Source of the DNA: a virus
Taxonomy: Duplodnaviria > Heunggongvirae > Uroviricota > Caudoviricetes
DNA: 29,804 nt
Virus record (IMG/VR): IMGVR_UViG_2639762982_000016
Coordinates: 1-29,804 of that record
Reading direction: 5' to 3' (one strand)
Part shown: piece after piece, positions 1 through 29,804 of the stretch
Position numbering within the stretch: position 1 is the stretch's first letter
How the letters are laid out: each line of letters starts with the position of its first letter
Made by a program: the position numbers and the translations under genes
The notes under the pieces: generated by a model
Told to the model about the DNA's origin: nothing
Databases searched by the model: none
Seen by the model: the letters and a program-made list of their open reading frames with translations, nothing else

Positions 1-10209: not shown

Positions 10210-10535
10210 TCACCTCCGTTACCGTACAGAGTTTCAGCCGCTGATTTTTCTACATCCCTGGAAACAGGAGCGATCGCCATATCAGTGATCTGCAGATCGG
10301 CGCTGCGATTAACACCATCGTCAGTTTCTCTGGCAGACAGGCCTCGAATAACAGCCTTTGCAGTTATCATCACTTCTGTTCCGACGCCCTGAGGTTGCGC
10401 CTTCAGCTTATTCAATGTGTCGTTATTAAGAGTGATGCACAGCCCCCACGGGTATTCATCGCGAGTTCTGGTTTCTCCGCTCTCATCCTGGTAGCTGTCA
10501 GTGCCGGTTTTGAGGTTTACGAGTTCCATATACAC
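10206..10535 (-). CDS. Hypothetical virion-module protein (109 aa)
   Basis: ORF track; 4-nt overlap with the downstream gene; preceded by a hairpin at 10547-10564. Confidence 0.5.
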   Translation of the reverse strand: MYMELVNLKTGTDSYQDESGETRTRDEYPWGLCITLNNDTLNKLKAQPQGVGTEVMITAKAVIRGLSARETDDGVNRSADLQITDMAIAPVSRDVEKSAAETLYGNGGE

Positions 10536-10546
10536 TCCTGCAATAA

Positions 10547-10564
10547 AGGGGCCGAAGCCCCTTG
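10547..10564 (-). terminator. Hairpin GGGGC-UUCG-GCCCC followed by a U-rich tract; candidate partial terminator between head and tail genes
   Basis: Minus strand reads AAGGGGCTTCGGCCCCTTTATTG in the gap between the 114-aa and 109-aa genes. Confidence 0.4.
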
Positions 10565-10579
10565 TCGGATTCGCGAGGC

Positions 10580-10924
10580 TTACACGCCCAGTTCTTTACG
10601 CTTATCTGCGATCTTCTCGCGGAGCGTTTCGGCTTTAGCGTTATGGTGTGGCTTCTCGTTAAAGAGCAATTCGTACTCTTCACGGAGCTTATCCAGTTCA
10701 CCATCATCTGACACATCGTTGATGATTTTGGTGCTGGTTGCTGCCATAGACACCTTTCCTGCTACCTTTGCTTTTGCCTGTCTGGCTGCATCGTTAACAG
10801 GTTCCAGTGCGCTACCAGGCTCACCTTCGTATTCGATTTCTTCCCCCTCCGGCCACAGTGTGTTATGGATATGAGAGAGGCGCAGAACGCGGTATCTTGG
10901 TTTCTCACCTGACATCGATATCAC
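10580..10924 (-). CDS. Hypothetical head-module protein (114 aa)
   Basis: ORF track; lies between a head accessory gene and a hairpin. Confidence 0.5.
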   Translation of the reverse strand: MISMSGEKPRYRVLRLSHIHNTLWPEGEEIEYEGEPGSALEPVNDAARQAKAKVAGKVSMAATSTKIINDVSDDGELDKLREEYELLFNEKPHHNAKAETLREKIADKRKELGV

Positions 10925-10925
10925 C

Positions 10926-11363
10926 TTAACCAGTTACTTTTGAGCGGATCGGGTACGGCGTATTGGCATCAACATCCAGACTGATACCCGCAGTGAATTT
11001 GCCGGCCGTTAGTGGGCCAGTTGCGACGGAGTAGTTAACACGCAGATATCGCTGAACACCGGCAGGCACCTTTGCAGAAACAACTCGTTTACCTGCTGTC
11101 AGGGTAGCCTTTGCCAGTGCGCCACTATCATAAATAGTGGACCATGAGCTGTTATTCTCACTCGTCTGCAACTGGATGTTTACAGTTGCCTCACCACTTG
11201 CCGTGGCGGCTTCGTTAACCAGCACCCAAAACTCAAGCGGATAACCCACGCCGATATCGCGACGGTTTCCATCAATTGGACCGAGATCGATTACGTCAGT
11301 AGAAGCCGCGGTATTCGTAACCGCCTGAGCTTCGGAGAACATCAACAGTTTGTCGGTGATCAT
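10926..11363 (-). CDS. Putative head accessory / decoration protein (145 aa)
   Basis: Small Thr/Ala/Ser-rich protein immediately downstream of the major capsid gene; call is by position only. Confidence 0.35.
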   Translation of the reverse strand: MITDKLLMFSEAQAVTNTAASTDVIDLGPIDGNRRDIGVGYPLEFWVLVNEAATASGEATVNIQLQTSENNSSWSTIYDSGALAKATLTAGKRVVSAKVPAGVQRYLRVNYSVATGPLTAGKFTAGISLDVDANTPYPIRSKVTG

Positions 11364-11378
11364 CTTCTTTCTCCATTA

Positions 11379-11398
11379 GTGGGTCTGTTACGACCCAC
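11379..11398 (-). terminator. Hairpin directly after the major capsid gene (GTGGGTC-loop-GACCCAC); attenuator or mRNA-stabilising stem
   Basis: 7-bp perfect inverted repeat immediately 3' of the capsid stop, followed by the RBS of the next gene; no strong U-tract. Confidence 0.3.
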
Positions 11399-11414
11399 AG
11401 GTTAATAACAGGCG

Positions 11415-12407
11415 TTACACCACGCGGGCTTCTGTTTCCAGAAGCGCATCAGTTTCACGGATTGGTACACCACGGAATGAAGTCCACCACTCGCCTTCTG
11501 TCTCTTTTACGCTGATCGCCAGAGATGTTTTCTCCAGAGATTGCAGATCAAGAGCCTGGCCTACAGTGCGGTTCATGTAGAACACCGGGCGACCCATTCC
11601 ACGGTTTGGAATGCGATGCAGTGCTTTAACCATCAACTTCGCAATATTTGCGGCAGAGGAAGGTTCTGAAAGATTGCTGACATCGATGTTTGCAATGCGA
11701 ACAACATAACGCCAGTCACGCAGAGCAAGTCCGTTGTCCCATTTGTAATGGGTGCGATAGCCTTCGTACTTGCCGCCATTAGCATCTTCCAGTGTCACCT
11801 GGCCTTTATCTTCCATCTGGATGCCAGCCTTCTGCCCTTTCGGGAAGATGCCATGCACGGTGTTTTCGCCCCACACCACTAACCAGATTGAGGTGTTATC
11901 TGTACCCGTGCCACCAGCATCAATGATGTTCTGAGCATTACCCGCAGACAGGCTGGAATAGCGGGAGGACAGTCCCATAAACTGCTGAGGGTTAACGCTG
12001 GAATCACCATAAAACAGCGTCTGCGCCATCTGCTGATTCATCGCTTCAATAAATGCGCGGTCTTCAGACAGGCGGAATTCAGCGGAATTGCCGTTCAGAT
12101 CAGCCAGTGATTTATCGACTTCAGCATAGGTTTCCAGCATGCCAACGGAATCGGTTACCTGCACTGTGGTTGATTTGCTTGGCTGTACGCCATAGTTCAG
12201 CAAACGCCAGGTAGCTGAAGGTAAACCAGAACGAATGGTGGTTCGGTGTCCGGTAGGAAGGTTCCCTTCGACAAAAGGCATATCCTGAAGGATCGGGTTA
12301 GTTTGACCGAGAAGCTCGATAATCTTATCGACTTTCCCGTTTGGATCGACGCGCTTACCCCAGTCAGCCAGCGTTAGCGCAGTTAAGCCTTTAACAGCCA
12401 TTGTCAT
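11415..12407 (-). CDS. Major capsid protein (330 aa)
   Basis: ORF track; follows the scaffold-like gene and is followed by a hairpin; size typical of podovirus major capsid proteins (for example epsilon15-type, about 335 aa). Confidence 0.7.
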   Translation of the reverse strand: MTMAVKGLTALTLADWGKRVDPNGKVDKIIELLGQTNPILQDMPFVEGNLPTGHRTTIRSGLPSATWRLLNYGVQPSKSTTVQVTDSVGMLETYAEVDKSLADLNGNSAEFRLSEDRAFIEAMNQQMAQTLFYGDSSVNPQQFMGLSSRYSSLSAGNAQNIIDAGGTGTDNTSIWLVVWGENTVHGIFPKGQKAGIQMEDKGQVTLEDANGGKYEGYRTHYKWDNGLALRDWRYVVRIANIDVSNLSEPSSAANIAKLMVKALHRIPNRGMGRPVFYMNRTVGQALDLQSLEKTSLAISVKETEGEWWTSFRGVPIRETDALLETEARVV

Positions 12408-12415
12408 TTCCTCTC

Positions 12416-13117
12416 TTATTTGCCATAGAGCACTTCGGCCGCACTACGCTGGCCTTCATTACCACCGGTGACCATGCCATCTTCAGACATCGCCTTTCCG
12501 ATTTTCACGAACGTTTTGACCAGATCAGGGTGATTACCCAGCCCGGTGGTGTTCAGATATTCTTTGAGTTCAGGTGTCCCGAACTGGTCAAGCGCACGCT
12601 GTGCGGCGCTAAGGTTAGAAATCAACTTGTCGCCACCGATTTCTTTGTCAGCTTTTACATCCGCAGCCCACTGCTCGGTTGTTTTCTGCCAGGCTTCTGC
12701 CTGGCGCTGCTGAACACCTGCCAGAATCTTCGGATAAGCATCAACCAGCTTTTGCGCTTGCTCGTTGGTCAGGTTAAGTTCTCGCGCCACCGGCTCGAAT
12801 TCCTTCAACGCTTCTGTATCCAGCTCTACGCCTTCGGCAGCCTGAAACTCGTACTTCTCAGGCGCACCCTCTGGTTTATCGCCGTCCTTTTTTTCATCCT
12901 GCTTATCGTTTTCAGGCTTTTTGTCATCAGCAGGTTTATCGCCATCAGCAACAGGTTGTGGCTTATCACCTTCCTGTTGTGATGGATCACCAACTGGAGC
13001 AGGGTTATCACCTGCAGGCGCTGACGGTTCTGACGCAGCCGGAGCTGCTCCACCATCGACTGGTTGCTCATTGCAAAGACGGCTATACAGCAAACGCTCA
13101 AACAAATTCATGATCAC
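12416..13117 (-). CDS. Scaffolding-like protein (233 aa)
   Basis: Highly charged, Pro/Asp/Lys/Glu-rich N-terminal half and helical C-terminal half; sits between portal and capsid genes. Confidence 0.55.
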   Translation of the reverse strand: MIMNLFERLLYSRLCNEQPVDGGAAPAASEPSAPAGDNPAPVGDPSQQEGDKPQPVADGDKPADDKKPENDKQDEKKDGDKPEGAPEKYEFQAAEGVELDTEALKEFEPVARELNLTNEQAQKLVDAYPKILAGVQQRQAEAWQKTTEQWAADVKADKEIGGDKLISNLSAAQRALDQFGTPELKEYLNTTGLGNHPDLVKTFVKIGKAMSEDGMVTGGNEGQRSAAEVLYGK

Positions 13118-13410
13118 TCCTGTTCACTGGCCTCTTTGGCCATCTTCAAATACTGTTCAGGGCAATGCGCCATAACGCGCTGAAACAGTTCCAGCGCCAG
13201 ATTGCGTTGCCCCTCATTAAATGCCATTGCCATAGCGTCCATCGGTGAGATAGCGGAAAACACACGGCCTTTCTCCAGCACCGACCAGACAACGCGACGC
13301 CCCTGTTCACTGCTCATGACAAAGCGAATGTCATCAATTTCACGCTGCGCCATGTCACGTTGCTTACGGGCGTTTTCTTCTTTCAGTTGATCGTCTTCGT
13401 AATCTGTCAT
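13114..13410 (-). CDS. Hypothetical head-assembly protein (98 aa)
   Basis: ORF track; 4-nt overlaps with portal and scaffold genes. Confidence 0.5.
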   Translation of the reverse strand: MTDYEDDQLKEENARKQRDMAQREIDDIRFVMSSEQGRRVVWSVLEKGRVFSAISPMDAMAMAFNEGQRNLALELFQRVMAHCPEQYLKMAKEASEQE

Positions 13411-15086
13411 TGTGATTGCCCACCCTGACCACTAACTGCATTCGCCATAGCTGACAACACACTCGGATCCGAAGTTTTAGCTTCGCTTAGCGTCTTGGCC
13501 CCCTGTGCCGCCGCCATCCCCATCGCCATCATTTGTTGCTGCTGTTGTTGCTGTGCCCGTTGCTGGCGAGCCTGCTCAACCTGTCCCTGCGGAACAATGA
13601 CGGTTGGAGACACTCCGGACATATCAGCGAATGCATCGATCGCCTGATCAACGTTGAGTTTGTCGAGAGCTTCTGGTTTCGCTTGCGCAAGTTGACCAAT
13701 GAAGTTGACCGTAGACGCCAGACTGGACAGGCCGATAGACTTCTGCGCCTGAGCCATGACGGAAATGTATTCGACCTTCAGGGGCATACCTTCCATCGCG
13801 TCAGGCGGTGGCGGCAGCATGTTTTTACGCACCATCATCGAGAAAGCGCGGTCAATGAGAGGATTAAGACATTCGTCGTTCAGACGCTCCAGAACCGGCC
13901 CCAACATCAGAAGTTTTTCTTCTTTCATTTCGATCACTGCTTCAACAGGCATCGAGCGGGTATTGATGTTCTGCAACATCATGAACAGATCGACAAAGTA
14001 GGCGCTGTTAATGATTTGACGAGTGTCCTGAATGTCTGCTACCAGATCTGCTGTACTGGGGTTAACCAGATAAGCAGGCCTGAAGCCATCCTGACCAGTA
14101 ATCTGATCGATATACGTGATGTCGCCAGGAAGAAGGGAGGCGCGCTGATTCTTGAGGGAAGTCGGAGCAACCATCGGCGGATTGGTGGCTTTATCAATCA
14201 ACTGCGACTTGCGCTTCTGGAGAAGTTGCAATGCCTTAACAGGTCCAAGCGCCAGCATACCCGGGCATGATGATCCATAAACATCTTCGCCATTAACTTC
14301 CCAGCGCGGAGCCATAATTGGAAACTCATCAAATCCGGACTCACGCAACAACTTGTCGTTATCGCCACCAACCTCGTAATAAACCGATTTGAATGGCTTG
14401 TTCTTGCTATCCAGCTTCGATGTATCGCGGTCAATGTTCGGGTAAACCGAATGCATCACTTCAATCCACTTCTCGTAGGTGCCGCTTTCCCACATGCTTT
14501 TTACGTATTCGCTGACGTTATTTAGTCCGAACTCCTGAACAAGCTGACGAACAGTCATAGAGAACTTGCGAAAACAGGTGTCCACACTGCCACGAGGTGA
14601 GTTAGCCAGGTAGTAACTGCCTATCGGGAATGGCATTGTGCGAATGATGTCCTCATCATCCTCCAGCACTGCCATTGCACCAGTGCTGTATGTGCCTAGG
14701 CTTCCGTATAACTGCGGCAGTGACTGATAGAGATTCGACTTATTGAACATATCGTTCATGCGGTTCTGCACCGCCTCAAGCCACAACTTAACAGGGCCAT
14801 AATCCATCATTTCAGGATCTGGCGTAGCCAGGCGAAACCACGGACGCGCGGGGCTTGTGATGCCTGACATCATGCCGCTGGCGAGAGTGCGCGCCGCCAT
14901 AGTCCCGGTAGAATCAATAATGCGTGTATTGCGTCGATCGTTACGGTTGACCTCAGAAGTCAGAAAGCGGGAACCACGCGGGTTGATGTAATCACTCAAC
15001 TCGCGCCAGTGCGGCTCGAACGACTGACGCTCGCTTTCAAGTTGTGCGAACTGTTTGTTCAATCGCTCTTTAGTTGTTTCCGCCAT
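13407..15086 (-). CDS. Portal protein (559 aa)
   Basis: Position between terminase and scaffold/capsid; size; Gln-rich C-terminal tail; RBS GGAG 8 nt upstream of the ATG. Confidence 0.75.
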   Translation of the reverse strand: MAETTKERLNKQFAQLESERQSFEPHWRELSDYINPRGSRFLTSEVNRNDRRNTRIIDSTGTMAARTLASGMMSGITSPARPWFRLATPDPEMMDYGPVKLWLEAVQNRMNDMFNKSNLYQSLPQLYGSLGTYSTGAMAVLEDDEDIIRTMPFPIGSYYLANSPRGSVDTCFRKFSMTVRQLVQEFGLNNVSEYVKSMWESGTYEKWIEVMHSVYPNIDRDTSKLDSKNKPFKSVYYEVGGDNDKLLRESGFDEFPIMAPRWEVNGEDVYGSSCPGMLALGPVKALQLLQKRKSQLIDKATNPPMVAPTSLKNQRASLLPGDITYIDQITGQDGFRPAYLVNPSTADLVADIQDTRQIINSAYFVDLFMMLQNINTRSMPVEAVIEMKEEKLLMLGPVLERLNDECLNPLIDRAFSMMVRKNMLPPPPDAMEGMPLKVEYISVMAQAQKSIGLSSLASTVNFIGQLAQAKPEALDKLNVDQAIDAFADMSGVSPTVIVPQGQVEQARQQRAQQQQQQQMMAMGMAAAQGAKTLSEAKTSDPSVLSAMANAVSGQGGQSQ

Positions 15087-15100
15087 TTCAATGACTCCGG

Positions 15101-15307
15101 TTACTGACCAAGCAGCGTTTTACCGCTGGTATTAGCGGTTGATGTGTCGCCCTGAGAACCGGTAAGCAGCGTAGAACTACGACCAGCAGCAGCGCGACGG
15201 CGACGTGTTTCTTCGTCGCGGGCATCAACAACGGCGGCATCCTGCTCCTGTGGTGCTGCCTGAACTTCTGGTGTTGCAGGCACTGATGGTGAGCTACCCA
15301 TGCACAT
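15101..15307 (-). CDS. Possible small low-complexity protein (68 aa) upstream of the portal gene
   Basis: Has RBS GGAG-TCATTGAT-ATG nearly identical to the portal initiation region; low-complexity composition, so it may not be a real gene. Confidence 0.25.
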   Translation of the reverse strand: MCMGSSPSVPATPEVQAAPQEQDAAVVDARDEETRRRRAAAGRSSTLLTGSQGDTSTANTSGKTLLGQ

Positions 15308-15375
15308 ATCAATGACTCCGTACGCAATTAAATTATTACCAATTTAACCATATATGATTTATTTATCGTAGATAG

Positions 15376-15412
15376 TTGACATTTAACGCACGAATTATTA
15401 CCTTTCAGGTAA
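15376..15412 (+). promoter_or_regulatory. Candidate sigma70 promoter (TTGACA, 17-nt spacer, TACCTT) overlapped by an operator-like palindrome TTACCtttcaGGTAA at 15398-15412
   Basis: Consensus -35 hexamer at 15376-15381; the -10 match is weak (3 of 6); the palindrome matches the motif found in the immunity region. Confidence 0.35.
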
Positions 15413-15734
15413 GTAAAGGGTTCATTCCGGTTACTAACCTGACTGGCTTGTCGTTAAATTGAACAGGTGGAGTGAGCTTTTATTTTGAGCAGTACGGCGT
15501 ATGGCACATGCGCCGATAGCGGTCTGGATACGTTTAAGGGGCACCCTCCCTTGCTCGGGCAAACGAACCAGGTAGCCGGAATGTGCAAGTCGAGCGGTTT
15601 TATTCCGCGCACGGGGATTCACCATCCCGGCGATTCGGTGTGACGCCTCGGAAGAGACGAGGGTACAACGATGAGAGCATTTATGGAGCCGCGACAAAGT
15701 GTGGCGCCTTAACAGGCTAAGTGCTCTCAGCGTT

Positions 15735-15811
15735 GTGGCATTAGCTCAGTCGGACAGAGCAACCGCCTTCTAAGCGGTTGGTCGCAGGTTCGAATCCTGC
15801 ATGCCACGCCA
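15735..15811 (+). tRNA. tRNA-Arg, anticodon UCU (reads AGA), with encoded CCA
   Basis: Hand-folded cloverleaf: 7-bp acceptor stem GTGGCAT/ATGCCAC, D-arm GCTC..GAGC, anticodon stem ACCGC/GCGGT with loop CTTCTAA, T-arm GCAGG-TTCGAAT-CCTGC, discriminator G, then CCA. Resembles but is not identical to the host argU sequence as I recall it. Confidence 0.85.
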
Positions 15812-15854
15812 GAATCACGCCTAAGGACCGTGATGCCAGAAGTTCCAGGTGCTT

Positions 15855-15896
15855 GGCGGTGATGGTTTCCCTTGAAGGACTATCACCGCCCTTTTT
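15855..15896 (+). terminator. Long-loop hairpin (GGCGGTGAT...ATCACCGCC) followed by CTTTTT; possible terminator after the tRNA
   Basis: 9-bp inverted repeat with an 18-nt loop and a T-tract. Confidence 0.35.
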
Positions 15897-15974
15897 ACAG
15901 CAGGACGCCATTGCGATGACTTCATGCTGTAAACCCGTACAGCCACGGAAGGCATAACTCATTGCTTCCAGTTC

Positions 15975-15998
15975 GCCCGGTTCGCCGGGCATTTTTTT
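15975..15998 (+). terminator. Strong intrinsic terminator (GCCCGG-TTCG-CCGGGC plus T7) 12 nt upstream of the next start codon
   Basis: 6-bp GC stem, UUCG tetraloop, seven T residues. Confidence 0.6.
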
Positions 15999-16009
15999 AA
16001 GGTGAGATT

Positions 16010-16381
16010 ATGAACGACCAGCAAATCGAAAAAGAAATCGTTGAGAAAGGCAAAACGGCACCGCGCGTTACGCCAGACCATATCGAAGGCATTATTGCTC
16101 AGGAGGCATATTTCACAGCAGAAGATGGTGCCTTTGGCAAAGCCATAAAAGCGAAACATACTGGCGGAGAGGTAAACTACCAGCCGCACGAATCACTTTC
16201 TCTGCTGACGTTCTGCGTCCTGGTATTGCGCAACGGCTTCACCGTCACCGGAGAGAGTGCCTGTGCAAGTCCGGAAAATTTTGATGCAGAAATTGGTCGG
16301 AAGATTGCCCGGCAGAATGCTGTAAACAAAATCTGGATGCTCGAAGGTTACTTGCTGAAGCAGAAGCTAAGCGAGCAATAA
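16010..16381 (+). CDS. Small phage protein (123 aa), probably Gp49-like (N4 Gp49 / Sf6 gene 66 family); possible accessory (moron) gene
   Basis: RBS AAGGTGAGA; the motif block LTFCVLVLRNGFTVTGESACASPENFDAEIGRKIARQNA matches my recollection of that family; it is oppositely oriented to the flanking late genes. Confidence 0.5.
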   Translation: MNDQQIEKEIVEKGKTAPRVTPDHIEGIIAQEAYFTAEDGAFGKAIKAKHTGGEVNYQPHESLSLLTFCVLVLRNGFTVTGESACASPENFDAEIGRKIARQNAVNKIWMLEGYLLKQKLSEQ

Positions 16382-16384
16382 CAC

Positions 16385-16398
16385 CGTGACATGTCACA
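16385..16398. repeat. 14-bp palindrome CGTGACATGTCACA, copy 1 (downstream of the terminase large and Gp49-like genes)
   Basis: Perfect 12-bp palindrome GTGACATGTCAC with flanking C and A; an identical 14-mer occurs at 18650-18663. Confidence 0.6.
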
Positions 16399-16403
16399 AA
16401 CAG

Positions 16404-16429
16404 CCAGCCGATGAGCTGGCTTTGTTTTA
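16404..16429 (+). terminator. Intrinsic terminator (CCAGC-CGATGA-GCTGG plus CTTTGTTTT) ending the plus-strand cassette
   Basis: Stem-loop plus T-rich tract directly after the 16381 stop. Confidence 0.55.
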
Positions 16430-16471
16430 TCCTCATCAGAGGATATCAACGACATTATCCCCACCAGCGGA

Positions 16472-17947
16472 TTAAGCATACGGGTCATAATCTGTGATGG
16501 CCTTGCCTTGCTGGTTCTGCTGCCCAGGAATTCGCAGACGCTTCGACACAGGGAAAGCAAACGTCAGCAGTAGCGCATCGCCTTTACCCGGCGAACGCCC
16601 AAGTCGCTCTTTGATATCTTCCTTCGGTTCGATAACGATTTTACCGTCCACGCGAACTTTGTACTCTGCCGCCGACAGATCGTCCGCTGTTTCCTGGTCA
16701 TCCAGCATCCCGCCCAACCTCAGCCATGTCTTGCATGAGTTGAACATCTCCCCGCGCTTGTTGAGCATCTGAGGGTCAGTTGACGCACCACCGAACGGAA
16801 CAAGTTGCCATGTACGTCCCCAGCCATCACCGATTGACTTCAAACCGGTTCCGTAACCGAAGTCGATGAATACCGCGTCAGCCTGATACTGGTCTTCAAA
16901 GTCAGCGATGCGCTTCGCCATAATCAGATCGTCGGTGGTCTTGTTGCCAGTCCATAGCACCTTACTATGCAACCCCTGCCGCAGGTATATCACCGCGTCA
17001 TCAACGCCTGAATATGCCGGGTCAACACCGATTATCACCGGTGCATGTGCAACCTGCGCAGCAGTTACCACCCGTTTCATTGCCTCGTCAGTAAGACCGG
17101 TAGGGATAAACTGCAATTCAGATGCATTAGGGAATATGCCGCGCACACGGATTTTAACGAAGTCGCTGTCTTCCCCGTAGTCATCAACCCATTTCTGCAA
17201 TTGCTGCTTGTTAGTACCTTCCACCGTCCGGCTGTCAATCTGCGCAGTTTTCCAGCGGTGTTTATATTTGCGGAAACATTCACGGAATCGCCCGGTATTA
17301 CGCGTCGGGTTTCCGAACGCCACCCAGATAATCTCAGTGTCTTCGTCCGTTAGCGCACCTTCGGCAACTTCCCACACCAGATCCGCAATGTTCGACGCTT
17401 CATCAAACACCACGATGATGCGTTTGCGCTCGTTGTGTAGTCCGGCGAATGCCTCGGTGTTGTGCTCAGACCAGGGTATTGCGTCAGCCCGCCACCGCTT
17501 GTCGTGCCCTAGGTCATTGCTGTACATCGCGGTAGCGGTACAGGTAAACCAGTCTTTCGTGATGGCAAGGTTCGACCACTTGATAATTTCCGGCCAGGTC
17601 TTCGTTCGTAGCTGGTTGTCGGTGTTGGCGGTCACCACGACCTTACAATCCTCGCAAGTGGACATGCCCCAGTTGATCAGCATTGAGATGAATGCTGATT
17701 TACCAATACCGTGACCCGAAGCGCGTGCCAGCATAAGCGGCTGATAGCGCGTCTCTGGATTCTGCAGGTGATCACGTATCTCTCGGAACGCATCGGCTTG
17801 CCACTGACGTGGGCCGGTGGCATGTGCCAGTTCAGTCCCCTCTTCCCCCCACGGGAACGCATAGAGGGCATAGCCAAGCGGATCGTGAGTGAACCCTGCA
17901 ATATCCTCGATCAACTGCTCTTCAGGAGATAACGCTGTATCTGTCAC
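16472..17947 (-). CDS. Terminase large subunit (491 aa)
   Basis: Walker A-like ARASGHGIGKSAF near the N-terminal ATPase region; acidic nuclease-type motifs later; 4-nt overlap with the upstream small subunit gene. Confidence 0.85.
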   Translation of the reverse strand: MTDTALSPEEQLIEDIAGFTHDPLGYALYAFPWGEEGTELAHATGPRQWQADAFREIRDHLQNPETRYQPLMLARASGHGIGKSAFISMLINWGMSTCEDCKVVVTANTDNQLRTKTWPEIIKWSNLAITKDWFTCTATAMYSNDLGHDKRWRADAIPWSEHNTEAFAGLHNERKRIIVVFDEASNIADLVWEVAEGALTDEDTEIIWVAFGNPTRNTGRFRECFRKYKHRWKTAQIDSRTVEGTNKQQLQKWVDDYGEDSDFVKIRVRGIFPNASELQFIPTGLTDEAMKRVVTAAQVAHAPVIIGVDPAYSGVDDAVIYLRQGLHSKVLWTGNKTTDDLIMAKRIADFEDQYQADAVFIDFGYGTGLKSIGDGWGRTWQLVPFGGASTDPQMLNKRGEMFNSCKTWLRLGGMLDDQETADDLSAAEYKVRVDGKIVIEPKEDIKERLGRSPGKGDALLLTFAFPVSKRLRIPGQQNQQGKAITDYDPYA

Positions 17948-18540
17948 TGATTACCATCCTGACGTTCTTTGAGTCGCTTCCTGGCTGCCGCTATGCGATC
18001 AGCAATTGTCACATTCACATTAACATCCAGGCGTTCTTTGAACGCGTTGACGTCGACGTGCTTACCAATCAGTTCGAGGTTCTTCACCTTGTCAGGCCAT
18101 TTAATTTTTTTGAGGATTGTCTCTATCGAATCCTCGTTCATGTTCATGATGGTCGATGACAGATCAAAGCCGCTAAGCGTAGTGCGCCAGATTTTCGGCC
18201 ACTCGCGGATTGGCTTAAGGCTCCCATCGTCGTTGAGGATGTCGATCACGTCCATCTGGTCGATCTCCACCAGGCGCATGAGAACGTAATCAGCACTGAC
18301 GCGCATTCGTTTGTTGCGCTCCTCCATCAACTCGGCAATCCGTTTTTGAATGCGTTCATCGCGCATCATGACACTGGCTTTAACTGCCGCTGTATTTGGG
18401 GAGAATCCTGCGTTAATCGCTGCCTGAGTCTGGTTTTCAGGCGTTTTGATGTATGACTGGCAATAAGCCTCCTGCATTGCTGTGAGCGGCTTAAATTGCG
18501 TTGATTTGCGTTTATAGGTTTTAGGTTCAGCAGGCATCAT
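17944..18540 (-). CDS. Terminase small subunit (about 198 aa)
   Basis: Motif KPLTAMQEAYCQSYIKTPENQTQAAINAGFSPNTAAVKAS resembles small terminase (Terminase_2-type) N-termini. The ORF track extends to 18618 with a TTG start; I prefer ATG at 18540, but the start is uncertain. Confidence 0.65.
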   Translation of the reverse strand: MMPAEPKTYKRKSTQFKPLTAMQEAYCQSYIKTPENQTQAAINAGFSPNTAAVKASVMMRDERIQKRIAELMEERNKRMRVSADYVLMRLVEIDQMDVIDILNDDGSLKPIREWPKIWRTTLSGFDLSSTIMNMNEDSIETILKKIKWPDKVKNLELIGKHVDVNAFKERLDVNVNVTIADRIAAARKRLKERQDGNQ

Positions 18541-18579
18541 AACCACCGTGGTAATAGTTACCGTTGTGGTAATAGTACC

Positions 18580-18607
18580 ATGCAAAATAAAGCCGCCATA
18601 GTTGGCG
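18580..18607 (-). terminator. Intrinsic terminator-like hairpin (GCCGCCA-ACTA-TGGCGGC plus TTTATTTTG) just upstream of the terminase small gene
   Basis: 7-bp GC-rich stem followed by a U-rich tract on the minus strand. Confidence 0.45.
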
Positions 18608-18649
18608 GCAGTATTCAAAACCCGTCAAATTCATCATGCATAATCTAAT

Positions 18650-18663
18650 CGTGACATGTCACA
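18650..18663. repeat. 14-bp palindrome CGTGACATGTCACA, copy 2 (upstream of the terminase small gene, at the 3' end of the 115-aa ORF)
   Basis: Identical to the 14-mer at 16385-16398. Confidence 0.6.
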
Positions 18664-19006
18664 CTATTAATTTCGTTTCATGCCAGCCTTTAGTCACCCA
18701 GCATTGCGAGTCACCATTACACGGGCATGAATTAACTGGAACTCTCTCGCCGCACTTACCGCAACGTTTTCTGCTGATCGATTTTATACGCCCGCGCACA
18801 CGTGCATCATCCTGGCGGATCAGCAGCGCGATGTACTCGGCCATTTCATAGGGATCGCGACCAGGGCGCCGGGCGGCGCAGTTCCGCGCCAGCATTTCCT
18901 GCTCCTGCTTATCCAGCACCAGTTCAATTTTGCGCTCACCGGCGGCGGACTGCCGAGCGCGCTGCGCGGCTTTGCGTTCTGCGGGGGATTTAGCCACGAA
19001 TCGCAC
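18659..19006 (-). CDS. Hypothetical basic, Cys-rich protein (115 aa)
   Basis: ORF track; C-terminal RKRCGKCGERVPVNSCPCNGDSQC could be a zinc-binding cluster; function unknown. Confidence 0.45.
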   Translation of the reverse strand: MRFVAKSPAERKAAQRARQSAAGERKIELVLDKQEQEMLARNCAARRPGRDPYEMAEYIALLIRQDDARVRGRIKSISRKRCGKCGERVPVNSCPCNGDSQCWVTKGWHETKLIV

Positions 19007-19112
19007 TCCACGCCAGATTGATTAATGACTCCCAGGTAATATAAACCCGGATACCAGCAGCCAGGCCGAAACCAATCACCATGGCATAAAGCAGAGCGTT
19101 GCACTTGTTCAT
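18990..19112 (-). CDS. Putative 40-aa single-pass membrane peptide
   Basis: Internal ATG 19112-19110 preceded by AGGAGGT and overlapping the upstream stop (TGATG); hydrophobic core LLYAMVIGFGLAAGI. The longer 65-aa reading in the ORF track is probably an artefact. Confidence 0.35.
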   Translation of the reverse strand: MNKCNALLYAMVIGFGLAAGIRVYITWESLINLAWSAIRG

Positions 19113-19741
19113 CACTTCACCTCCTGCGGCGGTTCTGGTAGCGGCATCCAGTGTGATGGTATCCACGACGCACCAGGTACTACCCACCCATCATTAGCGT
19201 CAGGATGCCCCGGGATGTAAGTCGCCCATTTCATTCGCCAGTCACCTTTCCTGTCAAACTCCCTGGCAACAAGAACGGCTGTTTTGGTATCCGGCATTCG
19301 CTCACTACAGCTTATCCAACCATCCGTAGTTACCGGAGAGTTGCCCGATATCTGGTTCAACTTGTAAGTTTGGCTTACAGGTTCGGCTTTCAGTTCTGCA
19401 ATGCGCTGTTTTGCGGCATCCAGTTCAATCGACAATTTTTCCAACTGCTCTTGATGCTTCTTGTATTCCTGATATGCGTGCCAAGACTGACCTTTGCGCA
19501 CACTATCAGTGATATCAGTAATCTGTTCTGGTGTTAGCGTGGTCAGTGGCTGTGATGGGAAAATAAGCACTTTCCCGGAATCCCAATCAAAACCAGCGTG
19601 AATTGACTGAACCTCAACTGAAGGTGTTGAACCAATGCTGCCAGGCGAATGAACAACGATTGTTACATCCATATCGCGACGATGGCTGTGGTTGTTGGAC
19701 AAAATACGATTCACCAACTCAGAAAATTTGGAAAATTTCAT
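19112..19741 (-). CDS. DUF551-domain phage protein (209 aa)
   Basis: C-terminal WISCSERMPD...VLV...GWVVPG...SHWMPLPEPP pattern matches the DUF551 family as I recall it. Confidence 0.6.
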   Translation of the reverse strand: MKFSKFSELVNRILSNNHSHRRDMDVTIVVHSPGSIGSTPSVEVQSIHAGFDWDSGKVLIFPSQPLTTLTPEQITDITDSVRKGQSWHAYQEYKKHQEQLEKLSIELDAAKQRIAELKAEPVSQTYKLNQISGNSPVTTDGWISCSERMPDTKTAVLVAREFDRKGDWRMKWATYIPGHPDANDGWVVPGASWIPSHWMPLPEPPQEVK

Positions 19742-20061
19742 GCTGATTCCCCTTTCTCTGCTCTCTCCTGTCGGAACATCACTATCATCAGGTCGCCTTT
19801 TGTCGCTATCCTGGCTGTTGTACCTGGTTCAATGCGGCTAAGCTCAAATGCGTCATAGAACGCTTCTAATGCCTTCTGGCGTAGTTCCTGTTTGCGCCGT
19901 TTTTTCCACTGTTTTAGGAAAATGGAACCCAGCCATCGCCATGTGCGGGACATGATGTAAAGCCAACCGAGAAGTGCCAGACCGGTATTTAGGAGCGTAT
20001 CGATCGTTATTGTCGTGTCGATATTCACTGGCTGCTTCCTTTGCGAATCTGTTCCGCCCAT
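19738..20061 (-). CDS. Hypothetical membrane protein (107 aa, one predicted transmembrane helix)
   Basis: ORF track; hydrophobic stretch LLNTGLALLGWLYIMS followed by a basic patch; the start is uncertain because it overlaps the upstream gene by 37 nt. Confidence 0.4.
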   Translation of the reverse strand: MGGTDSQRKQPVNIDTTITIDTLLNTGLALLGWLYIMSRTWRWLGSIFLKQWKKRRKQELRQKALEAFYDAFELSRIEPGTTARIATKGDLMIVMFRQERAEKGESA

Positions 20062-20678
20062 TCTTCAAGGGATTTCTCCGCATATTCACCAGACAGGCCA
20101 TCAATCGGATGCGCTTCATTAGCCAACTCTTCTTTCGCTGACAAAATCATGCGTGTAACGTCGAAAACTTCACGCAAAGACTTATTGATAAATCCGTGAT
20201 TGAACGCAGCAGCAAGACGGCTGGCGGTATAGTTAATCCCCTCGTTGCGTGCTTCCGCACGAATTTCAGCCAGGAAAGCATCAGTGGTTGGCGTTTCAGG
20301 TATCTGTCTCCTCATCCGTTCTATTGCATGATTGAACCCGAAGTCTTCCGCGAGAGATACGTCATCCATATTGTCATTGTCATCTTCAATATCCCGTGAT
20401 TCTGGAATTGCAGACTTTATTCCCGCATTCTCCGCCGCCAGCGCCGAAAACTTCTCGTGTGCCAACTTAACAGCCGAATCAGCCTGCTTAATTGACTCAA
20501 TCGCTCTCTGGTGGTCTTCGGCCATCGCATTAGCACGCACCAGTTGCACTTCCAGTTGCGTTGCCAAATCGCTGATCAGCTTTGCCACGCTGCGCATATC
20601 AACGGCACCACATTCAGCTTTCAGTTCCGAAGCCATCTCATGCCCGGCGGAAACTAACCCTTTGATATTACCGTCCAT
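20025..20678 (-). CDS. Hypothetical acidic protein (217 aa)
   Basis: ORF track; no recognisable motifs. Confidence 0.5.
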   Translation of the reverse strand: MDGNIKGLVSAGHEMASELKAECGAVDMRSVAKLISDLATQLEVQLVRANAMAEDHQRAIESIKQADSAVKLAHEKFSALAAENAGIKSAIPESRDIEDDNDNMDDVSLAEDFGFNHAIERMRRQIPETPTTDAFLAEIRAEARNEGINYTASRLAAAFNHGFINKSLREVFDVTRMILSAKEELANEAHPIDGLSGEYAEKSLEEWAEQIRKGSSQ

Positions 20679-20739
20679 CTTTACCCTCGCTTATCCACAT
20701 AACTTATTGATTACATTGATAACTAAAAAGATCGTCGAT

Positions 20740-21348
20740 TCATGCCGATCTATTTTTCATCAGTGATTCATAAAACTTTTGCCACTTATGCCGACCGAAA
20801 TTAGCCTTCGAGTTACAGCTCGAACAAAGACAAATAAGGTTCTCCTGACGACAGTCTTGTTTGTCGTAATTGATATGATGAGTTGTTAGCCTTTTGTCTG
20901 TTCCATCACAACCTGGGTTCTGACAAGTAAAACCATCTCGCTCAATAACCCTCTTGCTCGTTTCTCGGAAATCCCACGGATACGGCAATCTCGATAATCC
21001 ACCAGACCAGTTTGGATTTCCTTCCCCCTTCATCAGAGAAGAACGCATTATGTTGGAACACTGTTTCGAGCAGCATTTATGACGCTTCTCATGACTCAAG
21101 AAAACGGAGAACGAAGATCCGCATACGCAGCATATTTTTAATACTCGCTTTAGTTCCCGATTTACCGTCTTGCCTCGCTGTGAAATTCCTACACACTGAA
21201 GTGAGCAGAACCTTGAAGAGGAGTTGGCTCGCTTAACCTGATATTGCCTGCCACATACGGAGCAAACCTTTTCGATTTTCCCACCCTTCCAATTCGGGTT
21301 TTTATCACCGGATACAATCAATCCCGCAGCATTGGGCTTCTCGCTCAT
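20740..21348 (-). CDS. HNH endonuclease (202 aa)
   Basis: Multiple Cys pairs and the motif HHINYDKQDCRQENLICLCSSCNSKAN typical of HNH nucleases; start overlaps the upstream gene stop (ATGA). Confidence 0.75.
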   Translation of the reverse strand: MSEKPNAAGLIVSGDKNPNWKGGKIEKVCSVCGRQYQVKRANSSSRFCSLQCVGISQRGKTVNRELKRVLKICCVCGSSFSVFLSHEKRHKCCSKQCSNIMRSSLMKGEGNPNWSGGLSRLPYPWDFRETSKRVIERDGFTCQNPGCDGTDKRLTTHHINYDKQDCRQENLICLCSSCNSKANFGRHKWQKFYESLMKNRSA

Positions 21349-21698
21349 AGTTCCTCAACCTCCCATCCACCACCGAGCTTTTTAGGTTTTGGATAAGCAA
21401 CCTGAAAGACAAACGGATAGCTGTCTGCCGCAACCTTCATCTTGACTCTCGCATCGTCAGTAAAGACTGACTTACTTCCCTTAACGTCCACCATCACCAA
21501 CTGCCCGTCAGCCAACATCACGGCAAAATCTACAGTCAGGAAGCAGTTGTCAGCCAGCCGCAGCTTGATACCCTCGAACCGATACCAGGCGACTTCCCCT
21601 GCACGTTTACGCTGCTCAAGGTGCTGGCAATACGCAGATTATGTTTTGTTCATCTGGCCTGTTTTGAGTCGACCAAGAGCCTGTATCTGTTTTCTCAT
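21345..21698 (-). pseudogene. Small conserved phage gene interrupted by an in-frame TAA at codon 20
   Basis: ATG at 21698 with RBS AGAGGT; translation MRKQIQALGRLKTGQMNKT, then a stop at 21641-21639, then the same frame continues SAYCQHLEQRKRAGEVAWYRFEGIKLRLADNCF... to a stop overlapping the HNH start. Confidence 0.55.
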
Positions 21699-21701
21699 GA
21701 T

Positions 21702-21778
21702 TTACCTCTGAGGTAATTAAAAACCACATAAGACACGAAATCAATAGATCTAAGAATATTTTGTTACCTATTAGGTAA
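21702..21778. promoter_or_regulatory. Two perfect operator-like palindromes TTACC-N5-GGTAA (21702-21716 and 21764-21778) between the P-like gene and the downstream genes
   Basis: TTACCtctgaGGTAA and TTACCtattaGGTAA; the first overlaps the RBS of the interrupted gene; a candidate TTGATT/TTTAAT promoter lies between them on the minus strand. Confidence 0.45.
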
Positions 21779-21790
21779 CTATTAAGGCGT

Positions 21791-21814
21791 AAAAAAATGC
21801 GCTATCGCGCTGGT
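21791..21814 (-). terminator. Weak terminator-like hairpin (GCGC-GATA-GCGC plus T7) after the P-like gene
   Basis: Short 4-bp stem but a strong U-tract on the minus strand. Confidence 0.3.
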
Positions 21815-21815
21815 A

Positions 21816-22592
21816 TTACTTGATAAATCCTGCTGCCTTTCCTCGCCTGTATTCCTCCATCAGCCACTGCGCCGGTGTTATTCCCCCCAGGGTGGCGGCG
21901 TTAGGCATACACCCGAAACTTCGCCCTGGTGGATGGTAAACGTCTCTCCCTGTGTCCGGAGGCGTACTCATGGGTTCTGGCTTTGCCTGTATGCTGATCA
22001 CCGGATCGGGTATCTGCTGTCCGGAAGCCACCTTTTTCGCCAAATCATCGAGCAGCCTGCGCGCGTGTTTCTCAACCTCAATCTCGCTAAGCTGGCGCTG
22101 ATACATTGCACGGCGGGTATCACATACGACCCAGTACATAACCGGATGCCGCCACGGGAATCTTTCGGGACCACCAGGATATAAACTTTTTTCCTTGCTG
22201 TACCGGTGAAACTCCGTCATCACATCGTCAATGGTGACGCCAAGAACCATCTTGCTGTCTTTACACCACTTGATAAATTGCCCTGGCGACGGCCAGAACG
22301 GAGATTCACTGGCGCGGGCGTGGCGCATACCAGCGTTAACCTGTTCCATTGTTGTGATCCCATTCTCAAGAAACGCAAGCATCCATTGCTTACGGAATTC
22401 ATTAAGTTTGTTCTGCTCCCTTATGGTCGAAACGCTTGCAGGAAATGCAGCCTGTAACTGGACAAATAGTTCATTGAAAATTCTAGCAACCTGCTCCTTT
22501 TTGCCATTGCTGTCACGCCGCTCTTCATGCACAGCAACACCATGCTCACGTAAGCGATCGTACTCATTGAGAAGTTCTGGAGTTGATTTCAT
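21816..22592 (-). CDS. Replication protein P-like (helicase loader), 258 aa
   Basis: Shares the lambda P block FPAS...QN..NE.R.QW.LAF.ENGITTMEQVNAGMR.AR....PF.PSPGQF..WC, by alignment from memory. Confidence 0.8.
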   Translation of the reverse strand: MKSTPELLNEYDRLREHGVAVHEERRDSNGKKEQVARIFNELFVQLQAAFPASVSTIREQNKLNEFRKQWMLAFLENGITTMEQVNAGMRHARASESPFWPSPGQFIKWCKDSKMVLGVTIDDVMTEFHRYSKEKSLYPGGPERFPWRHPVMYWVVCDTRRAMYQRQLSEIEVEKHARRLLDDLAKKVASGQQIPDPVISIQAKPEPMSTPPDTGRDVYHPPGRSFGCMPNAATLGGITPAQWLMEEYRRGKAAGFIK

Positions 22593-23394
22593 CCCACACC
22601 CCTTCTATCCAGTCAGTGTTATTCCAGTCAAGCTCATCGCTTTTCCCGGCGTTTTTTGATTTTCCCCTGATATGATTTACGTGCCTGGCGAATTTTTGTT
22701 CCCACTGAACCTGCGTGAACACTTTGCCCTCAGCCATCCAGTAATCCCGGAATGCAGCAAGTTCAGCAGGTGTAAATTCAGGTTCCGGCAGGGCCGTTCC
22801 CCACAGCGCAGCACGCCGTCGAAAATCCGGCGACGGATGCCAGCCATCGGTCATCGGAAATTTCCCGATGGGTTCACTCAGGCCATCCAGAAATTCAGGT
22901 TCAGCCACCTGCAACGGCATACCGTTCGCTTCACTGGTCGGAGCACCCTCGCGCACGTGCGCTATGTGTGGGGTTTTATATATATCTTCCTCTTCCTCTT
23001 CCTCTGGTAACTCCTTTTGTAACGCTGTTGGCATTACTTTTTGCGTTACTCGTTTTCGATGCTCTGCCACTCTTCTATTCGTAAGTGCACGTTTTTTCGA
23101 TGATTCTCCATTGTGTCGCTCAAAGTTTGGAAGAATTAGTTTGCCGTCATGATAAGCAAGCCATCCGACACTAATGAGGGCGTCAGCAAATCCTGTAATA
23201 AAAGCAAGTCTATCAAGTACTCCTTTTGTAACGCTGCCAGCGTTACCGTCTATTGTTTGCTGGTCAGCCCATGCCCATATACGAACCAGCTTTCCAAGAA
23301 CAGCATCTGGATCAATACCCAGAATTTCTGCTATCTGAAAAATTTCAGGTTTATCAGGAGTGATAACTTCAACCTTAATCCAGCTGCTTGCCAT
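22564..23394 (-). CDS. Replication initiator / replisome organiser (O-like), about 276 aa
   Basis: Sits directly upstream of the P-like gene; contains an EEEEEE linker and DNA-level repeats. The ORF track start at 23412 is a GTG; I prefer ATG at 23394, preceded by GAGGGG. Confidence 0.5.
   Translation of the reverse strand: MASSWIKVEVITPDKPEIFQIAEILGIDPDAVLGKLVRIWAWADQQTIDGNAGSVTKGVLDRLAFITGFADALISVGWLAYHDGKLILPNFERHNGESSKKRALTNRRVAEHRKRVTQKVMPTALQKELPEEEEEEDIYKTPHIAHVREGAPTSEANGMPLQVAEPEFLDGLSEPIGKFPMTDGWHPSPDFRRRAALWGTALPEPEFTPAELAAFRDYWMAEGKVFTQVQWEQKFARHVNHIRGKSKNAGKSDELDWNNTDWIEGVWDEINSRTSQ
23011..23236. repeat. Iteron-like 17-bp direct repeat CTCCTTTTGTAACGCTG (23011-23027 and 23220-23236) flanking an AT-rich, GAA-repeat segment inside the O-like gene; candidate origin
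   Basis: Two identical 17-mers that are read in different frames of the protein, so the repeat is a DNA-level signal. Confidence 0.35.
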
Positions 23395-23569
23395 AGGTTT
23401 CCCCTCTTGCACTCTTTAGTGCACAAGCAAATTCATTACGATGGCGGTTGGCGCTATTCATTGCACATTCAACACATGTTCCGTTCAGAACATACCTTTC
23501 AGAGAGATGGCCGTGACGGCACCGCTTTCCTGTGAAATAGCGATTTAACCCGGCTTTTGCGGCCTCCAT
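23375..23569 (-). CDS. Small Cys/His-containing protein in the cII position (about 64 aa)
   Basis: Position between the terminator and the O-like gene. The start is uncertain: the ORF track uses a TTG at 23587 and the internal ATG has a weak RBS. Motif CRHGH...CVEC. Confidence 0.3.
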   Translation of the reverse strand: MEAAKAGLNRYFTGKRCRHGHLSERYVLNGTCVECAMNSANRHRNEFACALKSARGETYGKQLD

Positions 23570-23687
23570 TCTGGTTACTATCTTCAATTTTTCCGCCCCT
23601 TTTTGTTATTGATATTGGCTATTTTGCACAATTGGAAAATTTGATCAACCGGATTTGGTTTTTTATTACCTTTGAGGTACGAATAGA

Positions 23688-23713
23688 TATGAAAAGACCG
23701 CCGGGTGGCGGTC
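23688..23713 (-). terminator. Terminator between the Cro-like gene and the early-right genes (tR1-like position)
   Basis: Minus strand reads GACCGCC-ACCC-GGCGGTC followed by TTTTCATA. Confidence 0.5.
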
Positions 23714-23735
23714 TACAGAGGGTTGTAGCTGGATA

Positions 23736-23966
23736 TCATGAGTAGAAGAAGTATGCCAGTTCTGCTTTTGAGCGCAGCCATTGTCTTGTTTTACAGGCTT
23801 TAAAAAGCCCATTCATCAATACCTTACCTGGCATTTTGCGCTTACCTGTTAAGTGAGTCTGGATATAGTGACTCGTCGTTCCGGCTTCCTGTGCGAAGGC
23901 TTCACGCTCATCCGGAGTAAGTGCAAGCCAGTGCTTTTTGAAATCGAAATGTCCGTTATCGCTCAT
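23736..23966 (-). CDS. Cro-like transcriptional regulator (76 aa)
   Basis: Small gene divergent from the repressor across an operator cluster, followed by a terminator; likely HTH near ALTPDEREAFAQEAGTTSHYIQ. Confidence 0.5.
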   Translation of the reverse strand: MSDNGHFDFKKHWLALTPDEREAFAQEAGTTSHYIQTHLTGKRKMPGKVLMNGLFKACKTRQWLRSKAELAYFFYS

Positions 23967-24002
23967 AGCTATTGCCTGATATTTATTTCAGATAATAAAT
24001 AT

Positions 24003-24065
24003 TCACCCATAAGGTAACAAAAATCAAGGATAGTTACCTATGGGGTGCATTTACCTGTTGGGTAA
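24003..24065. promoter_or_regulatory. OR-like operator cluster with three TTACC-N5-GGTAA-type sites (24003-24017 imperfect, 24034-24048 imperfect, 24051-24065 perfect) between the Cro-like and repressor genes
   Basis: TCACCcataaGGTAA, TTACCtatggGGTGC, TTACCtgttgGGTAA; a candidate minus-strand promoter overlaps them. Confidence 0.55.
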
Positions 24066-24120
24066 TATTGCTTTAAATTGAATCATCTACTGATTCATAT
24101 ATGAGGCGATTTTCCAGAAA

Positions 24121-24705
24121 ATGAAAAGTATCCAGGACGTCCGCAGGCAAAATCTCAACGACTTGATCGACCGTGAATTCAATGGTGTTCAGACGCGGAT
24201 GGCAGAAAAACTTGGAACTCAGGCAAATCTGGTAAACCGCTGGGCTCTTGGCAAGAAGGTTATCGGCGACCAGGTTGCGCGAAAAATTGAAGCTGCCGCC
24301 AATAAACCCCGTAACTGGCTTGATATCGATCGCTCGCTTTCTCAGGAAGGTTTTCAGCCTGTCGGCCCAAGCGACATTGGTCAGCTGGCGGCTCACAACC
24401 TGGAACGCTGGATGAGCGAAAGCCGCGACCTTTCAACACAGGGAAAACTTCACCGCGCATCCGGCGTCGCCCAGGTGACAATCAGCCGCCTGTTAAACAA
24501 TGAGGTCAGCGTTTCCATTTCCACCCTGGAGAATGTTGCATCCGCATTCGGGCGTCACGGCTATGAATTACTGATTCACCCGCACGACCCTGCGACCATC
24601 AACTATGACCGCTCGCGCTACGCATTGTTACCCGAAACCGAGAAAGCAAAGATCGAAAGTTACATTGAATTTGTCATCAACCAGAACGAAAAAAACAAAC
24701 AATAA
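24121..24705 (+). CDS. Immunity repressor candidate with two HTH domains and no recognisable S24 peptidase domain (194 aa)
   Basis: Divergent from the Cro-like gene; HTH-like segments at about residues 25-45 and 110-135; no Ser/Lys autocleavage motifs seen; followed by a terminator. Confidence 0.6.
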   Translation: MKSIQDVRRQNLNDLIDREFNGVQTRMAEKLGTQANLVNRWALGKKVIGDQVARKIEAAANKPRNWLDIDRSLSQEGFQPVGPSDIGQLAAHNLERWMSESRDLSTQGKLHRASGVAQVTISRLLNNEVSVSISTLENVASAFGRHGYELLIHPHDPATINYDRSRYALLPETEKAKIESYIEFVINQNEKNKQ

Positions 24706-24726
24706 AATCATATTTTTCAGTAAGTA

Positions 24727-24750
24727 AGCCGCCTTCTGGCGGCTTTTTTA
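24727..24750 (+). terminator. Intrinsic terminator after the repressor gene (AGCCGCC-TTCT-GGCGGCT plus T6)
   Basis: Perfect 7-bp stem and a T-tract. Confidence 0.65.
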
Positions 24751-24762
24751 TTGCCTGCACAA

Positions 24763-24839
24763 TTACCTTAAGGGTAATTTTTTTAACTCATATCTATTGA
24801 CACCAAACCAAATACGCATAATCATTACCTCAACGGTAA
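24763..24839 (+). promoter_or_regulatory. OL/PL-like region: two perfect TTACC-N5-GGTAA sites (24763-24777, 24825-24839) flanking a TTGACA -35 hexamer (24797-24802)
   Basis: TTACCttaagGGTAA and TTACCtcaacGGTAA; the -10 candidate AATCAT at 17-nt spacing abuts the second site. Confidence 0.5.
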
Positions 24840-24858
24840 CAGACCGAGGTAACAAGTT

Positions 24859-25011
24859 ATGCAGTGGAAAATCATCAACGGTTGGTACTGCGTTACTGCA
24901 TGCGGATTCATGAGCTGGAAGTTCCGCACCTTACAGGAAGGCATTAAGTGGGCTTTCGTCAGCAAAGAAGCTCGCGATGTGGCCAACGATAACGAGATAT
25001 GGGAGGGCTGA
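24859..25011 (+). CDS. Small Trp-rich protein (50 aa), first gene of the early-left operon
   Basis: RBS GAGGT 7 nt upstream; below the 60-aa ORF-track cutoff; found by manual translation (MQWKIINGWYCVTACGFMSWKF...). Confidence 0.4.
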   Translation: MQWKIINGWYCVTACGFMSWKFRTLQEGIKWAFVSKEARDVANDNEIWEG

Positions 25012-25013
25012 TA

Positions 25014-25313
25014 ATGAACGTTAATCAGCAGAAAAATCTTCAAAAAATCATGCTGGCATTCGACAAGGACTACCGCCTGTCAGAACAGTTATATGACCGA
25101 CAAGTTGAACTGATCGAGAGCATCCGGCTTCATCAACTGGCCTCAACTTTTGACGCTGTAACAGGCAAAGGGGTTCGCCAGGAAGTGCTGGAGGCAGCTA
25201 AAGACAGCCCTGAGTTCGAAGAACTTATGGATGCCTACCGGCGCGAGGCAATGGCAATTATCGCCCGCTGGGATCTGGCGGATCGGATTGATGGGCAGAG
25301 GGAAGCGGCATGA
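25014..25313 (+). CDS. Hypothetical early protein (99 aa)
   Basis: ATG at 25014 preceded by GGGAGGG; the ORF track's alternative start at 24999 lacks an RBS. Confidence 0.5.
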   Translation: MNVNQQKNLQKIMLAFDKDYRLSEQLYDRQVELIESIRLHQLASTFDAVTGKGVRQEVLEAAKDSPEFEELMDAYRREAMAIIARWDLADRIDGQREAA

Positions 25314-26131
25314 AACCGGGAATTTATTTCGACATCAGCAACGAAGACTACCACGCCGGTGACGGCGTGAGTAAGTCGCAACTGGACATGGTTGCCAAGA
25401 ATCCGGCGCTTCTTAAATGGGTTCAGGCAGCACCAGAAGACGAAGAGAAAAAGTCTGCACTGGATATGGGAACCGCATTGCACTGTCTGCTTCTGGAGCC
25501 TGGAGAGTTCGACAAACGCTTCATTGTTTCACCGAAATTCGATCGTCGGACGAAACAAGGTAAAGCTGACGAAGAGGAATTTCTTCGTGATGTGGCGGAT
25601 ATGGGGATTACGGTACTTGATGCCGAGCAGTGGCGGAAACTGGAGCTGATGCGTGATAGCGCAATGGCTCACCCGGCGGCACGCTGGATGTTGGAAGCAC
25701 CTGGTTACTGCGAAGCATCAATGTACTGGAACGATGAAGAGACGGGTGAGTTGTGCCGAATTCGTCCAGACAAATGGCTGAACGAGCACAACGTGATCGT
25801 CGACGTGAAAAAGGTTGCAGATATGGACCGTTTTGCACGCCACATCGAGGAGTTCCGCTACCACGTGCAGGACGCAATGTACCGCGAAGGCGCAATGAGG
25901 GTTACTGGTCAGCCACATGGTTTTTTCTTTCTTGCCGTGAGCGAAAGCATTGATTGTGGTCGGTATCCGGTACGCGTGTTCGAGCTGGATGCGCCGGATG
26001 TCGATGCCGGGCACGCTCTGTTCCGCCGGGATCTGAATACCTATCACGAATGCCGCATCAACGATGAATGGGGCGGAGTGGAAATTATTAAACGCCCTGA
26101 CTGGGCACGTAAACAGGATATGTATGTATGA
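25310..26131 (+). CDS. RecE-like 5'-3' exonuclease (exonuclease VIII nuclease-domain family), 273 aa
   Basis: N-terminal GIYFDISNEDYHAGDGVSKSQLD block resembles the RecE C-terminal nuclease domain as I recall it; D/E/K residues consistent with a PD-(D/E)XK fold. Confidence 0.55.
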   Translation: MKPGIYFDISNEDYHAGDGVSKSQLDMVAKNPALLKWVQAAPEDEEKKSALDMGTALHCLLLEPGEFDKRFIVSPKFDRRTKQGKADEEEFLRDVADMGITVLDAEQWRKLELMRDSAMAHPAARWMLEAPGYCEASMYWNDEETGELCRIRPDKWLNEHNVIVDVKKVADMDRFARHIEEFRYHVQDAMYREGAMRVTGQPHGFFFLAVSESIDCGRYPVRVFELDAPDVDAGHALFRRDLNTYHECRINDEWGGVEIIKRPDWARKQDMYV

Positions 26132-27009
26132 GCAATGATATCGCAATCACATCACAACCAGGCGCAACTGTAGGCACTGCAGCGGCAATCTTCAGCCCCG
26201 AGGGCATGAATCAACTGGTGCGTTTCGCGGAGTTGATGTCACAAAGCAAAGCGACTGTACCGAAACATCTTGAAGGCAAACCTGCCGATTGCCTGGCGGT
26301 GACCATGCAGGCGGCACAGTGGGGAATGAACCCGTTCGCCGTGGCGCAGAAAACGCATGTGGTAAACGGAACGTTAGGCTACGAAGCACAGTTGGTAAAC
26401 GCGGTCGTATCCTCTTCCAGCCTGCTGGCGACACGCCTGAATTATCGCTGGAGCGGTGACTGGTCGAATGTTAACGGCAAAACAGATAAATCACCGAATC
26501 TGACGGTAACTGTGTCAGCAGTTCTTAAAGGAGAAGCAGAACCACGTGAGCTTACCATCAGTATGGCGCAAGCCGGAGTGCGTAACTCTCCATTGTGGGA
26601 ACAGGATCCGCGCCAGCAGCTTGCCTATCTTTGCACGAAACGATGGGCTCGCCTGCACGCTCCTGATGTACTTCTCGGTGTTTACACACCAGACGAATTA
26701 CAGGAAACGGCACCGCGCGTTGAGCGAGACATTACTCCGCAAACGACCACTGCTGCGGGAATGAACAGTCTGATCAACGCTAAAACAGTGAAAAAGCCTG
26801 ATGAGCAAACGCGTAAAGCGGATAGCCGTGATCCAGAAGAAATGCTGATGGCCTTTACCAGCGCAGCGATGAATTACAGCACTGTCTCCGAACTAGATAA
26901 GGCTTACAAATACATTGCACAAAAACTTTCAGATGATGACGAACTGCTGGAAAAAGCCACCGACGTTTACAGCGTTCGCCGGGAAGAATTAAACGAAACA
27001 TCTATGTAA
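26128..27009 (+). CDS. Bet/Red-beta-like single-strand annealing protein, 293 aa
   Basis: Segments AQWGMNPF and PRVERDITPQTT resemble lambda Bet (QYGLNPW and PERDITPVND); translationally coupled to the exonuclease gene. Confidence 0.55.
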   Translation: MSNDIAITSQPGATVGTAAAIFSPEGMNQLVRFAELMSQSKATVPKHLEGKPADCLAVTMQAAQWGMNPFAVAQKTHVVNGTLGYEAQLVNAVVSSSSLLATRLNYRWSGDWSNVNGKTDKSPNLTVTVSAVLKGEAEPRELTISMAQAGVRNSPLWEQDPRQQLAYLCTKRWARLHAPDVLLGVYTPDELQETAPRVERDITPQTTTAAGMNSLINAKTVKKPDEQTRKADSRDPEEMLMAFTSAAMNYSTVSELDKAYKYIAQKLSDDDELLEKATDVYSVRREELNETSM

Positions 27010-27058
27010 CCACCACCGCGGCGCCACGCGCGCCGCACTGCAACCAAGAGAGGTATTT

Positions 27059-27307
27059 ATGAAAGGTGCATTAGGTAAGAAGGAACTCCTGGCGGTGGTG
27101 CCACTGTCATGGAGCACTATCGACCGTATGGAGCGCGCAGGTGAATTTCCTAAACGCTGGTATATCACTGACAAACGCTGCGCATGGAACCGTGACGAAG
27201 TTGAGCGTTGGCTTGATGAACGTCAGGCAGCAAGCCCGGCAGAGTTCCAGGGTAAAAAGCCTCCGGTTCAGCAACGTGTATATCGTCCTGTGAGCAACGC
27301 TGCATGA
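27059..27307 (+). CDS. AlpA/Xis-like small DNA-binding protein (excisionase candidate), 82 aa
   Basis: Pattern LLAVVPLSWSTIDRMERAGEFPKRWYITDKRCAWNRDEVERWLDE resembles the AlpA/excisionase family. Confidence 0.5.
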   Translation: MKGALGKKELLAVVPLSWSTIDRMERAGEFPKRWYITDKRCAWNRDEVERWLDERQAASPAEFQGKKPPVQQRVYRPVSNAA

Positions 27308-27416
27308 GTGTGCTGCTAAGGCACTGGAGCAAATGGTCAGGATGGTACTTATTCCTGGCCTCTGTTTCAGCATGGCTTTATCTGCTGGCATTAATTTTCA
27401 GAGAGGGTTGGATTAA

Positions 27417-27716
27417 GTGAGAAAGTTAAGCCGACTTGAAAAATATCACATGAACAAAGTTTCAATGCGCAGCCATTCAAAGGTTGTTGCCGTTACTCCT
27501 GCGGCGATAGAGATCGAAAAACGCGCGATTGAAAGAGAGAAAAAAGGGCAGTTCCGCATTGCCGCCCACCTTTGGCTTCAGTGTATGGATGTTGCTTCTG
27601 GTGATGTTGAGCGTGCAAGGATCGCGGTTCGCAGGGACCAATGTATCACAAAAGGTAACGGCCTTCGCCGTGGCGACTATAGCGGCATAGGATGTTGTGG
27701 GGTGGTTTATGACTAA
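27417..27716 (+). CDS. Hypothetical protein (99 aa)
   Basis: ORF track; start uncertain. Confidence 0.4.
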   Translation: MRKLSRLEKYHMNKVSMRSHSKVVAVTPAAIEIEKRAIEREKKGQFRIAAHLWLQCMDVASGDVERARIAVRRDQCITKGNGLRRGDYSGIGCCGVVYD

Positions 27717-28359
27717 GAAATACACACTAATCTATGCAGATCCACCTTGGGTATACCGGGACAAAGCCGCAGATGGTAATCGCGGTGCCGGTTTTAAATA
27801 TCCGGTTATGAGTGTGCTGGATATCTGCCGCCTTCCTGTGTGGGATTTGGCCGATGAAAACTGTCTGTTGGCCATGTGGTGGGTGCCAACACAACCACTC
27901 GAAGCACTAAAAGTTGTTGAAGCCTGGGGATTCCGTCTGATGACCATGAAGGGCTTCACGTGGATAAAATGTGGTAGTCGACAACCAGATAAACTGGTTA
28001 TGGGTATGGGACACATGACTCGCGCCAATAGTGAAGATTGCCTGTTTGCAGTAAAGGGAAAACTACCTACGCGCATTAATGCAGGGATCGTTCAGTCATT
28101 TACCGCACCGCGGCTTGAGCATTCAAGAAAACCAGATATTGTTCGTGAAAAACTTGTGCAATTGTTAGGCGATGTTTCTCGCATTGAACTGTTCGCCCGC
28201 CAGACGTCTCATGGCTTCGATGTTTGGGGTAATCAGTGCGAAGACCCGGCAGTGCAACTACACCCTGGATACGCGTTGGATATTGCCGGATTAACAAATG
28301 CATTCAGCAATGCTCCGCTGTCACCAACAGACAACCAGGGGCGGGAGCGTGCAGCATGA
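27709..28359 (+). CDS. MT-A70 family N6-adenine DNA methyltransferase (about 217 aa)
   Basis: Catalytic motif YADPPW near the N-terminus. The ORF track start at 27697 is a GTG; ATG at 27709 is preferred. Confidence 0.7.
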   Translation: MTKKYTLIYADPPWVYRDKAADGNRGAGFKYPVMSVLDICRLPVWDLADENCLLAMWWVPTQPLEALKVVEAWGFRLMTMKGFTWIKCGSRQPDKLVMGMGHMTRANSEDCLFAVKGKLPTRINAGIVQSFTAPRLEHSRKPDIVREKLVQLLGDVSRIELFARQTSHGFDVWGNQCEDPAVQLHPGYALDIAGLTNAFSNAPLSPTDNQGRERAA

Positions 28360-28550
28360 ACAGGGCATCACCAGCAGATTTAAGGAAATGCCTTGAAACT
28401 GCAAACATGCTTGCACACAGCGGGATCAGGTTTGTTCCAATTCCCGCTGTCACTGATGCTGAATTTGCAACGCTGTCAGCAATATTCGCAGACAAAATTG
28501 AATCACTGGCAGCAGAAGCCGAGATGGAAGAAAATCAGCAGAACTATTAA
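28356..28550 (+). CDS. Hypothetical small acidic protein (64 aa)
   Basis: ATG at 28356 preceded by GGAG and overlapping the methylase stop (ATGA); the longer ORF-track reading overlaps the methylase gene and is rejected. Confidence 0.45.
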   Translation: MNRASPADLRKCLETANMLAHSGIRFVPIPAVTDAEFATLSAIFADKIESLAAEAEMEENQQNY

Positions 28551-28553
28551 ACG

Positions 28554-29804
28554 TTATTCTCCCGCCATCCACTTCTCAAACTTCGACGGGGAGAACGGAA
28601 TCAGATCCGTATGCTCCCCGTCAATCCAGGAATCAATCATATCGGCCCACTGCTGCAACATGTAGGCGCGCTGTCTGGCGTATTCCGCTTTGTTATATAC
28701 GGCGCGCACACCTTTCTGCTCATGTGCCAGAGCCTTTTCAATCCAATCTGAAGGATAACCAGCCTCATGCAACAACGTACTTGCTGTACGGCGCATATCG
28801 TGTACGGTGAAGTCCTGAATATGCTCACCATCTTCATTTATTATTTTCACCGTTCTGTCGATCAGAGAGTTCAGCGCGGCATTAGATAATGGCTTCCGGA
28901 AGTTGTAACGACCAGGAACCAGATATTCACTTCCACCAGCGCACATCTGCAACCCGACCAATATATCCTGTGCCTGTTTAGGCAGGTAAATAACATGCGC
29001 CCGGCTTCCCTTCATGCGGTCTGAAGGAATTGTCCATGTCCATTTTTTAAAATCTATTTCGTCCCACGTTGCATTGGTGAATTCGCCTTTACGAACCATA
29101 GTGATAAGCACCAGCTTTAAAGCCATTTTCATAGTGCCCATAGCACCAATGGCATCCAGCGTGCGGAAGAACAGGCCAATTTCTTCTGGCGTCAGTGTTC
29201 GCTCTCGTGGTTTAAATATGGCGATAGACGAAGGTTTAATGTCAGCCGCAGGATTAAACAAACCATGACCACGGTCATTGGCGTGACGGTATACGCTGCT
29301 GATGATCTCCCTGGCCTGCACTGCTGTTGCCCGACCACCGCGTTCGACAATCCGGTCACACAAATCACGAACCATCGATGTGGTAATTTCAGTCATCATT
29401 TTGTTGCCAAGAACCGGAAGTATGTCACGGTCGATCACCGCCTGCTTCATTGCGCGGGTACTGTCAGCCAGGATGACATGTTTCATATAACTGTCGGTAT
29501 GTACCGCAAACGTCTCGGCACCACGAATCTTTTTGATACCGTCACGTTTAGCCGCAGCCGGTGACTGGCCTGCTTTAAGCAGCTTCTTTGCAGCAATCAG
29601 TTCTTCTCGCGCTTCTGCCAGGCTGATACCGTCACGCCCATACTGCCCGATTACCAGTGTTTCGCGGCGACCGTTGATACGGTAGTCATAGCGAAACGAG
29701 ACCGTGCCTGACGTAAGCACAGCTACATACAGCCCGTCACGATCGGAGACCTTGTACAGTTTGTCCTGCGGCTTGAGGTTTTTTAATTTTGTATCGGTAA
29801 GCAC
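28554..29804 (-). CDS. Tyrosine integrase (P4-like, with an arm-binding N-terminal domain), at least 416 aa; 5' end at or just beyond the window edge
   Basis: N-terminal LTDTKLKNLKP...LYVAV pattern and a C-terminal catalytic-type region (R...HDMRRT...Y); the ORF reaches the window edge. Confidence 0.85.
   Translation of the reverse strand: MLTDTKLKNLKPQDKLYKVSDRDGLYVAVLTSGTVSFRYDYRINGRRETLVIGQYGRDGISLAEAREELIAAKKLLKAGQSPAAAKRDGIKKIRGAETFAVHTDSYMKHVILADSTRAMKQAVIDRDILPVLGNKMMTEITTSMVRDLCDRIVERGGRATAVQAREIISSVYRHANDRGHGLFNPAADIKPSSIAIFKPRERTLTPEEIGLFFRTLDAIGAMGTMKMALKLVLITMVRKGEFTNATWDEIDFKKWTWTIPSDRMKGSRAHVIYLPKQAQDILVGLQMCAGGSEYLVPGRYNFRKPLSNAALNSLIDRTVKIINEDGEHIQDFTVHDMRRTASTLLHEAGYPSDWIEKALAHEQKGVRAVYNKAEYARQRAYMLQQWADMIDSWIDGEHTDLIPFSPSKFEKWMAGE

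Follow-up and report, generated by a model that had tools for sequence, protein, structure and literature searches.

A 15-bp palindrome, TTACC-N5-GGTAA, recurs at 11 sites grouped in six clusters over 9.5 kb of the DNA analysed here (29,804 nucleotides, hereafter the window), and sequence comparisons indicate that these sites very probably constitute the binding sites of Rep, the lysogeny repressor encoded by the same prophage (Table 1). The DNA belongs to an E. coli prophage of the phiV10/ε15 type (Uetakevirus). The initial annotation had considered the palindromes as the operator set of this repressor, extending beyond a simple OL/OR pair, an assignment now sustained by the identity of Rep with the repressor of phage vB_EcoP_ZX5 (ZX5), its homology with that of SPC32H, the annotation of ε15 and the register of the sites with predicted promoters. 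The repeat is thus a confirmation of sites already annotated in ε15 and not a discovery, the feature being already known.

The ten specified bases of the motif form a perfect palindrome, in which the centres of the two TTACC half-sites are 10 bp apart, i.e. one helical turn. Seven perfect matches are present in the window (starting at 15398, 18558, 21702, 21764, 24051, 24763 and 24825), compared with 0.01 on average and never more than 1 in shuffled sequence; none of 100 shuffles equalled the observed count, in line with the earlier estimate of fewer than 0.1 perfect copies by chance. Allowing up to one mismatch gave 10 sites in the window against 0.55 expected, through the additional copies at 18540, 23666 and 24003, and the copy at 24034 has two mismatches. 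The scan of the window at two mismatches returned 17 extra matches for about 8 expected, among which conservation backs 24034 alone; this relaxation of the motif, adding mostly chance matches, was dropped as a definition of sites. No perfect site occurs in a total of about 65 kb of host DNA, composed of 50 kb of E. coli chromosome used as a control (where one one-mismatch site was found for 0.9 expected) and of about 15 kb of host flank beside a near-identical prophage. The six perfect copies listed in the initial annotation were all retrieved at the exact coordinates it gave, and its three imperfect ones (23666 and 24003 with one mismatch each, 24034 with two) are present and conserved; the list had nevertheless overlooked the perfect copy at 18558-18572 and the one-mismatch copy at 18540-18554. 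It described its copies as intergenic, which holds for all copies, this last pair included, if terS starts at ATG 18537; the pair falls inside the open reading frame if TTG 18618 is used.

Table 1. Coordinates of the predicted operators, promoters, terminators and associated genes in the window (a point in the strand column marks palindromic sites).
Feature	Position	Strand	Description
Promoter of the tRNA / Gp49-family cassette	15376..15404	+	TTGACA (15376-81)-17-TACCTT
Cassette operator	15398..15412	.	perfect; overlaps -10/+1; orthologue of ε15 annotated site 2931-2947
tRNA-Arg(TCT)	15735..15811	+	first cassette gene
terS operator 2	18540..18554	.	TAACC, 1 mismatch; 18 bp from operator 1, 2 nt before ATG 18537
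terS operator 1	18558..18572	.	perfect; orthologue of ε15 annotated site 12-27
Extended -10 promoter ahead of terS	18572..18580	-	TGgTACTAT; TGnTAnnAT pattern, conservation
Terminator ahead of terS	18592..18609	-	consensus scan
Proximal operator of the post-replication promoter	21702..21716	.	perfect
Promoter after the replication genes	21716..21744	-	TTGATT (21744-21739)-17-TTTAAT (21721-21716), read from sequence
Distal operator of the post-replication promoter (after P-like)	21764..21778	.	perfect
Post-cro operator	23666..23680	.	GTACC on the late strand, 1 mismatch; weak half-site conserved
Terminator after the cro-like gene	23695..23714	-	consensus scan; annotated in phiV10
Cro-like gene (ε15 gp39 homologue)	23736..23966	-	76 aa; divergent from rep
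OR site nearest cro	24003..24017	.	TCACC-N5-GGTAA, 1 mismatch; TCACC kept in relatives
OR middle site	24034..24048	.	TTACC-N5-GGTGC, 2 mismatches
OR site nearest rep	24051..24065	.	perfect
Lysogeny repressor Rep	24121..24705	+	194 aa; homology
rep terminator	24726..24745	+	8-bp stem, 6 GC pairs, T-run
PL distal operator	24763..24777	.	perfect; centre ~-62
Early-left promoter PL	24797..24825	+	TTGACA-17-AATCAT, 10/12 matches
PL proximal operator	24825..24839	.	perfect; overlaps last -10 base and +1

The distribution of the sites follows the predicted organization of transcription. Terminators split the genome into transcription units, each of them restarting at a putative operator-bearing σ70-type promoter, all promoters being here consensus readings of the sequence. 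The consensus scan placed terminators ahead of three of the six modules (post-cro, terS and PL), and in four modules the -10/+1 of a conserved σ70-type promoter is overlapped, or directly followed, by an operator. Between the divergent rep and cro-like genes, the tripartite operator (24003, 24034 and 24051) is conserved in 21 loci. Its site nearest cro falls inside the spacer of the minus-strand promoter PR (TTGTTA, 24020-24015; 17 nt; TATTAT, 23997-23992), the middle site is 17 bp from the next one in all relatives and perfect in ε15, SPC32H and Klebsiella, and the site nearest rep starts about 70 bp before the rep ATG in close relatives (62-76 bp over all loci). A conserved TTTAAAT block was observed downstream of this last operator, and no convincing -35/-10 was retrieved from the sequence for the repressor's own promoter (PRM equivalent). 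On the other side of rep, the -35 and -10 of PL are kept in the 15 aligned relatives with a variable spacer; the PL operators are 62 bp apart in 14 of these relatives and 63 bp in the remaining one (L017), the distal operator being followed by a conserved T-tract and then, after 19 nt, by the -35.

The post-cro operator is located 17 nt upstream of the predicted promoter of the replication genes (conserved TTGATC, 23648-23643, and nAAAAT, 23626-21), which scores under the consensus-scan threshold. The promoter after the replication genes displays a PL-like geometry and is conserved in 15 relatives, and its operators at 21702 and 21764 flank the conserved -35/-10 in a fixed register, which agrees with the earlier proposal of a repressor-controlled promoter at this location. 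The N5 and right half of the 21702 operator (AGAGGTAA) double as the Shine-Dalgarno sequence of ATG 21698. Ahead of terS, the TGnTAnnAT pattern, whose last base is the first T of TTACC, is kept in 14 of the 15 relatives shown, the exception being Samsonia (L015). The start of terS at ATG 18537 corresponds to the annotation in ZX5, ε15 and SPC32H, that of PGAP being TTG 18618; the short form is likelier because the longer open reading frame would also engulf the terminator at 18609-18592.

In the tRNA cassette, 11 of 12 aligned relatives keep a constant distance of 16 nt between TTGACA and operator; the hexamer is absent from Samsonia (L015) and nearer the operator in Pantoea (L018). This conserved register, with the operator at 15398-15412 covering the -10/+1, bears out the overlap previously noticed with the -10 of the promoter upstream of the tRNA. 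The promoter itself falls below the consensus-scan threshold because its -10 (TACCTT) is weak, and beside this operator no late-strand promoter for gp3 was convincing, the conserved TTGACA belonging to the opposite (+) strand. An Rfam search matched the tRNA only, and the same tRNA occupies the matching position in SPC32H and in O157 typing phages. Silencing inside the late block had been proposed for this cassette; the cassette does have an operator, but so does the packaging/late unit, with the sites at 18540 and 18558 before terS.

In 22 related elements, spread over roughly a dozen host genera, the half-sites, positions and spacings are conserved, with a variable N5. The motif was retrieved at matching places in seven phage or prophage records and in 14 prophages (~12 genera) found through Rep homology, always alongside Rep. 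The alignments were anchored on gene ends and not on the motif; half-sites, -35 and -10 stand in them as conserved islands among N5 and promoter spacers that vary. The distances between neighbouring sites are 17-20, 30-31, 48, 62-63 and 73-76 bp, with none of 64-72 bp; typical modules have spacings of 62 or 73-76 bp, of 17-20 bp or of 31+17 bp, and the 62 and 73-76 bp spacings differ by about one helical turn. Relatives carry additional operators near the tail fibre/ant, lysis and int genes. The closest phages, phiV10, TL-2011b and ZX5, share 97-98% DNA identity with the window over the immunity and replication region and have every operator site at the matching position; their records annotate terminators but not operators, and the ZX5 paper only speculated about a "PL operon" (PMC9782041). 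They differ from the window in the nin-type region left of ~21546. The DUF1064 gene has a stop codon in the window, unlike in these three phages.

Rep is 100% identical to the ORF21 repressor of ZX5, the over-expression of which gave no free phage and brought a drop of over 99.9% in the transcripts for holin and endolysin (PMC9782041). It is homologous over its full length to the Rep of SPC32H (PDB 5D50; phmmer E=4e-42, query 1-190 versus chain 2-197), the two proteins being about 42-50% identical, mainly in the N-terminal domain, and is 42% identical to the ε15 repressor. The Pfam search on Rep retrieved helix-turn-helix (HTH) families only: HTH_3 over residues 106-147 and, weakly, a YdaS/Cro-like HTH over 21-61. 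It gave no peptidase S24 or LexA-type autocleavage domain, so that the C-terminal domain for RecA-stimulated self-cleavage of λ-type repressors is not found. The "tandem-HTH" architecture attributed to the repressor by the initial annotation is therefore right as regards the presence of two HTHs in the sequence and needs amendment as regards their function: PMC9986798 describes SPC32H Rep as an N-terminal DNA-binding domain, the only one to bind DNA, a middle HTH-like domain devoted to dimerisation and a C-terminal tetramerisation/Ant-binding domain. In 18 homologues reaching down to 42% identity, the recognition helix, NLVNRW, either does not vary or shows conservative changes alone (L/V, V/I, N/S), with N36, R40 and W41 strictly invariant. 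Conservative substitutions aside, both this helix and the motif are unchanged in every Rep homologue down to this level of identity.

The operators of λ-type switches serve both Cro and the repressor. The palindrome could likewise be mainly the target of the Cro-like protein, or be shared by Cro and Rep, with Cro lowering the early and lysogenic promoters during lytic growth, a reading to which we grant appreciable weight without favouring it. The Cro-like protein has a clear, invariant HTH (AGTTSHYIQTHLTG), although the protein has no match in Pfam, and is 76% identical to ε15 gp39, versus 42% for Rep; of the 17 loci examined, 15 have its gene beside rep, together with the motif. Being at least as conserved as Rep and co-occurring with it, the protein does not allow conservation to tell which of the two, or whether both, read the motif; the attempt to separate them by co-occurrence failed since they are nearly always together and both conserved. 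Against a primary role of Cro, the curators of ε15 credit the sites to the repressor, the Rep homologue of SPC32H is reported to bind palindromic sites as a tetramer (PMC9638917), and paired, helically phased sites fit a two-headed tetramer better than a small Cro dimer. A shared use of the operators is compatible with the assignment of the sites to Rep and does not replace it.

The terS, tRNA-cassette and post-cro sites might alternatively act as roadblocks where bound repressor stops read-through from the upstream terminators, similar to the stoperators of mycobacteriophage L5 gp71, and not as promoter operators. A scanned terminator immediately precedes three of the six modules, and the post-replication module likewise comes after a putative terminator annotated in the phiV10 record; the terS pair is positioned in the 5' leader, between the putative transcription start and the ATG, and the 23666 site does not overlap a promoter core. 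We nevertheless regard this reading as unlikely, the -35 and/or (extended) -10 conserved in a fixed register at terS, at the tRNA cassette and after the P-like gene arguing for promoter occlusion, and the sites being palindromic whereas the stoperators of L5 are asymmetric and orientation-dependent; the two modes are not exclusive. That the motif would be a chance or compositional repeat, or the site of a host factor unrelated to the phage repressor, is hardly credible. Beyond A+T-rich operator flanks, similar to those of many intergenic regions, no support was found for it, and the shuffling results, the absence of perfect sites from the host DNA examined and the conservation of positions and spacings across host genera, always with Rep, all oppose it.

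The RefSeq record of ε15 (NC_004775.2) displays seven "protein_bind: repressor" features at orthologous intergenic positions, all conforming to TTACC-N5-GGTAA and located, as in the window, ahead of terS and of gp3 and behind both the repressor gene and the replication genes. The two genomes share their gene order. The record contains only the seven sites fitting a 17-bp form, ATTACC-N5-GGTAAT, and omits the three repressor-gp39 sites, the second post-replication site and a site before the lysis genes. The 15-bp core is a better descriptor than this 17-bp form, apparently at the origin of the ε15 annotation, because it recovers the repressor-cro sites. Kropinski et al. 2007 (Virology 369:234) reportedly gave ATTACCWDWWNGGTAAT as the consensus of the predicted ε15 repressor sites; a full-text literature search for this consensus returned no match. 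At PL, ε15 has three sites (76 + 62 bp) versus two in the window, and it lacks the post-cro site and the tRNA, which are both present in the window.

The Rep/Ant switch of SPC32H (Kim & Ryu 2013; Kim et al. 2016; PDB 5D50, 5D4Z) relies on a repressor homologous to Rep over its full length and likewise devoid of an autocleavage domain, and the SPC32H genome has an operator motif and layout identical to those of the window, with a tRNA-Arg at the matching place. The region corresponding to its antirepressor gene and LexA control is outside the window; in ZX5 and phiV10, a gp19/Ant-like ORF and a Bro-type antirepressor are present with an operator beside them. The trio of operators that separates the divergent rep and cro-like genes recalls the OR of λ, from which the window differs by the sites extending beyond OL/OR and by the missing RecA-cleavable domain. 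Sites dispersed in number across the genome, with one repressor holding several units, are rather reminiscent of P1 C1 and mycobacteriophage L5 gp71. The operators of P1, as the stoperators of L5, are asymmetric; those of the window differ in being palindromic and in promoter register, and are not tied to an orientation.

From homology with SPC32H Rep, the N-terminal HTH of Rep would read the two TTACC half-sites of an operator, and a Rep tetramer with two DNA-reading heads could hold two operators simultaneously. Candidates for looping would be the operator pairs of PL and of the post-replication promoter, spaced by 62 or 73-76 bp, and perhaps also the conserved "weak" sites flanking the cro-like gene (325-337 bp apart); the sites at 15398 and 23666, each without a nearby partner, are unexplained by a strict two-headed tetramer model. 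The predicted promoters carry their operators at different places: PR has one inside its spacer, PL and the post-replication promoter have theirs near -62 and +1, the extended -10 promoter of terS has them starting at +1, and the tRNA-cassette promoter has one covering its -10. One repressor may thereby directly silence early-left, early-right, replication, "nin"-type, packaging and cassette transcription, and the extended -10 σ70 promoter of the packaging unit would put the late genes directly under the lysogeny repressor and not solely under a regulatory cascade. Since Rep lacks an autocleavage domain, induction would proceed through an antirepressor and not through RecA-mediated cleavage. 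Physical binding, oligomeric bridging and the promoters that fire are what we infer from these data, and the joint reading, in which Rep tetramers loop phased pairs at every lytic promoter, late genes are directly held and a single operator specificity prevails genus-wide, is proposed only tentatively and is somewhat doubtful as a whole.

The known regulation of ε15/phiV10-type phages is unchanged by these results, which provide a complete coordinate-level map of operators and promoters for a common prophage type of E. coli, matched in 782 of 5426 complete genomes of this species. If the joint reading is true, the genus would keep one operator specificity over its ~12 host genera, making its phages cross-immune at the operator level, and O-antigen conversion, instead of heteroimmunity, would possibly handle superinfection.

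The palindrome TTACC-N5-GGTAA occurs in seven perfect copies in the window, against 0.01 expected from shuffled sequences, and in ten copies when at most one mismatch is allowed, against 0.55 expected. The six perfect and three imperfect copies of the initial annotation were all recovered in place; the observation was correct and slightly incomplete, lacking two copies, one perfect (18558) and one with a single mismatch (18540), directly ahead of the terS ATG at 18537. All copies are intergenic, as had been claimed, if terS starts at this ATG. This start is the likely one, since the longest terS ORF (17944-18618, from a TTG at 18618, the PGAP choice in a near-identical prophage) would enclose a terminator and both operators; starts of the ATG 18537 type are annotated in ZX5, ε15 and SPC32H. 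On the host side, perfect copies were absent both from 50 kb of chromosome, which contained one copy with a single mismatch, matching the chance prediction, and from about 15 kb of host flank. With intergenic copies and host controls at chance level, the motif is thus not equally frequent in coding sequence genome-wide, a distribution that would have been at odds with operators.

Positions 21400-25400 are 97-98% identical to the E. coli phages vB_EcoP_ZX5, TL-2011b and phiV10 and are also matched in prophages of 782 of 5426 complete E. coli genomes; its sequence identifies the window as a Uetakevirus prophage, of the ε15-like podophage group. The gene guaA, reported as the attachment site of ZX5 (PMC9782041), adjoins the element in the near-identical prophage. 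Gene order was derived from ORFs, Pfam and the annotation of relatives. Left of about 21546 the window no longer matches ZX5 and phiV10. The DUF1064 gene (21340-21698, minus) starts 3 nt past operator 21702 and carries a TAA in frame at codon 20; in this prophage it appears to be inactivated or recombinant. An 83-aa ORF (15741-15992, minus) antisense to and overlapping tRNA-Arg, a 'hypothetical protein' in the ZX5 annotation, had no match in a Pfam search and is probably not a gene.

Genes and operator modules of the window (OR, sites between the repressor and cro-like genes; PL, early-left promoter)
Feature	Coordinates	Strand	Composition or context
tRNA-Arg(TCT)	15735-15811	plus	small cassette between terL and head genes
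Gp49-family gene	16010-16381	plus	same cassette
terS	18537-17944	minus	then terL, head genes, tail genes
terS module		minus	terminator, extended -10 TGnTAnnAT, operator 18572-18558, second operator 18 bp further, ATG
nin-type block		minus	between λ-P-like gene and terS
Promoter after P-like gene		minus	operator 21778-21764, 19 nt, TTGATT, 17 nt, TTTAAT, operator 21716-21702, ATG three bases on
Small, DnaT-domain and λ-P-like genes	23412-21816	minus	after cro-like gene
Post-cro module			terminator, then one weak operator, 17 nt upstream of conserved TTGATC/nAAAAT replication-gene promoter
cro-like gene	23966-23736	minus	
OR			three sites, spacing 31 + 17 bp
Repressor gene (rep)	24121-24705	plus	then recE/recT and further genes
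PL		plus	rep terminator, distal operator 24763, T-tract, TTGACA (24797), 17 nt, AATCAT, proximal operator 24825
Integrase	window end	minus	

The sites are already annotated in the relative ε15, and the feature is part of a known, partly characterised system. The ε15 RefSeq record holds seven 'protein_bind: repressor, lysogeny' features (one each before terS, before gp3, in the gp19/tail fibre gap and downstream of the replication gene, and three downstream of the repressor gene), all seven of which are TTACC-N5-GGTAA plus an extra outer A and T, in agreement with the 17-bp consensus reportedly given in the ε15 paper. The 15-bp core adds five ε15 sites: three in the interval from the repressor gene to gp39, a second one following the replication gene and one ahead of the lysis genes. 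The motif also lies at matching positions in ZX5, phiV10, SPC32H, Tyrion, BUCT554, the near-identical E. coli prophage L022 and 14 prophages found through homology to the predicted lysogeny repressor, Rep (42-75% identity), from Superficieibacter, Erwinia, Pseudocitrobacter, Pseudescherichia, Kluyvera, Rahnella, Samsonia, Klebsiella, Pantoea, Citrobacter and contigs labelled Pseudomonas and Advenella. In alignments anchored at gene ends, not at the motif, half-sites and promoter hexamers form conserved islands, and the N5 and promoter spacers drift. Weak sites remain weak among relatives; the TCACC half-site beside cro recurs in phiV10-like relatives and ε15/SPC32H, and the defective outer base of the post-cro site in phiV10-like relatives. 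Between the integrase start and guaA/attP there is a conserved one-mismatch copy, ATACC-N5-GGTAA (L022 28301-28315; related loci L001 20302, L002 12221, L003 26882), and additional conserved sites outside the window precede the lysis genes or stand next to the tail-fibre and antirepressor genes, so that the operator set extends past the window.

The operators stand in close register with promoter elements. The proximal operator of PL begins on the final -10 base, and the promoter after the P-like gene has the same layout on the opposite strand, the AGAGG of its operator 21716-21702 doubling, by its sequence, as ribosome-binding site. The extended -10 before terS is conserved and its end overlaps operator 18572-18558 by one base, the operator's initial T, and the rightward promoter holds the cro-side site of OR within its spacer. 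At the tRNA cassette, 11 of 12 aligned relatives, Rahnella among them, keep a plus-strand TTGACA at a constant distance of 16 nt from operator 15398; the operator consequently covers -10/+1, which bears out the overlap proposed for the promoter upstream of the tRNA. Between this promoter and tRNA-Arg, a leader of about 330 nt (15405-15734, plus), partly conserved in relatives, is somewhat more stably folded than shuffled sequences (z = -2.3); the equivalent stretch is an RNase III site in the ε15 record, and an Rfam search with the leader gave no match. Between gp3 and the cassette promoter, nearly all relatives carry the block ATTATTACCAATTTAACC (15330-15350), containing a lone TTACC half-site, which might be a gp3 promoter or leader. 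The sequence at 24066-24120 yields no convincing promoter for rep itself; 7 nt past the rep-proximal operator, where the ε15 record puts an IHF site, stands a conserved TTTAAAT block.

The 194-aa Rep is 100% identical to ZX5 ORF21, whose over-expression eliminated free phage and lowered holin and endolysin transcripts by 99.97-99.99% (PMC9782041), and aligns full-length with SPC32H Rep (PDB 5D50, E=4e-42). According to secondary sources, the latter is a tetramer on palindromic sites, with DNA-binding domain pairs contributed by different dimers, which the antirepressor Ant takes apart (PMC9638917), and is organised into N-terminal DNA-binding, middle dimerisation and C-terminal tetramerisation domains (PMC9986798). 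The initial description of Rep as a tandem-HTH protein is right for the sequence, but DNA reading is expected from the first HTH alone, because this scheme puts DNA binding N-terminally. A Pfam search revealed no S24 self-cleavage domain in Rep. In 18 homologues the recognition helix NLVNRW either stays the same or takes conservative substitutions (N36, R40 and W41 strictly invariant), and changes only conservatively while the remainder of Rep diverges to 42% identity over loci L003-L020.

Distances between neighbouring sites over all loci are 17-20, 30-31, 48, 62-63 or 73-76 bp, with none at 64-72 bp. In the group of E. coli, Salmonella and Citrobacter the two PL sites are 62 bp apart; for Rahnella, Samsonia, Pantoea and the contig labelled 'Pseudomonas' the figure is 73-75 bp, larger by roughly one turn of the helix. 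A two-headed tetramer gripping both sites from one DNA face would be consistent with this, a hint drawn from few independent evolutionary events. For the weak sites on either side of the cro-like gene the distance is 325-326 or 336-337 bp, once more a difference of about one turn; this is weaker still as same-face evidence.

Site statistics, conservation, promoter register and Rep homology support the initial reading of the palindromes as an operator set, to which Rep would bind. In a lysogen, four or more conserved promoters would have Rep sitting on operators that overlap their core or lie just downstream of their predicted start; Rep would also fill upstream partner sites, possibly with bridging. 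The Cro-like protein may use the same sites; it is conserved at least as well as Rep, and its gene lies beside rep in 15 of the 17 loci examined. Occupancy by Rep would silence early-left, early-right, replication, nin-type, packaging and cassette transcription, read-through being limited by terminators between units, and release would come through an antirepressor, as in SPC32H, the gene for which lies outside the window. The operator half-site and the recognition helix are near-constant across prophages of about 12 host genera (Rep alignment A1; L003-L020); whereas lambdoid phages display very diverse immunity specificities, these Rep prophages have kept one half-site.

Follow-up and report, generated by a model that had tools for sequence, protein, structure and literature searches.

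A conserved structured leader RNA in a tRNA and Acb4-family cassette of an Escherichia coli prophage, a possible cis-acting antiterminator

Between the portal and large terminase genes of an Escherichia coli prophage lies a short unit that is read against its neighbours, and it raises the questions of how a small gene placed directly behind two terminators is reached by RNA polymerase and what the long leader in front of it does. The window, i.e. the whole stretch of 29,804 nucleotides that was analyzed, is an E. coli prophage of the phiV10/epsilon15 type (Uetakevirus), and all genes flanking the cassette are on the minus strand (gp3-like ORF, 15101-15307; portal, 13407-15086; large terminase, 16472-17947). 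An earlier note, made from the sequence alone, had listed a TTGACA promoter, a palindrome, a leader free of ORFs, a tRNA-Arg(UCU), two intrinsic terminators and a gene for a 123-aa protein; every one of these elements was found, and the architecture is kept whole across Uetakeviruses of E. coli, Salmonella and Klebsiella. The features are as follows.

15376-15404, plus strand: putative sigma-70 promoter, with -35 TTGACA (15376-15381), a 17-nt spacer and -10 TACCTT (15399-15404).
15398-15412: operator-type palindrome TTACCTTTCAGGTAA, covering the -10 and the predicted start site.
15413-15493, plus strand: 5' part of the leader, which varies between genera (alignment A1).
15494-15663, plus strand: conserved structured RNA core of about 170 nt, with four helices that covary in alignments A3 and A5.
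15666-15730, plus strand: subfamily-specific tail, which ends 6 nt 5' of the tRNA.
15735-15811, plus strand: tRNA-Arg, anticodon UCU, CCA end encoded (ARAGORN; Rfam RF00005).
15855-15896, plus strand: terminator 1, a 14-bp hairpin (15855-15890) followed by CTTTTT.
15897-15974, plus strand: spacer between the terminators, beginning with TTTACAGCAGGACGCCATTGCGATG and conserved in alignment A1.
15975-15998, plus strand: terminator 2, GCCCGG-TTCG-CCGGGC (15975-15990, 6 G-C pairs), an A and seven T (15992-15998).
16010-16381, plus strand: acb4-family gene ('Gp49 family protein'), 123 aa, with the RBS AAGGTGAG at 15999-16006.
16402-16431 (hairpin 16402-16421): terminator 3, which separates the cargo gene from the convergent large-terminase gene.

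Annotation of the tRNA and of the gene is routine; both are already in RefSeq, the latter as 'Gp49 family protein', and PGAP annotates tRNA-Arg in near-identical prophages. New here are the probable operator identity of the palindrome, the Acb4 family membership of Gp49 and a structured leader RNA without an Rfam 15 entry. The leader RNA is the novel part of the locus, and we found no description of it in the literature; most subscription journals lay outside our coverage, so its novelty is unproven.

Transcription is predicted to start near 15411. The -10 hexamer is weak, and the promoter is missing from the promoter-scan list because TACCTT fits the consensus at 3 of 6 positions; both hexamers are invariant or nearly so among the Uetakeviruses of E. 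coli, Salmonella and Klebsiella (alignment A1). The palindrome had been placed over the -35, which is wrong, since it overlaps the -10 and the start site instead. Its pattern, TTACC-N5-GGTAA, occurs 10 times in the window versus 0.55 expected, and pairs of it (24003/24051 and 24763/24825) bracket a gene for an HTH repressor of 194 aa (24121-24705). In SPN9TCW it occurs 18 times versus 0.54 expected; there, the repressor gene is flanked by triplets, and one copy is at the cassette promoter. From this distribution, TTACC-N5-GGTAA is very likely the operator of the prophage repressor, and since members of this operator family surround the repressor gene in both phages, the proposal of a regulated accessory locus is strongly supported. 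Because its promoter bears this candidate operator, the cassette should be silent in lysogens and come on early upon induction, and RNA-seq or northern blotting of lysogens would probably show little; promoter activity and its repression are here what we infer from the DNA.

The start codon lies 12 nt past the last T of terminator 2, as had been read earlier from the tandem terminators, and when the stretch from terminator 1 to this ATG was inspected by eye, no sigma-70 promoter was convincing. E15-type phages have compensatory variants of terminator 2 (GCCCAC/GTGGGC), homology between phages that differ in their cargo genes breaks off directly 3' of it, and it is retained immediately before whichever cargo gene occupies the slot. 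The suggestion that the downstream gene depends on read-through is therefore supported by the anatomy of the cassette. In the phiV10 record, terminator 3 is annotated on the opposite strand, as rho-independent. Terminator-like hairpins were also counted downstream of the RNA, but their number did not set it apart from its reverse complement (230 versus 257), and the count was dropped as evidence.

The Gp49-like gene of the earlier note matches Pfam PF13876 (Phage_gp49_66) over the entire profile (1-82 of 82; 119.5 bits, gathering score 27, E = 8.6e-35) and can now be read as a gene of the Acb4 anti-CBASS family. PF13876 is the Acb4 family, of which 8 out of 8 purified homologues bound 3'3'-cGAMP, the protein of the window not being identifiable among them (bioRxiv 10.1101/2024.12.30.630793). 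By phmmer, the 123-aa protein matches SPO1 Acb4 (PDB 9E4W, E = 0.006), and when its AlphaFold2 model (pLDDT 83) was compared with the PDB by Foldseek, the best 13 hits were all chains of 9E4W (probability 1.00, target-normalized TM score 0.61-0.70), followed by a hit with an E-value of 0.09. The two proteins have an ENF-x-EIGR motif in common, whereas overall identity is 21% and the protein of the window has about 25 additional residues at its N terminus and, at residues 44-60, a loop modelled with low confidence. The cassette gene is thus a member of the Acb4 sponge family by sequence and modelled fold, with sponge activity, in which a tetramer would bind 3'3'-cGAMP and block CBASS, as the predicted function. 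In the Klebsiella phage ST512-KPC3phi13.3 (Uetakevirus), the identical slot behind the RNA, the tRNA and terminators 1 and 2 is occupied by a Tad2-like gene (PF11195), indicating that the slot holds counter-defence cargo; Tad2 (Thoeris anti-defence 2) is a protein family distinct from Acb4 and is absent from the window. Tad2-like genes also follow the RNA in P1-like loci.

The leader runs from about 15411 to 15734 (324 nt, close to the 320 nt noted before), and no ORF in it is conserved in relatives, in agreement with the earlier reading that it contains no convincing one. That the leader could be a structured RNA had been raised as a possibility and is now shown by covariation within the core, which is composed of the following elements.

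15495-15503/15507-15515, plus strand: helix P1, identified by covariation.
15519-15527/15568-15576, plus strand: helix P2, which encloses a variable hairpin region.
15571-15589, plus strand: invariant strand GGUAGCCGGAAUGUGCAAG.
About 15594-15608, plus strand: variable hairpin.
15614-17/15625-28, plus strand: helix P5, with the loop UUCACCA.
15630-45, plus strand: conserved GGCGAUUCGGUGUGAC.
15646-50/15658-62, plus strand: helix P6, with the loop GAAGAGA.

In alignment A3, made by MAFFT from 47 sequences of less than 94% pairwise identity and not fitted to any structure, 91.1% of the cells pair, compared to 29-48% with slid partners, and the covariation score is 0.283, compared to 0.084 or less in the slid controls; none of 500 shuffles reached the observed value. 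Both sides had changed in 12 of the 26 pairs, giving 106 compensatory cells versus 34.6 in shuffles. One pair of P1 is AU in 26 and GC in 21 sequences and broken in none, and this switch proves the lower part of P1; one pair of P2 is CG in 35 and UA in 12, and three pairs in P5 and four in P6 covary. G-U pairs, which are compatible with the plus strand only, are frequent both in A3 and in the model-fitted alignment A5 (63 sequences), and with the covariance model R1 the window reaches 163.5 bits. Long single-stranded stretches of the RNA, CCGGAAUGUGCAAG and GGCGA..GGUGUGAC, are invariant. RNAalifold also proposed a long-range pairing, GCACAU/AUGUGC, that competes with the apical part of P1; both of its strands are invariant, and it is neither supported nor excluded.

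Outside the core, the 5' leader segment CATTCCGGTTAC (15422-33) complements the invariant core segment GTAGCCGGAATG and pairs with it in the MFE and centroid folds, and the complement of GTAGCCGGAATG is present in E. coli-type leaders only. The tails differ from subfamily to subfamily; in the fold of the window, pairing is possible between GAGAGCAUU (15673-81) and AGUGCUCUC (15720-28), which enclose a variable insert, and these two strands bracket insertions of differing length in SPN9TCW, Klebsiella phages and mEp460. When Rfam 15 was searched at E ≤ 10 against 15250-16500 and at gathering thresholds against the whole window, only the tRNA gave a match, the remaining hits (E ≥ 0.02, far under their gathering scores) falling on the tRNA or the terminators. 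GOLLD and ROOL are likewise prophage-encoded structured RNAs of unknown function that often lie beside tRNA genes, but they are about 600-800 nt long, belong to other bacterial phyla and are covered by Rfam models of their own; the leader RNA is much smaller, and these models did not match the window. A riboswitch or attenuator was rejected because the core does not overlap terminator 1 but is set apart from it by an entire tRNA gene or by 100-190 nt of unrelated spacer, and because P7-type copies have no terminator.

The leader RNA, which PGAP (NCBI) leaves unannotated, is present in 1829 of 5426 complete E. coli genomes (about a third) and in at least 11 other Enterobacterales genera. It is carried by three unrelated phage types, Uetakeviruses, lambdoid phages without N and P1-like phage-plasmids, and in all three it is located just downstream of repressor-controlled early promoters. 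At least 60 of 131 loci have the RNA 113-150 nt downstream of cI-type S24 repressor genes, these being of about eight different sequence types. The order in mEp460 is the cI stop codon, the cI terminator, two operator-like repeats, PL (TTGCAT-17-TATCTT), the RNA about 40 nt on, two terminators and an early-left operon of about 8 kb, with no N-like gene annotated in this phage. Another lambdoid carrier is cdtI. In P7, the RNA is within the operon behind the C1 operators Op(ban), and P7-type copies have no terminator before ban. A homologue of terminator 1 (GGCGGTG..CACCGCC plus T5) with compensatory stem changes stands 3' of the RNA in both Uetakevirus and lambdoid loci. A tRNA flanks the RNA downstream in 30 and upstream in 17 of the 131 loci, and none is nearby in 84. 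In phage VB_ST_E15, the tRNA and the 3' half of the RNA are gone while terminator 2 and the Acb4-family gene remain, showing that the RNA is not indispensable. ST64B, which is lambdoid, lacks N and shows a gap of 815 nt after cI, does not contain the leader RNA.

We favour the reading that the cassette is an early transcription unit under the prophage repressor, with counter-defence and accessory functions. Its probability is roughly 0.42, a value that covers the whole model including the antitermination step; the parts, the RNA structure, the family assignments and the genomic contexts from which it is assembled are directly established. In a lysogen, repressor bound to the operator over the -10 would silence the unit. 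Upon induction or infection, host RNA polymerase would initiate near 15411 and transcribe first the structured RNA of about 170 nt (15494-15663) and next the tRNA-Arg(UCU), which would be excised by RNase P, and it would then meet two strong intrinsic terminators right before the Acb4-family gene. The structured RNA would render its own polymerase resistant to termination in cis, like the put RNA of HK022, and the cargo gene would be reached solely by transcripts from the cassette promoter; its product would soak up the cyclic-dinucleotide signals of CBASS. The RNA may have an equivalent role at PL of lambdoid phages without N and within the C1-controlled ban operon of P1/P7-type phages. Our best guess by analogy is that the leader RNA is a cis-acting antiterminator, put-like in action yet not homologous to HK022 put, and of all the steps this is the one that we above all infer. 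With a similar probability, it may represent a second class of self-sufficient processive antiterminator RNA, unrelated in structure to put and common to three lineages of Enterobacterales temperate phages, where it would gate the earliest transcripts after derepression, including those of acb4 and tad2.

The analogy with HK022 put and HK639 putL is primarily one of position. These are also multi-hairpin RNAs restricted to Enterobacterales and located just downstream of a repressor-controlled PL in lambdoid phages without N, where they precede intrinsic terminators and then early genes; put suppresses termination without the help of a protein, in a manner that depends on the beta' zinc-binding domain. 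As to order, mEp460 has PL, the RNA and two terminators in this order, and the window has the promoter with its operator, the RNA, terminator 1 and terminator 2. On the other hand, put consists of about 70 nt in two stems (PMC9378689), whereas the core of the leader RNA is about 170 nt with at least four conserved helices, occurs as a single copy per operon without a putR counterpart (no second, putR-like copy was seen by model R1 near PR in lambdoid loci), and is also found in podoviral Uetakeviruses and P1-like phage-plasmids, often by tRNA genes. Neither blastn, nhmmer nor model R1 (E ≤ 10) gave a hit against HK022 and HK639, and the string that five base pairs of the P1 foot plus CAUG share with the foot of put stem I (CGGCG...CAUGCGUCG) is too short to count. 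The lack of similarity, the length of 2-3 times that of put and the missing putR-like copy argue against a put-like mechanism. The proposed antitermination is further opposed by the P7-type copies without a terminator before ban, by the loss of the 3' half in VB_ST_E15, and by terminator 3, which the modified polymerase in the window would pass into terminase antisense with no obvious use.

A further point against antitermination is that terminator 1 accompanies the RNA across phage families like a gene's own terminator, and this is what would be expected if the leader RNA were a stand-alone, trans-acting early ncRNA, which might serve as a decoy or sponge of, for instance, a host factor or defence system, with terminators 1 and 2 as its own and with cargo and lambdoid early-left genes expressed by leaky read-through. 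We regard this explanation as rather unlikely. The flanking tRNAs would offer it sites for RNase P or 3' processing, by which a discrete RNA could be released, the invariant CCGGAAUGUGCAAG and GGCGA..GGUGUGAC resemble binding surfaces, the RNA recurs beside counter-defence genes, and the absence of homology to put is in its favour. However, it leaves unexplained how an early-left operon of about 8 kb is expressed past two strong terminators without N, it does not suit the P7-type copies, which are intra-operonic and without a terminator, and no target can be named. Improbable is also a nut-like loading site for a protein antiterminator, either phage-encoded or made up of host Nus factors; the RNA occupies the same place as nutL and putL, immediately after PL, and its invariant unpaired segments could bind protein, but no obvious regulator gene is shared among the Uetakevirus, lambdoid and P1-like carriers in the inspected regions, and none of the tested downstream ORFs gave an N-like Pfam hit; host factors may nevertheless play a part.

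An ordinary moron, in which an AGA-supplementing tRNA is combined with an unrelated small gene and the leader is a functionless pre-tRNA leader or processing spacer, is very unlikely. The cassette has its own promoter and its own terminator between late genes, and with known morons and tRNA cassettes, such as ileZ-argN-argO of the Stx phage 933W, it has in common the opposite-strand insertion between essential late genes, the rare-codon tRNA and the swapping of cargo among relatives. The tRNA-Arg(UCU), a type of gene commonly carried by temperate coliphages, was called at the place named in the earlier note by ARAGORN (TCT) and by a full-length match to RF00005 (73.3 bits, gathering score 29). 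AGA amounts to 5.4 per 1000 codons in the ORFs of the window, against about 2 on average in E. coli, a roughly 2-3-fold excess, and is clustered in genes 178-9601 and the early genes. The capsid, portal, terminase and acb4 genes have none at all, which speaks against this reading. With a candidate operator over the -10, expression in the lysogen as in a moron is not to be expected, and the cassette differs from known morons in its probably lysogen-silent promoter, its conserved structured RNA and the terminators that precede its cargo. Because of the compensatory changes in the core and the copies without a tRNA (84 of 131 loci, in three unrelated phage groups), the functionless leader is largely refuted.

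The least probable explanation, a protein-coding leader with either a minus-strand ORF (15434-15697, 87 aa) or a leader peptide AUG-AGA-... at 15671, can draw on ORFs annotated over the homologous stretch in mEp460 (mEp460_037, minus strand) and phiV10 and on a GAGG box before AUG AGA GCA in the window, but overlapping ORFs vary in strand and extent by locus and are missing from many, the G-U pairs suit a plus-strand RNA only, indels in the variable region are not multiples of three and no reading frame is conserved across the family, so both the minus-strand ORF, which is not conserved, and a tRNA-sensing AUG-AGA peptide, whose ATGAGAGC is kept in 13 of 59 distinct family members only, were rejected.

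With the repressor removed, the leader RNA is what the polymerase transcribes first, and few places in a temperate phage are regulated as heavily. If it is an antiterminator, it would answer the open question of how the early-left operon is expressed in lambdoid phages without N, and would be a second, independent RNA route to reprogramming E. coli RNA polymerase; if it acts in trans, it would be a widespread early phage product without a known target. Either way, the sponge genes of counter-defence, Acb4 and Tad2, slot behind one conserved expression module, which can be used for finding further cargo genes.

The cassette lies between the portal and large-terminase genes, both on the opposite strand, and its 1.15-kb region was 99.7% identical to a prophage adjoining guaA in several Escherichia coli chromosomes; against phiV10, a phage of the genus Uetakevirus (epsilon15 group), identity was 95.6%. 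RefSeq labels in the region were hypothetical protein (a 68-aa gp3-like ORF), tRNA-Arg and 'Gp49 family protein'. The following features were located:

15376-81, + strand: putative promoter −35 TTGACA, followed after 17 nt by TACCTT
15398-15412: palindrome TTACCTTTCAGGTAA, covering the −10 and start site
15735-15811, + strand: tRNA-Arg(UCU)
15855-15890, + strand: terminator-like hairpin (terminator 1)
15975-15990, + strand: terminator-like hairpin (terminator 2), then seven T
16010-16381, + strand: 123-aa ORF, with ATG 12 nt past the T-run of terminator 2
16402-16421, + strand: third terminator-like hairpin

All elements named in the earlier note (tRNA, terminators, 123-aa gene 12 nt past a terminator, TTGACA, palindrome and leader) were thus found and the observation was confirmed; its interpretation is upheld overall, except that the palindrome had been wrongly placed over the −35. 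TACCTT is a weak −10 absent from the list of the promoter scan, and the promoter is predicted from sequence; if transcription begins near 15411, the leader measures 324 nt. Separating the −35 from the start codon of the gp3-like ORF, an AT-rich block (TTAAATTATTACCAATTTAACCA.ATATGATTTATTT) at 15308-15375 is nearly invariant across the Uetakeviruses of E. coli, Salmonella and Klebsiella, and its conservation exceeds that of the coding DNA around it; the promoter or a regulator site for the minus-strand structural operon may lie in this block.

The palindrome TTACC-N5-GGTAA, very probably an operator, occurred in 10 copies in the window with at most one mismatch, vs 0.55 expected. The HTH repressor gene (24121-24705) has two copies separating it from the cro-like gene and two more just past its end; the remaining ones precede other blocks of minus-strand genes, with the small-terminase gene among them. 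In Salmonella phage SPN9TCW, 18 copies were counted over the complete genome (0.54 expected), including three to either side of its repressor gene and one at the promoter of the cassette. In the close relative ZX5, the same repressor was experimentally shown to be the key lysis-lysogeny determinant (PMC9782041). Because of these copies around the repressor genes and the role of the ZX5 repressor, we infer that the cassette would be repressed in the lysogen and turned on at induction or infection. The nine palindromes in the window other than that of the cassette are intergenic (18540-18572, 21702-21778, 23666-23680, 24003-24065 and 24763-24839), and their scatter resembles the dispersed C1 operators of P1. 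When the 224-aa small-terminase ORF is called from its TTG start, its 5′ end contains those at 18540 and 18558; translation probably begins further downstream, at the methionine of MMPAEPK.

The tRNA-Arg was already known from its RefSeq annotation. ORFs of the window use AGA and AGG at 5.4 and 5.2 per 1000 codons, and E. coli at about 2 and 1 per 1000, respectively. AGA codons cluster in genes at 178-9601 and in early genes, and are absent from the capsid, portal, terminase and acb4 genes; modest codon supplementation by the tRNA is plausible. Within the structural/terminase block, all 26 AGA codons were in six large genes at 178-9601, and genes at 9601-18618 (capsid, portal and terminase included) had none.

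The 123-aa protein matches Pfam PF13876, which the Acb4 paper states to be the Acb4 family and of which 8 out of 8 homologues tested bound 3′3′-cGAMP (10.1101/2024.12.30.630793). A PDB sequence search returned SPO1 anti-CBASS 4 (9E4W, E 0.006), with a common ENF-x-EIGR motif, and the 13 best structural matches of its AlphaFold2 model (pLDDT 83) were 9E4W chains. The gene therefore belongs to the Acb4 family, an already known kind characterised in SPO1. In relatives, the slot after terminator 2 holds other genes:

Klebsiella phage ST512-KPC3phi13.3: Tad2-like gene
SPN9TCW: PHROG 'protease' family
BUCT711: coiled-coil protein
TL-2011b: another gene of no known function

Since the contents are swapped and homology breaks off exactly where terminator 2 ends and at the two ends of the ORF, the slot is a cargo position where counter-defence genes recur. 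In Klebsiella phage Kp4865-1, + strand ORFs of 96 and 157 aa fill it; this Uetakevirus has no tRNA, and carries a diverged copy of the leader RNA (1345-1541, 122 bits) with extra compensatory P2 changes.

In E. coli, Salmonella and Klebsiella Uetakeviruses, the first 105 nt past the gp3-like gene and a core at about 15494-15683 are conserved. Covariation of four helices was tested on a MAFFT alignment of 47 representatives (A3), in which 91.1% of cells were paired vs 29-48% with slid partners, 12 pairs were altered on both sides, and the covariation score was 0.283 vs at most 0.084 in controls; the observed values were reached by 0 of 500 shuffles. A3 was not fitted to the model, whereas the 63-sequence alignment A5 was. 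One P1 pair was A-U in 26 sequences, G-C in 21 and broken in none, and numerous G-U pairs were compatible with the + strand only. The covariance model R1 recovered all copies (122-197 bits), including those without the exact 19-mer GGTAGCCGGAATGTGCAAG (Kp4865-1 and the second copy in contig L032). No family in Rfam 15 matched. Judged by this covariation, the leader is a structured RNA family, apparently undescribed (in a literature search without most subscription journals) and widespread. In the 5′ leader, CATTCCGGTTAC (15422-15433) is the complement of GTAGCCGGAATG, an invariant stretch of the core (15573-15584), and paired with it in the MFE and centroid folds, which could represent an alternative, sequestering structure; this complement is confined to E. 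coli-type Uetakevirus leaders.

When the leader by itself served as query, a distant-mode DNA search also matched the lambdoid phages mEp460, cdtI, Stx2c, some Stx2a phages, 2H10 and Ayreon, as well as P7 and other P1-like phages. An exact scan of viral contigs for the 19-mer gave at least 120 loci, with 102 distinct cores among the matches listed; invariance of the 19-mer is partly by construction, since most members were gathered through it. Of 5426 complete E. coli genomes, 1829 had the core, which occupied 2455 places (542 on plasmids) with no annotation beneath it at any of them; with one genome per species, it was present in Kosakonia, Phytobacter, Citrobacter, Kluyvera, Klebsiella, Erwinia, Pseudescherichia, Pseudocitrobacter, Enterobacter, Scandinavium and Escherichia. 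A 196-bit copy was also found in a contig of 1753 nt under the label 'MAG: Bacillota bacterium'; as the family is otherwise seen in Enterobacterales only, mis-binning or contamination is the probable explanation.

Without exception, the RNA and the early genes next to it share one strand. Of 131 loci, at least 60 have the RNA starting 113-150 nt past a cI-type (HTH plus S24) repressor gene, of about eight sequence types. In mEp460, the cI stop is followed by the terminator of cI and two operator-like repeats; TTGCAT-17-TATCTT comes next, with the RNA about 40 nt further on, and two terminators then precede the first gene of an ~8-kb early-left operon. The mEp460 annotation has no N-like gene. 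In P7-type loci (17/131), the RNA is immediately 3′ of a tRNA(CAU), and either ban or a Tad2-like gene follows it, all within the operon that lies behind Op(ban), the C1 operators; in Uetakevirus loci (30/131), tRNA-Arg(UCU) follows it. The Uetakevirus and lambdoid loci have homologous copies of terminator 1 (GGCGGTG...CACCGCC plus T5), the stems of which differ by compensatory changes, and terminator 2 covaries as well.

Several loci showed rearrangements. Compared with SPN9TCW (1506-2120), Salmonella phage VB_ST_E15 (1700-2000) is without the tRNA and the RNA 3′ half; its junction falls within GTTTCCCTTGATGCT, a direct repeat of 15 nt whose SPN9TCW copies are in the apical P2 region and the terminator 1 loop, so that the loss looks like a repeat-mediated deletion. 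L032 (3976-4982, minus strand) has two tandem RNA copies (190 and 145 bits), and the ORF of about 166 aa that they enclose is on the other strand, as if recombination within the element had brought in a foreign gene. Two T-arm-like hairpins, CTGGTTCAATTCCAG and GTC.GTTCGATTCGGAC, follow the core and precede the tRNA, or the place where it once was (SPN9TCW, about 1830-1920; Stx2a_1447, about 2690-2790); they may be what is left of decayed tRNA genes. The similarity of mEp460 and the Stx2c phages to the window spans the first tRNA bases (GCGTTGTGG) and ends exactly there. Salmonella phage ST64B, lambdoid and lacking N, has an 815-nt gene-free cI-to-early-left gap (27238-28052) without this RNA, which may hide a different element.

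Three independent contexts share one logic, a repressor-controlled promoter, the RNA, usually strong terminators and then early genes, and in the lambdoid one the N protein is not available. The simplest reading is that the RNA would be a cis-acting processive antiterminator, working like put of HK022 (PMC9378689). Put-like antitermination in lambdoid phages without N has been raised as a possibility (PMC12315714), and the mEp460 RNA occupies the position of putL/nutL. However, every test run rejected a put homologue, the RNA is much larger than HK022 put, and a stand-alone, trans-acting early RNA, though somewhat less probable, would fit equally well with terminator 1 travelling with the RNA, the flanking tRNAs and the E15 variant, which keeps its cargo gene with the RNA half-deleted. 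We therefore give cis-acting antitermination a probability of about 0.4. A protein-assisted nut-like site is improbable. Both the repression and all functions suggested for the RNA are inferences from sequence. A role of this leader RNA in early phage transcription is testable.

Follow-up and report, generated by a model that had tools for sequence, protein, structure and literature searches.

The closest described relatives of the locus that we discuss here are the phages epsilon15 (NC_004775.2) and phiV10 (NC_007804.2). Our window is the whole 29,804-nt stretch of viral DNA that was analysed, and it contains two terminator-like hairpins, one just before a "Gp49-like" cargo gene (hairpin 1) and one just before terS (hairpin 2). 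Homologous stem-loops are present in both phages, after a gp49-type regulator gene before terS and upstream of a gene like Sf6 gp66, and both phages also have repressor sites upstream of terS and gp3. The hairpins are already known, as their equivalents are annotated in GenBank as rho-independent terminators: in epsilon15, hairpin 1 corresponds to 2559-2582 and hairpin 2 to 39646-39672, and in phiV10 the equivalent of hairpin 2 is at the record's end. The phiV10 record has terminators after the repressor gene, the cro-like gene, P, terL (this is the hairpin that closes the cargo unit), and the regulator gene. In the epsilon15 record, repressor binding site 12-27 is equivalent to the operators before terS, and repressor and IHF sites are marked at the position of our candidate gp3/portal promoter. 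Neither record gives a promoter for terS or comments on the expression of the gene behind hairpin 1. Unlike the window, epsilon15 lacks the tRNA-Arg gene and an intact hairpin A, and two compensated pairs distinguish its hairpin 1 stem from that of the window.

The layout before terS is also that of lambda Q, PR', and tR', in which a small regulatory gene ends the early-right operon and is followed by a terminator and the late genes. But the window lacks a homologue of Q, and the stretch from the regulator gene to the terminator holds no conserved promoter. Some relatives do without the terminator, and a promoter-like element with repressor operators lies downstream of it instead.

Two other kinds of systems are relevant to the cargo gene. 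Some bacterial operons contain internal attenuators, such as the partial terminators before dnaG in rpsU-dnaG-rpoD and before rpoB in rplKAJL-rpoBC. There, as here, an intrinsic terminator inside the unit directly precedes an expressed gene, and read-through in our locus would likewise be passive and partial; the differences are that our locus has two tandem terminators behind a tRNA and that the downstream gene is a swappable accessory gene. Phage morons, a concept due to Hendrix and Juhala, are accessory genes with their own promoter and terminator that lie between essential genes. Similarly, conserved sequence and a terminator delimit each of the two variable slots that flank terS-terL, which in many versions have their own LexA-controlled or repressor-controlled promoter. 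The window's cargo slot differs in that it holds a promoterless gene that borrows the leader's ribosome binding site (RBS).

Transcription units and operators

The window is the genome of a Uetakevirus (an epsilon15/phiV10-like podophage), and the region is 94-96% identical to phiV10 and its relatives. The features that frame the locus are:

24726-24839, plus strand: early-left reference module, with a terminator (24726-24745), an operator (24763-77), the promoter TTGACA-17-AATCAT (24797-24825), and a second operator (24825-39), followed by the early-left operon
17944-18537, minus strand: terS (Terminase_2)
16472-17947, minus strand: terL
15354-15382, minus strand: candidate gp3/portal late-strand promoter, ATGTCA-17-AATCAT

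The repressor operator motif TTACC-N5-GGTAA occurs at 10 sites in the window, as compared to 0.55 expected. These sites are at OR and OL, 5' of terS, 5' of gp3, and at two further intergenic places. In the early-left promoter, the final T of the -10 is also the first T of the operator. The candidate gp3/portal promoter is conserved as nnGTCA-17-AATCAT in 76 of 86 loci. A generic terminator scan of the window found 27 terminators, where 19.3 +/- 5.0 were expected. As this is no overall enrichment, the support for the hairpins comes from their conservation.

We propose that the phage is organized as several transcription units, of which early-left and terS would be the clearest cases. Each of these would start at an operator-bearing promoter and be shielded from its upstream neighbor by a one-way intrinsic terminator. 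More broadly, we favor an explanation with terminator-insulated, repressor-controlled units, with terS having its own promoter and the cargo gene being reached by passive read-through; going by the sequence comparisons, we put the probability of this at about 0.55. One internal comparison counts against it: the promoter at 21744-21716 (TTGATT-17-TTTAAT) lacks the -11A. Also, no promoter is evident behind the terminator that follows the cro-like gene (23695-23714), so some read-through is needed elsewhere in the genome.

The start of the late genes

The region between the early-right operon and terS contains these features:

18659-18997, minus strand: Cys-rich regulator-like protein of 112 aa (115 aa if it starts from the GTG at 19006), phrog_536, the last early-right gene
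18650-18663: palindrome CGTGACATGTCACA, which overlaps the stop codon of the regulator gene
18610-18649, minus strand: spacer, a seeming remnant of a gene that is inserted here in relatives, with AGATT..GCATGAT as the promoter remnant and GATGAATTTGA as the remnant of the 3' end
18584-18609, minus strand: hairpin 2, a 7-bp stem (6 GC) and then UUUAUUUU, the terminator that closes the early-right operon
18572-18580, minus strand: candidate extended -10 (P_terS), TGgTACTAT, which shares its final T with the start of the proximal operator
18540-18572, minus strand: two repressor operators, TTACCACAACGGTAA (18572-18558) and TTACCACGGTGGTTA (18554-18540), between hairpin 2 and the terS ATG

Hairpin 2 has the anatomy of an intrinsic terminator, with a GC-rich stem (GCCGCCA/UGGCGGC, 18609-18592) and a U-rich tail (TTTATTTT, 18591-18584). 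Its folding energy is -16.2 kcal/mol (z = -3.9), and 0 of 200 shuffled sequences fold as well. The terS ATG, at 18537 or 18540, is 43-46 nt further on. The hairpin and its tail are present in 81 of 86 loci and the hairpin is missing from the other five; its stem is invariant among the relatives, so it is uninformative as to whether structure or sequence is conserved. In Klebsiella and Enterobacter relatives, a gene with a LexA box has the palindrome on one side and hairpin 2 on the other; the hairpin still adjoins the terS element. Because hairpin 2 follows this inserted gene, it terminates transcription from upstream. When compared to L005 and the class C loci, the spacer in the window looks like what is left of such an insertion. 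It appears that hairpin 2 both ends the early-right operon and closes a slot for gene insertion behind the regulator gene, which in relatives holds an SOS-controlled insert. An unrelated terminator is found at the same place, after the regulator gene, in Omnitron.

Downstream of hairpin 2, the pattern TGn-TAnnAT-TACC is present in all 86 loci, and variation is almost confined to the n positions, save for two single-locus variants (TGCTAT and TACCAT). The TG, T1, A2, A5, and T6 of P_terS are each kept in 84-86 of the 86 loci: TG and T6 in all of them and A2 in 85, as expected for an extended -10. (The TGCTAT variant, in phiv142-3, loses the critical -11A.) A single TGnTAnnnT is common by chance. 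P_terS is positioned relative to its operator just as the early-left -10 is. The TGnTAnnAT pattern is absent beside the other nine operators, and the five relatives without hairpin 2 retain the element. At the -35 position it has TATGGC, which is not recognizable as a -35, so P_terS may be weak or may require a factor to be active.

We infer from this conservation that terS probably has its own repressor-controlled promoter, in which case antitermination is not implied there. On this proposal, terS-terL would be transcribed from the extended -10 at 18580-18572, which overlaps the first of the two operators and so would be shut off in the lysogen. It may need an activator during lytic growth, and the PerC-family activator encoded at 27417-27716 is a candidate. 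The initial annotation had read the two hairpins as strong terminators immediately upstream of two genes and hence as implying antitermination, and it had named a promoter mapped downstream of the hairpins as evidence to the contrary. The terminators are real and lie directly upstream of both genes, given their anatomy and their presence in about 80 related loci each. The implied antitermination is unsupported for terS: a promoter-like element and two operators do lie downstream of hairpin 2, in silico only, and relatives without the hairpin keep the element.

The same annotation had recognized no N-like or Q-like antiterminator, and we agree: searches of Pfam, NCBIfam, and the PDB found no match to a Q or N family among the early proteins that were scanned. 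It had suggested the Cys-rich protein and the 50-aa product of the first early-left gene as candidates. Neither fared well. The 50-aa protein (phrog_898, function unknown) has just 2 Arg and no arginine-rich motif. For the Cys-rich protein, Pfam, NCBIfam, PHROGs, a profile search of the PDB, and an AlphaFold2 model searched with Foldseek gave no informative match, to Q families or otherwise; the model has no significant fold match, which is weak evidence as its pLDDT is 68. The model has three helices and is compatible with, but not demonstrably, a ribbon-helix-helix fold. Being Cys-rich and encoded beside terS, the protein might be thought to be an HK97-type HNH endonuclease, and we rejected this because it has no HNH motif and no family match. 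It represents a separate DNA-binding-like family with its own palindrome, which follows the regulator gene in every phage that has that gene. This includes ZF40, Chlobot, and Omnitron, in which the gene and palindrome are away from the late operon, and ZF40 has a separate Q-like gene.

Another conceivable role for the palindrome is that of a class I or class II activator site for the terS promoter. We rejected this because its distance to the -10 varies, being -73.5 in epsilon15, -91.5 here, and hundreds of nucleotides where genes are inserted. Between the regulator gene and the terminator, the window has the promoter-like GTGACA-18-CATGAT, which overlaps the palindrome. We rejected it as an analogue of PR' because it is not conserved: relatives have an RBS and ATG or other promoters instead. 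As to nut sites, the search covered boxA: motifs like it occur at chance level, with none near the early promoters.

The tRNA-Arg, its leader, and the cargo slot

The features on the other side of terL are on the opposite strand:

15376-15412, plus strand: candidate promoter for the tRNA/leader/cargo unit, TTGACA (15376-81)-17-TACCTT (15399-15404), overlapping the operator at 15398-15412
15735-15811, plus strand: tRNA-Arg (anticodon UCU), on the strand opposite to the late genes
15812-16009, plus strand: conserved non-coding leader with the invariant sequences CGCCATTGCGATGAC and GCTGTAAACCC, ending in hairpin 1 and the RBS
15855-15899, plus strand: hairpin A, a 14-bp stem and then CUUUUUAC, the first terminator after the tRNA
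15975-15998, plus strand: hairpin 1 (also "hairpin B"), with six GC pairs, a UUCG loop, and A+U7; it comes second in the tandem pair of intrinsic terminators
16010-16381, plus strand: cargo gene, Pfam PF13876 (N4 gp49 / Sf6 gp66), of the Acb4 anti-CBASS sponge family
16385-16429, plus strand: second copy of the palindrome CGTGACATGTCACA (16385-16398), then a terminator (16402-16421) and TTGTTTTATC, which close the cargo unit

The tRNA-Arg is present in 7 of the 12 relatives that were checked, on the same strand every time. A spacing of exactly 17 nt between TTGAC(A/C/T) and TACC(T/C)T is kept in 85 of 86 loci, even though the sequence of the spacer varies. The tRNA-Arg and leader are probably transcribed from this repressor-controlled promoter, which would diverge from the gp3 promoter and run antisense to the late genes, and hairpin 1 would be the second of two tandem terminators that end the unit. 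The initial annotation was right to place a terminator at 15975-15998 just before the Gp49-like gene. It missed that this terminator is on the strand opposite to the late genes and downstream of a tRNA-Arg and a first terminator.

Hairpin 1 has the GC-rich stem-loop (GCCCGG/CCGGGC, 15975-15980 and 15985-15990) and U tract (A+T7, 15991-15998) of an intrinsic terminator, and its structure is maintained in relatives. Its folding energy of -12.7 kcal/mol is not exceptional on its own (the z-score is only -1.4, in a 48-nt window). Hairpin and T run are present in 81 of 83 related leaders, and in the Salmonella lineage (10 of 81 loci) two pairs have changed in a compensatory manner, from GC to AU and from GC to CG, which is probably one lineage event. 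Hairpin A folds at -22.8 kcal/mol (z = -3.3), and the arms of its stem vary by lineage (GATGG/CTATC, GGCAG/CTGACC, or ACCAG/CTGGT). Hairpins 1 and 2 each work in one direction, as there is no T run on the opposite strand; none of the three plus-strand terminators would present a T run to late transcription. Directly behind hairpin 1, 17 loci have a promoter-like xTGACx-17-TAnnAT whose spacer contains an operator, so in those loci hairpin 1 is an insulator. Overall, both hairpins look like ordinary insulators that close the units upstream of them, rather than evidence for a hidden antiterminator.

The leader is found in 35 phage records (83 loci) and persists in relatives that have no tRNA. Between the two terminators it has 15 invariant bases without an explained function. 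A 5-nt indel relative to epsilon15 rules out that the leader is coding, and we rejected its conservation as the ORF PhiV10p04 (15741-15992, minus strand), which is antisense to the tRNA, is broken in frame by this indel, and has non-synonymous substitutions. As to a put-like RNA, covariation gives the stems of the leader poor support despite the leader's conservation; a scan of 15250-18750 against Rfam (E <= 1) matched only the tRNA. A search of the leader by eye for sigma-70, sigma-54, and RfaH-ops-like motifs found nothing convincing.

The cargo gene belongs to the Acb4 anti-CBASS family by sequence similarity: it matches PF13876 with E = 8.6e-35 (119.5 bits, where the cut-off is 27), and PF13876 has been equated with Acb4 (bioRxiv 10.1101/2025.07.12.664507). 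Direct similarity to the solved Acb4 (PDB 9e4w) is weak (E = 0.006 over 43 residues). Hairpin 1 directly precedes the RBS AAGGTGAG, and the cargo ATG at 16010 is 11 nt past its T run. The same U7-AAGGTGA-ATG behind hairpin 1 is joined to a cargo ORF in 63 of 81 relatives, and the ORFs so joined are of at least ten different kinds.

How is the cargo gene expressed? No promoter is conserved in the leader, and the 11-nt gap is too short for one, so RNA polymerase must read through. To this extent the argument for antitermination at the Gp49-like gene holds, but leaky termination would explain the read-through equally well. Although it does no better than a dedicated antiterminator in this respect, we think that leaky termination, or attenuation, is the most likely route to cargo expression; we infer its passive nature. 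With its start codon and the leader's RBS directly behind the U run, the Acb4-family gene would be transcribed only by polymerases that escape both terminators. Attenuation would set cargo expression low relative to the tRNA and would keep antisense transcription out of terL. On the other hand, one would expect the phage to make an anti-defence sponge in large amounts, and having to pass two terminators does not sit well with this.

Discussion

By itself, the presence of these terminators matters little: epsilon15 and phiV10 have had them annotated for years, and an ordinary scheme accounts for the layout. What our analysis may add is a testable picture of how late transcription starts in Uetakevirus, with an extended -10 under direct repressor control rather than Q-type antitermination, and the placement of the "Gp49-like" gene in the Acb4 family.

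There are other ways to account for terS expression. It may have no promoter at all and depend on transcription from the early-right operon that partly reads through hairpin 2, with the operators serving as roadblocks in the lysogen, like the stoperators of mycobacteriophage L5, and TGnTAnnAT being conserved for another cause. The missing -35 of P_terS and the loss of its -11A in one relative would be explained, the operators are indeed scattered over several intergenic sites, and the five relatives that lack hairpin 2 have the upstream SOS gene leading directly into terS. We still consider this unlikely, as P_terS has the conservation pattern expected of an extended -10 and the other operators lack those flanks, while hairpin 2, with its GC stem and good U tail, should terminate efficiently. 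Also, the early-right promoter is itself repressed in the lysogen, which leaves little for a roadblock to block. It is also conceivable that a phage-encoded processive antiterminator, either the 112-aa Cys-rich protein acting at the palindrome or another early protein, carries polymerase over hairpin 2 into terS-terL and over hairpins A and B into the cargo gene, in the manner of lambda Q or N. The regulator gene is in Q's position, immediately upstream of the late genes, the promoter-like GTGACA-18-CATGAT is about 17 nt before hairpin 2, and both the cargo gene and the region behind the terminator of the cro-like gene lack promoters. But in 20+ loci an RBS and ATG follow within 10 nt of the palindrome, elsewhere there is a separate LexA-controlled promoter, and the second copy of the palindrome precedes a terminator whose read-through would yield only antisense terL RNA. 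Given this, the absence of Q or N similarity, the gene-palindrome pairs far from late genes (even beside ZF40's own Q-like gene), and the five relatives that do without hairpin 2, an antiterminator strikes us as quite improbable, and we continue to favor insulated units with a separate promoter for terS.

For the cargo gene, the alternative is that the leader (15891-15998) is a cis-acting regulatory RNA, either a put-like element or an attenuator controlled by a ligand, a protein, or an RNA, with hairpin 1 as the expression platform that turns on the swappable anti-defence cargo in certain conditions. The breadth of the leader's conservation, its retention after loss of the tRNA, a terminator that abuts an RBS shared by so many unrelated ORFs, and the lack of an evident sigma-70 promoter inside it would all make sense. 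We give this very little credence, because no alternative (antiterminator) pairing is visible with either arm of hairpin 1, the Salmonella lineage has not maintained the central stem, no more than one pair covaries, conservation of the blocks is of sequence rather than of structure, Rfam has no match, and the 17 loci with an independent promoter have only a terminator there. Passive read-through remains our preferred explanation.

The cargo slot itself, with many unrelated genes on one leader, terminator, and RBS, could aid in finding anti-defence genes and in engineering reporter phages of the phiV10 type. A more speculative idea, against which we would bet quite heavily, is that the cassette at 15812-16009 is a dedicated, regulated "socket" for interchangeable anti-defence genes in Uetakeviruses, whose invariant core is recognized by a factor of the phage or the host, or else forms a sensor, and thereby controls read-through of hairpin 1. 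If so, cargo such as the Acb4 sponge would be turned on only at a particular stage or signal.

Terminators and transcription units

The initial annotation had placed a strong terminator directly upstream of each of two genes, and had taken this to imply antitermination. The terminators are there, but we argue that antitermination is unsupported for terS and is one of two possibilities for the other gene. What we see is an ordinary scheme of terminator-insulated, repressor-controlled transcription units, in which read-through into the second gene is probably passive.

Over positions 15400-19200 the window shares 94-96% identity with E. coli phage phiV10, O157 typing phages 9 and 10, vB_EcoP_ZX5, and others, and about 81% with Salmonella phage epsilon15, which makes it a genome or prophage of a Uetakevirus (an epsilon15-like temperate podophage). 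The late genes are on the minus strand, and a small plus-strand island sits between terL and gp3:

13407-15086, minus strand: portal
15101-15307, minus strand: gp3
15735-15811, plus strand: tRNA-Arg(UCU), in the island
15975-15998, plus strand: hairpin 1, GCCCGG-UUCG-CCGGGC then A and U7, with the cargo gene's ATG 11 nt further on
16010-16381, plus strand: PF13876 'gp49/Sf6 gp66' cargo gene, in the island
16472-17947, minus strand: terL
17944-18537, minus strand: terS (Terminase_2)
18609-18584, minus strand: hairpin 2, GCCGCCA-ACUA-UGGCGGC then UUUAUUUU, with the terS ATG 43-46 nt further on
18650-18663: perfect palindrome TGTGACATGTCAC (candidate site of the 112-aa protein, TGTGACATGTCACA), overlapping the regulator's stop codon
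18659-18997/19006, minus strand: gene for the 112/115-aa Cys-rich protein (the regulator)

Sequence inspection and folding confirmed both hairpins, with energies of -12.7 kcal/mol (hairpin 1) and -16.2 kcal/mol (hairpin 2). Hairpin 2 is more stable than 200 of 200 shuffles, and the energy of hairpin 1 alone is unremarkable (z -1.4). Since the window shows no enrichment for the generic terminator pattern (27 vs. 19.3 +/- 5 expected), it is conservation that makes the case for terminators. A T run is absent from the strand opposite each hairpin, and both are one-way signals. The 'Gp49-like' (cargo) gene and its terminator had been located correctly; that they lie on the opposite strand to the late operon had gone unregistered.

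The hairpins were already known, as the epsilon15 and phiV10 records mark these terminators. In RefSeq, epsilon15 has a 'rho-independent terminator' at 39646-39672, just 3' of the 'transcriptional regulator' gp49 (a homologue of the 115-aa protein), and another at 2559-2582, directly upstream of an Sf6-gp66-like gene. The record further has 'repressor' binding sites upstream of gp3 (2931-2947) and between the 39646-39672 terminator and terS (12-27). The phiV10 record annotates terminators 3' of the repressor gene, the cro-like gene, P, terL, and the regulator gene.

A predicted promoter between hairpin 2 and terS

The repressor operator TTACC-N5-GGTAA occurs 10 times in the window, as compared to 0.55 expected:

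15398, 18540, 18558, 21702, 21764, 23666, 24003, 24051, 24763, 24825: operators
18572-18558 and 18554-18540: the two operators between hairpin 2 and the terS ATG

Two exact or near-exact operators, and a degenerate third that we identified by eye, lie between the cro-like gene and the repressor gene (24121-24705). Elsewhere, two precede the early-left operon, two are at 21.7 kb, one is behind the cro-like terminator, and one precedes gp3. Centre-to-centre spacing is 62 bp in both the early-left promoter pair and the 21.7-kb pair, which would suit a DNA-looping tetrameric repressor; according to the discussion in PMC9638917, the repressor of SPC32H, a related phage, is reported to bind palindromic sites as a tetramer.

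The early-left promoter is arranged as a terminator (24726-24745), an operator, TTGACA-17-AATCAT, and another operator, with one T serving both as the end of the -10 and as the start of the operator. Upstream of terS, a candidate extended -10 (TGgTACTAT, 18580-18572) has exactly the same register to its operator. This TGn-TAnnAT-TACC element is present at all 86 related loci (13 GenBank phages and otherwise IMG/VR contigs). The variants are TGGTACTAT, TGTTACTAT, TGATACTAT, TGGTATTAT, TGATAGTAT, and TGTTAGTAT, with one TGGTGCTAT and one TGTTACCAT, so the 'n' positions drift whereas the TG and the key positions of the -10 are retained. The element is not found beside the other operators in the window.

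Hairpin 2 is kept at 81 of the 86 loci, and the other five retain the terS element. Comparison across relatives identifies an insertion slot between the regulator gene and hairpin 2. In Klebsiella and Enterobacter relatives it holds a UmuD-like gene that has a LexA box (TACTGT-N8-ACAGTA) and a TTGACT promoter, and about 20 E. coli loci have a different gene whose RBS abuts the palindrome. With either type of insert, hairpin 2 remains at the terS end. The LexA-box inserts lie between the palindrome and terS in these related loci:

L004, 4335-4800
L005, 4335-4720
L007, L048, L054, L057, L077, and L083

In several relatives the insert's product looks UmuD/S24-like. The window's 40-nt spacer (18610-18649) looks like the remnant of a deleted insert. 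Five LexA-box relatives lack hairpin 2, so SOS-induced transcription would enter terS there. Finally, Citrobacter phage Omnitron also has a strong terminator in this place after its regulator gene, but an unrelated one.

Taken together, the operator register, the conservation of the element, the slot comparison, and Omnitron suggest that hairpin 2 stops upstream transcription and that terS most likely has its own repressor-controlled promoter. The conserved promoter-like element downstream of hairpin 2, and the five loci that are missing this hairpin, leave antitermination unsupported here. Some caveats apply: the predicted promoter has no -35, its -11A is lost in one relative, and the other promoter with the 'same-register' arrangement, at 21.7 kb, has TTTAAT, a poor -10. 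We speculate that a PerC-family transcriptional activator from the early-left operon (27417-27716, plus strand; PF06069, 30.2 bits, cut-off 22.6) could make this -35-less promoter late. In the predicted 5' UTR of terS (18537-18583, minus strand), the two adjacent operators would let the RNA form a long, imperfect hairpin in which the Shine-Dalgarno GGUGG and the AUG are both occluded; in the folding model, this may be a by-product or translational control.

Candidate antiterminators

Two proteins had been proposed as antiterminators. The 50-aa product of the first early-left gene has no arginine-rich motif. As for the 115-aa protein, which has 112 aa in most of 738 homologues, nothing links it to antitermination. 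It has no relative in Pfam, NCBIfam, or PDB, and belongs to phrog_536, which is labelled 'transcriptional regulator'. The AF2 model (pLDDT 68) shows three helices plus a small cluster of Cys residues at the C-terminus, and it matched no other structure significantly. The palindrome, with consensus (C/T)GTGACATGTCAC(A/G), is found overlapping or directly behind the regulator's stop codon wherever the gene occurs (Uetakeviruses, ZF40, Chlobot, and Omnitron). In ZF40, Chlobot, and Omnitron the pair is not beside the late genes, and ZF40 has a Q-like gene as well, separate from the regulator. We think that the regulator probably binds DNA and has a site of its own. A second copy of the palindrome (16385-16398) falls between the terL terminator and the cargo gene, which puts one copy on either side of terS-terL; the distance from palindrome to terS element is not conserved among relatives, nor is the window's promoter-like GTGACA-18-CATGAT. 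The half-sites are CRP-like, but with 4-bp spacing.

In the early-right operon, the sole place where read-through seems clearly required is the terminator directly 3' of the cro-like gene (23695-23714, minus strand), which is much like lambda tR1. It has an 8-bp stem and a weak UUUCAUAUCU tail, and is followed by a degenerate operator (23666-23680) with no evident promoter behind it.

Read-through into the cargo gene

Behind the tRNA is a conserved non-coding leader of about 200 nt, ending in hairpin 1, which we found in 35 phage records (83 loci). It opens with a small hairpin; then come a first terminator (15855-15899, with a 14-bp stem and z -3.3), the invariant core CGCCATTGCGATGAC ... GCTGTAAACCC, and finally hairpin 1. 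Hairpin 1 and its T run are present in 81 of 83 leaders, and the Salmonella lineage has two compensated pairs in the stem (GCCCAC/GUGGGC vs. GCCCGG/CCGGGC). In L045 (IMGVR_UViG_2778261087_000001), the loop is inverted, as if flipped (GCCCGG-CGAA-CCGGGC vs. -TTCG-). The 85 nt between the tandem terminators (15891-15974, plus strand) include 15 bases that never vary (CGCCATTGCGATGAC), and the TTTACA and TGTAAACCC on either side of them are also invariant. We found nothing to explain this conservation: neither a promoter nor an ORF, a well-supported structure, or a match in Rfam.

We ruled out a coding leader, as its only ORF is broken by a 5-nt indel relative to epsilon15 and is antisense to the tRNA anyway. 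The 83-aa ORF that is annotated in phiV10 (PhiV10p04), TL-2011b, and BUCT554 (15741-15992, minus strand) runs antisense through the tRNA gene; given this and the frame-breaking indel in epsilon15-type phages, it is probably spurious. Also, GenBank places a 69-nt tRNA-Arg of phiv142-3 (MN187550.1) on the late-gene strand, while ARAGORN finds a 77-nt tRNA-Arg(UCU) at 6856-6932 of our locus L011 on the opposite strand, as in all other relatives.

A promoter scan and inspection found no conserved sigma-70 promoter inside the leader. The likeliest source of plus-strand transcription is a candidate promoter, TTGACA(15376)-17-TACCTT, that overlaps the operator at 15398-15412; its -35 to operator spacing is fixed at 85 of 86 loci, and the spacer sequence is variable. 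As the window's cargo gene lacks its own promoter, only polymerases that pass two terminators can transcribe it. So read-through is required, as had been claimed, but dedicated antitermination is only one of two ways to obtain it. A regulated switch at hairpin 1 is less probable: we saw no antiterminator-forming alternative pairing in the leader, its central stem is not preserved from one lineage to another, and the leader has no match in Rfam. We favour passive, partial read-through (attenuation), which is the probable route. The plus-strand terminators would also avert collisions of plus-strand transcription with the late operon, because all three are transparent in the late direction.

An accessory-gene slot

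At 63 loci (class 1, including the window), AAGGTGAnAnnATG lies directly behind the T run (15999-16012 in the window, with equivalents across L001-L098, our set of related loci). This shared RBS and start codon (U7-AAGGTGAnAnnATG) is joined to 18 different N-termini, from at least 10 unrelated ORFs. At 17 loci (class 2), the T run is followed by a promoter-like xTGACx-17-TAnnAT whose spacer holds a repressor operator, and there hairpin 1 acts just as an insulator before an independent cargo promoter. The slot looks like a conserved plug-in site for accessory genes, which are probably anti-defence genes. In the window, the cargo protein matches PF13876 (E 8.6e-35), which a 2025 preprint equates with the Acb4 anti-CBASS sponge (bioRxiv 10.1101/2025.07.12.664507), and it has a weak direct match (E 0.006) to the solved Acb4 structure 9e4w. 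These matches place the 'Gp49-like' protein in the Acb4 anti-CBASS family; this assignment and the conserved slot are useful by-products of the analysis.

What the first reader, a model, noticed from the sequence alone, without database searches (positions are those of the whole stretch)
16385..18663. Identical 14-bp palindrome CGTGACATGTCACA on both sides of the terminase genes
One copy lies about 110 nt upstream of the terminase small gene; the other lies just past the terminase large stop, next to the terminator of the oppositely oriented cassette. Two identical 14-mers 2.26 kb apart are very unlikely by chance. It could be a binding site for a late-gene regulator, a packaging or terminase recognition element, or a recombination site marking a module boundary. 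It does not match the CRP, LexA or FNR consensus as I recall them.
Basis: seen in the sequence. Interest (0 to 1): 0.6.

Follow-up and report, generated by a model that had tools for sequence, protein, structure and literature searches.

The report
Operator dyad of an uncharacterised phage regulator
The repeated 14-mer is real and is most likely the DNA docking site of a small, unstudied phage regulator encoded right next to it, placed where phage transcription units end, so it points to an undescribed way these phages control late-gene transcription.

Summary
CGTGACATGTCACA occurs exactly twice in the window (16385-98, 18650-63), and no shuffle reaches that.

The window is an epsilon15/phiV10-like (Uetakevirus) prophage with late genes on the minus strand. 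Flanking the terminase is incidental. Complete relatives (epsilon15, SPN1S, Tyrion, phiV10) keep the dyad at three homologous places: the stop codon of the regulator gene upstream of terS, the 3' end of the Gp49-family gene, and the end of the structural operon. Each time it sits 1-40 nt before an intrinsic terminator.

The same motif, Y-GTGAC-N2-GTCAC-R, follows homologues of that 112-aa regulator (PHROG 536, no Pfam family) into unrelated phages: N15, P2-like, Mu-like, P22-like and lambda-like Vibrio phages. It usually overlaps the regulator's own TGA stop. I counted 39 exact sites in 402 kb against 0.36 expected. A Pseudomonas relative that carries a Q-like gene instead has none.

The regulator is modelled as a ribbon-helix-helix domain plus a four-cysteine finger.

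Best reading: this is the regulator's operator, placed to control transcription at unit boundaries. Whether it drives a Q-like late switch or acts as a roadblock is unresolved. It fails the definitions of matS, CRP, FNR and the Rep operator. No binding experiment exists.

The parts
18650..18663 (.). Dyad copy 'a' (late direction: TGTGACATGTCACG). It contains the TGA stop (18661-18659, minus strand) of the regulator gene, and its first hexamer GTGACA is the -35-like element of a promoter-like match.
   Evidence: The same place is conserved in epsilon15, SPN1S and Tyrion; phiV10 has a 1-nt variant.
16385..16398 (.). Dyad copy 'b'. It lies 3 nt after the stop of the Gp49-family gene and 3 nt before that gene's terminator hairpin, 74 nt past the terL stop.
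   Evidence: Conserved in phiV10, epsilon15, SPN1S and Tyrion. In Tyrion it stays with the Gp49-family gene, not with terL.
18659..18997 (-). Gene of the candidate binding protein: 112 aa, GTG start. It is the homologue of phiV10 gp55, epsilon15 gp49 and N15 gp46, and is modelled as a ribbon-helix-helix domain followed by a long helix and a four-cysteine finger.
18633..18662 (-). Promoter-like match GTGACA-18 nt-CATGAT whose -35 lies inside dyad 'a'. The predicted start is near 18626, 16 nt before the terminator hairpin.
   Evidence: not significant on its own: 3 matches found against 3.8 expected in that region; epsilon15, SPN1S and Tyrion have GTGACA-17-TAAATT at the same site; L012 has GTGACG-17-TAGATT; no such match at copies b or c.
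18583..18609 (-). Intrinsic terminator between the regulator gene and terS (GCCGCCAACTATGGCGGC followed by TTTATTTT), 40 nt after dyad 'a'.
   Evidence: Annotated as a terminator in epsilon15.
18539..18573 (.). Two tandem prophage-repressor (Rep) operator-like dyads of the ATTACC-N5-GGTAAT type, reaching the terS start codon. This is a different motif from the finding.
   Evidence: 10 in the window against 0.78 expected; the epsilon15 record annotates the homologous site as a repressor binding site.
17944..18540 (-). Terminase small subunit gene (ATG at 18540 or 18537).
16472..17947 (-). Terminase large subunit gene.
16402..16431 (+). Intrinsic terminator of the Gp49-family gene (AGCCAGCCGATGAGCTGGCT followed by TTGTTTTAT). 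Together with dyad 'b' it forms a conserved composite.
16010..16381 (+). Gp49/Sf6-gene-66 family gene, oriented against the late genes. Dyad 'b' marks its 3' end.
   Evidence: PF13876, E = 8.6e-35.

Best explanation
The 14-mer is one instance of a 14-bp dyad, Y-GTGAC-N2-GTCAC-R. I propose it is the operator of the small phage protein encoded immediately upstream (window 18659-18997, minus strand). That protein probably binds as a dimer, with a ribbon-helix-helix DNA-binding domain and a four-cysteine finger.

In epsilon15-like phages three such operators sit at the ends of transcription units, each just ahead of an intrinsic terminator:
- the end of the early-right operon, which is the regulator's own stop codon, upstream of terS;
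- the end of the Gp49-family cassette that converges on terL;
- the end of the structural operon.

The bound protein is therefore placed to decide whether RNA polymerase stops or continues at these boundaries. At copy 'a' the dyad overlaps the -35 hexamer and the first bases of the spacer of a promoter-like sequence. Its transcript would run straight into a terminator before terS. This is the layout of lambda PR'/tR' with Q, or of PalpB/tB with AlpA. I take copy 'a' to be the early-to-late switch, and copies 'b' and 'c' to be further control points at terminators.

Status of each step:
- Shown: the motif, its positional conservation, its roughly 100-fold enrichment, and its linkage to the regulator gene across unrelated phages.
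- Inferred: that this protein binds it. I put this at about 0.8.
- Inferred more weakly: that the outcome is control of termination or late transcription (about 0.45), and whether the effect is read-through or a block (open).
For: 1. Positional conservation despite diverged flanks. Epsilon15 has exactly three copies with up to 1 mismatch in 39.7 kb, and 0 of 100 shuffles reach that. SPN1S, Tyrion and phiV10 carry them at the homologous three places. Alignments show the dyad plus the adjacent hairpin as conserved islands where the flanks are unalignable.

2. Linkage to the regulator across unrelated phages. GTGAC-NN-GTCAC overlaps or abuts the regulator gene in Yersinia P2-like L006, N15, L009, Mu-like L013, L014/L137, L138, P22-like L142, L143, L144 and L147. 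It lies within 250 nt in the Vibrio-type L007 and L012.

3. Enrichment and motif width. There are 39 exact sites in 402 kb against 0.36 expected. Flanks are 39/39 pyrimidine on the 5' side and 39/39 purine on the 3' side.

4. A divergent member, L015, has a different dyad at the same place: two copies of ACAAAT-N5-ATTTGT, the first over its stop codon.

5. Negative control. Pseudomonas phage Flu_PA14_3 has a TerL 65% identical, carries a Q-like antiterminator gene at the equivalent position, lacks the regulator, and has no exact dyad.

7. Position of the gene. It is the last gene before the lysis or terminase genes in epsilon15-like phages and in L007, L012, L014, L143 and L144. In the last three a strong promoter, a leader and terminators precede the holin gene.

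8. A promoter-like arrangement with its -35 in the dyad, followed by a terminator, is found at copy 'a' in all epsilon15-like phages and in L012, but at no 'b' or 'c' copy.
Against: - No binding or expression data exist. The pairing of protein and site rests on co-occurrence alone.
- The promoter-like match at copy 'a' is weak: 4 of 6 in the -10, and no more frequent than in shuffles.
- In L143, L144 and L137 the dyad lies 51-66 nt upstream of the -35 of the late promoter, at unphased distances. That is not the Q/AlpA geometry.
- Copies 'b' and 'c' have no promoter, so a promoter-loaded mechanism does not explain them.
- N15, the Mu-like phage and the P2-like phages have their own late regulators (Q, Mor, Ogr-like) besides this protein.
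- RHH proteins are mostly repressors.
- Late operons of these phages carry Rep operators and may not need an activator.
Confidence: 0.45

Rival explanations
1. Same protein and same site, but it acts as an ordinary RHH repressor or roadblock. Bound at unit ends, it stops polymerases: it reinforces the adjacent terminators, insulates the late operons from the oppositely oriented Gp49/tRNA and antirepressor cassettes, and represses the promoter-like sequence at copy 'a'.
For: - In copies 'b' and 'c' the hairpin has a good T run in one direction only. In the other direction it is followed directly by the dyad, where a roadblock could substitute for the T run.
- In Vibrio-type phages the dyad lies directly in front of the ribosome-binding site of terS.
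- In L141 two dyads lie 33 bp apart upstream of a gene.
Against: - The gene occupies the position of the late activator or antiterminator in many phages, and a Pseudomonas relative has a Q-like gene there.
- For transcripts coming from the dyad side, a roadblock ahead of an already good terminator seems redundant.
- There are no data on direction of effect.
Confidence: 0.22
2. The dyad is a site for a host protein, for example MatP (it resembles matS) or a CRP/FNR-family factor, and the linkage to the phage regulator gene is indirect.
For: - matS is GTGAC[AG]N[TC]GTCAC, with the same half-sites.
- TGTGA/TCACA are CRP half-sites (established knowledge).
- All phages carrying the motif infect enterobacteria or vibrios, which have MatP (established knowledge).
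Against: - The spacer is 2 bp in all 39 sites, never the 3 bp of matS or the 6 bp of CRP.
- Prophages avoid matS.
- The motif tracks one phage gene across hosts, including a variant dyad with a variant protein.
- It is absent from a related phage lacking that gene.
- hhalign of the regulator family against MatP gives 0.3% probability.
Confidence: 0.05
3. The dyad is a packaging (pac) recognition element, or a recombination or module-boundary sequence flanking the terminase module.
For: - Two copies bracket terS-terL in the window.
- TerL resembles P1 PacB (annotation).
- The copies lie at junctions where gene content varies between relatives.
Against: - A third conserved copy lies at the end of the structural operon, 17 kb away.
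- Copy 'b' follows the Gp49-family gene, not terL, in Tyrion.
- The motif travels with the regulator into phages with lambda-type, P2-type, Mu-type and P22-type packaging genes.
- Only the 14 bp, plus a non-identical hairpin, are shared, so it is not a repeated mobile unit.
Confidence: 0.05
4. It works at the RNA level, as a small hairpin that is part of the terminators, or as a processing or stability signal, with no dedicated protein.
For: In epsilon15-like phages it always lies just 5' of a terminator hairpin in the direction of the terminated transcript.
Against: - The 14-mer alone folds to only a 4-bp stem of -2.7 kcal/mol, and 20 of 200 shuffles do as well. In context the self-hairpin is not consistently predicted.
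- The flanking Y/R positions are often non-complementary (C...A).
- In other lineages the dyad is not next to terminators.
- There is no Rfam match.
Confidence: 0.04

Closest known systems
Lambda Q with its binding element at PR' and terminator tR'; likewise AlpA with its ABE at PalpB and terminator tB in Pseudomonas aeruginosa (PMC7969949)
   Same: - The regulator gene is the last gene before the late (lysis/packaging) genes.
- A DNA site lies just after that gene.
- At copy 'a' and in L012 the site overlaps the -35 and spacer of a promoter-like sequence.
- An intrinsic terminator lies between that promoter and the late genes.
- A Pseudomonas relative with the same structural module has a Q-like gene at this position.
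   Different: - There is no sequence or fold relation to Q-lambda, Q21, Q82 or AlpA: no Pfam hit, and the fold is RHH rather than HTH or winged helix.
- In several lineages the site is 51-66 nt upstream of the -35.
- Two of the three epsilon15-type sites have no promoter and lie at 3' ends.
- Antitermination is untested.
MatP/matS of the E. coli Ter macrodomain
   Same: - The half-sites GTGAC/GTCAC in a short palindrome are identical.
   Different: - matS is 13 bp with a 3-bp spacer (RNY). This dyad always has a 2-bp spacer.
- It sits in phage DNA, which avoids matS.
- There is no detectable sequence homology of the protein to MatP.
- The protein lacks MatP's four-helix bundle and coiled coil.
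Ribbon-helix-helix repressors and their operators (P22 Arc and Mnt, CopG, antitoxins such as TacA and ParD)
   Same: A small protein with a predicted strand-helix-helix core and a short dyad-symmetric target. Tandem dyads two helical turns apart are seen in L015.
   Different: - It has an extra conserved basic N-terminal helix and a C-terminal four-cysteine finger.
- The operator is placed at the 3' end of its own gene and next to terminators, rather than over its own promoter.
- It belongs to no Pfam family.
Rep operators of epsilon15/SPC32H-type phages (ATTACC-N5-GGTAAT)
   Same: They are repeated dyads in the same genomes and also lie at heads of late operons. Two sit 77-111 nt from copy 'a'.
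   Different: The sequence and spacing differ, as do the positions: Rep operators are in front of genes and around the repressor gene, not at unit ends. The dyad studied here is not annotated in the epsilon15 record.
DksA/TraR-type C4 zinc finger proteins that bind the RNA polymerase secondary channel
   Same: A profile of the family gives TraR and YbiI as its best PDB sequence matches, over a long helix followed by CxxCG..[IL]P...G...C.
   Different: The E-values are marginal (0.04-0.05). No member hits the Pfam DksA/TraR finger model. The spacing of the last two cysteines differs. No acidic tip motif was examined. This is a lead only.

Membership tests
matS (MatP binding site) | A 13-bp motif GTGAC[AG]N[TC]GTCAC (3-bp spacer) | tested here: not met
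   The consensus is taken from PMC3603311 and PMC3116907. All 39 sites, including both window copies, have a 2-bp spacer.
matS (MatP binding site) | Bound by MatP or a MatP homologue | tested here: inconclusive
CRP / FNR sites | TGTGA-N6-TCACA (CRP) or TTGAT-N4-ATCAA (FNR); both consensus sequences are from established knowledge | tested here: not met
   The sequence read directly is TGTGA-N4-TCAC(G/A). The spacing is wrong for CRP and the half-site is wrong for FNR.
Ribbon-helix-helix regulator with dyad operator | A strand-helix-helix fold that dimerises through the strand | tested here: inconclusive
Ribbon-helix-helix regulator with dyad operator | A short symmetric or tandem DNA target that co-occurs with the gene | tested here: met
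Ribbon-helix-helix regulator with dyad operator | Demonstrated sequence-specific binding | not testable with these tools
   This needs EMSA, footprinting or ChIP.
Q-type (DNA-loaded) late antitermination module | The regulator gene lies directly upstream of the late genes, with a promoter and then terminator(s) in between | tested here: met
   Window. L014, L007, L143, L144 and L137.
Q-type (DNA-loaded) late antitermination module | The binding element lies between the -35 and -10 of the target promoter | tested here: inconclusive
   The dyad overlaps the -35 and start of the spacer at copy 'a' of all epsilon15-like phages and in L012. It lies 51-66 nt upstream of the -35 in L143, L144 and L137. 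Copies 'b' and 'c' have no promoter.
Q-type (DNA-loaded) late antitermination module | Homology to a known Q family or to AlpA | tested here: not met
   No Pfam family matches at all, and there is no PDB sequence match to Q proteins.
Q-type (DNA-loaded) late antitermination module | Terminator read-through that depends on the protein | not testable with these tools
   This needs reporter fusions or in vitro transcription.
DksA/TraR C4 zinc finger | A match to the family's finger signature | tested here: inconclusive
   Profile against PDB: TraR E = 0.04 and YbiI E = 0.05. No member hits Pfam zf-dskA_traR.
pac/cos packaging site | A site in or next to terS at which packaging cleavage starts | not testable with these tools
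   No virion-end data are available. The phiV10 record opens inside the dyad only because the depositors started it after the stop codon of the last gene. Arguments against: a third copy 17 kb away, and occurrence with unrelated terminases.
Rep operator of epsilon15-like phages | ATTACC-N5-GGTAAT | tested here: not met
   It is a different motif. Rep-type dyads lie elsewhere, including at 18539-18573.

The most novel reading that the evidence does not exclude
The 112-aa protein and its dyad define a new class of DNA-tethered factor that acts on RNA polymerase at terminators. In this reading a ribbon-helix-helix domain docks on Y-GTGAC-N2-GTCAC-R, typically at the stop codon of its own gene and just ahead of intrinsic terminators. 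A DksA/TraR-like zinc finger then engages the polymerase and sets read-through or arrest. It would be a further, structurally unrelated analogue of lambda Q, 21 Q, 82 Q and AlpA, and the first to use sites at 3' ends of operons as well as at a promoter.
Probability: 0.2. Interest if true: 0.8.

Novelty: new variant of a known kind. Interest (0 to 1): 0.6.

Why it matters
Epsilon15/phiV10-type prophages are common in E. coli: 289 of 5426 complete genomes carry most of this region. They also occur in Salmonella, Klebsiella and Enterobacter. Yet nothing is known about how their late genes are switched on. No Q, Ogr, Mor or sigma-type late regulator is annotated in the phiV10, epsilon15, SPN1S or Tyrion records.

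This work links a conserved cis element to a specific uncharacterised protein family. That family has no Pfam model and only 149 clusters at 50% identity among 1.8 billion proteins, and it is spread over podo-, sipho- and myovirus genomes. The link gives a directly testable protein-site pair.

If the protein controls termination, it adds a new solution to the classic early-to-late switch, and a compact part (a 14-bp site plus a 112-aa protein) for synthetic control of terminators. Even the modest outcome, a new RHH repressor with its operator, would improve annotation of hundreds of prophages.

Tried and rejected
- **cos/pac clue from the phiV10 record.** The record starts inside the dyad, but only because the depositors opened it after the stop codon of the last gene.
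- **matS.** The consensus was checked in the literature; the spacer is wrong. hhalign against MatP is negative.
- **Rep operator.** It is a different motif.
- **RNA element.** The hairpin is weak, there is no Rfam hit, and the flanking positions do not pair.
- **Each dyad as a -35 of a promoter.** This holds only at copy 'a' and in L012, never at 'b' or 'c'.
- **Fixed distance from the dyad to the late promoter in other lineages.** The distances are 51, 55 and 66 nt, which are not phased.
- **A K/Q swap in the N-terminal helix to explain the variant dyad of L015.** Dropped, because P0213 has the same helix residues yet a GTGAC dyad.
- **Pfam, PDB sequence and Foldseek searches of the protein.** No family or significant match was found.
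- **Literature.** A full-text search for the motif found 0 papers. The epsilon15 genome paper (PMC2698709) is not held. The SPC32H and ZX5 papers say nothing on this element.
- **The search for related loci with the family alignment.** It failed because no conserved stretch was available. Single-protein scans gave few loci.
- **The exact 14-mer in IMG/VR.** It also occurs as a coding coincidence in recurrent genes, for example a Q-like N-terminus MRDMSQ, so the bare 14-mer is not diagnostic without context.
Full report
**1. The observation**

CGTGACATGTCACA occurs exactly at window 16385-16398 and 18650-18663. With up to two mismatches there are five matches against 0.20 expected, and none of 100 dinucleotide-preserving shuffles reaches five. 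The core GTGACATGTCAC is a perfect 12-bp palindrome. GTGACNNGTCAC with up to one mismatch occurs nowhere else in the window.

**2. Context**

The window is an epsilon15/phiV10-like (genus Uetakevirus) prophage of E. coli. Most of this region is present in 289 of 5426 complete E. coli genomes. It matches phiV10, epsilon15, SPN1S and Klebsiella and Enterobacter phages. In a near-identical prophage in another E. coli chromosome it lies next to guaA.

The late genes run on the minus strand. In that direction the order is:
- a 112-aa gene annotated 'transcriptional regulator' in phiV10 (gp55) and epsilon15 (gp49), at 18997-18659;
- an intrinsic terminator, 18609-18583;
- two repressor-operator-like dyads, 18573-18539;
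- terS, from ATG 18540/18537 to 17944;
- terL, 17947-16472;
- an oppositely oriented cassette: its terminator at 16402-16431, the Gp49-family gene at 16010-16381 and tRNA-Arg at 15735-15811, all on the + strand;
- a small gene and then the portal gene.

Copy 18650-63 contains the TGA stop of the 112-aa gene. Copy 16385-98 lies 3 nt after the stop of the Gp49-family gene and 3 nt before its terminator hairpin.

**3. 'Both sides of the terminase' is incidental**

Complete relatives have three copies, not two.
- Epsilon15 has exactly three with up to one mismatch in 39.7 kb, which none of 100 shuffles reaches. They lie at the stop of gp49, between terL and the stop of the Gp49-family gene, and at the stop of gp18, the last gene of the structural operon, 1 nt before its terminator.
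- SPN1S and Tyrion have the same three places.
- phiV10 has them too, with one base changed in the first copy.

The third place falls outside this window. In Tyrion an extra DUF551 gene separates terL from the second copy, which stays beside the Gp49-family gene.

Alignments show the dyad together with the adjacent GC-rich hairpin as islands of identity. The flanking sequence, in Tyrion even the flanking genes, is unrelated. In the direction of the transcript that each terminator ends, the order is always stop codon, dyad, 1-40 nt, hairpin, T run. SPN1S has a fourth near-copy at the stop of its spanin gene.

**4. The motif travels with one gene**

tblastn with the 112-aa protein finds homologues of 35-45% identity in unrelated phages. 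In these, GTGAC-NN-GTCAC recurs beside the gene.

| Phage or locus | Where the dyad lies |
|---|---|
| Yersinia P2-like phage (L006) | TTGTGACGCGTCACAA overlaps the homologue's TGA stop; only such site in 30 kb |
| N15 (L008) | GTGACTGGTCAC overlaps the gp46 stop |
| Vibrio phage K233 (L007) and L012 | 140-230 nt after the gene, and again directly before the ribosome-binding site of terS |
| Lambda-like metagenomic phage (L009) | 4 nt before the gene's start |
| Mu-like prophage (L013) | Inside the last 40 nt of the gene |
| L014/L137, L142, L143, L144, L147 | Overlaps the stop codon |
| L138 | 24 nt after the stop |

Over 18 regulator-bearing loci (402 kb) there are 39 exact sites against 0.36 expected from 5-mer frequencies. 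All 39 have a pyrimidine before and a purine after the 12-mer, so the motif is 14 bp: Y-GTGAC-N2-GTCAC-R. The central dinucleotide is free.

One divergent member (L015/L016) lacks this dyad. It has two tandem copies of another dyad, ACAAAT-N5-ATTTGT, 21 bp apart, the first again over its stop codon.

A natural control is Pseudomonas phage Flu_PA14_3. It has the epsilon15-type structural module (TerL 65% identical). At the equivalent position it carries a Q-like antiterminator gene rather than this regulator, and it has no exact dyad.

- 50 have the regulator, TerL or the Gp49-family gene beside the match.
- About 20 more are the epsilon15-type third site.
- The rest are coding coincidences in recurrent genes, or arrays of GTGAC repeats in unrelated contigs.

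The 14-mer is therefore not a host repeat, but the bare 14-mer is not diagnostic without context.

**5. The protein**

The family is small: 149 clusters at 50% identity in 1.8 billion proteins. It has no Pfam family, and only PHROG 536 labels it 'transcriptional regulator'.

The alignment shows the following conserved elements in order:
- a basic N-terminal helix (ERKxAQRxR);
- a glycine and a strand-like segment;
- two helices (R.PG.EPY...EY...LIR.D);
- a long helix;
- CxxCG..LP.GC.G..GD..CW.

A profile of the family gives marginal PDB sequence matches to TraR and YbiI over the long helix plus finger (E = 0.04-0.05). That suggests, weakly, a DksA/TraR-like finger. No Pfam model confirms it.

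**6. What the anatomy suggests**

At copy 'a' the first hexamer of the dyad, GTGACA, is the -35 of a promoter-like match.
- Window and phiV10: GTGACA-18-CATGAT.
- Epsilon15, SPN1S and Tyrion: GTGACA-17-TAAATT.
- L012: GTGACG-17-TAGATT.

In each case a terminator-type hairpin follows within about 0-16 nt of the predicted start. No 'b' or 'c' copy has such a match. On its own the match is weak and no more frequent than in shuffles.

In L014/L137, L143 and L144, after the dyad at the regulator's stop come, in order:
- 51-66 nt of spacer;
- a strong sigma-70 promoter (for example TTGACA-17-TATAAG);
- a leader with one or two terminators (leader length not measured);
- the holin gene.

L007 shows the same promoter-leader-terminator-holin order, but its dyad is about 100 nt upstream of the promoter.

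This is the lambda PR'-tR' design with this gene in the place of Q. For lambda Q and for AlpA the binding element lies between -35 and -10 (PMC7969949). That geometry is approximated only at epsilon15-type copy 'a' and in L012.

What is constant across lineages is the position of the dyad at the 3' end of the regulator gene, not its distance to a promoter.

**7. Mechanism**

The best-supported statement is that the dyad is the operator of this protein. I put this at about 0.8, on co-occurrence, enrichment, the variant-protein/variant-dyad case, the negative control and the fold.

I further propose that the bound protein acts on RNA polymerase at transcription-unit boundaries. Copy 'a' would be the early-to-late switch in front of terS, and copies 'b' and 'c' would be control points paired with terminators. 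I put this at about 0.45.

The direction of the effect is open.
- A Q-like read-through factor fits the gene's position and copy 'a'.
- A roadblock or repressor fits the RHH fold, the 3'-end sites and the Vibrio sites in front of ribosome-binding sites.

Points against a simple late activator:
- N15, the Mu-like phage and the P2-like phages already have Q, Mor or Ogr-like regulators.
- The late operons here carry Rep operators.

**8. Rivals**

- **Host MatP.** matS is GTGAC[AG]N[TC]GTCAC, 13 bp. This dyad always lacks one central base. Prophages avoid matS. The protein shows no detectable homology to MatP.
- **CRP and FNR.** These fail on spacing or half-site.
- **Packaging or recombination site.** Contradicted by the third distant copy, by Tyrion, and by the spread to phages with unrelated terminases.
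- **RNA element.** Contradicted by the weak hairpin (-2.7 kcal/mol), the non-pairing flanks, the non-terminator contexts and the absence of any Rfam match.

**9. Novelty**

The motif string is in none of the searchable papers. The richly annotated epsilon15 record lists Rep, IHF, RNase III and integrase sites but not this one. The kind of thing, a dyad operator of a small phage DNA-binding protein, is known. Three features are not described as far as I could find:
- the protein family, an RHH domain plus a four-cysteine finger with no Pfam model;
- the rule that the operator overlaps the regulator's own stop codon;
- the conserved pairing with terminators at operon ends.

I rate it a new variant of a known kind, with interest 0.6. 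There is roughly a one-in-five chance that it is a new class of DNA-tethered terminator-control factor.

Noticed in passing
window 18539-18555 and 18557-18573; also 15397-15413, 21701-21779, 23665-24840: Dyads of the prophage repressor (Rep) operator type, ATTACC-N5-GGTAAT, occur 10 times with up to 2 mismatches against 0.78 expected. Two in tandem run up to the terS start codon, and one lies upstream of the small gene and portal operon. This suggests the repressor acts directly on late operons.
   Followed up: partly
window 17944-18618 (minus strand): The PGAP-style terS start (TTG 18618, 224 aa) would place the terminator and both Rep operators inside the ORF. The ATG at 18540/18537, as used in the epsilon15 and Tyrion records, is more plausible.
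   Followed up: partly
window 15735-16431: tRNA-Arg (anticodon TCT) and a Gp49/Sf6-gene-66 family gene form a cassette oriented against the late genes, between terL and portal. Late transcription either ends before it or must cross it in antisense.
   Followed up: no
window 13346-13359 (phiV10 L002 5305-5318): A degenerate copy of the dyad lies inside the gene after portal, with 2 mismatches here and 1 in phiV10. It is not conserved in epsilon15, so it is probably a coding coincidence.
   Followed up: partly
L143 about 6120-6140; L137 about 6470-6490: A conserved CTAGCGTGGTGA lies directly after the predicted late promoter in two lineages. TAGCGT resembles a -10 element and could be a sigma-dependent pause signal of the kind Q-type factors use.
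   Followed up: no
L015 2497-2534 (same in L016 1157-1194): A divergent family member has two tandem dyads ACAAAT-N5-ATTTGT, 21 bp apart, at its stop codon in place of the GTGAC dyad.
   Followed up: partly
L035, L083, L121, L054, L069 (IMG/VR contigs): Arrays of closely spaced GTGAC/GTCAC repeats, iteron-like, surround an exact 14-mer in contigs where no regulator homologue was found in the stored stretch. They may be targets of another protein or multi-site operators.
   Followed up: no
L008 3238-3249 (N15 record 33237): A second exact GTGACTGGTCAC lies inside the N15 replication gene repA, identical to the copy at the gp46 stop.
   Followed up: no
L004 26722-26733 (SPN1S): A fourth near-copy, GTGACATGTCAT, overlaps the stop codon of the Rz-like spanin gene at the end of the lysis cassette.
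   Followed up: no
window 18659-18997, protein residues 5-19: The conserved basic N-terminal helix (ERKAAQRAR) resembles a bZIP basic region (NxxAAxxSR in GCN4). bZIP half-sites are TGAC, the core of this dyad's half-site. The bZIP comparison is from memory; it is a possible convergent recognition mode and was not tested.
   Followed up: no
L146 41500-41919 (Pseudomonas phage Flu_PA14_3): A relative with the epsilon15-type structural module carries a Q-like antiterminator gene at the position the PHROG 536 regulator occupies in the enterobacterial phages.
   Followed up: partly

Follow-up and report, generated by a model that had tools for sequence, protein, structure and literature searches.

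What do the five small genes encode that lie between an HNH endonuclease gene and the terminase genes of this prophage, and do they form a lysis cassette? The original prediction, made on the whole stretch of 29,804 nucleotides analysed here (the window), placed them in the slot where lambdoid phages carry their lysis genes, and suggested a non-canonical lysis set, superinfection exclusion or abortive infection, or late regulation. We arrive at a different answer, to which we assign a probability of about 80%: the region is a variable early accessory operon of an epsilon15/phiV10-like prophage, not a lysis cassette, and its last gene appears to encode a DNA-binding regulator. An accessory region of this kind is already known. 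The five open reading frames proved to be real, being arranged back to back on the minus strand and each matching a protein-family profile far beyond chance. Two of the sizes first given need correction: the 107-aa protein is really 96 aa long and the 115-aa protein 112 aa.

The type of phage was misjudged at the outset. Its sequence indicates that the window is a prophage of the genus Uetakevirus, the phiV10/epsilon15-like temperate podophages, with no lambdoid character. Phages ZX5, phiv142-3, typing phages 9 and 10, and phiV10 are 97-98% identical to it over 77-90% of positions 1-24000, and the gene order of phiV10 (int, repressor, terS/terL, virion genes) is kept. At the left end of the window a virion gene is truncated by an IS3-family element, and a tRNA was the sole match in an Rfam search. 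Prophages resembling epsilon15 and phiV10 are common in E. coli; 2765 of 5426 complete E. coli genomes match parts of the 2.8-kb query, many such matches being located in other phage types. A search of 50,697 phage records and of 5,426 E. coli genomes found none that contained at least 80% of that query. The features discussed below are listed in Table 1.

Table 1. Features of the accessory operon and its surroundings (positions in the window)
Feature	Position	Strand	Remarks
Operon start	21702..21778	-	Two operator-like inverted repeats flanking a sigma70-like promoter
Operator-like repeats TTACC-N5-GGTAA	21764-21778 and 21702-21716		Pattern match
Putative sigma70-like promoter	TTGATT 21744-21739, 17 nt, TTTAAT 21721-21716	-	Pattern match
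DUF1064 gene	21345..21698	-	In-frame TAA at codon 20; compared with phiV10p45
HNH endonuclease, 202 aa	20740..21348	-	Rare insertion in the slot
Acidic Ead/Ea22-like ("Eae-like") protein, 217 aa	20025..20678	-	Pfam and PHROG matches
DUF4752 protein, 96 aa	19738..20028	-	GTG start at 20028; the earlier 107-aa ORF ran from ATG 20061
DUF551 protein, 209 aa	19112..19741	-	Profile matches
Single-helix membrane peptide, 40 aa	18990..19112	-	phrog_5525 at 3e-29
Conserved basic protein, 112 aa	18659..18997	-	phrog_536; phiV10p55/epsilon15 gp49 family
Perfect palindrome GTGACATGTCAC, site 1	18651..18662	.	Overlaps the stop codon of the 112-aa gene
Intrinsic-terminator-like hairpin	18584..18609	-	GCCGCC-AACT-ATGGCGGC + TTTATTTT; appears to end the accessory operon; terminator annotated at the equivalent position in the epsilon15 and phiV10 records
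Two operator-like repeats, TTACCACAACGGTAA and TTACCACGGTGGTTA	18540..18572	-	Immediately before terS; equivalent annotated as a repressor site in the epsilon15 record
terS, probably 197 aa	17944..18537	-	ATG start at 18537
Second exact copy of GTGACATGTCAC, site 2	16386..16397	.	Between the stop of a Gp49-family gene and a hairpin terminator

Upstream of the five genes, a small hairpin terminator follows replication gene P and is itself followed by the two operator-like repeats. This repeat motif has 10 copies in the window, where 0.55 would be expected, the stretch that holds the repeats and the promoter-like elements is wholly conserved in five relatives and in epsilon15, and the epsilon15 record labels the equivalent sites as repressor-binding. 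The stretch may function as a promoter, and we infer that the operon appears to be repressor-controlled and not expressed in the lysogen. Transcription from this point would drive a single unit, namely the remnant of the DUF1064 gene (a 58-aa ORF at 21521-21345 that corresponds to its C-terminal part), the HNH gene and then the five genes, and would end at the terminator before terS. The last five genes are translationally coupled, with overlaps of GTGA, ATGA, TGATG and GTGGCTAA. The palindrome and the terminator-like hairpin that had been noticed upstream of terminase are indeed present, and are conserved as far as epsilon15; the hairpin stem spans 18609-18592 and is followed by a T-run. An alternative 224-aa ORF for terS, starting with TTG, would take in this terminator. 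The HNH gene named as one flank of the block is present as well, but it is an infrequent guest, missing from four reference genomes and found in 2 of 43 related slots; in PADLOC it matches ZorE-type HNH models, the sole such match here.

Content of the slot varies widely among relatives. The 43 related slots span 2061-4623 nt, and none carries the 217-aa, DUF4752 or 209-aa gene at 80% identity or more. Among the five genes, only that for the 112-aa protein is conserved; the other four are mosaic and are common to Stx, P1-like and P22-like phages, as exchangeable cargo. Variation in the slot begins with the 217-aa gene, whose internally mosaic product is represented in related loci by 44 distinct variants, 96-327 aa long, and is 67% identical to phiV10p46 and 31% to epsilon15 gp44. 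This protein is acidic as predicted (pI 4.78), matches phrog_614 at 1.5e-64, and carries the Ead_Ea22 signature PF13935 at residues 56-139, with a score just above the cut-off (29.5 versus 27 bits). A 98.6%-identical protein in locus L011 is called ead/Ea22-like by PGAP.

The second gene encodes a protein of the DUF4752 family (PF15944, 2.4e-42, 143 bits against a cut-off of 27), whose length of 96 aa follows the PGAP protein WP_001018057.1 (291 bp) and homologues of 91-96 aa; one homologue of 96 aa is 99% identical. The single transmembrane helix first described corresponds to a hydrophobic N-terminal helix followed by KRRKQ, and an AF2 model of moderate confidence (pLDDT 69.7) shows a helix at residues 3-60 and a small beta-hairpin at 73-84. 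A literature search found no paper on DUF4752. The DUF551 label of the third protein was well chosen, since PF04448 matches residues 141-206 over the full length of the profile (2.5e-22, 80 bits against a cut-off of 22). This domain forms the C-terminal end of the protein; the N-terminal domain belongs to phrog_6026, and the central segment reads as a coiled coil from its sequence. Its 51 variants in related loci have mainly the DUF551 end in common. The 40-aa peptide is hydrophobic (Kyte-Doolittle maximum 1.85), and the very strong ribosome-binding site attributed to it is a perfect AGGAGGTGA, with the AGGAGG core 7 nt before an ATG that overlaps the DUF551 stop (TGATG). It was found in 22 of 78 related loci, always directly upstream of the 112-aa gene, and in just 6 phage records. 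A PDB sequence search with the 217-aa, DUF4752, 209-aa and 112-aa proteins gave nothing meaningful; matches such as designed TPR proteins were judged to be due to chance.

We suggest that the products of the four variable genes would be made early after induction or infection; their target would be the host, or the balance between lysis and lysogeny, as reported for Ea22 of lambda and Stx phages, and not the cell wall. Such cargo might serve more specifically in counter-defence or host takeover, by inhibiting host defences or redirecting processes of the host at an early stage of infection. Genes of this sort are typically located in hypervariable early accessory slots, an Acb2/Tad1-type hairpin protein adjoins the homologue of the 112-aa gene in the corresponding region of a distant phage (L093), and YfdS, a DUF551-bearing protein, has been connected with tolerance of oxidative stress and, in conjunction with its neighbours, with the control of DnaA (PMC4776307). 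Nonetheless, none of the described anti-defence proteins was matched and no structural lead emerged, so that this possibility, which overlaps the accessory-operon explanation without excluding it, strikes us as somewhat unlikely.

The last gene of the operon stands apart from the cargo. Its GTG start at 18997, and not 19006, agrees with almost all of 120 homologues among the matches listed, and its product is basic and Cys-rich as first described (pI 9.7, 6 Cys). The protein is 82-88% identical in four reference genomes and always precedes terS, which lies 77-476 nt downstream of the gene in 78 of 80 loci. The family forms 151 clusters at 50% identity, without a Pfam model, and is represented in Uetakevirus, Mu-like, N15-like, P2-like and Vibrio phages; a BFVD fold search returned as its sole match a fragment of the same family. 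In the predicted structure, a basic N-terminal helix is followed by a ribbon-helix-helix (RHH)-like core (residues ~20-75) and a C-terminal Cys knuckle, in which C79, C82 and C99 are conserved. The protein looks like a DNA-binding regulator. A similarity to TraR/DksA-type zinc fingers was set aside as too weak (E 0.04). We also considered that the 40-aa peptide and the RHH protein might form a type II toxin-antitoxin pair. The two are paired in only 22 of 78 loci, and where the peptide is missing, the gene upstream of the 112-aa gene is ASCH, DUF2591 or another; this reading was rejected because the pairing is facultative.

A palindrome accompanies this gene. It occupies the position of site 1 in 77 of 79 related (Uetakevirus-like) loci and that of site 2 in 56 of 77, and site 2 is also present in phiV10 and epsilon15; at site 2 it follows a Gp49-family gene (16010-16381, + strand) and precedes a hairpin terminator shared with terL. 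The linkage extends to other phage types, as GTGAC-N2-GTCAC occurs near the 3' ends of the homologues in 19 of 21 Mu-like loci, and also in L097-L099, L005, Klebsiella phage NAR688 and Vibrio phage K253; the chance of such a palindrome is ~3e-4 per 360-nt window. Two lineages have a copy 23-115 nt ahead of terS, and three are without the palindrome. The geometry is not fixed: at site 1 the hairpin follows the palindrome by 42 nt; at site 2, read in the late direction, the hairpin comes before the palindrome. A pac or cos site was considered and discarded, since each genome has two to three copies, separated by kilobases. A literature search found no paper on the palindrome sequence. From its linkage to the gene, the palindrome is probably the binding site of the 112-aa protein.

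The predicted RHH plus zinc-knuckle protein would bind GTGAC-N2-GTCAC at the 3' end of its own gene and at other operon ends and, once bound, would modulate, in either direction, transcription as it crosses the early/late boundary towards the packaging genes. More generally, we tentatively propose, as an idea that may well prove wrong, that these proteins constitute an undescribed, widespread family of regulators (RHH plus zinc knuckle), each with its own matS-like site at the 3' end of the gene and further copies at the boundaries of late operons, that control or insulate early-to-late transcription. N15-like, Mu-like and P2-like phages have a Q, a Mor or a possible Ogr-like 72-aa protein alongside their homologue, which is therefore not necessarily a late activator. 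Late regulation, one of the functions first suggested, is in part favoured for the 112-aa gene by the RHH-like fold, the conservation, the position before terS and the link to the palindrome, but not for the other four genes.

Could the 112-aa protein act instead as a Q-like antiterminator? Pattern matching places a weak promoter-like site (GTGACA, 18 nt, CATGAT) over the palindrome, with a terminator ~40 nt downstream, so that a short transcript would stop at the hairpin, as with lambda PR'-tR', unless the protein modified RNA polymerase. The gene is directly upstream of this site and of a terminator before the late genes, the layout in epsilon15 is similar (GTGACA, 17 nt, TAAATT), and the zinc region has a weak profile similarity to the RNA polymerase-binding protein TraR and to YbiI (E 0.04-0.07). 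We regard this as unlikely, since no Phage_antiter_Q or other Q profile was matched, the remaining copies of the palindrome are away from promoters, N15-like relatives carry a separate Q, and the similarity to TraR is non-significant.

Superinfection exclusion or abortive infection is often the role of small membrane proteins encoded in variable regions of prophages. Expression of such protection from the prophage, especially by the two membrane proteins, would suit a gene set that is common to many prophage types, but it seems improbable here. PADLOC gave no match for the five proteins, no gene has its own promoter-terminator pair, all are coupled in an operon whose putative promoter lies between operator-like sites, and the immunity of phiV10 has already been ascribed to an O-acetyltransferase encoded elsewhere.

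A host nucleoid protein, MatP or SlmA, is a very unlikely ligand of the palindrome, in place of a phage protein. The half-sites GTGAC and GTCAC are the same as those of matS, but matS is a 13-bp sequence, GTGAC[AG]N[TC]GTCAC, with a 3-bp spacing, whereas the palindrome here has 12 bp with a 2-bp centre, and the window contains no 13-bp matS form. Moreover, matS is avoided in prophages (PMC3603311). The palindrome found here accompanies the 112-aa gene in phages of unrelated kinds, Vibrio phages included. Nor is the phage protein a MatP homologue (hhalign probability 0.2%, no Pfam MatP match); MatP has a four-helix bundle and a coiled coil, both of which the 112-aa protein lacks.

As for lysis, the relatives provide for it elsewhere. 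In phiV10, epsilon15, phiv142-3 and TL-2011b, a lysis cassette (membrane protein, holin, endolysin, Rz/Rz1) follows the tail-fibre gene beside int, a position that in complete relatives corresponds to the region beyond the left end of the window; none of its genes is encoded within the window. The DUF754-type holin of this lineage adjoins the endolysin, after the tail-fibre gene, and an experimental characterisation of the epsilon15 endolysin has been published (PMC12391199). The absence of muramidase, transglycosylase and amidase motifs from the five proteins, as first noted, was borne out by profile searches: Pfam, NCBIfam, PHROG and PADLOC gave no match of any of them to a muramidase, amidase, transglycosylase, holin, spanin or defence protein, Pfam, NCBIfam and PHROGs showed no peptidoglycan-degrading enzyme domain, and NCBIfam had no matches at all for the five genes. 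No holin profile matched the DUF4752 protein or the 40-aa peptide. Essential lysis genes would be expected to be present throughout, yet the content of the slot differs in nearly every relative; because the slot holds 2-4.6 kb of differing gene sets, an essential lysis function does not fit. A non-canonical lysis or holin-like module, in which the DUF4752 protein and the 40-aa peptide would make the membrane permeable, aided by the other proteins, is thus highly improbable: two small proteins, each with one hydrophobic helix and a charged tail, the very strong ribosome-binding site of the peptide and, in a distant phage (L005), a holin just downstream of the 112-aa gene's homologue are outweighed by the full holin-endolysin-Rz/Rz1 cassette elsewhere in complete relatives, the lack of any match to a holin, endolysin or spanin profile, the rarity of the peptide (22 of 78 loci) and of DUF4752 (at least 50% identity in 1 of 43), and the location within an early operon with a terminator downstream. 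With the lambdoid lysis cassette (S, R, Rz/Rz1), the genes share only their relative position upstream of the terminase genes; no families are in common, and the cassette of this lineage follows the tail-fibre gene.

The corrective lesson is that the type of phage has to be identified before a block of genes lying upstream of terminase is taken for a lysis slot. A possibly useful by-product is a candidate pair of protein and site (the 112-aa RHH-Zn protein with GTGACATGTCAC), through which the early-to-late switch of Uetakeviruses, as yet undescribed, becomes open to direct testing; it also offers a first hypothesis for a protein family labelled just "hypothetical" or "transcriptional regulator" in databases.

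The accessory operon has its closest counterparts in phiV10 p45-p55 and epsilon15 gp43-gp49, which likewise lie between the replication genes and terS. One flank shared with the window comprises P or DnaT-like genes and DUF1064; the other comprises the gp49/p55 "transcriptional regulator", a terminator, operator sites and terS. Eae/Ead/Ea22-like and DUF551 families are common to these slots and ours, but the full set of HNH, 217-aa variant, DUF4752, 209-aa variant and 40-aa peptide occurs in none of the records searched. The 217-aa protein shares with Ea22 of the lambda/Stx exo-xis region the Pfam Ead_Ea22 signature and a swappable C-terminal domain, visible in the alignment of variants, and presumably, from the family signature, a central coiled coil; the solved C-terminal domain of lambda Ea22 (PDB) has no sequence match with it. 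The V2 variant of Ea22 ends in DUF551, as does our 209-aa protein, and a pro-lysogenic role has been described for Ea22 of lambda/Stx (PMC10834534). That role is known solely for lambda/Stx Ea22, from a different genome position (exo-xis, whereas the 217-aa gene is in an early-right operon). The 112-aa protein resembles the CopG/Arc/MetJ RHH superfamily in the predicted fold of residues ~20-75, but shows no sequence-profile similarity to it and has an extra Cys knuckle. Finally, the nin region of lambda and the ea region of P22, which consist of dispensable, mosaic early genes, resemble the operon in having small, overlapping, exchangeable genes between the replication and the late genes. Lambdoid phages close this block with Q, ahead of the lysis genes, whereas an RHH-Zn protein closes the block described here and terS comes next.

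The DNA is of Uetakevirus type: the Escherichia phages vB_EcoP_ZX5, HEMP4, phiv142-3, PAS61 and the O157 typing phages 9 and 10 share 97-98% identity with it over 84-90% of the window's first 24 kb, and phiV10 matches over 77%. All relatives with a taxonomy line are Uetakevirus, i.e., epsilon15-like temperate podophages. The lysis cassette of phiV10, epsilon15, phiv142-3 and TL-2011b (a 3-TM membrane protein, holin, endolysin and Rz/Rz1) lies beyond the tail-fibre and O-antigen-modification genes and adjoins int; biochemical characterisation of the epsilon15 endolysin has been published (PMC12391199). Therefore, the premise that the five genes before terS occupy a lambdoid lysis-gene slot does not apply to this phage. 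No match to the phiV10 tail fibre, Oac, membrane protein, holin, endolysin or Rz was found in the window by tblastn, and the tail-fibre and lysis genes of this prophage are either outside the window or lost. The left end (1-193) contains 191 bases of the end of an IS3-family element, which we take to be IS2-like and whose sequence was found in more than 5000 plasmids. The element interrupts a phiV10p20-type virion gene after residue 552 of 824, so the prophage is disrupted.

The genes of interest are all on the minus strand, and each of the five predicted open reading frames (ORFs) has a profile-family match far above chance (table). The original prediction was also borne out as to the acidity of the 217-aa protein (pI 4.78), the basic, Cys-rich character of the last protein (pI 9.7, 6 Cys), the hydrophobic helices, which both small proteins (DUF4752 and the 40-aa peptide) carry, and the strong RBS of the 40-aa peptide (AGGAGGTGA, 7 nt upstream of ATG, counting from the AGGAGG core). 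Two sizes needed correction: the DUF4752 protein, given as 107 aa, has 96 aa from a GTG at 20028 (PGAP protein, 291 bp; homologues, 91-96 aa), and the last protein, given as 115 aa, has 112 aa from a GTG at 18997, the start of almost all among 120 listed homologues. Overlaps (GTGA, ATGA, TGATG and GTGGCTAA) join the five genes, which are thus translationally coupled. Upstream, codon 20 of the DUF1064 gene is an in-frame TAA (GAA in phiV10p45), and the 58-aa ORF is the remnant of this gene; in TL-2011b, a frameshift affects it.

Positions of features in the window and profile matches of the five ORFs
Feature	Position	Strand	Remarks
Integrase	29804-28557		present
Repressor	24121-24702		present
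DnaT-like replication gene	23412-22564	minus	
Lambda-P-like gene	22592-21816	minus	
Repeat pair past gene P	21764-21778, 21702-21716		
DUF1064 remnant	21698-21345	minus	
HNH endonuclease	21348-20740	minus	followed by the five ORFs, then terS and terL
217-aa ORF		minus	Ead_Ea22 PF13935, 29.5 bits (cut-off 27); phrog_614, 1.5e-64
96-aa ORF		minus	DUF4752, 2.4e-42
209-aa ORF		minus	DUF551, 2.5e-22
40-aa ORF		minus	phrog_5525, 3e-29
112-aa ORF		minus	phrog_536, "transcriptional regulator", 5.5e-54
First palindrome GTGACATGTCAC	18651-18662		overlaps stop codon of 112-aa gene
Operon-end hairpin GCCGCC-AACT-ATGGCGGC + T-run	18609-18584		conserved to epsilon15
Repeat pair directly before terS	18558-18572, 18540-18554		
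terL	17947-16472	minus	
Hairpin terminator	16402-16430		downstream of terL
Second palindrome GTGACATGTCAC	16386-16397		exact copy; Gp49-family gene on one side, terL on other
Gp49-family gene	16010-16381	plus	convergent
tRNA-Arg (anticodon TCT)	15735-15811	plus	between terL and portal gene, opposite late genes (ARAGORN, Rfam)
TTACC-N5-GGTAA copies	15398, 18540, 18558, 21702, 21764, 23666, 24003, 24051, 24763, 24825		

At least 80% of the stretch 18600-21400 was found in none of 50,697 phage records and none of 5,426 complete E. coli genomes; pieces of it match Stx phages, P1-like phages, Salmonella phages and many prophages. Among 80 viral contigs with the last gene, 43 contained the whole slot between gene P and terS, which measured 2061-4623 nt (median, 3294). 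At an identity of at least 80%, HNH was present in 2 of the 43 slots and the 217-aa gene in none, partial matches to the latter (at least 30% identity) occurring in 39. DUF4752 was present at 50% identity or more in a single slot, and a DUF551-type gene of any kind in 37, none of them with at least 60% identity over the full length. The 40-aa peptide, at 90% identity or more, was present in 12 slots, and in 22 of the 78 loci that extend far enough upstream. The HNH endonuclease, which has 16 Cys, was not found in four reference Uetakevirus genomes and was 100% identical in only two of the slots; by its distribution it looks like a mobile, homing-type insertion. An alignment of Eae/Ea22-like proteins from related loci (A5) contains 44 variants of 96-327 aa, in which residues 1-50, a TPATDAFLAEVRAQ motif and a QLRKGGNQ tail are constant and internal blocks are exchanged; this suggests recombination at fixed joints within the gene. 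The 51 variants of DUF551 proteins have mainly the C-terminal domain in common. This is the pattern of dispensable, swappable cargo, unlike that of an essential lysis function, and with the cassette elsewhere in the relatives, the lysis reading is not supported. PADLOC gave no match for the five proteins. Accessory blocks of this kind are already known in this phage genus, which is well sequenced.

The four variable genes belong to families without established function. Ea22 proteins of lambda and Stx phages are tetrameric coiled-coil, pro-lysogeny proteins with swappable C-terminal domains, and one Stx variant has DUF551 at its end (PMC10834534). YfdS, a DUF551-bearing protein of prophage CPS-53, has been linked to oxidative-stress tolerance and, with its neighbours, to inhibiting DnaA-dependent initiation (PMC4776307). 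With 143 matches, all in Enterobacteriaceae, DUF4752 forms a small family; its features are a conserved hydrophobic helix, the stretch KRRKQ and, at the C-terminus, a short hairpin, and the AF2 model has a pLDDT of 69.7. The 40-aa peptide, found in 6 phage records, is rare; P1-like phages have relatives of it at 50% identity. Judged by family and context only, the variable genes are best read as early host-directed or decision-modulating cargo. Counter-defence, which overlaps with host-directed cargo, is a possibility, as the equivalent region in a distant phage holds an Acb2/Tad1-type protein.

Against an expectation of 0.55, the window has 10 copies of the inverted repeat TTACC-N5-GGTAA. Copies lie in the immunity region (between the repressor and cro-like genes, on the repressor gene's other side and past the cro-side terminator) and directly past terminators, where each transcription unit begins; one is near the tRNA. 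Equivalent sites are annotated as repressor-binding in the epsilon15 record, and this distribution suggests that the repressor may control many promoters, beyond OL and OR. A sigma70-like promoter (TTGATT, 17 nt, TTTAAT) is predicted between the gene-P pair, downstream of a small hairpin terminator; it is kept in five E. coli relatives, the epsilon15 version being TTGAAA, 17 nt, TTAAAT. From a promoter and operators that are pattern matches, we infer that the accessory operon would be a discrete unit, which would stay off in a lysogen and be switched on early upon induction.

In phiv142-3, phiV10, TL-2011b and epsilon15, the 112-aa gene is the last before terS, with 82-88% identity, and in 78 of the 80 viral contigs terS lies 77-476 nt downstream of it. 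With 786 proteins in 151 clusters (50% identity), its family is small; it has neither a name nor a Pfam model. Aligned members have a basic helix at the N-terminus, a strand-helix-helix-like core and the cysteines C79-x2-C82...C99. In the region 5001-9032 of L094, a P2-like prophage, the homologue follows replication gene A and precedes CTD9, MC5 and AAA ATPase genes, a block resembling a defence-type hotspot.

The window has two matches to GTGAC-N1-4-GTCAC versus 0.07 expected, one at the end of the 112-aa gene and one 5 nt before the terminator downstream of terL. Epsilon15 has three copies of the palindrome, after gp49, after terL and after gp18 (the virion operon's end), and phiV10, too, has a further copy past the virion operon's last gene. 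Of 79 related loci, 77 have the first copy, and 56 of 77 have the second. In other phage types, the same half-sites with a different centre stand beside distant homologues (33-46% identity): GTGACCGGTCAC 20-41 nt inside the 3' end in Mu-like phages (19 of 21 loci); (T)GTGACAGGTCAC(A) over the stop codon, or 5 and 105 nt past it, in the loci L093 and L097-L099; a site about 30 nt past the gene in Klebsiella phage NAR688; sites 226 and 138 nt past it in Vibrio phage K253 (L121) and locus L005, with second copies 31 and 23 nt before terS, respectively; and CTGAC-N4-GTCAG 37 nt past it in N15-like phages. The palindrome was not found in the P2-like locus, one short contig and one Aeromonas phage. 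L121 and L005 are HK97-style phages with an HNH-terS arrangement, and a GTGACACGTCAC copy (at 7214-7225 and 8026-8037, respectively) is 23-31 nt upstream of terS. The N15-like element L006 has a different exact 12-bp palindrome, GGACCATGGTCC, twice (2805-2816 and 8482-8493), directly after the Q antiterminator gene and directly before the holin gene.

The chance of such a site is about 3e-4 per 360-nt window, and because its place relative to the reading frame varies by lineage, coding constraint is no explanation. We conclude from these comparisons that the 112-aa gene and the palindrome belong together functionally, the simplest case being a protein with its candidate binding site. Of the items described here, only this pairing merits an experiment.

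The suggestion of late regulators is partly supported, for one gene only, the terS-adjacent, palindrome-paired 112-aa gene. Overlapping the first palindrome is a weak promoter-like site, which a terminator follows after about 40 nt; this layout recalls lambda PR'-tR'. However, the remaining palindrome copies are not at promoters, the N15-like and Mu-like relatives additionally have Q or Mor, and the P2-like locus contains an Ogr-sized gene (72 aa) for which no family is recorded. We favour a boundary or late-gene transcription role for the 112-aa protein, with little confidence as to its direction. No homology of this protein to MatP was detected by hhalign. The phage palindrome nonetheless has the same half-sites as E. 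coli matS, GTGAC[AG]N[TC]GTCAC (PMC3603311, PMC3116907), with a spacing one base shorter.

Follow-up and report, generated by a model that had tools for sequence, protein, structure and literature searches.

The gene at positions 24121..24705 (plus strand) of the window, by which we mean the whole 29,804-nucleotide stretch of DNA analysed here, very probably encodes the immunity repressor that maintains lysogeny in an epsilon15/phiV10-type prophage of E. coli, a repressor of the SPC32H Rep family whose induction would be driven by LexA and the antirepressor Ant without proteolysis of Rep. The assignment to this family draws on full-length homology, on a three-part architecture, and on the same genomic position and operator motif. 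Databases and the literature already describe Rep, the two helix-turn-helix (HTH) motifs within it and the way in which an antirepressor acts on repressors of this family; as a discovery, the identification therefore matters little. It also means, however, that the absence of an S24 peptidase domain does not make induction independent of the SOS response, which would enter through LexA control of a tiny antirepressor.

Identity of Rep and its start codon

The window holds a genome of the epsilon15/phiV10 type (Uetakevirus), with which phage SPC32H is syntenic throughout; around rep it is 97-98% identical to phiV10, TL-2011b and vB_EcoP_ZX5 (ZX5 below). The whole region is absent from any complete E. 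coli genome, the best of which covers 82% of it at 97.2% identity. The 194 amino acids predicted by the ORF call (the stop codon following) are 100% identical to the repressors of phiV10 (p40), ZX5 (ORF21), PAS61, phiv142-3, EC.W1-9 and others, and the GenBank note for phiV10p40 (DQ126339) already reads 'two helix-turn-helix motifs (PF01381); similar to putative repressor epsilon15p38'. Among proteins of known structure, residues 1-190 match 5d50_A, the 199-aa 'Repressor' that is SPC32H Rep (phmmer, E=4e-42), and the C-terminal fragment 5D4Z is matched as well. By tblastn the identity to SPC32H Rep is 41.8% over 98% of the query, that to epsilon15 Rep being also 42%; divided by parts, it amounts to 54% in the N-terminal domain, 32% in the middle domain and 43% in the C-terminal arm.

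Published work on the identical protein of ZX5 speaks directly to function: upon overexpression of ORF21 no free phage was obtained, and transcription of the endolysin and holin genes fell by 99.99% and 99.97%, respectively (PMC9782041). It is hardly credible, in this light, that Rep should be a generic XRE/HigA-type regulator or an antitoxin, as the name 'VapI antidote' in one record would have it, rather than an immunity repressor. That reading can point to the annotation of phage BP9 and to a weak HigA (TIGR02607) match, whose E-value of 0.0012 is far below the cut-off; in fact, NCBIfam returned sub-threshold matches only (RstR, HigA, TreR). Against it stand the overexpression phenotype just described, the full-length homology to a crystallised phage repressor, the lack of a toxin partner, and the presence of a divergent cro-like gene with three operators in between.

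As for the start codon, the first-pass annotation had left a choice between 24121 and 24100, and this ambiguity can be removed. The triplet found at 24100 is TAT; moreover, the reading frame is closed upstream by a TGA stop at 24091, so that 24121 remains the sole possible start. An ATG at 24101 was also considered and rejected, being out of frame and reaching a TGA at 24122. The residues M1-K2-S3-I4 are invariant in 29 Rep homologues of 52-88% identity. The same annotation had rightly remarked on the lack of a good Shine-Dalgarno sequence: at 24121 there is a weak one, a GAGG 13 nt upstream, and the rep gene of SPC32H is likewise devoid of a Shine-Dalgarno sequence.

The immunity region

The gene divergent from rep (23736..23966, minus strand) is the first of the rightward early operon and encodes a protein of 76 aa, 75% identical to SPC32H_042 and matching PHROG 35, 'transcriptional repressor', with E=5.6e-13. 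A single-sequence AlphaFold2 model of this protein is a five-helix bundle (pLDDT 82) whose best PDB matches include YdaS, which is Cro-like, and the DNA-binding domain of the 434 repressor, at a TM-score of about 0.6 and E-values of at least 1; since these Foldseek E-values are not significant, the designation 'Cro-like' rests on position and fold class. A sigma-70-like promoter for the cro-like gene (TTGTTA-17-TATTAT, 23992..24020, minus strand) is predicted from a consensus scan only, and a terminator follows the gene at 23714-23695. On the other side, rep is followed by an intrinsic terminator (24726..24753, plus strand) made of an 8-bp stem with 6 GC pairs (24726-24745) and a T-run, annotated at the same place in phiV10, and then by a predicted sigma-70-like early-left promoter for the recE/recT operon (TTGACA-17-AATCAT, 24797..24825, plus strand), which matches the consensus in 10 of 12 positions. 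The earlier designation of rep as an immunity repressor from its position is thus sustained by the divergent Cro-like gene, the operators in between, the terminator after it and the identical repressors that have been tested.

A 15-bp palindrome, TTACC-N5-GGTAA, recurs in this phage genome. Seven perfect copies were counted in 29.8 kb, where about 0.03 would be expected from base frequencies, and all seven are intergenic; when up to 2 mismatches were allowed, 27 sites were found against 8.1 +/- 2.6 in shuffled sequences. Three copies lie between rep and the cro-like gene, where operators had been proposed from the gene order, two at the early-left promoter, and the others at four further promoter regions. 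Within the rep-cro interval, the site at 24003..24017 (TCACCCATAAGGTAA, 1 mismatch) overlaps the promoter-like site of the cro-like gene and has its syntenic counterpart at 34437 of SPC32H, the one at 24034..24048 (TTACCTATGGGGTGC, 2 mismatches) corresponds to SPC32H 34407, and the perfect copy at 24051..24065 (TTACCTGTTGGGTAA), 56 bp upstream of the rep ATG, corresponds to SPC32H 34390, which is 55 bp from the ATG of that rep gene. At the early-left promoter, a perfect site lies upstream (24763..24777) and another abuts the -10 and +1 (24825..24839), with the same 62-bp spacing as the SPC32H pair 33604/33666. An operator-like sequence with 1 mismatch is found after the terminator of the cro-like gene (23666..23680). 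Further away, a perfect pair at 21702 and 21764 (21702..21778), 62 bp apart, separates the replication genes from the DUF1064 gene that follows them (SPC32H 35972/36034); two adjacent sites at 18540 and 18558 (18540..18572), one with 1 mismatch and one perfect, occur just upstream of the terminase small-subunit gene, before which SPC32H also has a site, at 12-26; and a perfect site at 15398..15412 (SPC32H 3175) falls in the interval separating the portal operon from the tRNA-Arg region, beside a conserved TTGACA. A search of 15300-16050 with Rfam found the tRNA and nothing else.

SPC32H thus shows the motif at corresponding positions, likewise spaced by 17, 30 and 62 bp, and in SPC32H, ZX5 and TL-2011b a TTACC-N5-GGTAA site is found directly upstream of the ant promoter. 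Based on position and conservation, we infer that Rep binds these sites. We may tentatively go one step further and hypothesize, although this is somewhat doubtful, that Rep acts as a genome-wide gatekeeper instead of a two-locus switch, with predicted sites in essentially every region that holds a lytic promoter. Were the whole set bound by Rep, the late genes would be kept silent by Rep itself, no Q-type cascade being involved, and LexA and Rep would jointly control ant, an arrangement expected to yield positive feedback and an all-or-none induction switch. The regions concerned are the cro side, the early-left promoter, the post-replication operon, the terminase operon, the portal operon and, in the relatives, the ant promoter.

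Domain architecture of Rep

Two HTH-type domains had been proposed in Rep, and their presence is borne out by three kinds of evidence. Pfam HTH_3 matches two stretches, the best being residues 106-147 (E=1.2e-9), and weaker matches to HTH families of the Cro/YdaS/HigA type occur at residues 20-61; PHROG repressor families match residues 1-76 and 92-152 separately; and an AlphaFold2 model built on a 29-sequence alignment (mean pLDDT 78) folds residues 4-59 and residues 83-151 each into a helical HTH bundle. The N-terminal bundle consists of helices 4-19, 24-31, 35-43 and 50-59, the second bundle has five helices, and the two are joined by a disordered linker (residues 60-83) with pLDDT below 50 at residues 74-83. 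Only about 42 residues remain after the second HTH; they are modelled as an extended segment of low confidence followed by a long helix, 172-193. When this model was compared with the PDB using Foldseek, all matches at E<=0.001 were chains of 5d50 or 5d4z, those to 5d4z with TM-scores of 0.67-0.73.

SPC32H Rep has been crystallised (PDB 5D50, 5D4Z), and it is described as being inactivated by a tetrameric antirepressor, Ant (PMC9638917, PMC9986798). The entry 5D50 is the SPC32H Rep-Ant complex and 5D4Z the C-terminal tetramer of SPC32H Rep. In the second of these reports (PMC9986798), the protein is divided into an N-terminal DNA-binding domain, a middle dimerisation domain (MDD) and a C-terminal arm (CAD, with a p53-like 'TetDloop') that both tetramerises Rep and binds Ant; the tetramer is the form that binds DNA, the dimer binding weakly, and the DNA-binding domains paired on one palindrome belong to different dimers.

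Transferred to the present protein, this scheme would place an N-terminal HTH DNA-binding domain at about aa 1-70 (24121..24330, plus strand), delimited by AlphaFold2 and the YdaS/HTH matches and given its role from the literature on the homologue. The predicted recognition helix, taken from the AlphaFold2 model, comprises aa 35-43 (ANLVNRWAL); the NLVNRW region is conserved across all homologues, and N36, R40 and W41 are invariant in the Rep alignment. A flexible linker of low pLDDT, variable and gapped in the alignment, would follow at about aa 71-84 (24331..24372, plus strand). The second, HTH_3-type domain at about aa 85-152 (24373..24576, plus strand), recognised by Pfam, AlphaFold2 and Foldseek, would be the equivalent of the MDD, and the arm at about aa 153-194 (24577..24702, plus strand), which aligns with 5d50_A and 5d4z_A through residue 190, the equivalent of the CAD/TetDloop (roles from PMC9986798). 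The beta-strand of the arm is not predicted in the monomer model, where pLDDT is low at residues 157-162.

The count of two HTH domains thus holds, but not the reading of the second as a DNA reader: by homology it would be a dimerisation domain. Likewise by homology, the C-terminal arm for tetramerisation and Ant binding would constitute a third element, overlooked in the first-pass annotation. In a weaker variant, the middle domain, which retains a canonical HTH_3 signature with invariant Q107, Q118 and R123, may still contact DNA. A BLASTP comparison of Rep residues 1-72 with residues 85-194 gave no alignment at E<=100; the two halves have no mutual sequence similarity, which argues against a recent internal duplication, and the two HTH domains share fold class only.

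Absence of a self-cleavage domain

Peptidase_S24 (PF00717) was not found in Rep by Pfam at E<=1, and among the PDB matches of the Rep model there was neither a LexA/CI C-terminal fold nor an S24 structure. The sequence contains no Ala-Gly and no Cys-Gly dipeptide, nor indeed any cysteine, and the C-terminal half is all helical in the AlphaFold2 model. The suggestion that Rep lacks an S24 peptidase domain is therefore upheld by domain search, fold comparison and the missing scissile dipeptides alike, an S24 fold in the C-terminal half having been looked for by Pfam and by structure and not found; and the absence of both domain and cleavage site supports the further suggestion that induction does not proceed by RecA-stimulated self-cleavage.

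A lysogen of ZX5, which carries the identical Rep, is inducible by mitomycin C, phage rising from 1e7 to 1e9 PFU/mL (PMC9782041). Taken alone, this behaviour would also be expected of a repressor inactivated like lambda CI or LexA, in this case by RecA-stimulated self-cleavage at a non-canonical site. Such cleavage is nevertheless extremely improbable: besides the lack of an S24 domain, by Pfam or by fold, and of Ala-Gly and Cys-Gly, everything that follows the linker in Rep consists of helices and corresponds to the C-terminal part of SPC32H Rep, the structure of which is solved and is not that of a protease, and an ant gene behind a LexA box would explain the SOS inducibility.

Antirepressor and proposed SOS input

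No obvious antirepressor had been noticed in the window, and the searches agree. Bro-N-Ant, P22-type Ant and Arc, used as tblastn queries, had no match anywhere in the window, and Pfam detected no Bro-N, ANT, KilA-N or P22_AR_N domain in 15 ORFs besides rep and the cro-like gene (3 small ones by rep, 9 of the early region plus 16010-16381, and 2 more on the early-left side). The families that were recognised in these ORFs were DnaT, lambda P, HNH/zinc-finger, Ead/Ea22, DUF4752, DUF551, gp49_66, AlpA, PerC and MT-A70.

The candidate inducer is found instead in the relatives. In ZX5, an 85-aa 'hypothetical protein' (2089-2346) matches the Ant chain 5d50_E with E=4e-47, its sole PDB match at E<=0.001, and is 88% identical by tblastn to the product of the SPC32H ant gene. 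Directly upstream of ZX5 ant lies a near-consensus LexA box, TACTGTATAAATATACAGTT, the pattern expected upstream of such an 85-aa gene being TACTGTAT-N-ATACAGT. The same arrangement of LexA box and ant is present in TL-2011b and SPC32H, and ant adjoins the tailspike gene. Among the 36 phage records in which a full-length Rep homologue is encoded, 35 also encode this small Ant, the exception being BP9; BP9 again excepted, so do all complete-genome records with an identical Rep. This lends support to the proposal that Rep requires another route of inactivation through an antirepressor. No Pfam family covers the small Ant, which, where annotated in the listed E. coli phage records, is called 'hypothetical protein'; domain-based scans therefore miss it.

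Since ant sits behind a LexA box in the relatives, induction would depend on RecA and LexA. For this prophage, we infer that the SOS response still governs induction: LexA would be cleaved, Ant synthesised and Rep removed. The inducibility of the ZX5 lysogen by mitomycin C is consistent with such an SOS route by way of LexA and Ant. A comparable sequence of events has been described for SPC32H, the Gifsy phages and coliphage 186, in which self-cleavage of LexA lets the antirepressor be made (PMC7380047). The transfer from SPC32H is to be read with the caveat that in the C-terminal part, where Ant binds, Rep shares no more than 32-43% identity with its SPC32H counterpart, in contrast to 88% for Ant.

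A scan of the window itself for LexA boxes (CTGT-N8-ACAG, up to 1 mismatch) gave 10 matches against 10.6 expected. In SPC32H an indel disrupts the perfect match that is seen here at 15927, and the one at 11385 is situated in the structural-gene block, in the gap that separates the coding ORFs 10926-11363 and 11415-12407; both were judged to be chance occurrences. The match at 11385 falls inside an overlapping ORF, 10096-11600.

The relatives from E. coli also encode longer proteins with an Ant-like domain at the C-terminus. The C-terminal 80 residues or so of a Bro-N protein (ORF4 of ZX5, gp46 of TL-2011b) match 5d50_E with E=1e-13, and the P22-type antirepressor of TL-2011b (P22_AR_N-Ant, gp42) ends in the same domain, so that the Ant domain occurs at 2-3 places per genome in the E. 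coli relatives versus 1 in the Salmonella phages. ORF4, the Bro-N fusion, is the only antirepressor tested in ZX5; when it was overexpressed there, prophage counts fell from 1e9 to 1e6 and rep transcription dropped by 75% (PMC9782041). From these four observations it could be argued that the inducer of this type of Rep is a longer Ant-domain protein (Bro-N-Ant or P22_AR_N-Ant), or that several antirepressors operate side by side, each tied to a different signal. We regard this as rather unlikely, given that it is the small Ant with its LexA box that is conserved in 35 of 36 Rep-bearing phages, that the small Ant is the only form in the Salmonella records, including SPC32H, in which the mechanism was solved, and that the sequence preceding the Bro-N gene revealed no LexA box in ZX5 or TL-2011b. 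The small, LexA-controlled Ant is accordingly the inducer adopted in the mechanism set out below.

State of this prophage copy

The first 191 nucleotides of the window (1..191) are the end of an IS3-family insertion sequence, a 100% match to IS copies found by the thousands in E. coli genomes, and phage relatives align with the window from position 192 onward only. The element interrupts the last large virion gene, and in SPC32H ant is located some 200 nt past the point where that gene ends; the antirepressor is thus missing from the window because the latter ends in the IS before the ant locus is reached. In addition, the DUF1064 gene of the prophage carries TAA at codon 20, where phiV10p45 has GAA. 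With an IS insertion and a nonsense codon the prophage looks defective, and, as ant and its LexA box are outside the window and an early gene is interrupted by the nonsense codon, this copy may be non-inducible. Its intact Rep may now serve mainly to confer superinfection immunity.

Proposed mechanism

By homology to SPC32H Rep, the N-terminal HTH of Rep would read operator half-sites, the middle HTH-like domain would dimerise the protein, and the C-terminal arm would join two dimers into the DNA-binding tetramer, whose four DNA-binding domains could therefore occupy two operators at once; the paired arrangement of the predicted operator sites fits such a tetramer. Upon DNA damage, activated RecA would promote the self-cleavage of LexA and not of Rep, LexA would leave its box in front of the small ant gene, which adjoins the tailspike gene, and the 85-aa Ant would be made. 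A tetramer of Ant would then bind the C-terminal part of Rep and split the Rep tetramer into dimers, releasing Rep from the DNA reversibly and without proteolysis. Ant reportedly does not compete for the DNA-binding surface (Kim et al., PNAS, 2016); SPC32H Rep and Ant are also the subject of Kim and Ryu (J Virol, 2013).

Comparison with known systems

The proteins phiV10p40 and ZX5 ORF21 (MW722083) show no difference from Rep at the protein level, although the copy in the window resides in a prophage with an IS and a nonsense mutation. SPC32H Rep has the same three-part architecture, the same gene neighbourhood (cro-like gene, recE/recT operon) and the same operator motif and spacings. It differs in being 42% identical in sequence; moreover, the host here is E. 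coli, and the E. coli relatives add one or two longer Ant-ended proteins. The Gifsy prophages and coliphage 186 (CI/Tum) follow the same logic of an uncleavable repressor and a LexA-controlled antirepressor (PMC7380047), but in Pfam and PDB searches their repressors and antirepressors display no detectable similarity to Rep and Ant. Outside phages, Rco of the Bacillus plasmid pLS20, relieved by the protein antirepressor Rap, also combines an XRE-type N-terminal DNA-binding domain with a C-terminal tetramerisation element; unlike Rep, Rco has no middle HTH-like dimerisation domain and serves in a plasmid conjugation switch and not in a phage switch (PMC9986798).

With lambda CI, P22 C2 and LexA the Rep system shares the layout of phage immunity regions, that is, a divergent repressor/cro pair with three operators in between and a second set at the early-left promoter, and probably also cooperative higher-order binding. 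Rep differs from them in having neither an S24 domain nor a cleavage site, and its oligomerisation would be achieved by an HTH-like domain and a p53-like arm. A further difference from these systems lies in the distribution of the operators, predicted sites being found here at late-gene promoters as well.

State of the prophage

At the left end of the window, positions 1-191 are the end portion of an IS3-family insertion sequence that occurs at 100% identity in thousands of E. coli genomes, and the alignment of phage relatives begins only at position 192. The element breaks ORF 178-1848 on the minus strand, the last of the large structural genes of the virion. In addition, the DUF1064 gene, which starts at 21697 on the minus strand, carries a premature stop in its early part (21640-21697), codon 20 being TAA where the equivalent gene of phage phiV10, phiV10p45, has GAA (Glu). 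Taken together, this stop and the insertion suggest that the prophage is decaying and probably defective.

The broken DUF1064 gene is adjoined by a Cys-rich ORF of 202 amino acids (20740-21348, minus strand) with weak zinc-finger and HNH_3 matches. This locus spans about 800 bp in the window, whereas in phiV10 and TL-2011b it occupies about 190 bp, and the ORF may be an inserted homing-endonuclease-like gene.

Antirepressor-like domains and repressor-operator motifs

In the E. coli phage relatives ZX5 (region 1078-2437) and TL-2011b (region 5301-9612), a domain resembling the antirepressor Ant of Salmonella phage SPC32H is present in two or three copies: as a free 85-amino-acid Ant preceded by a LexA box and annotated as hypothetical, as a fusion to a Bro-N domain and, in TL-2011b, as a fusion to a P22_AR_N domain beside an Arc-like gene. 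Operator motifs are also found on the flanks of these genes.

In the window, CTGTAAACCCGTACAG (15927-15942) agrees with the core pattern of LexA boxes, CTGT-N8-ACAG; it was attributed to chance, given its GC-rich interior and the indel disrupting its SPC32H counterpart.

In the segment 15376-15811, a non-coding stretch of about 320 nt comes after a conserved TTGACA with a perfect operator site beside it, and leads up to tRNA-Arg(tct) (15735-15811). The non-coding stretch shares conserved blocks with SPC32H, matched no Rfam family and gave fold z-scores of -2.5 (plus strand) and -2.1 (minus strand); it may represent a tRNA leader or an ncRNA under repressor control.

Since repressor-operator motifs directly precede the terminase (18540-18572), portal (15398-15412) and post-replication (21702-21778) operons, the data suggest that late genes are repressed directly, control not being confined to two early promoters. 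In SPC32H, the motifs before these three operons are arranged as in the window.
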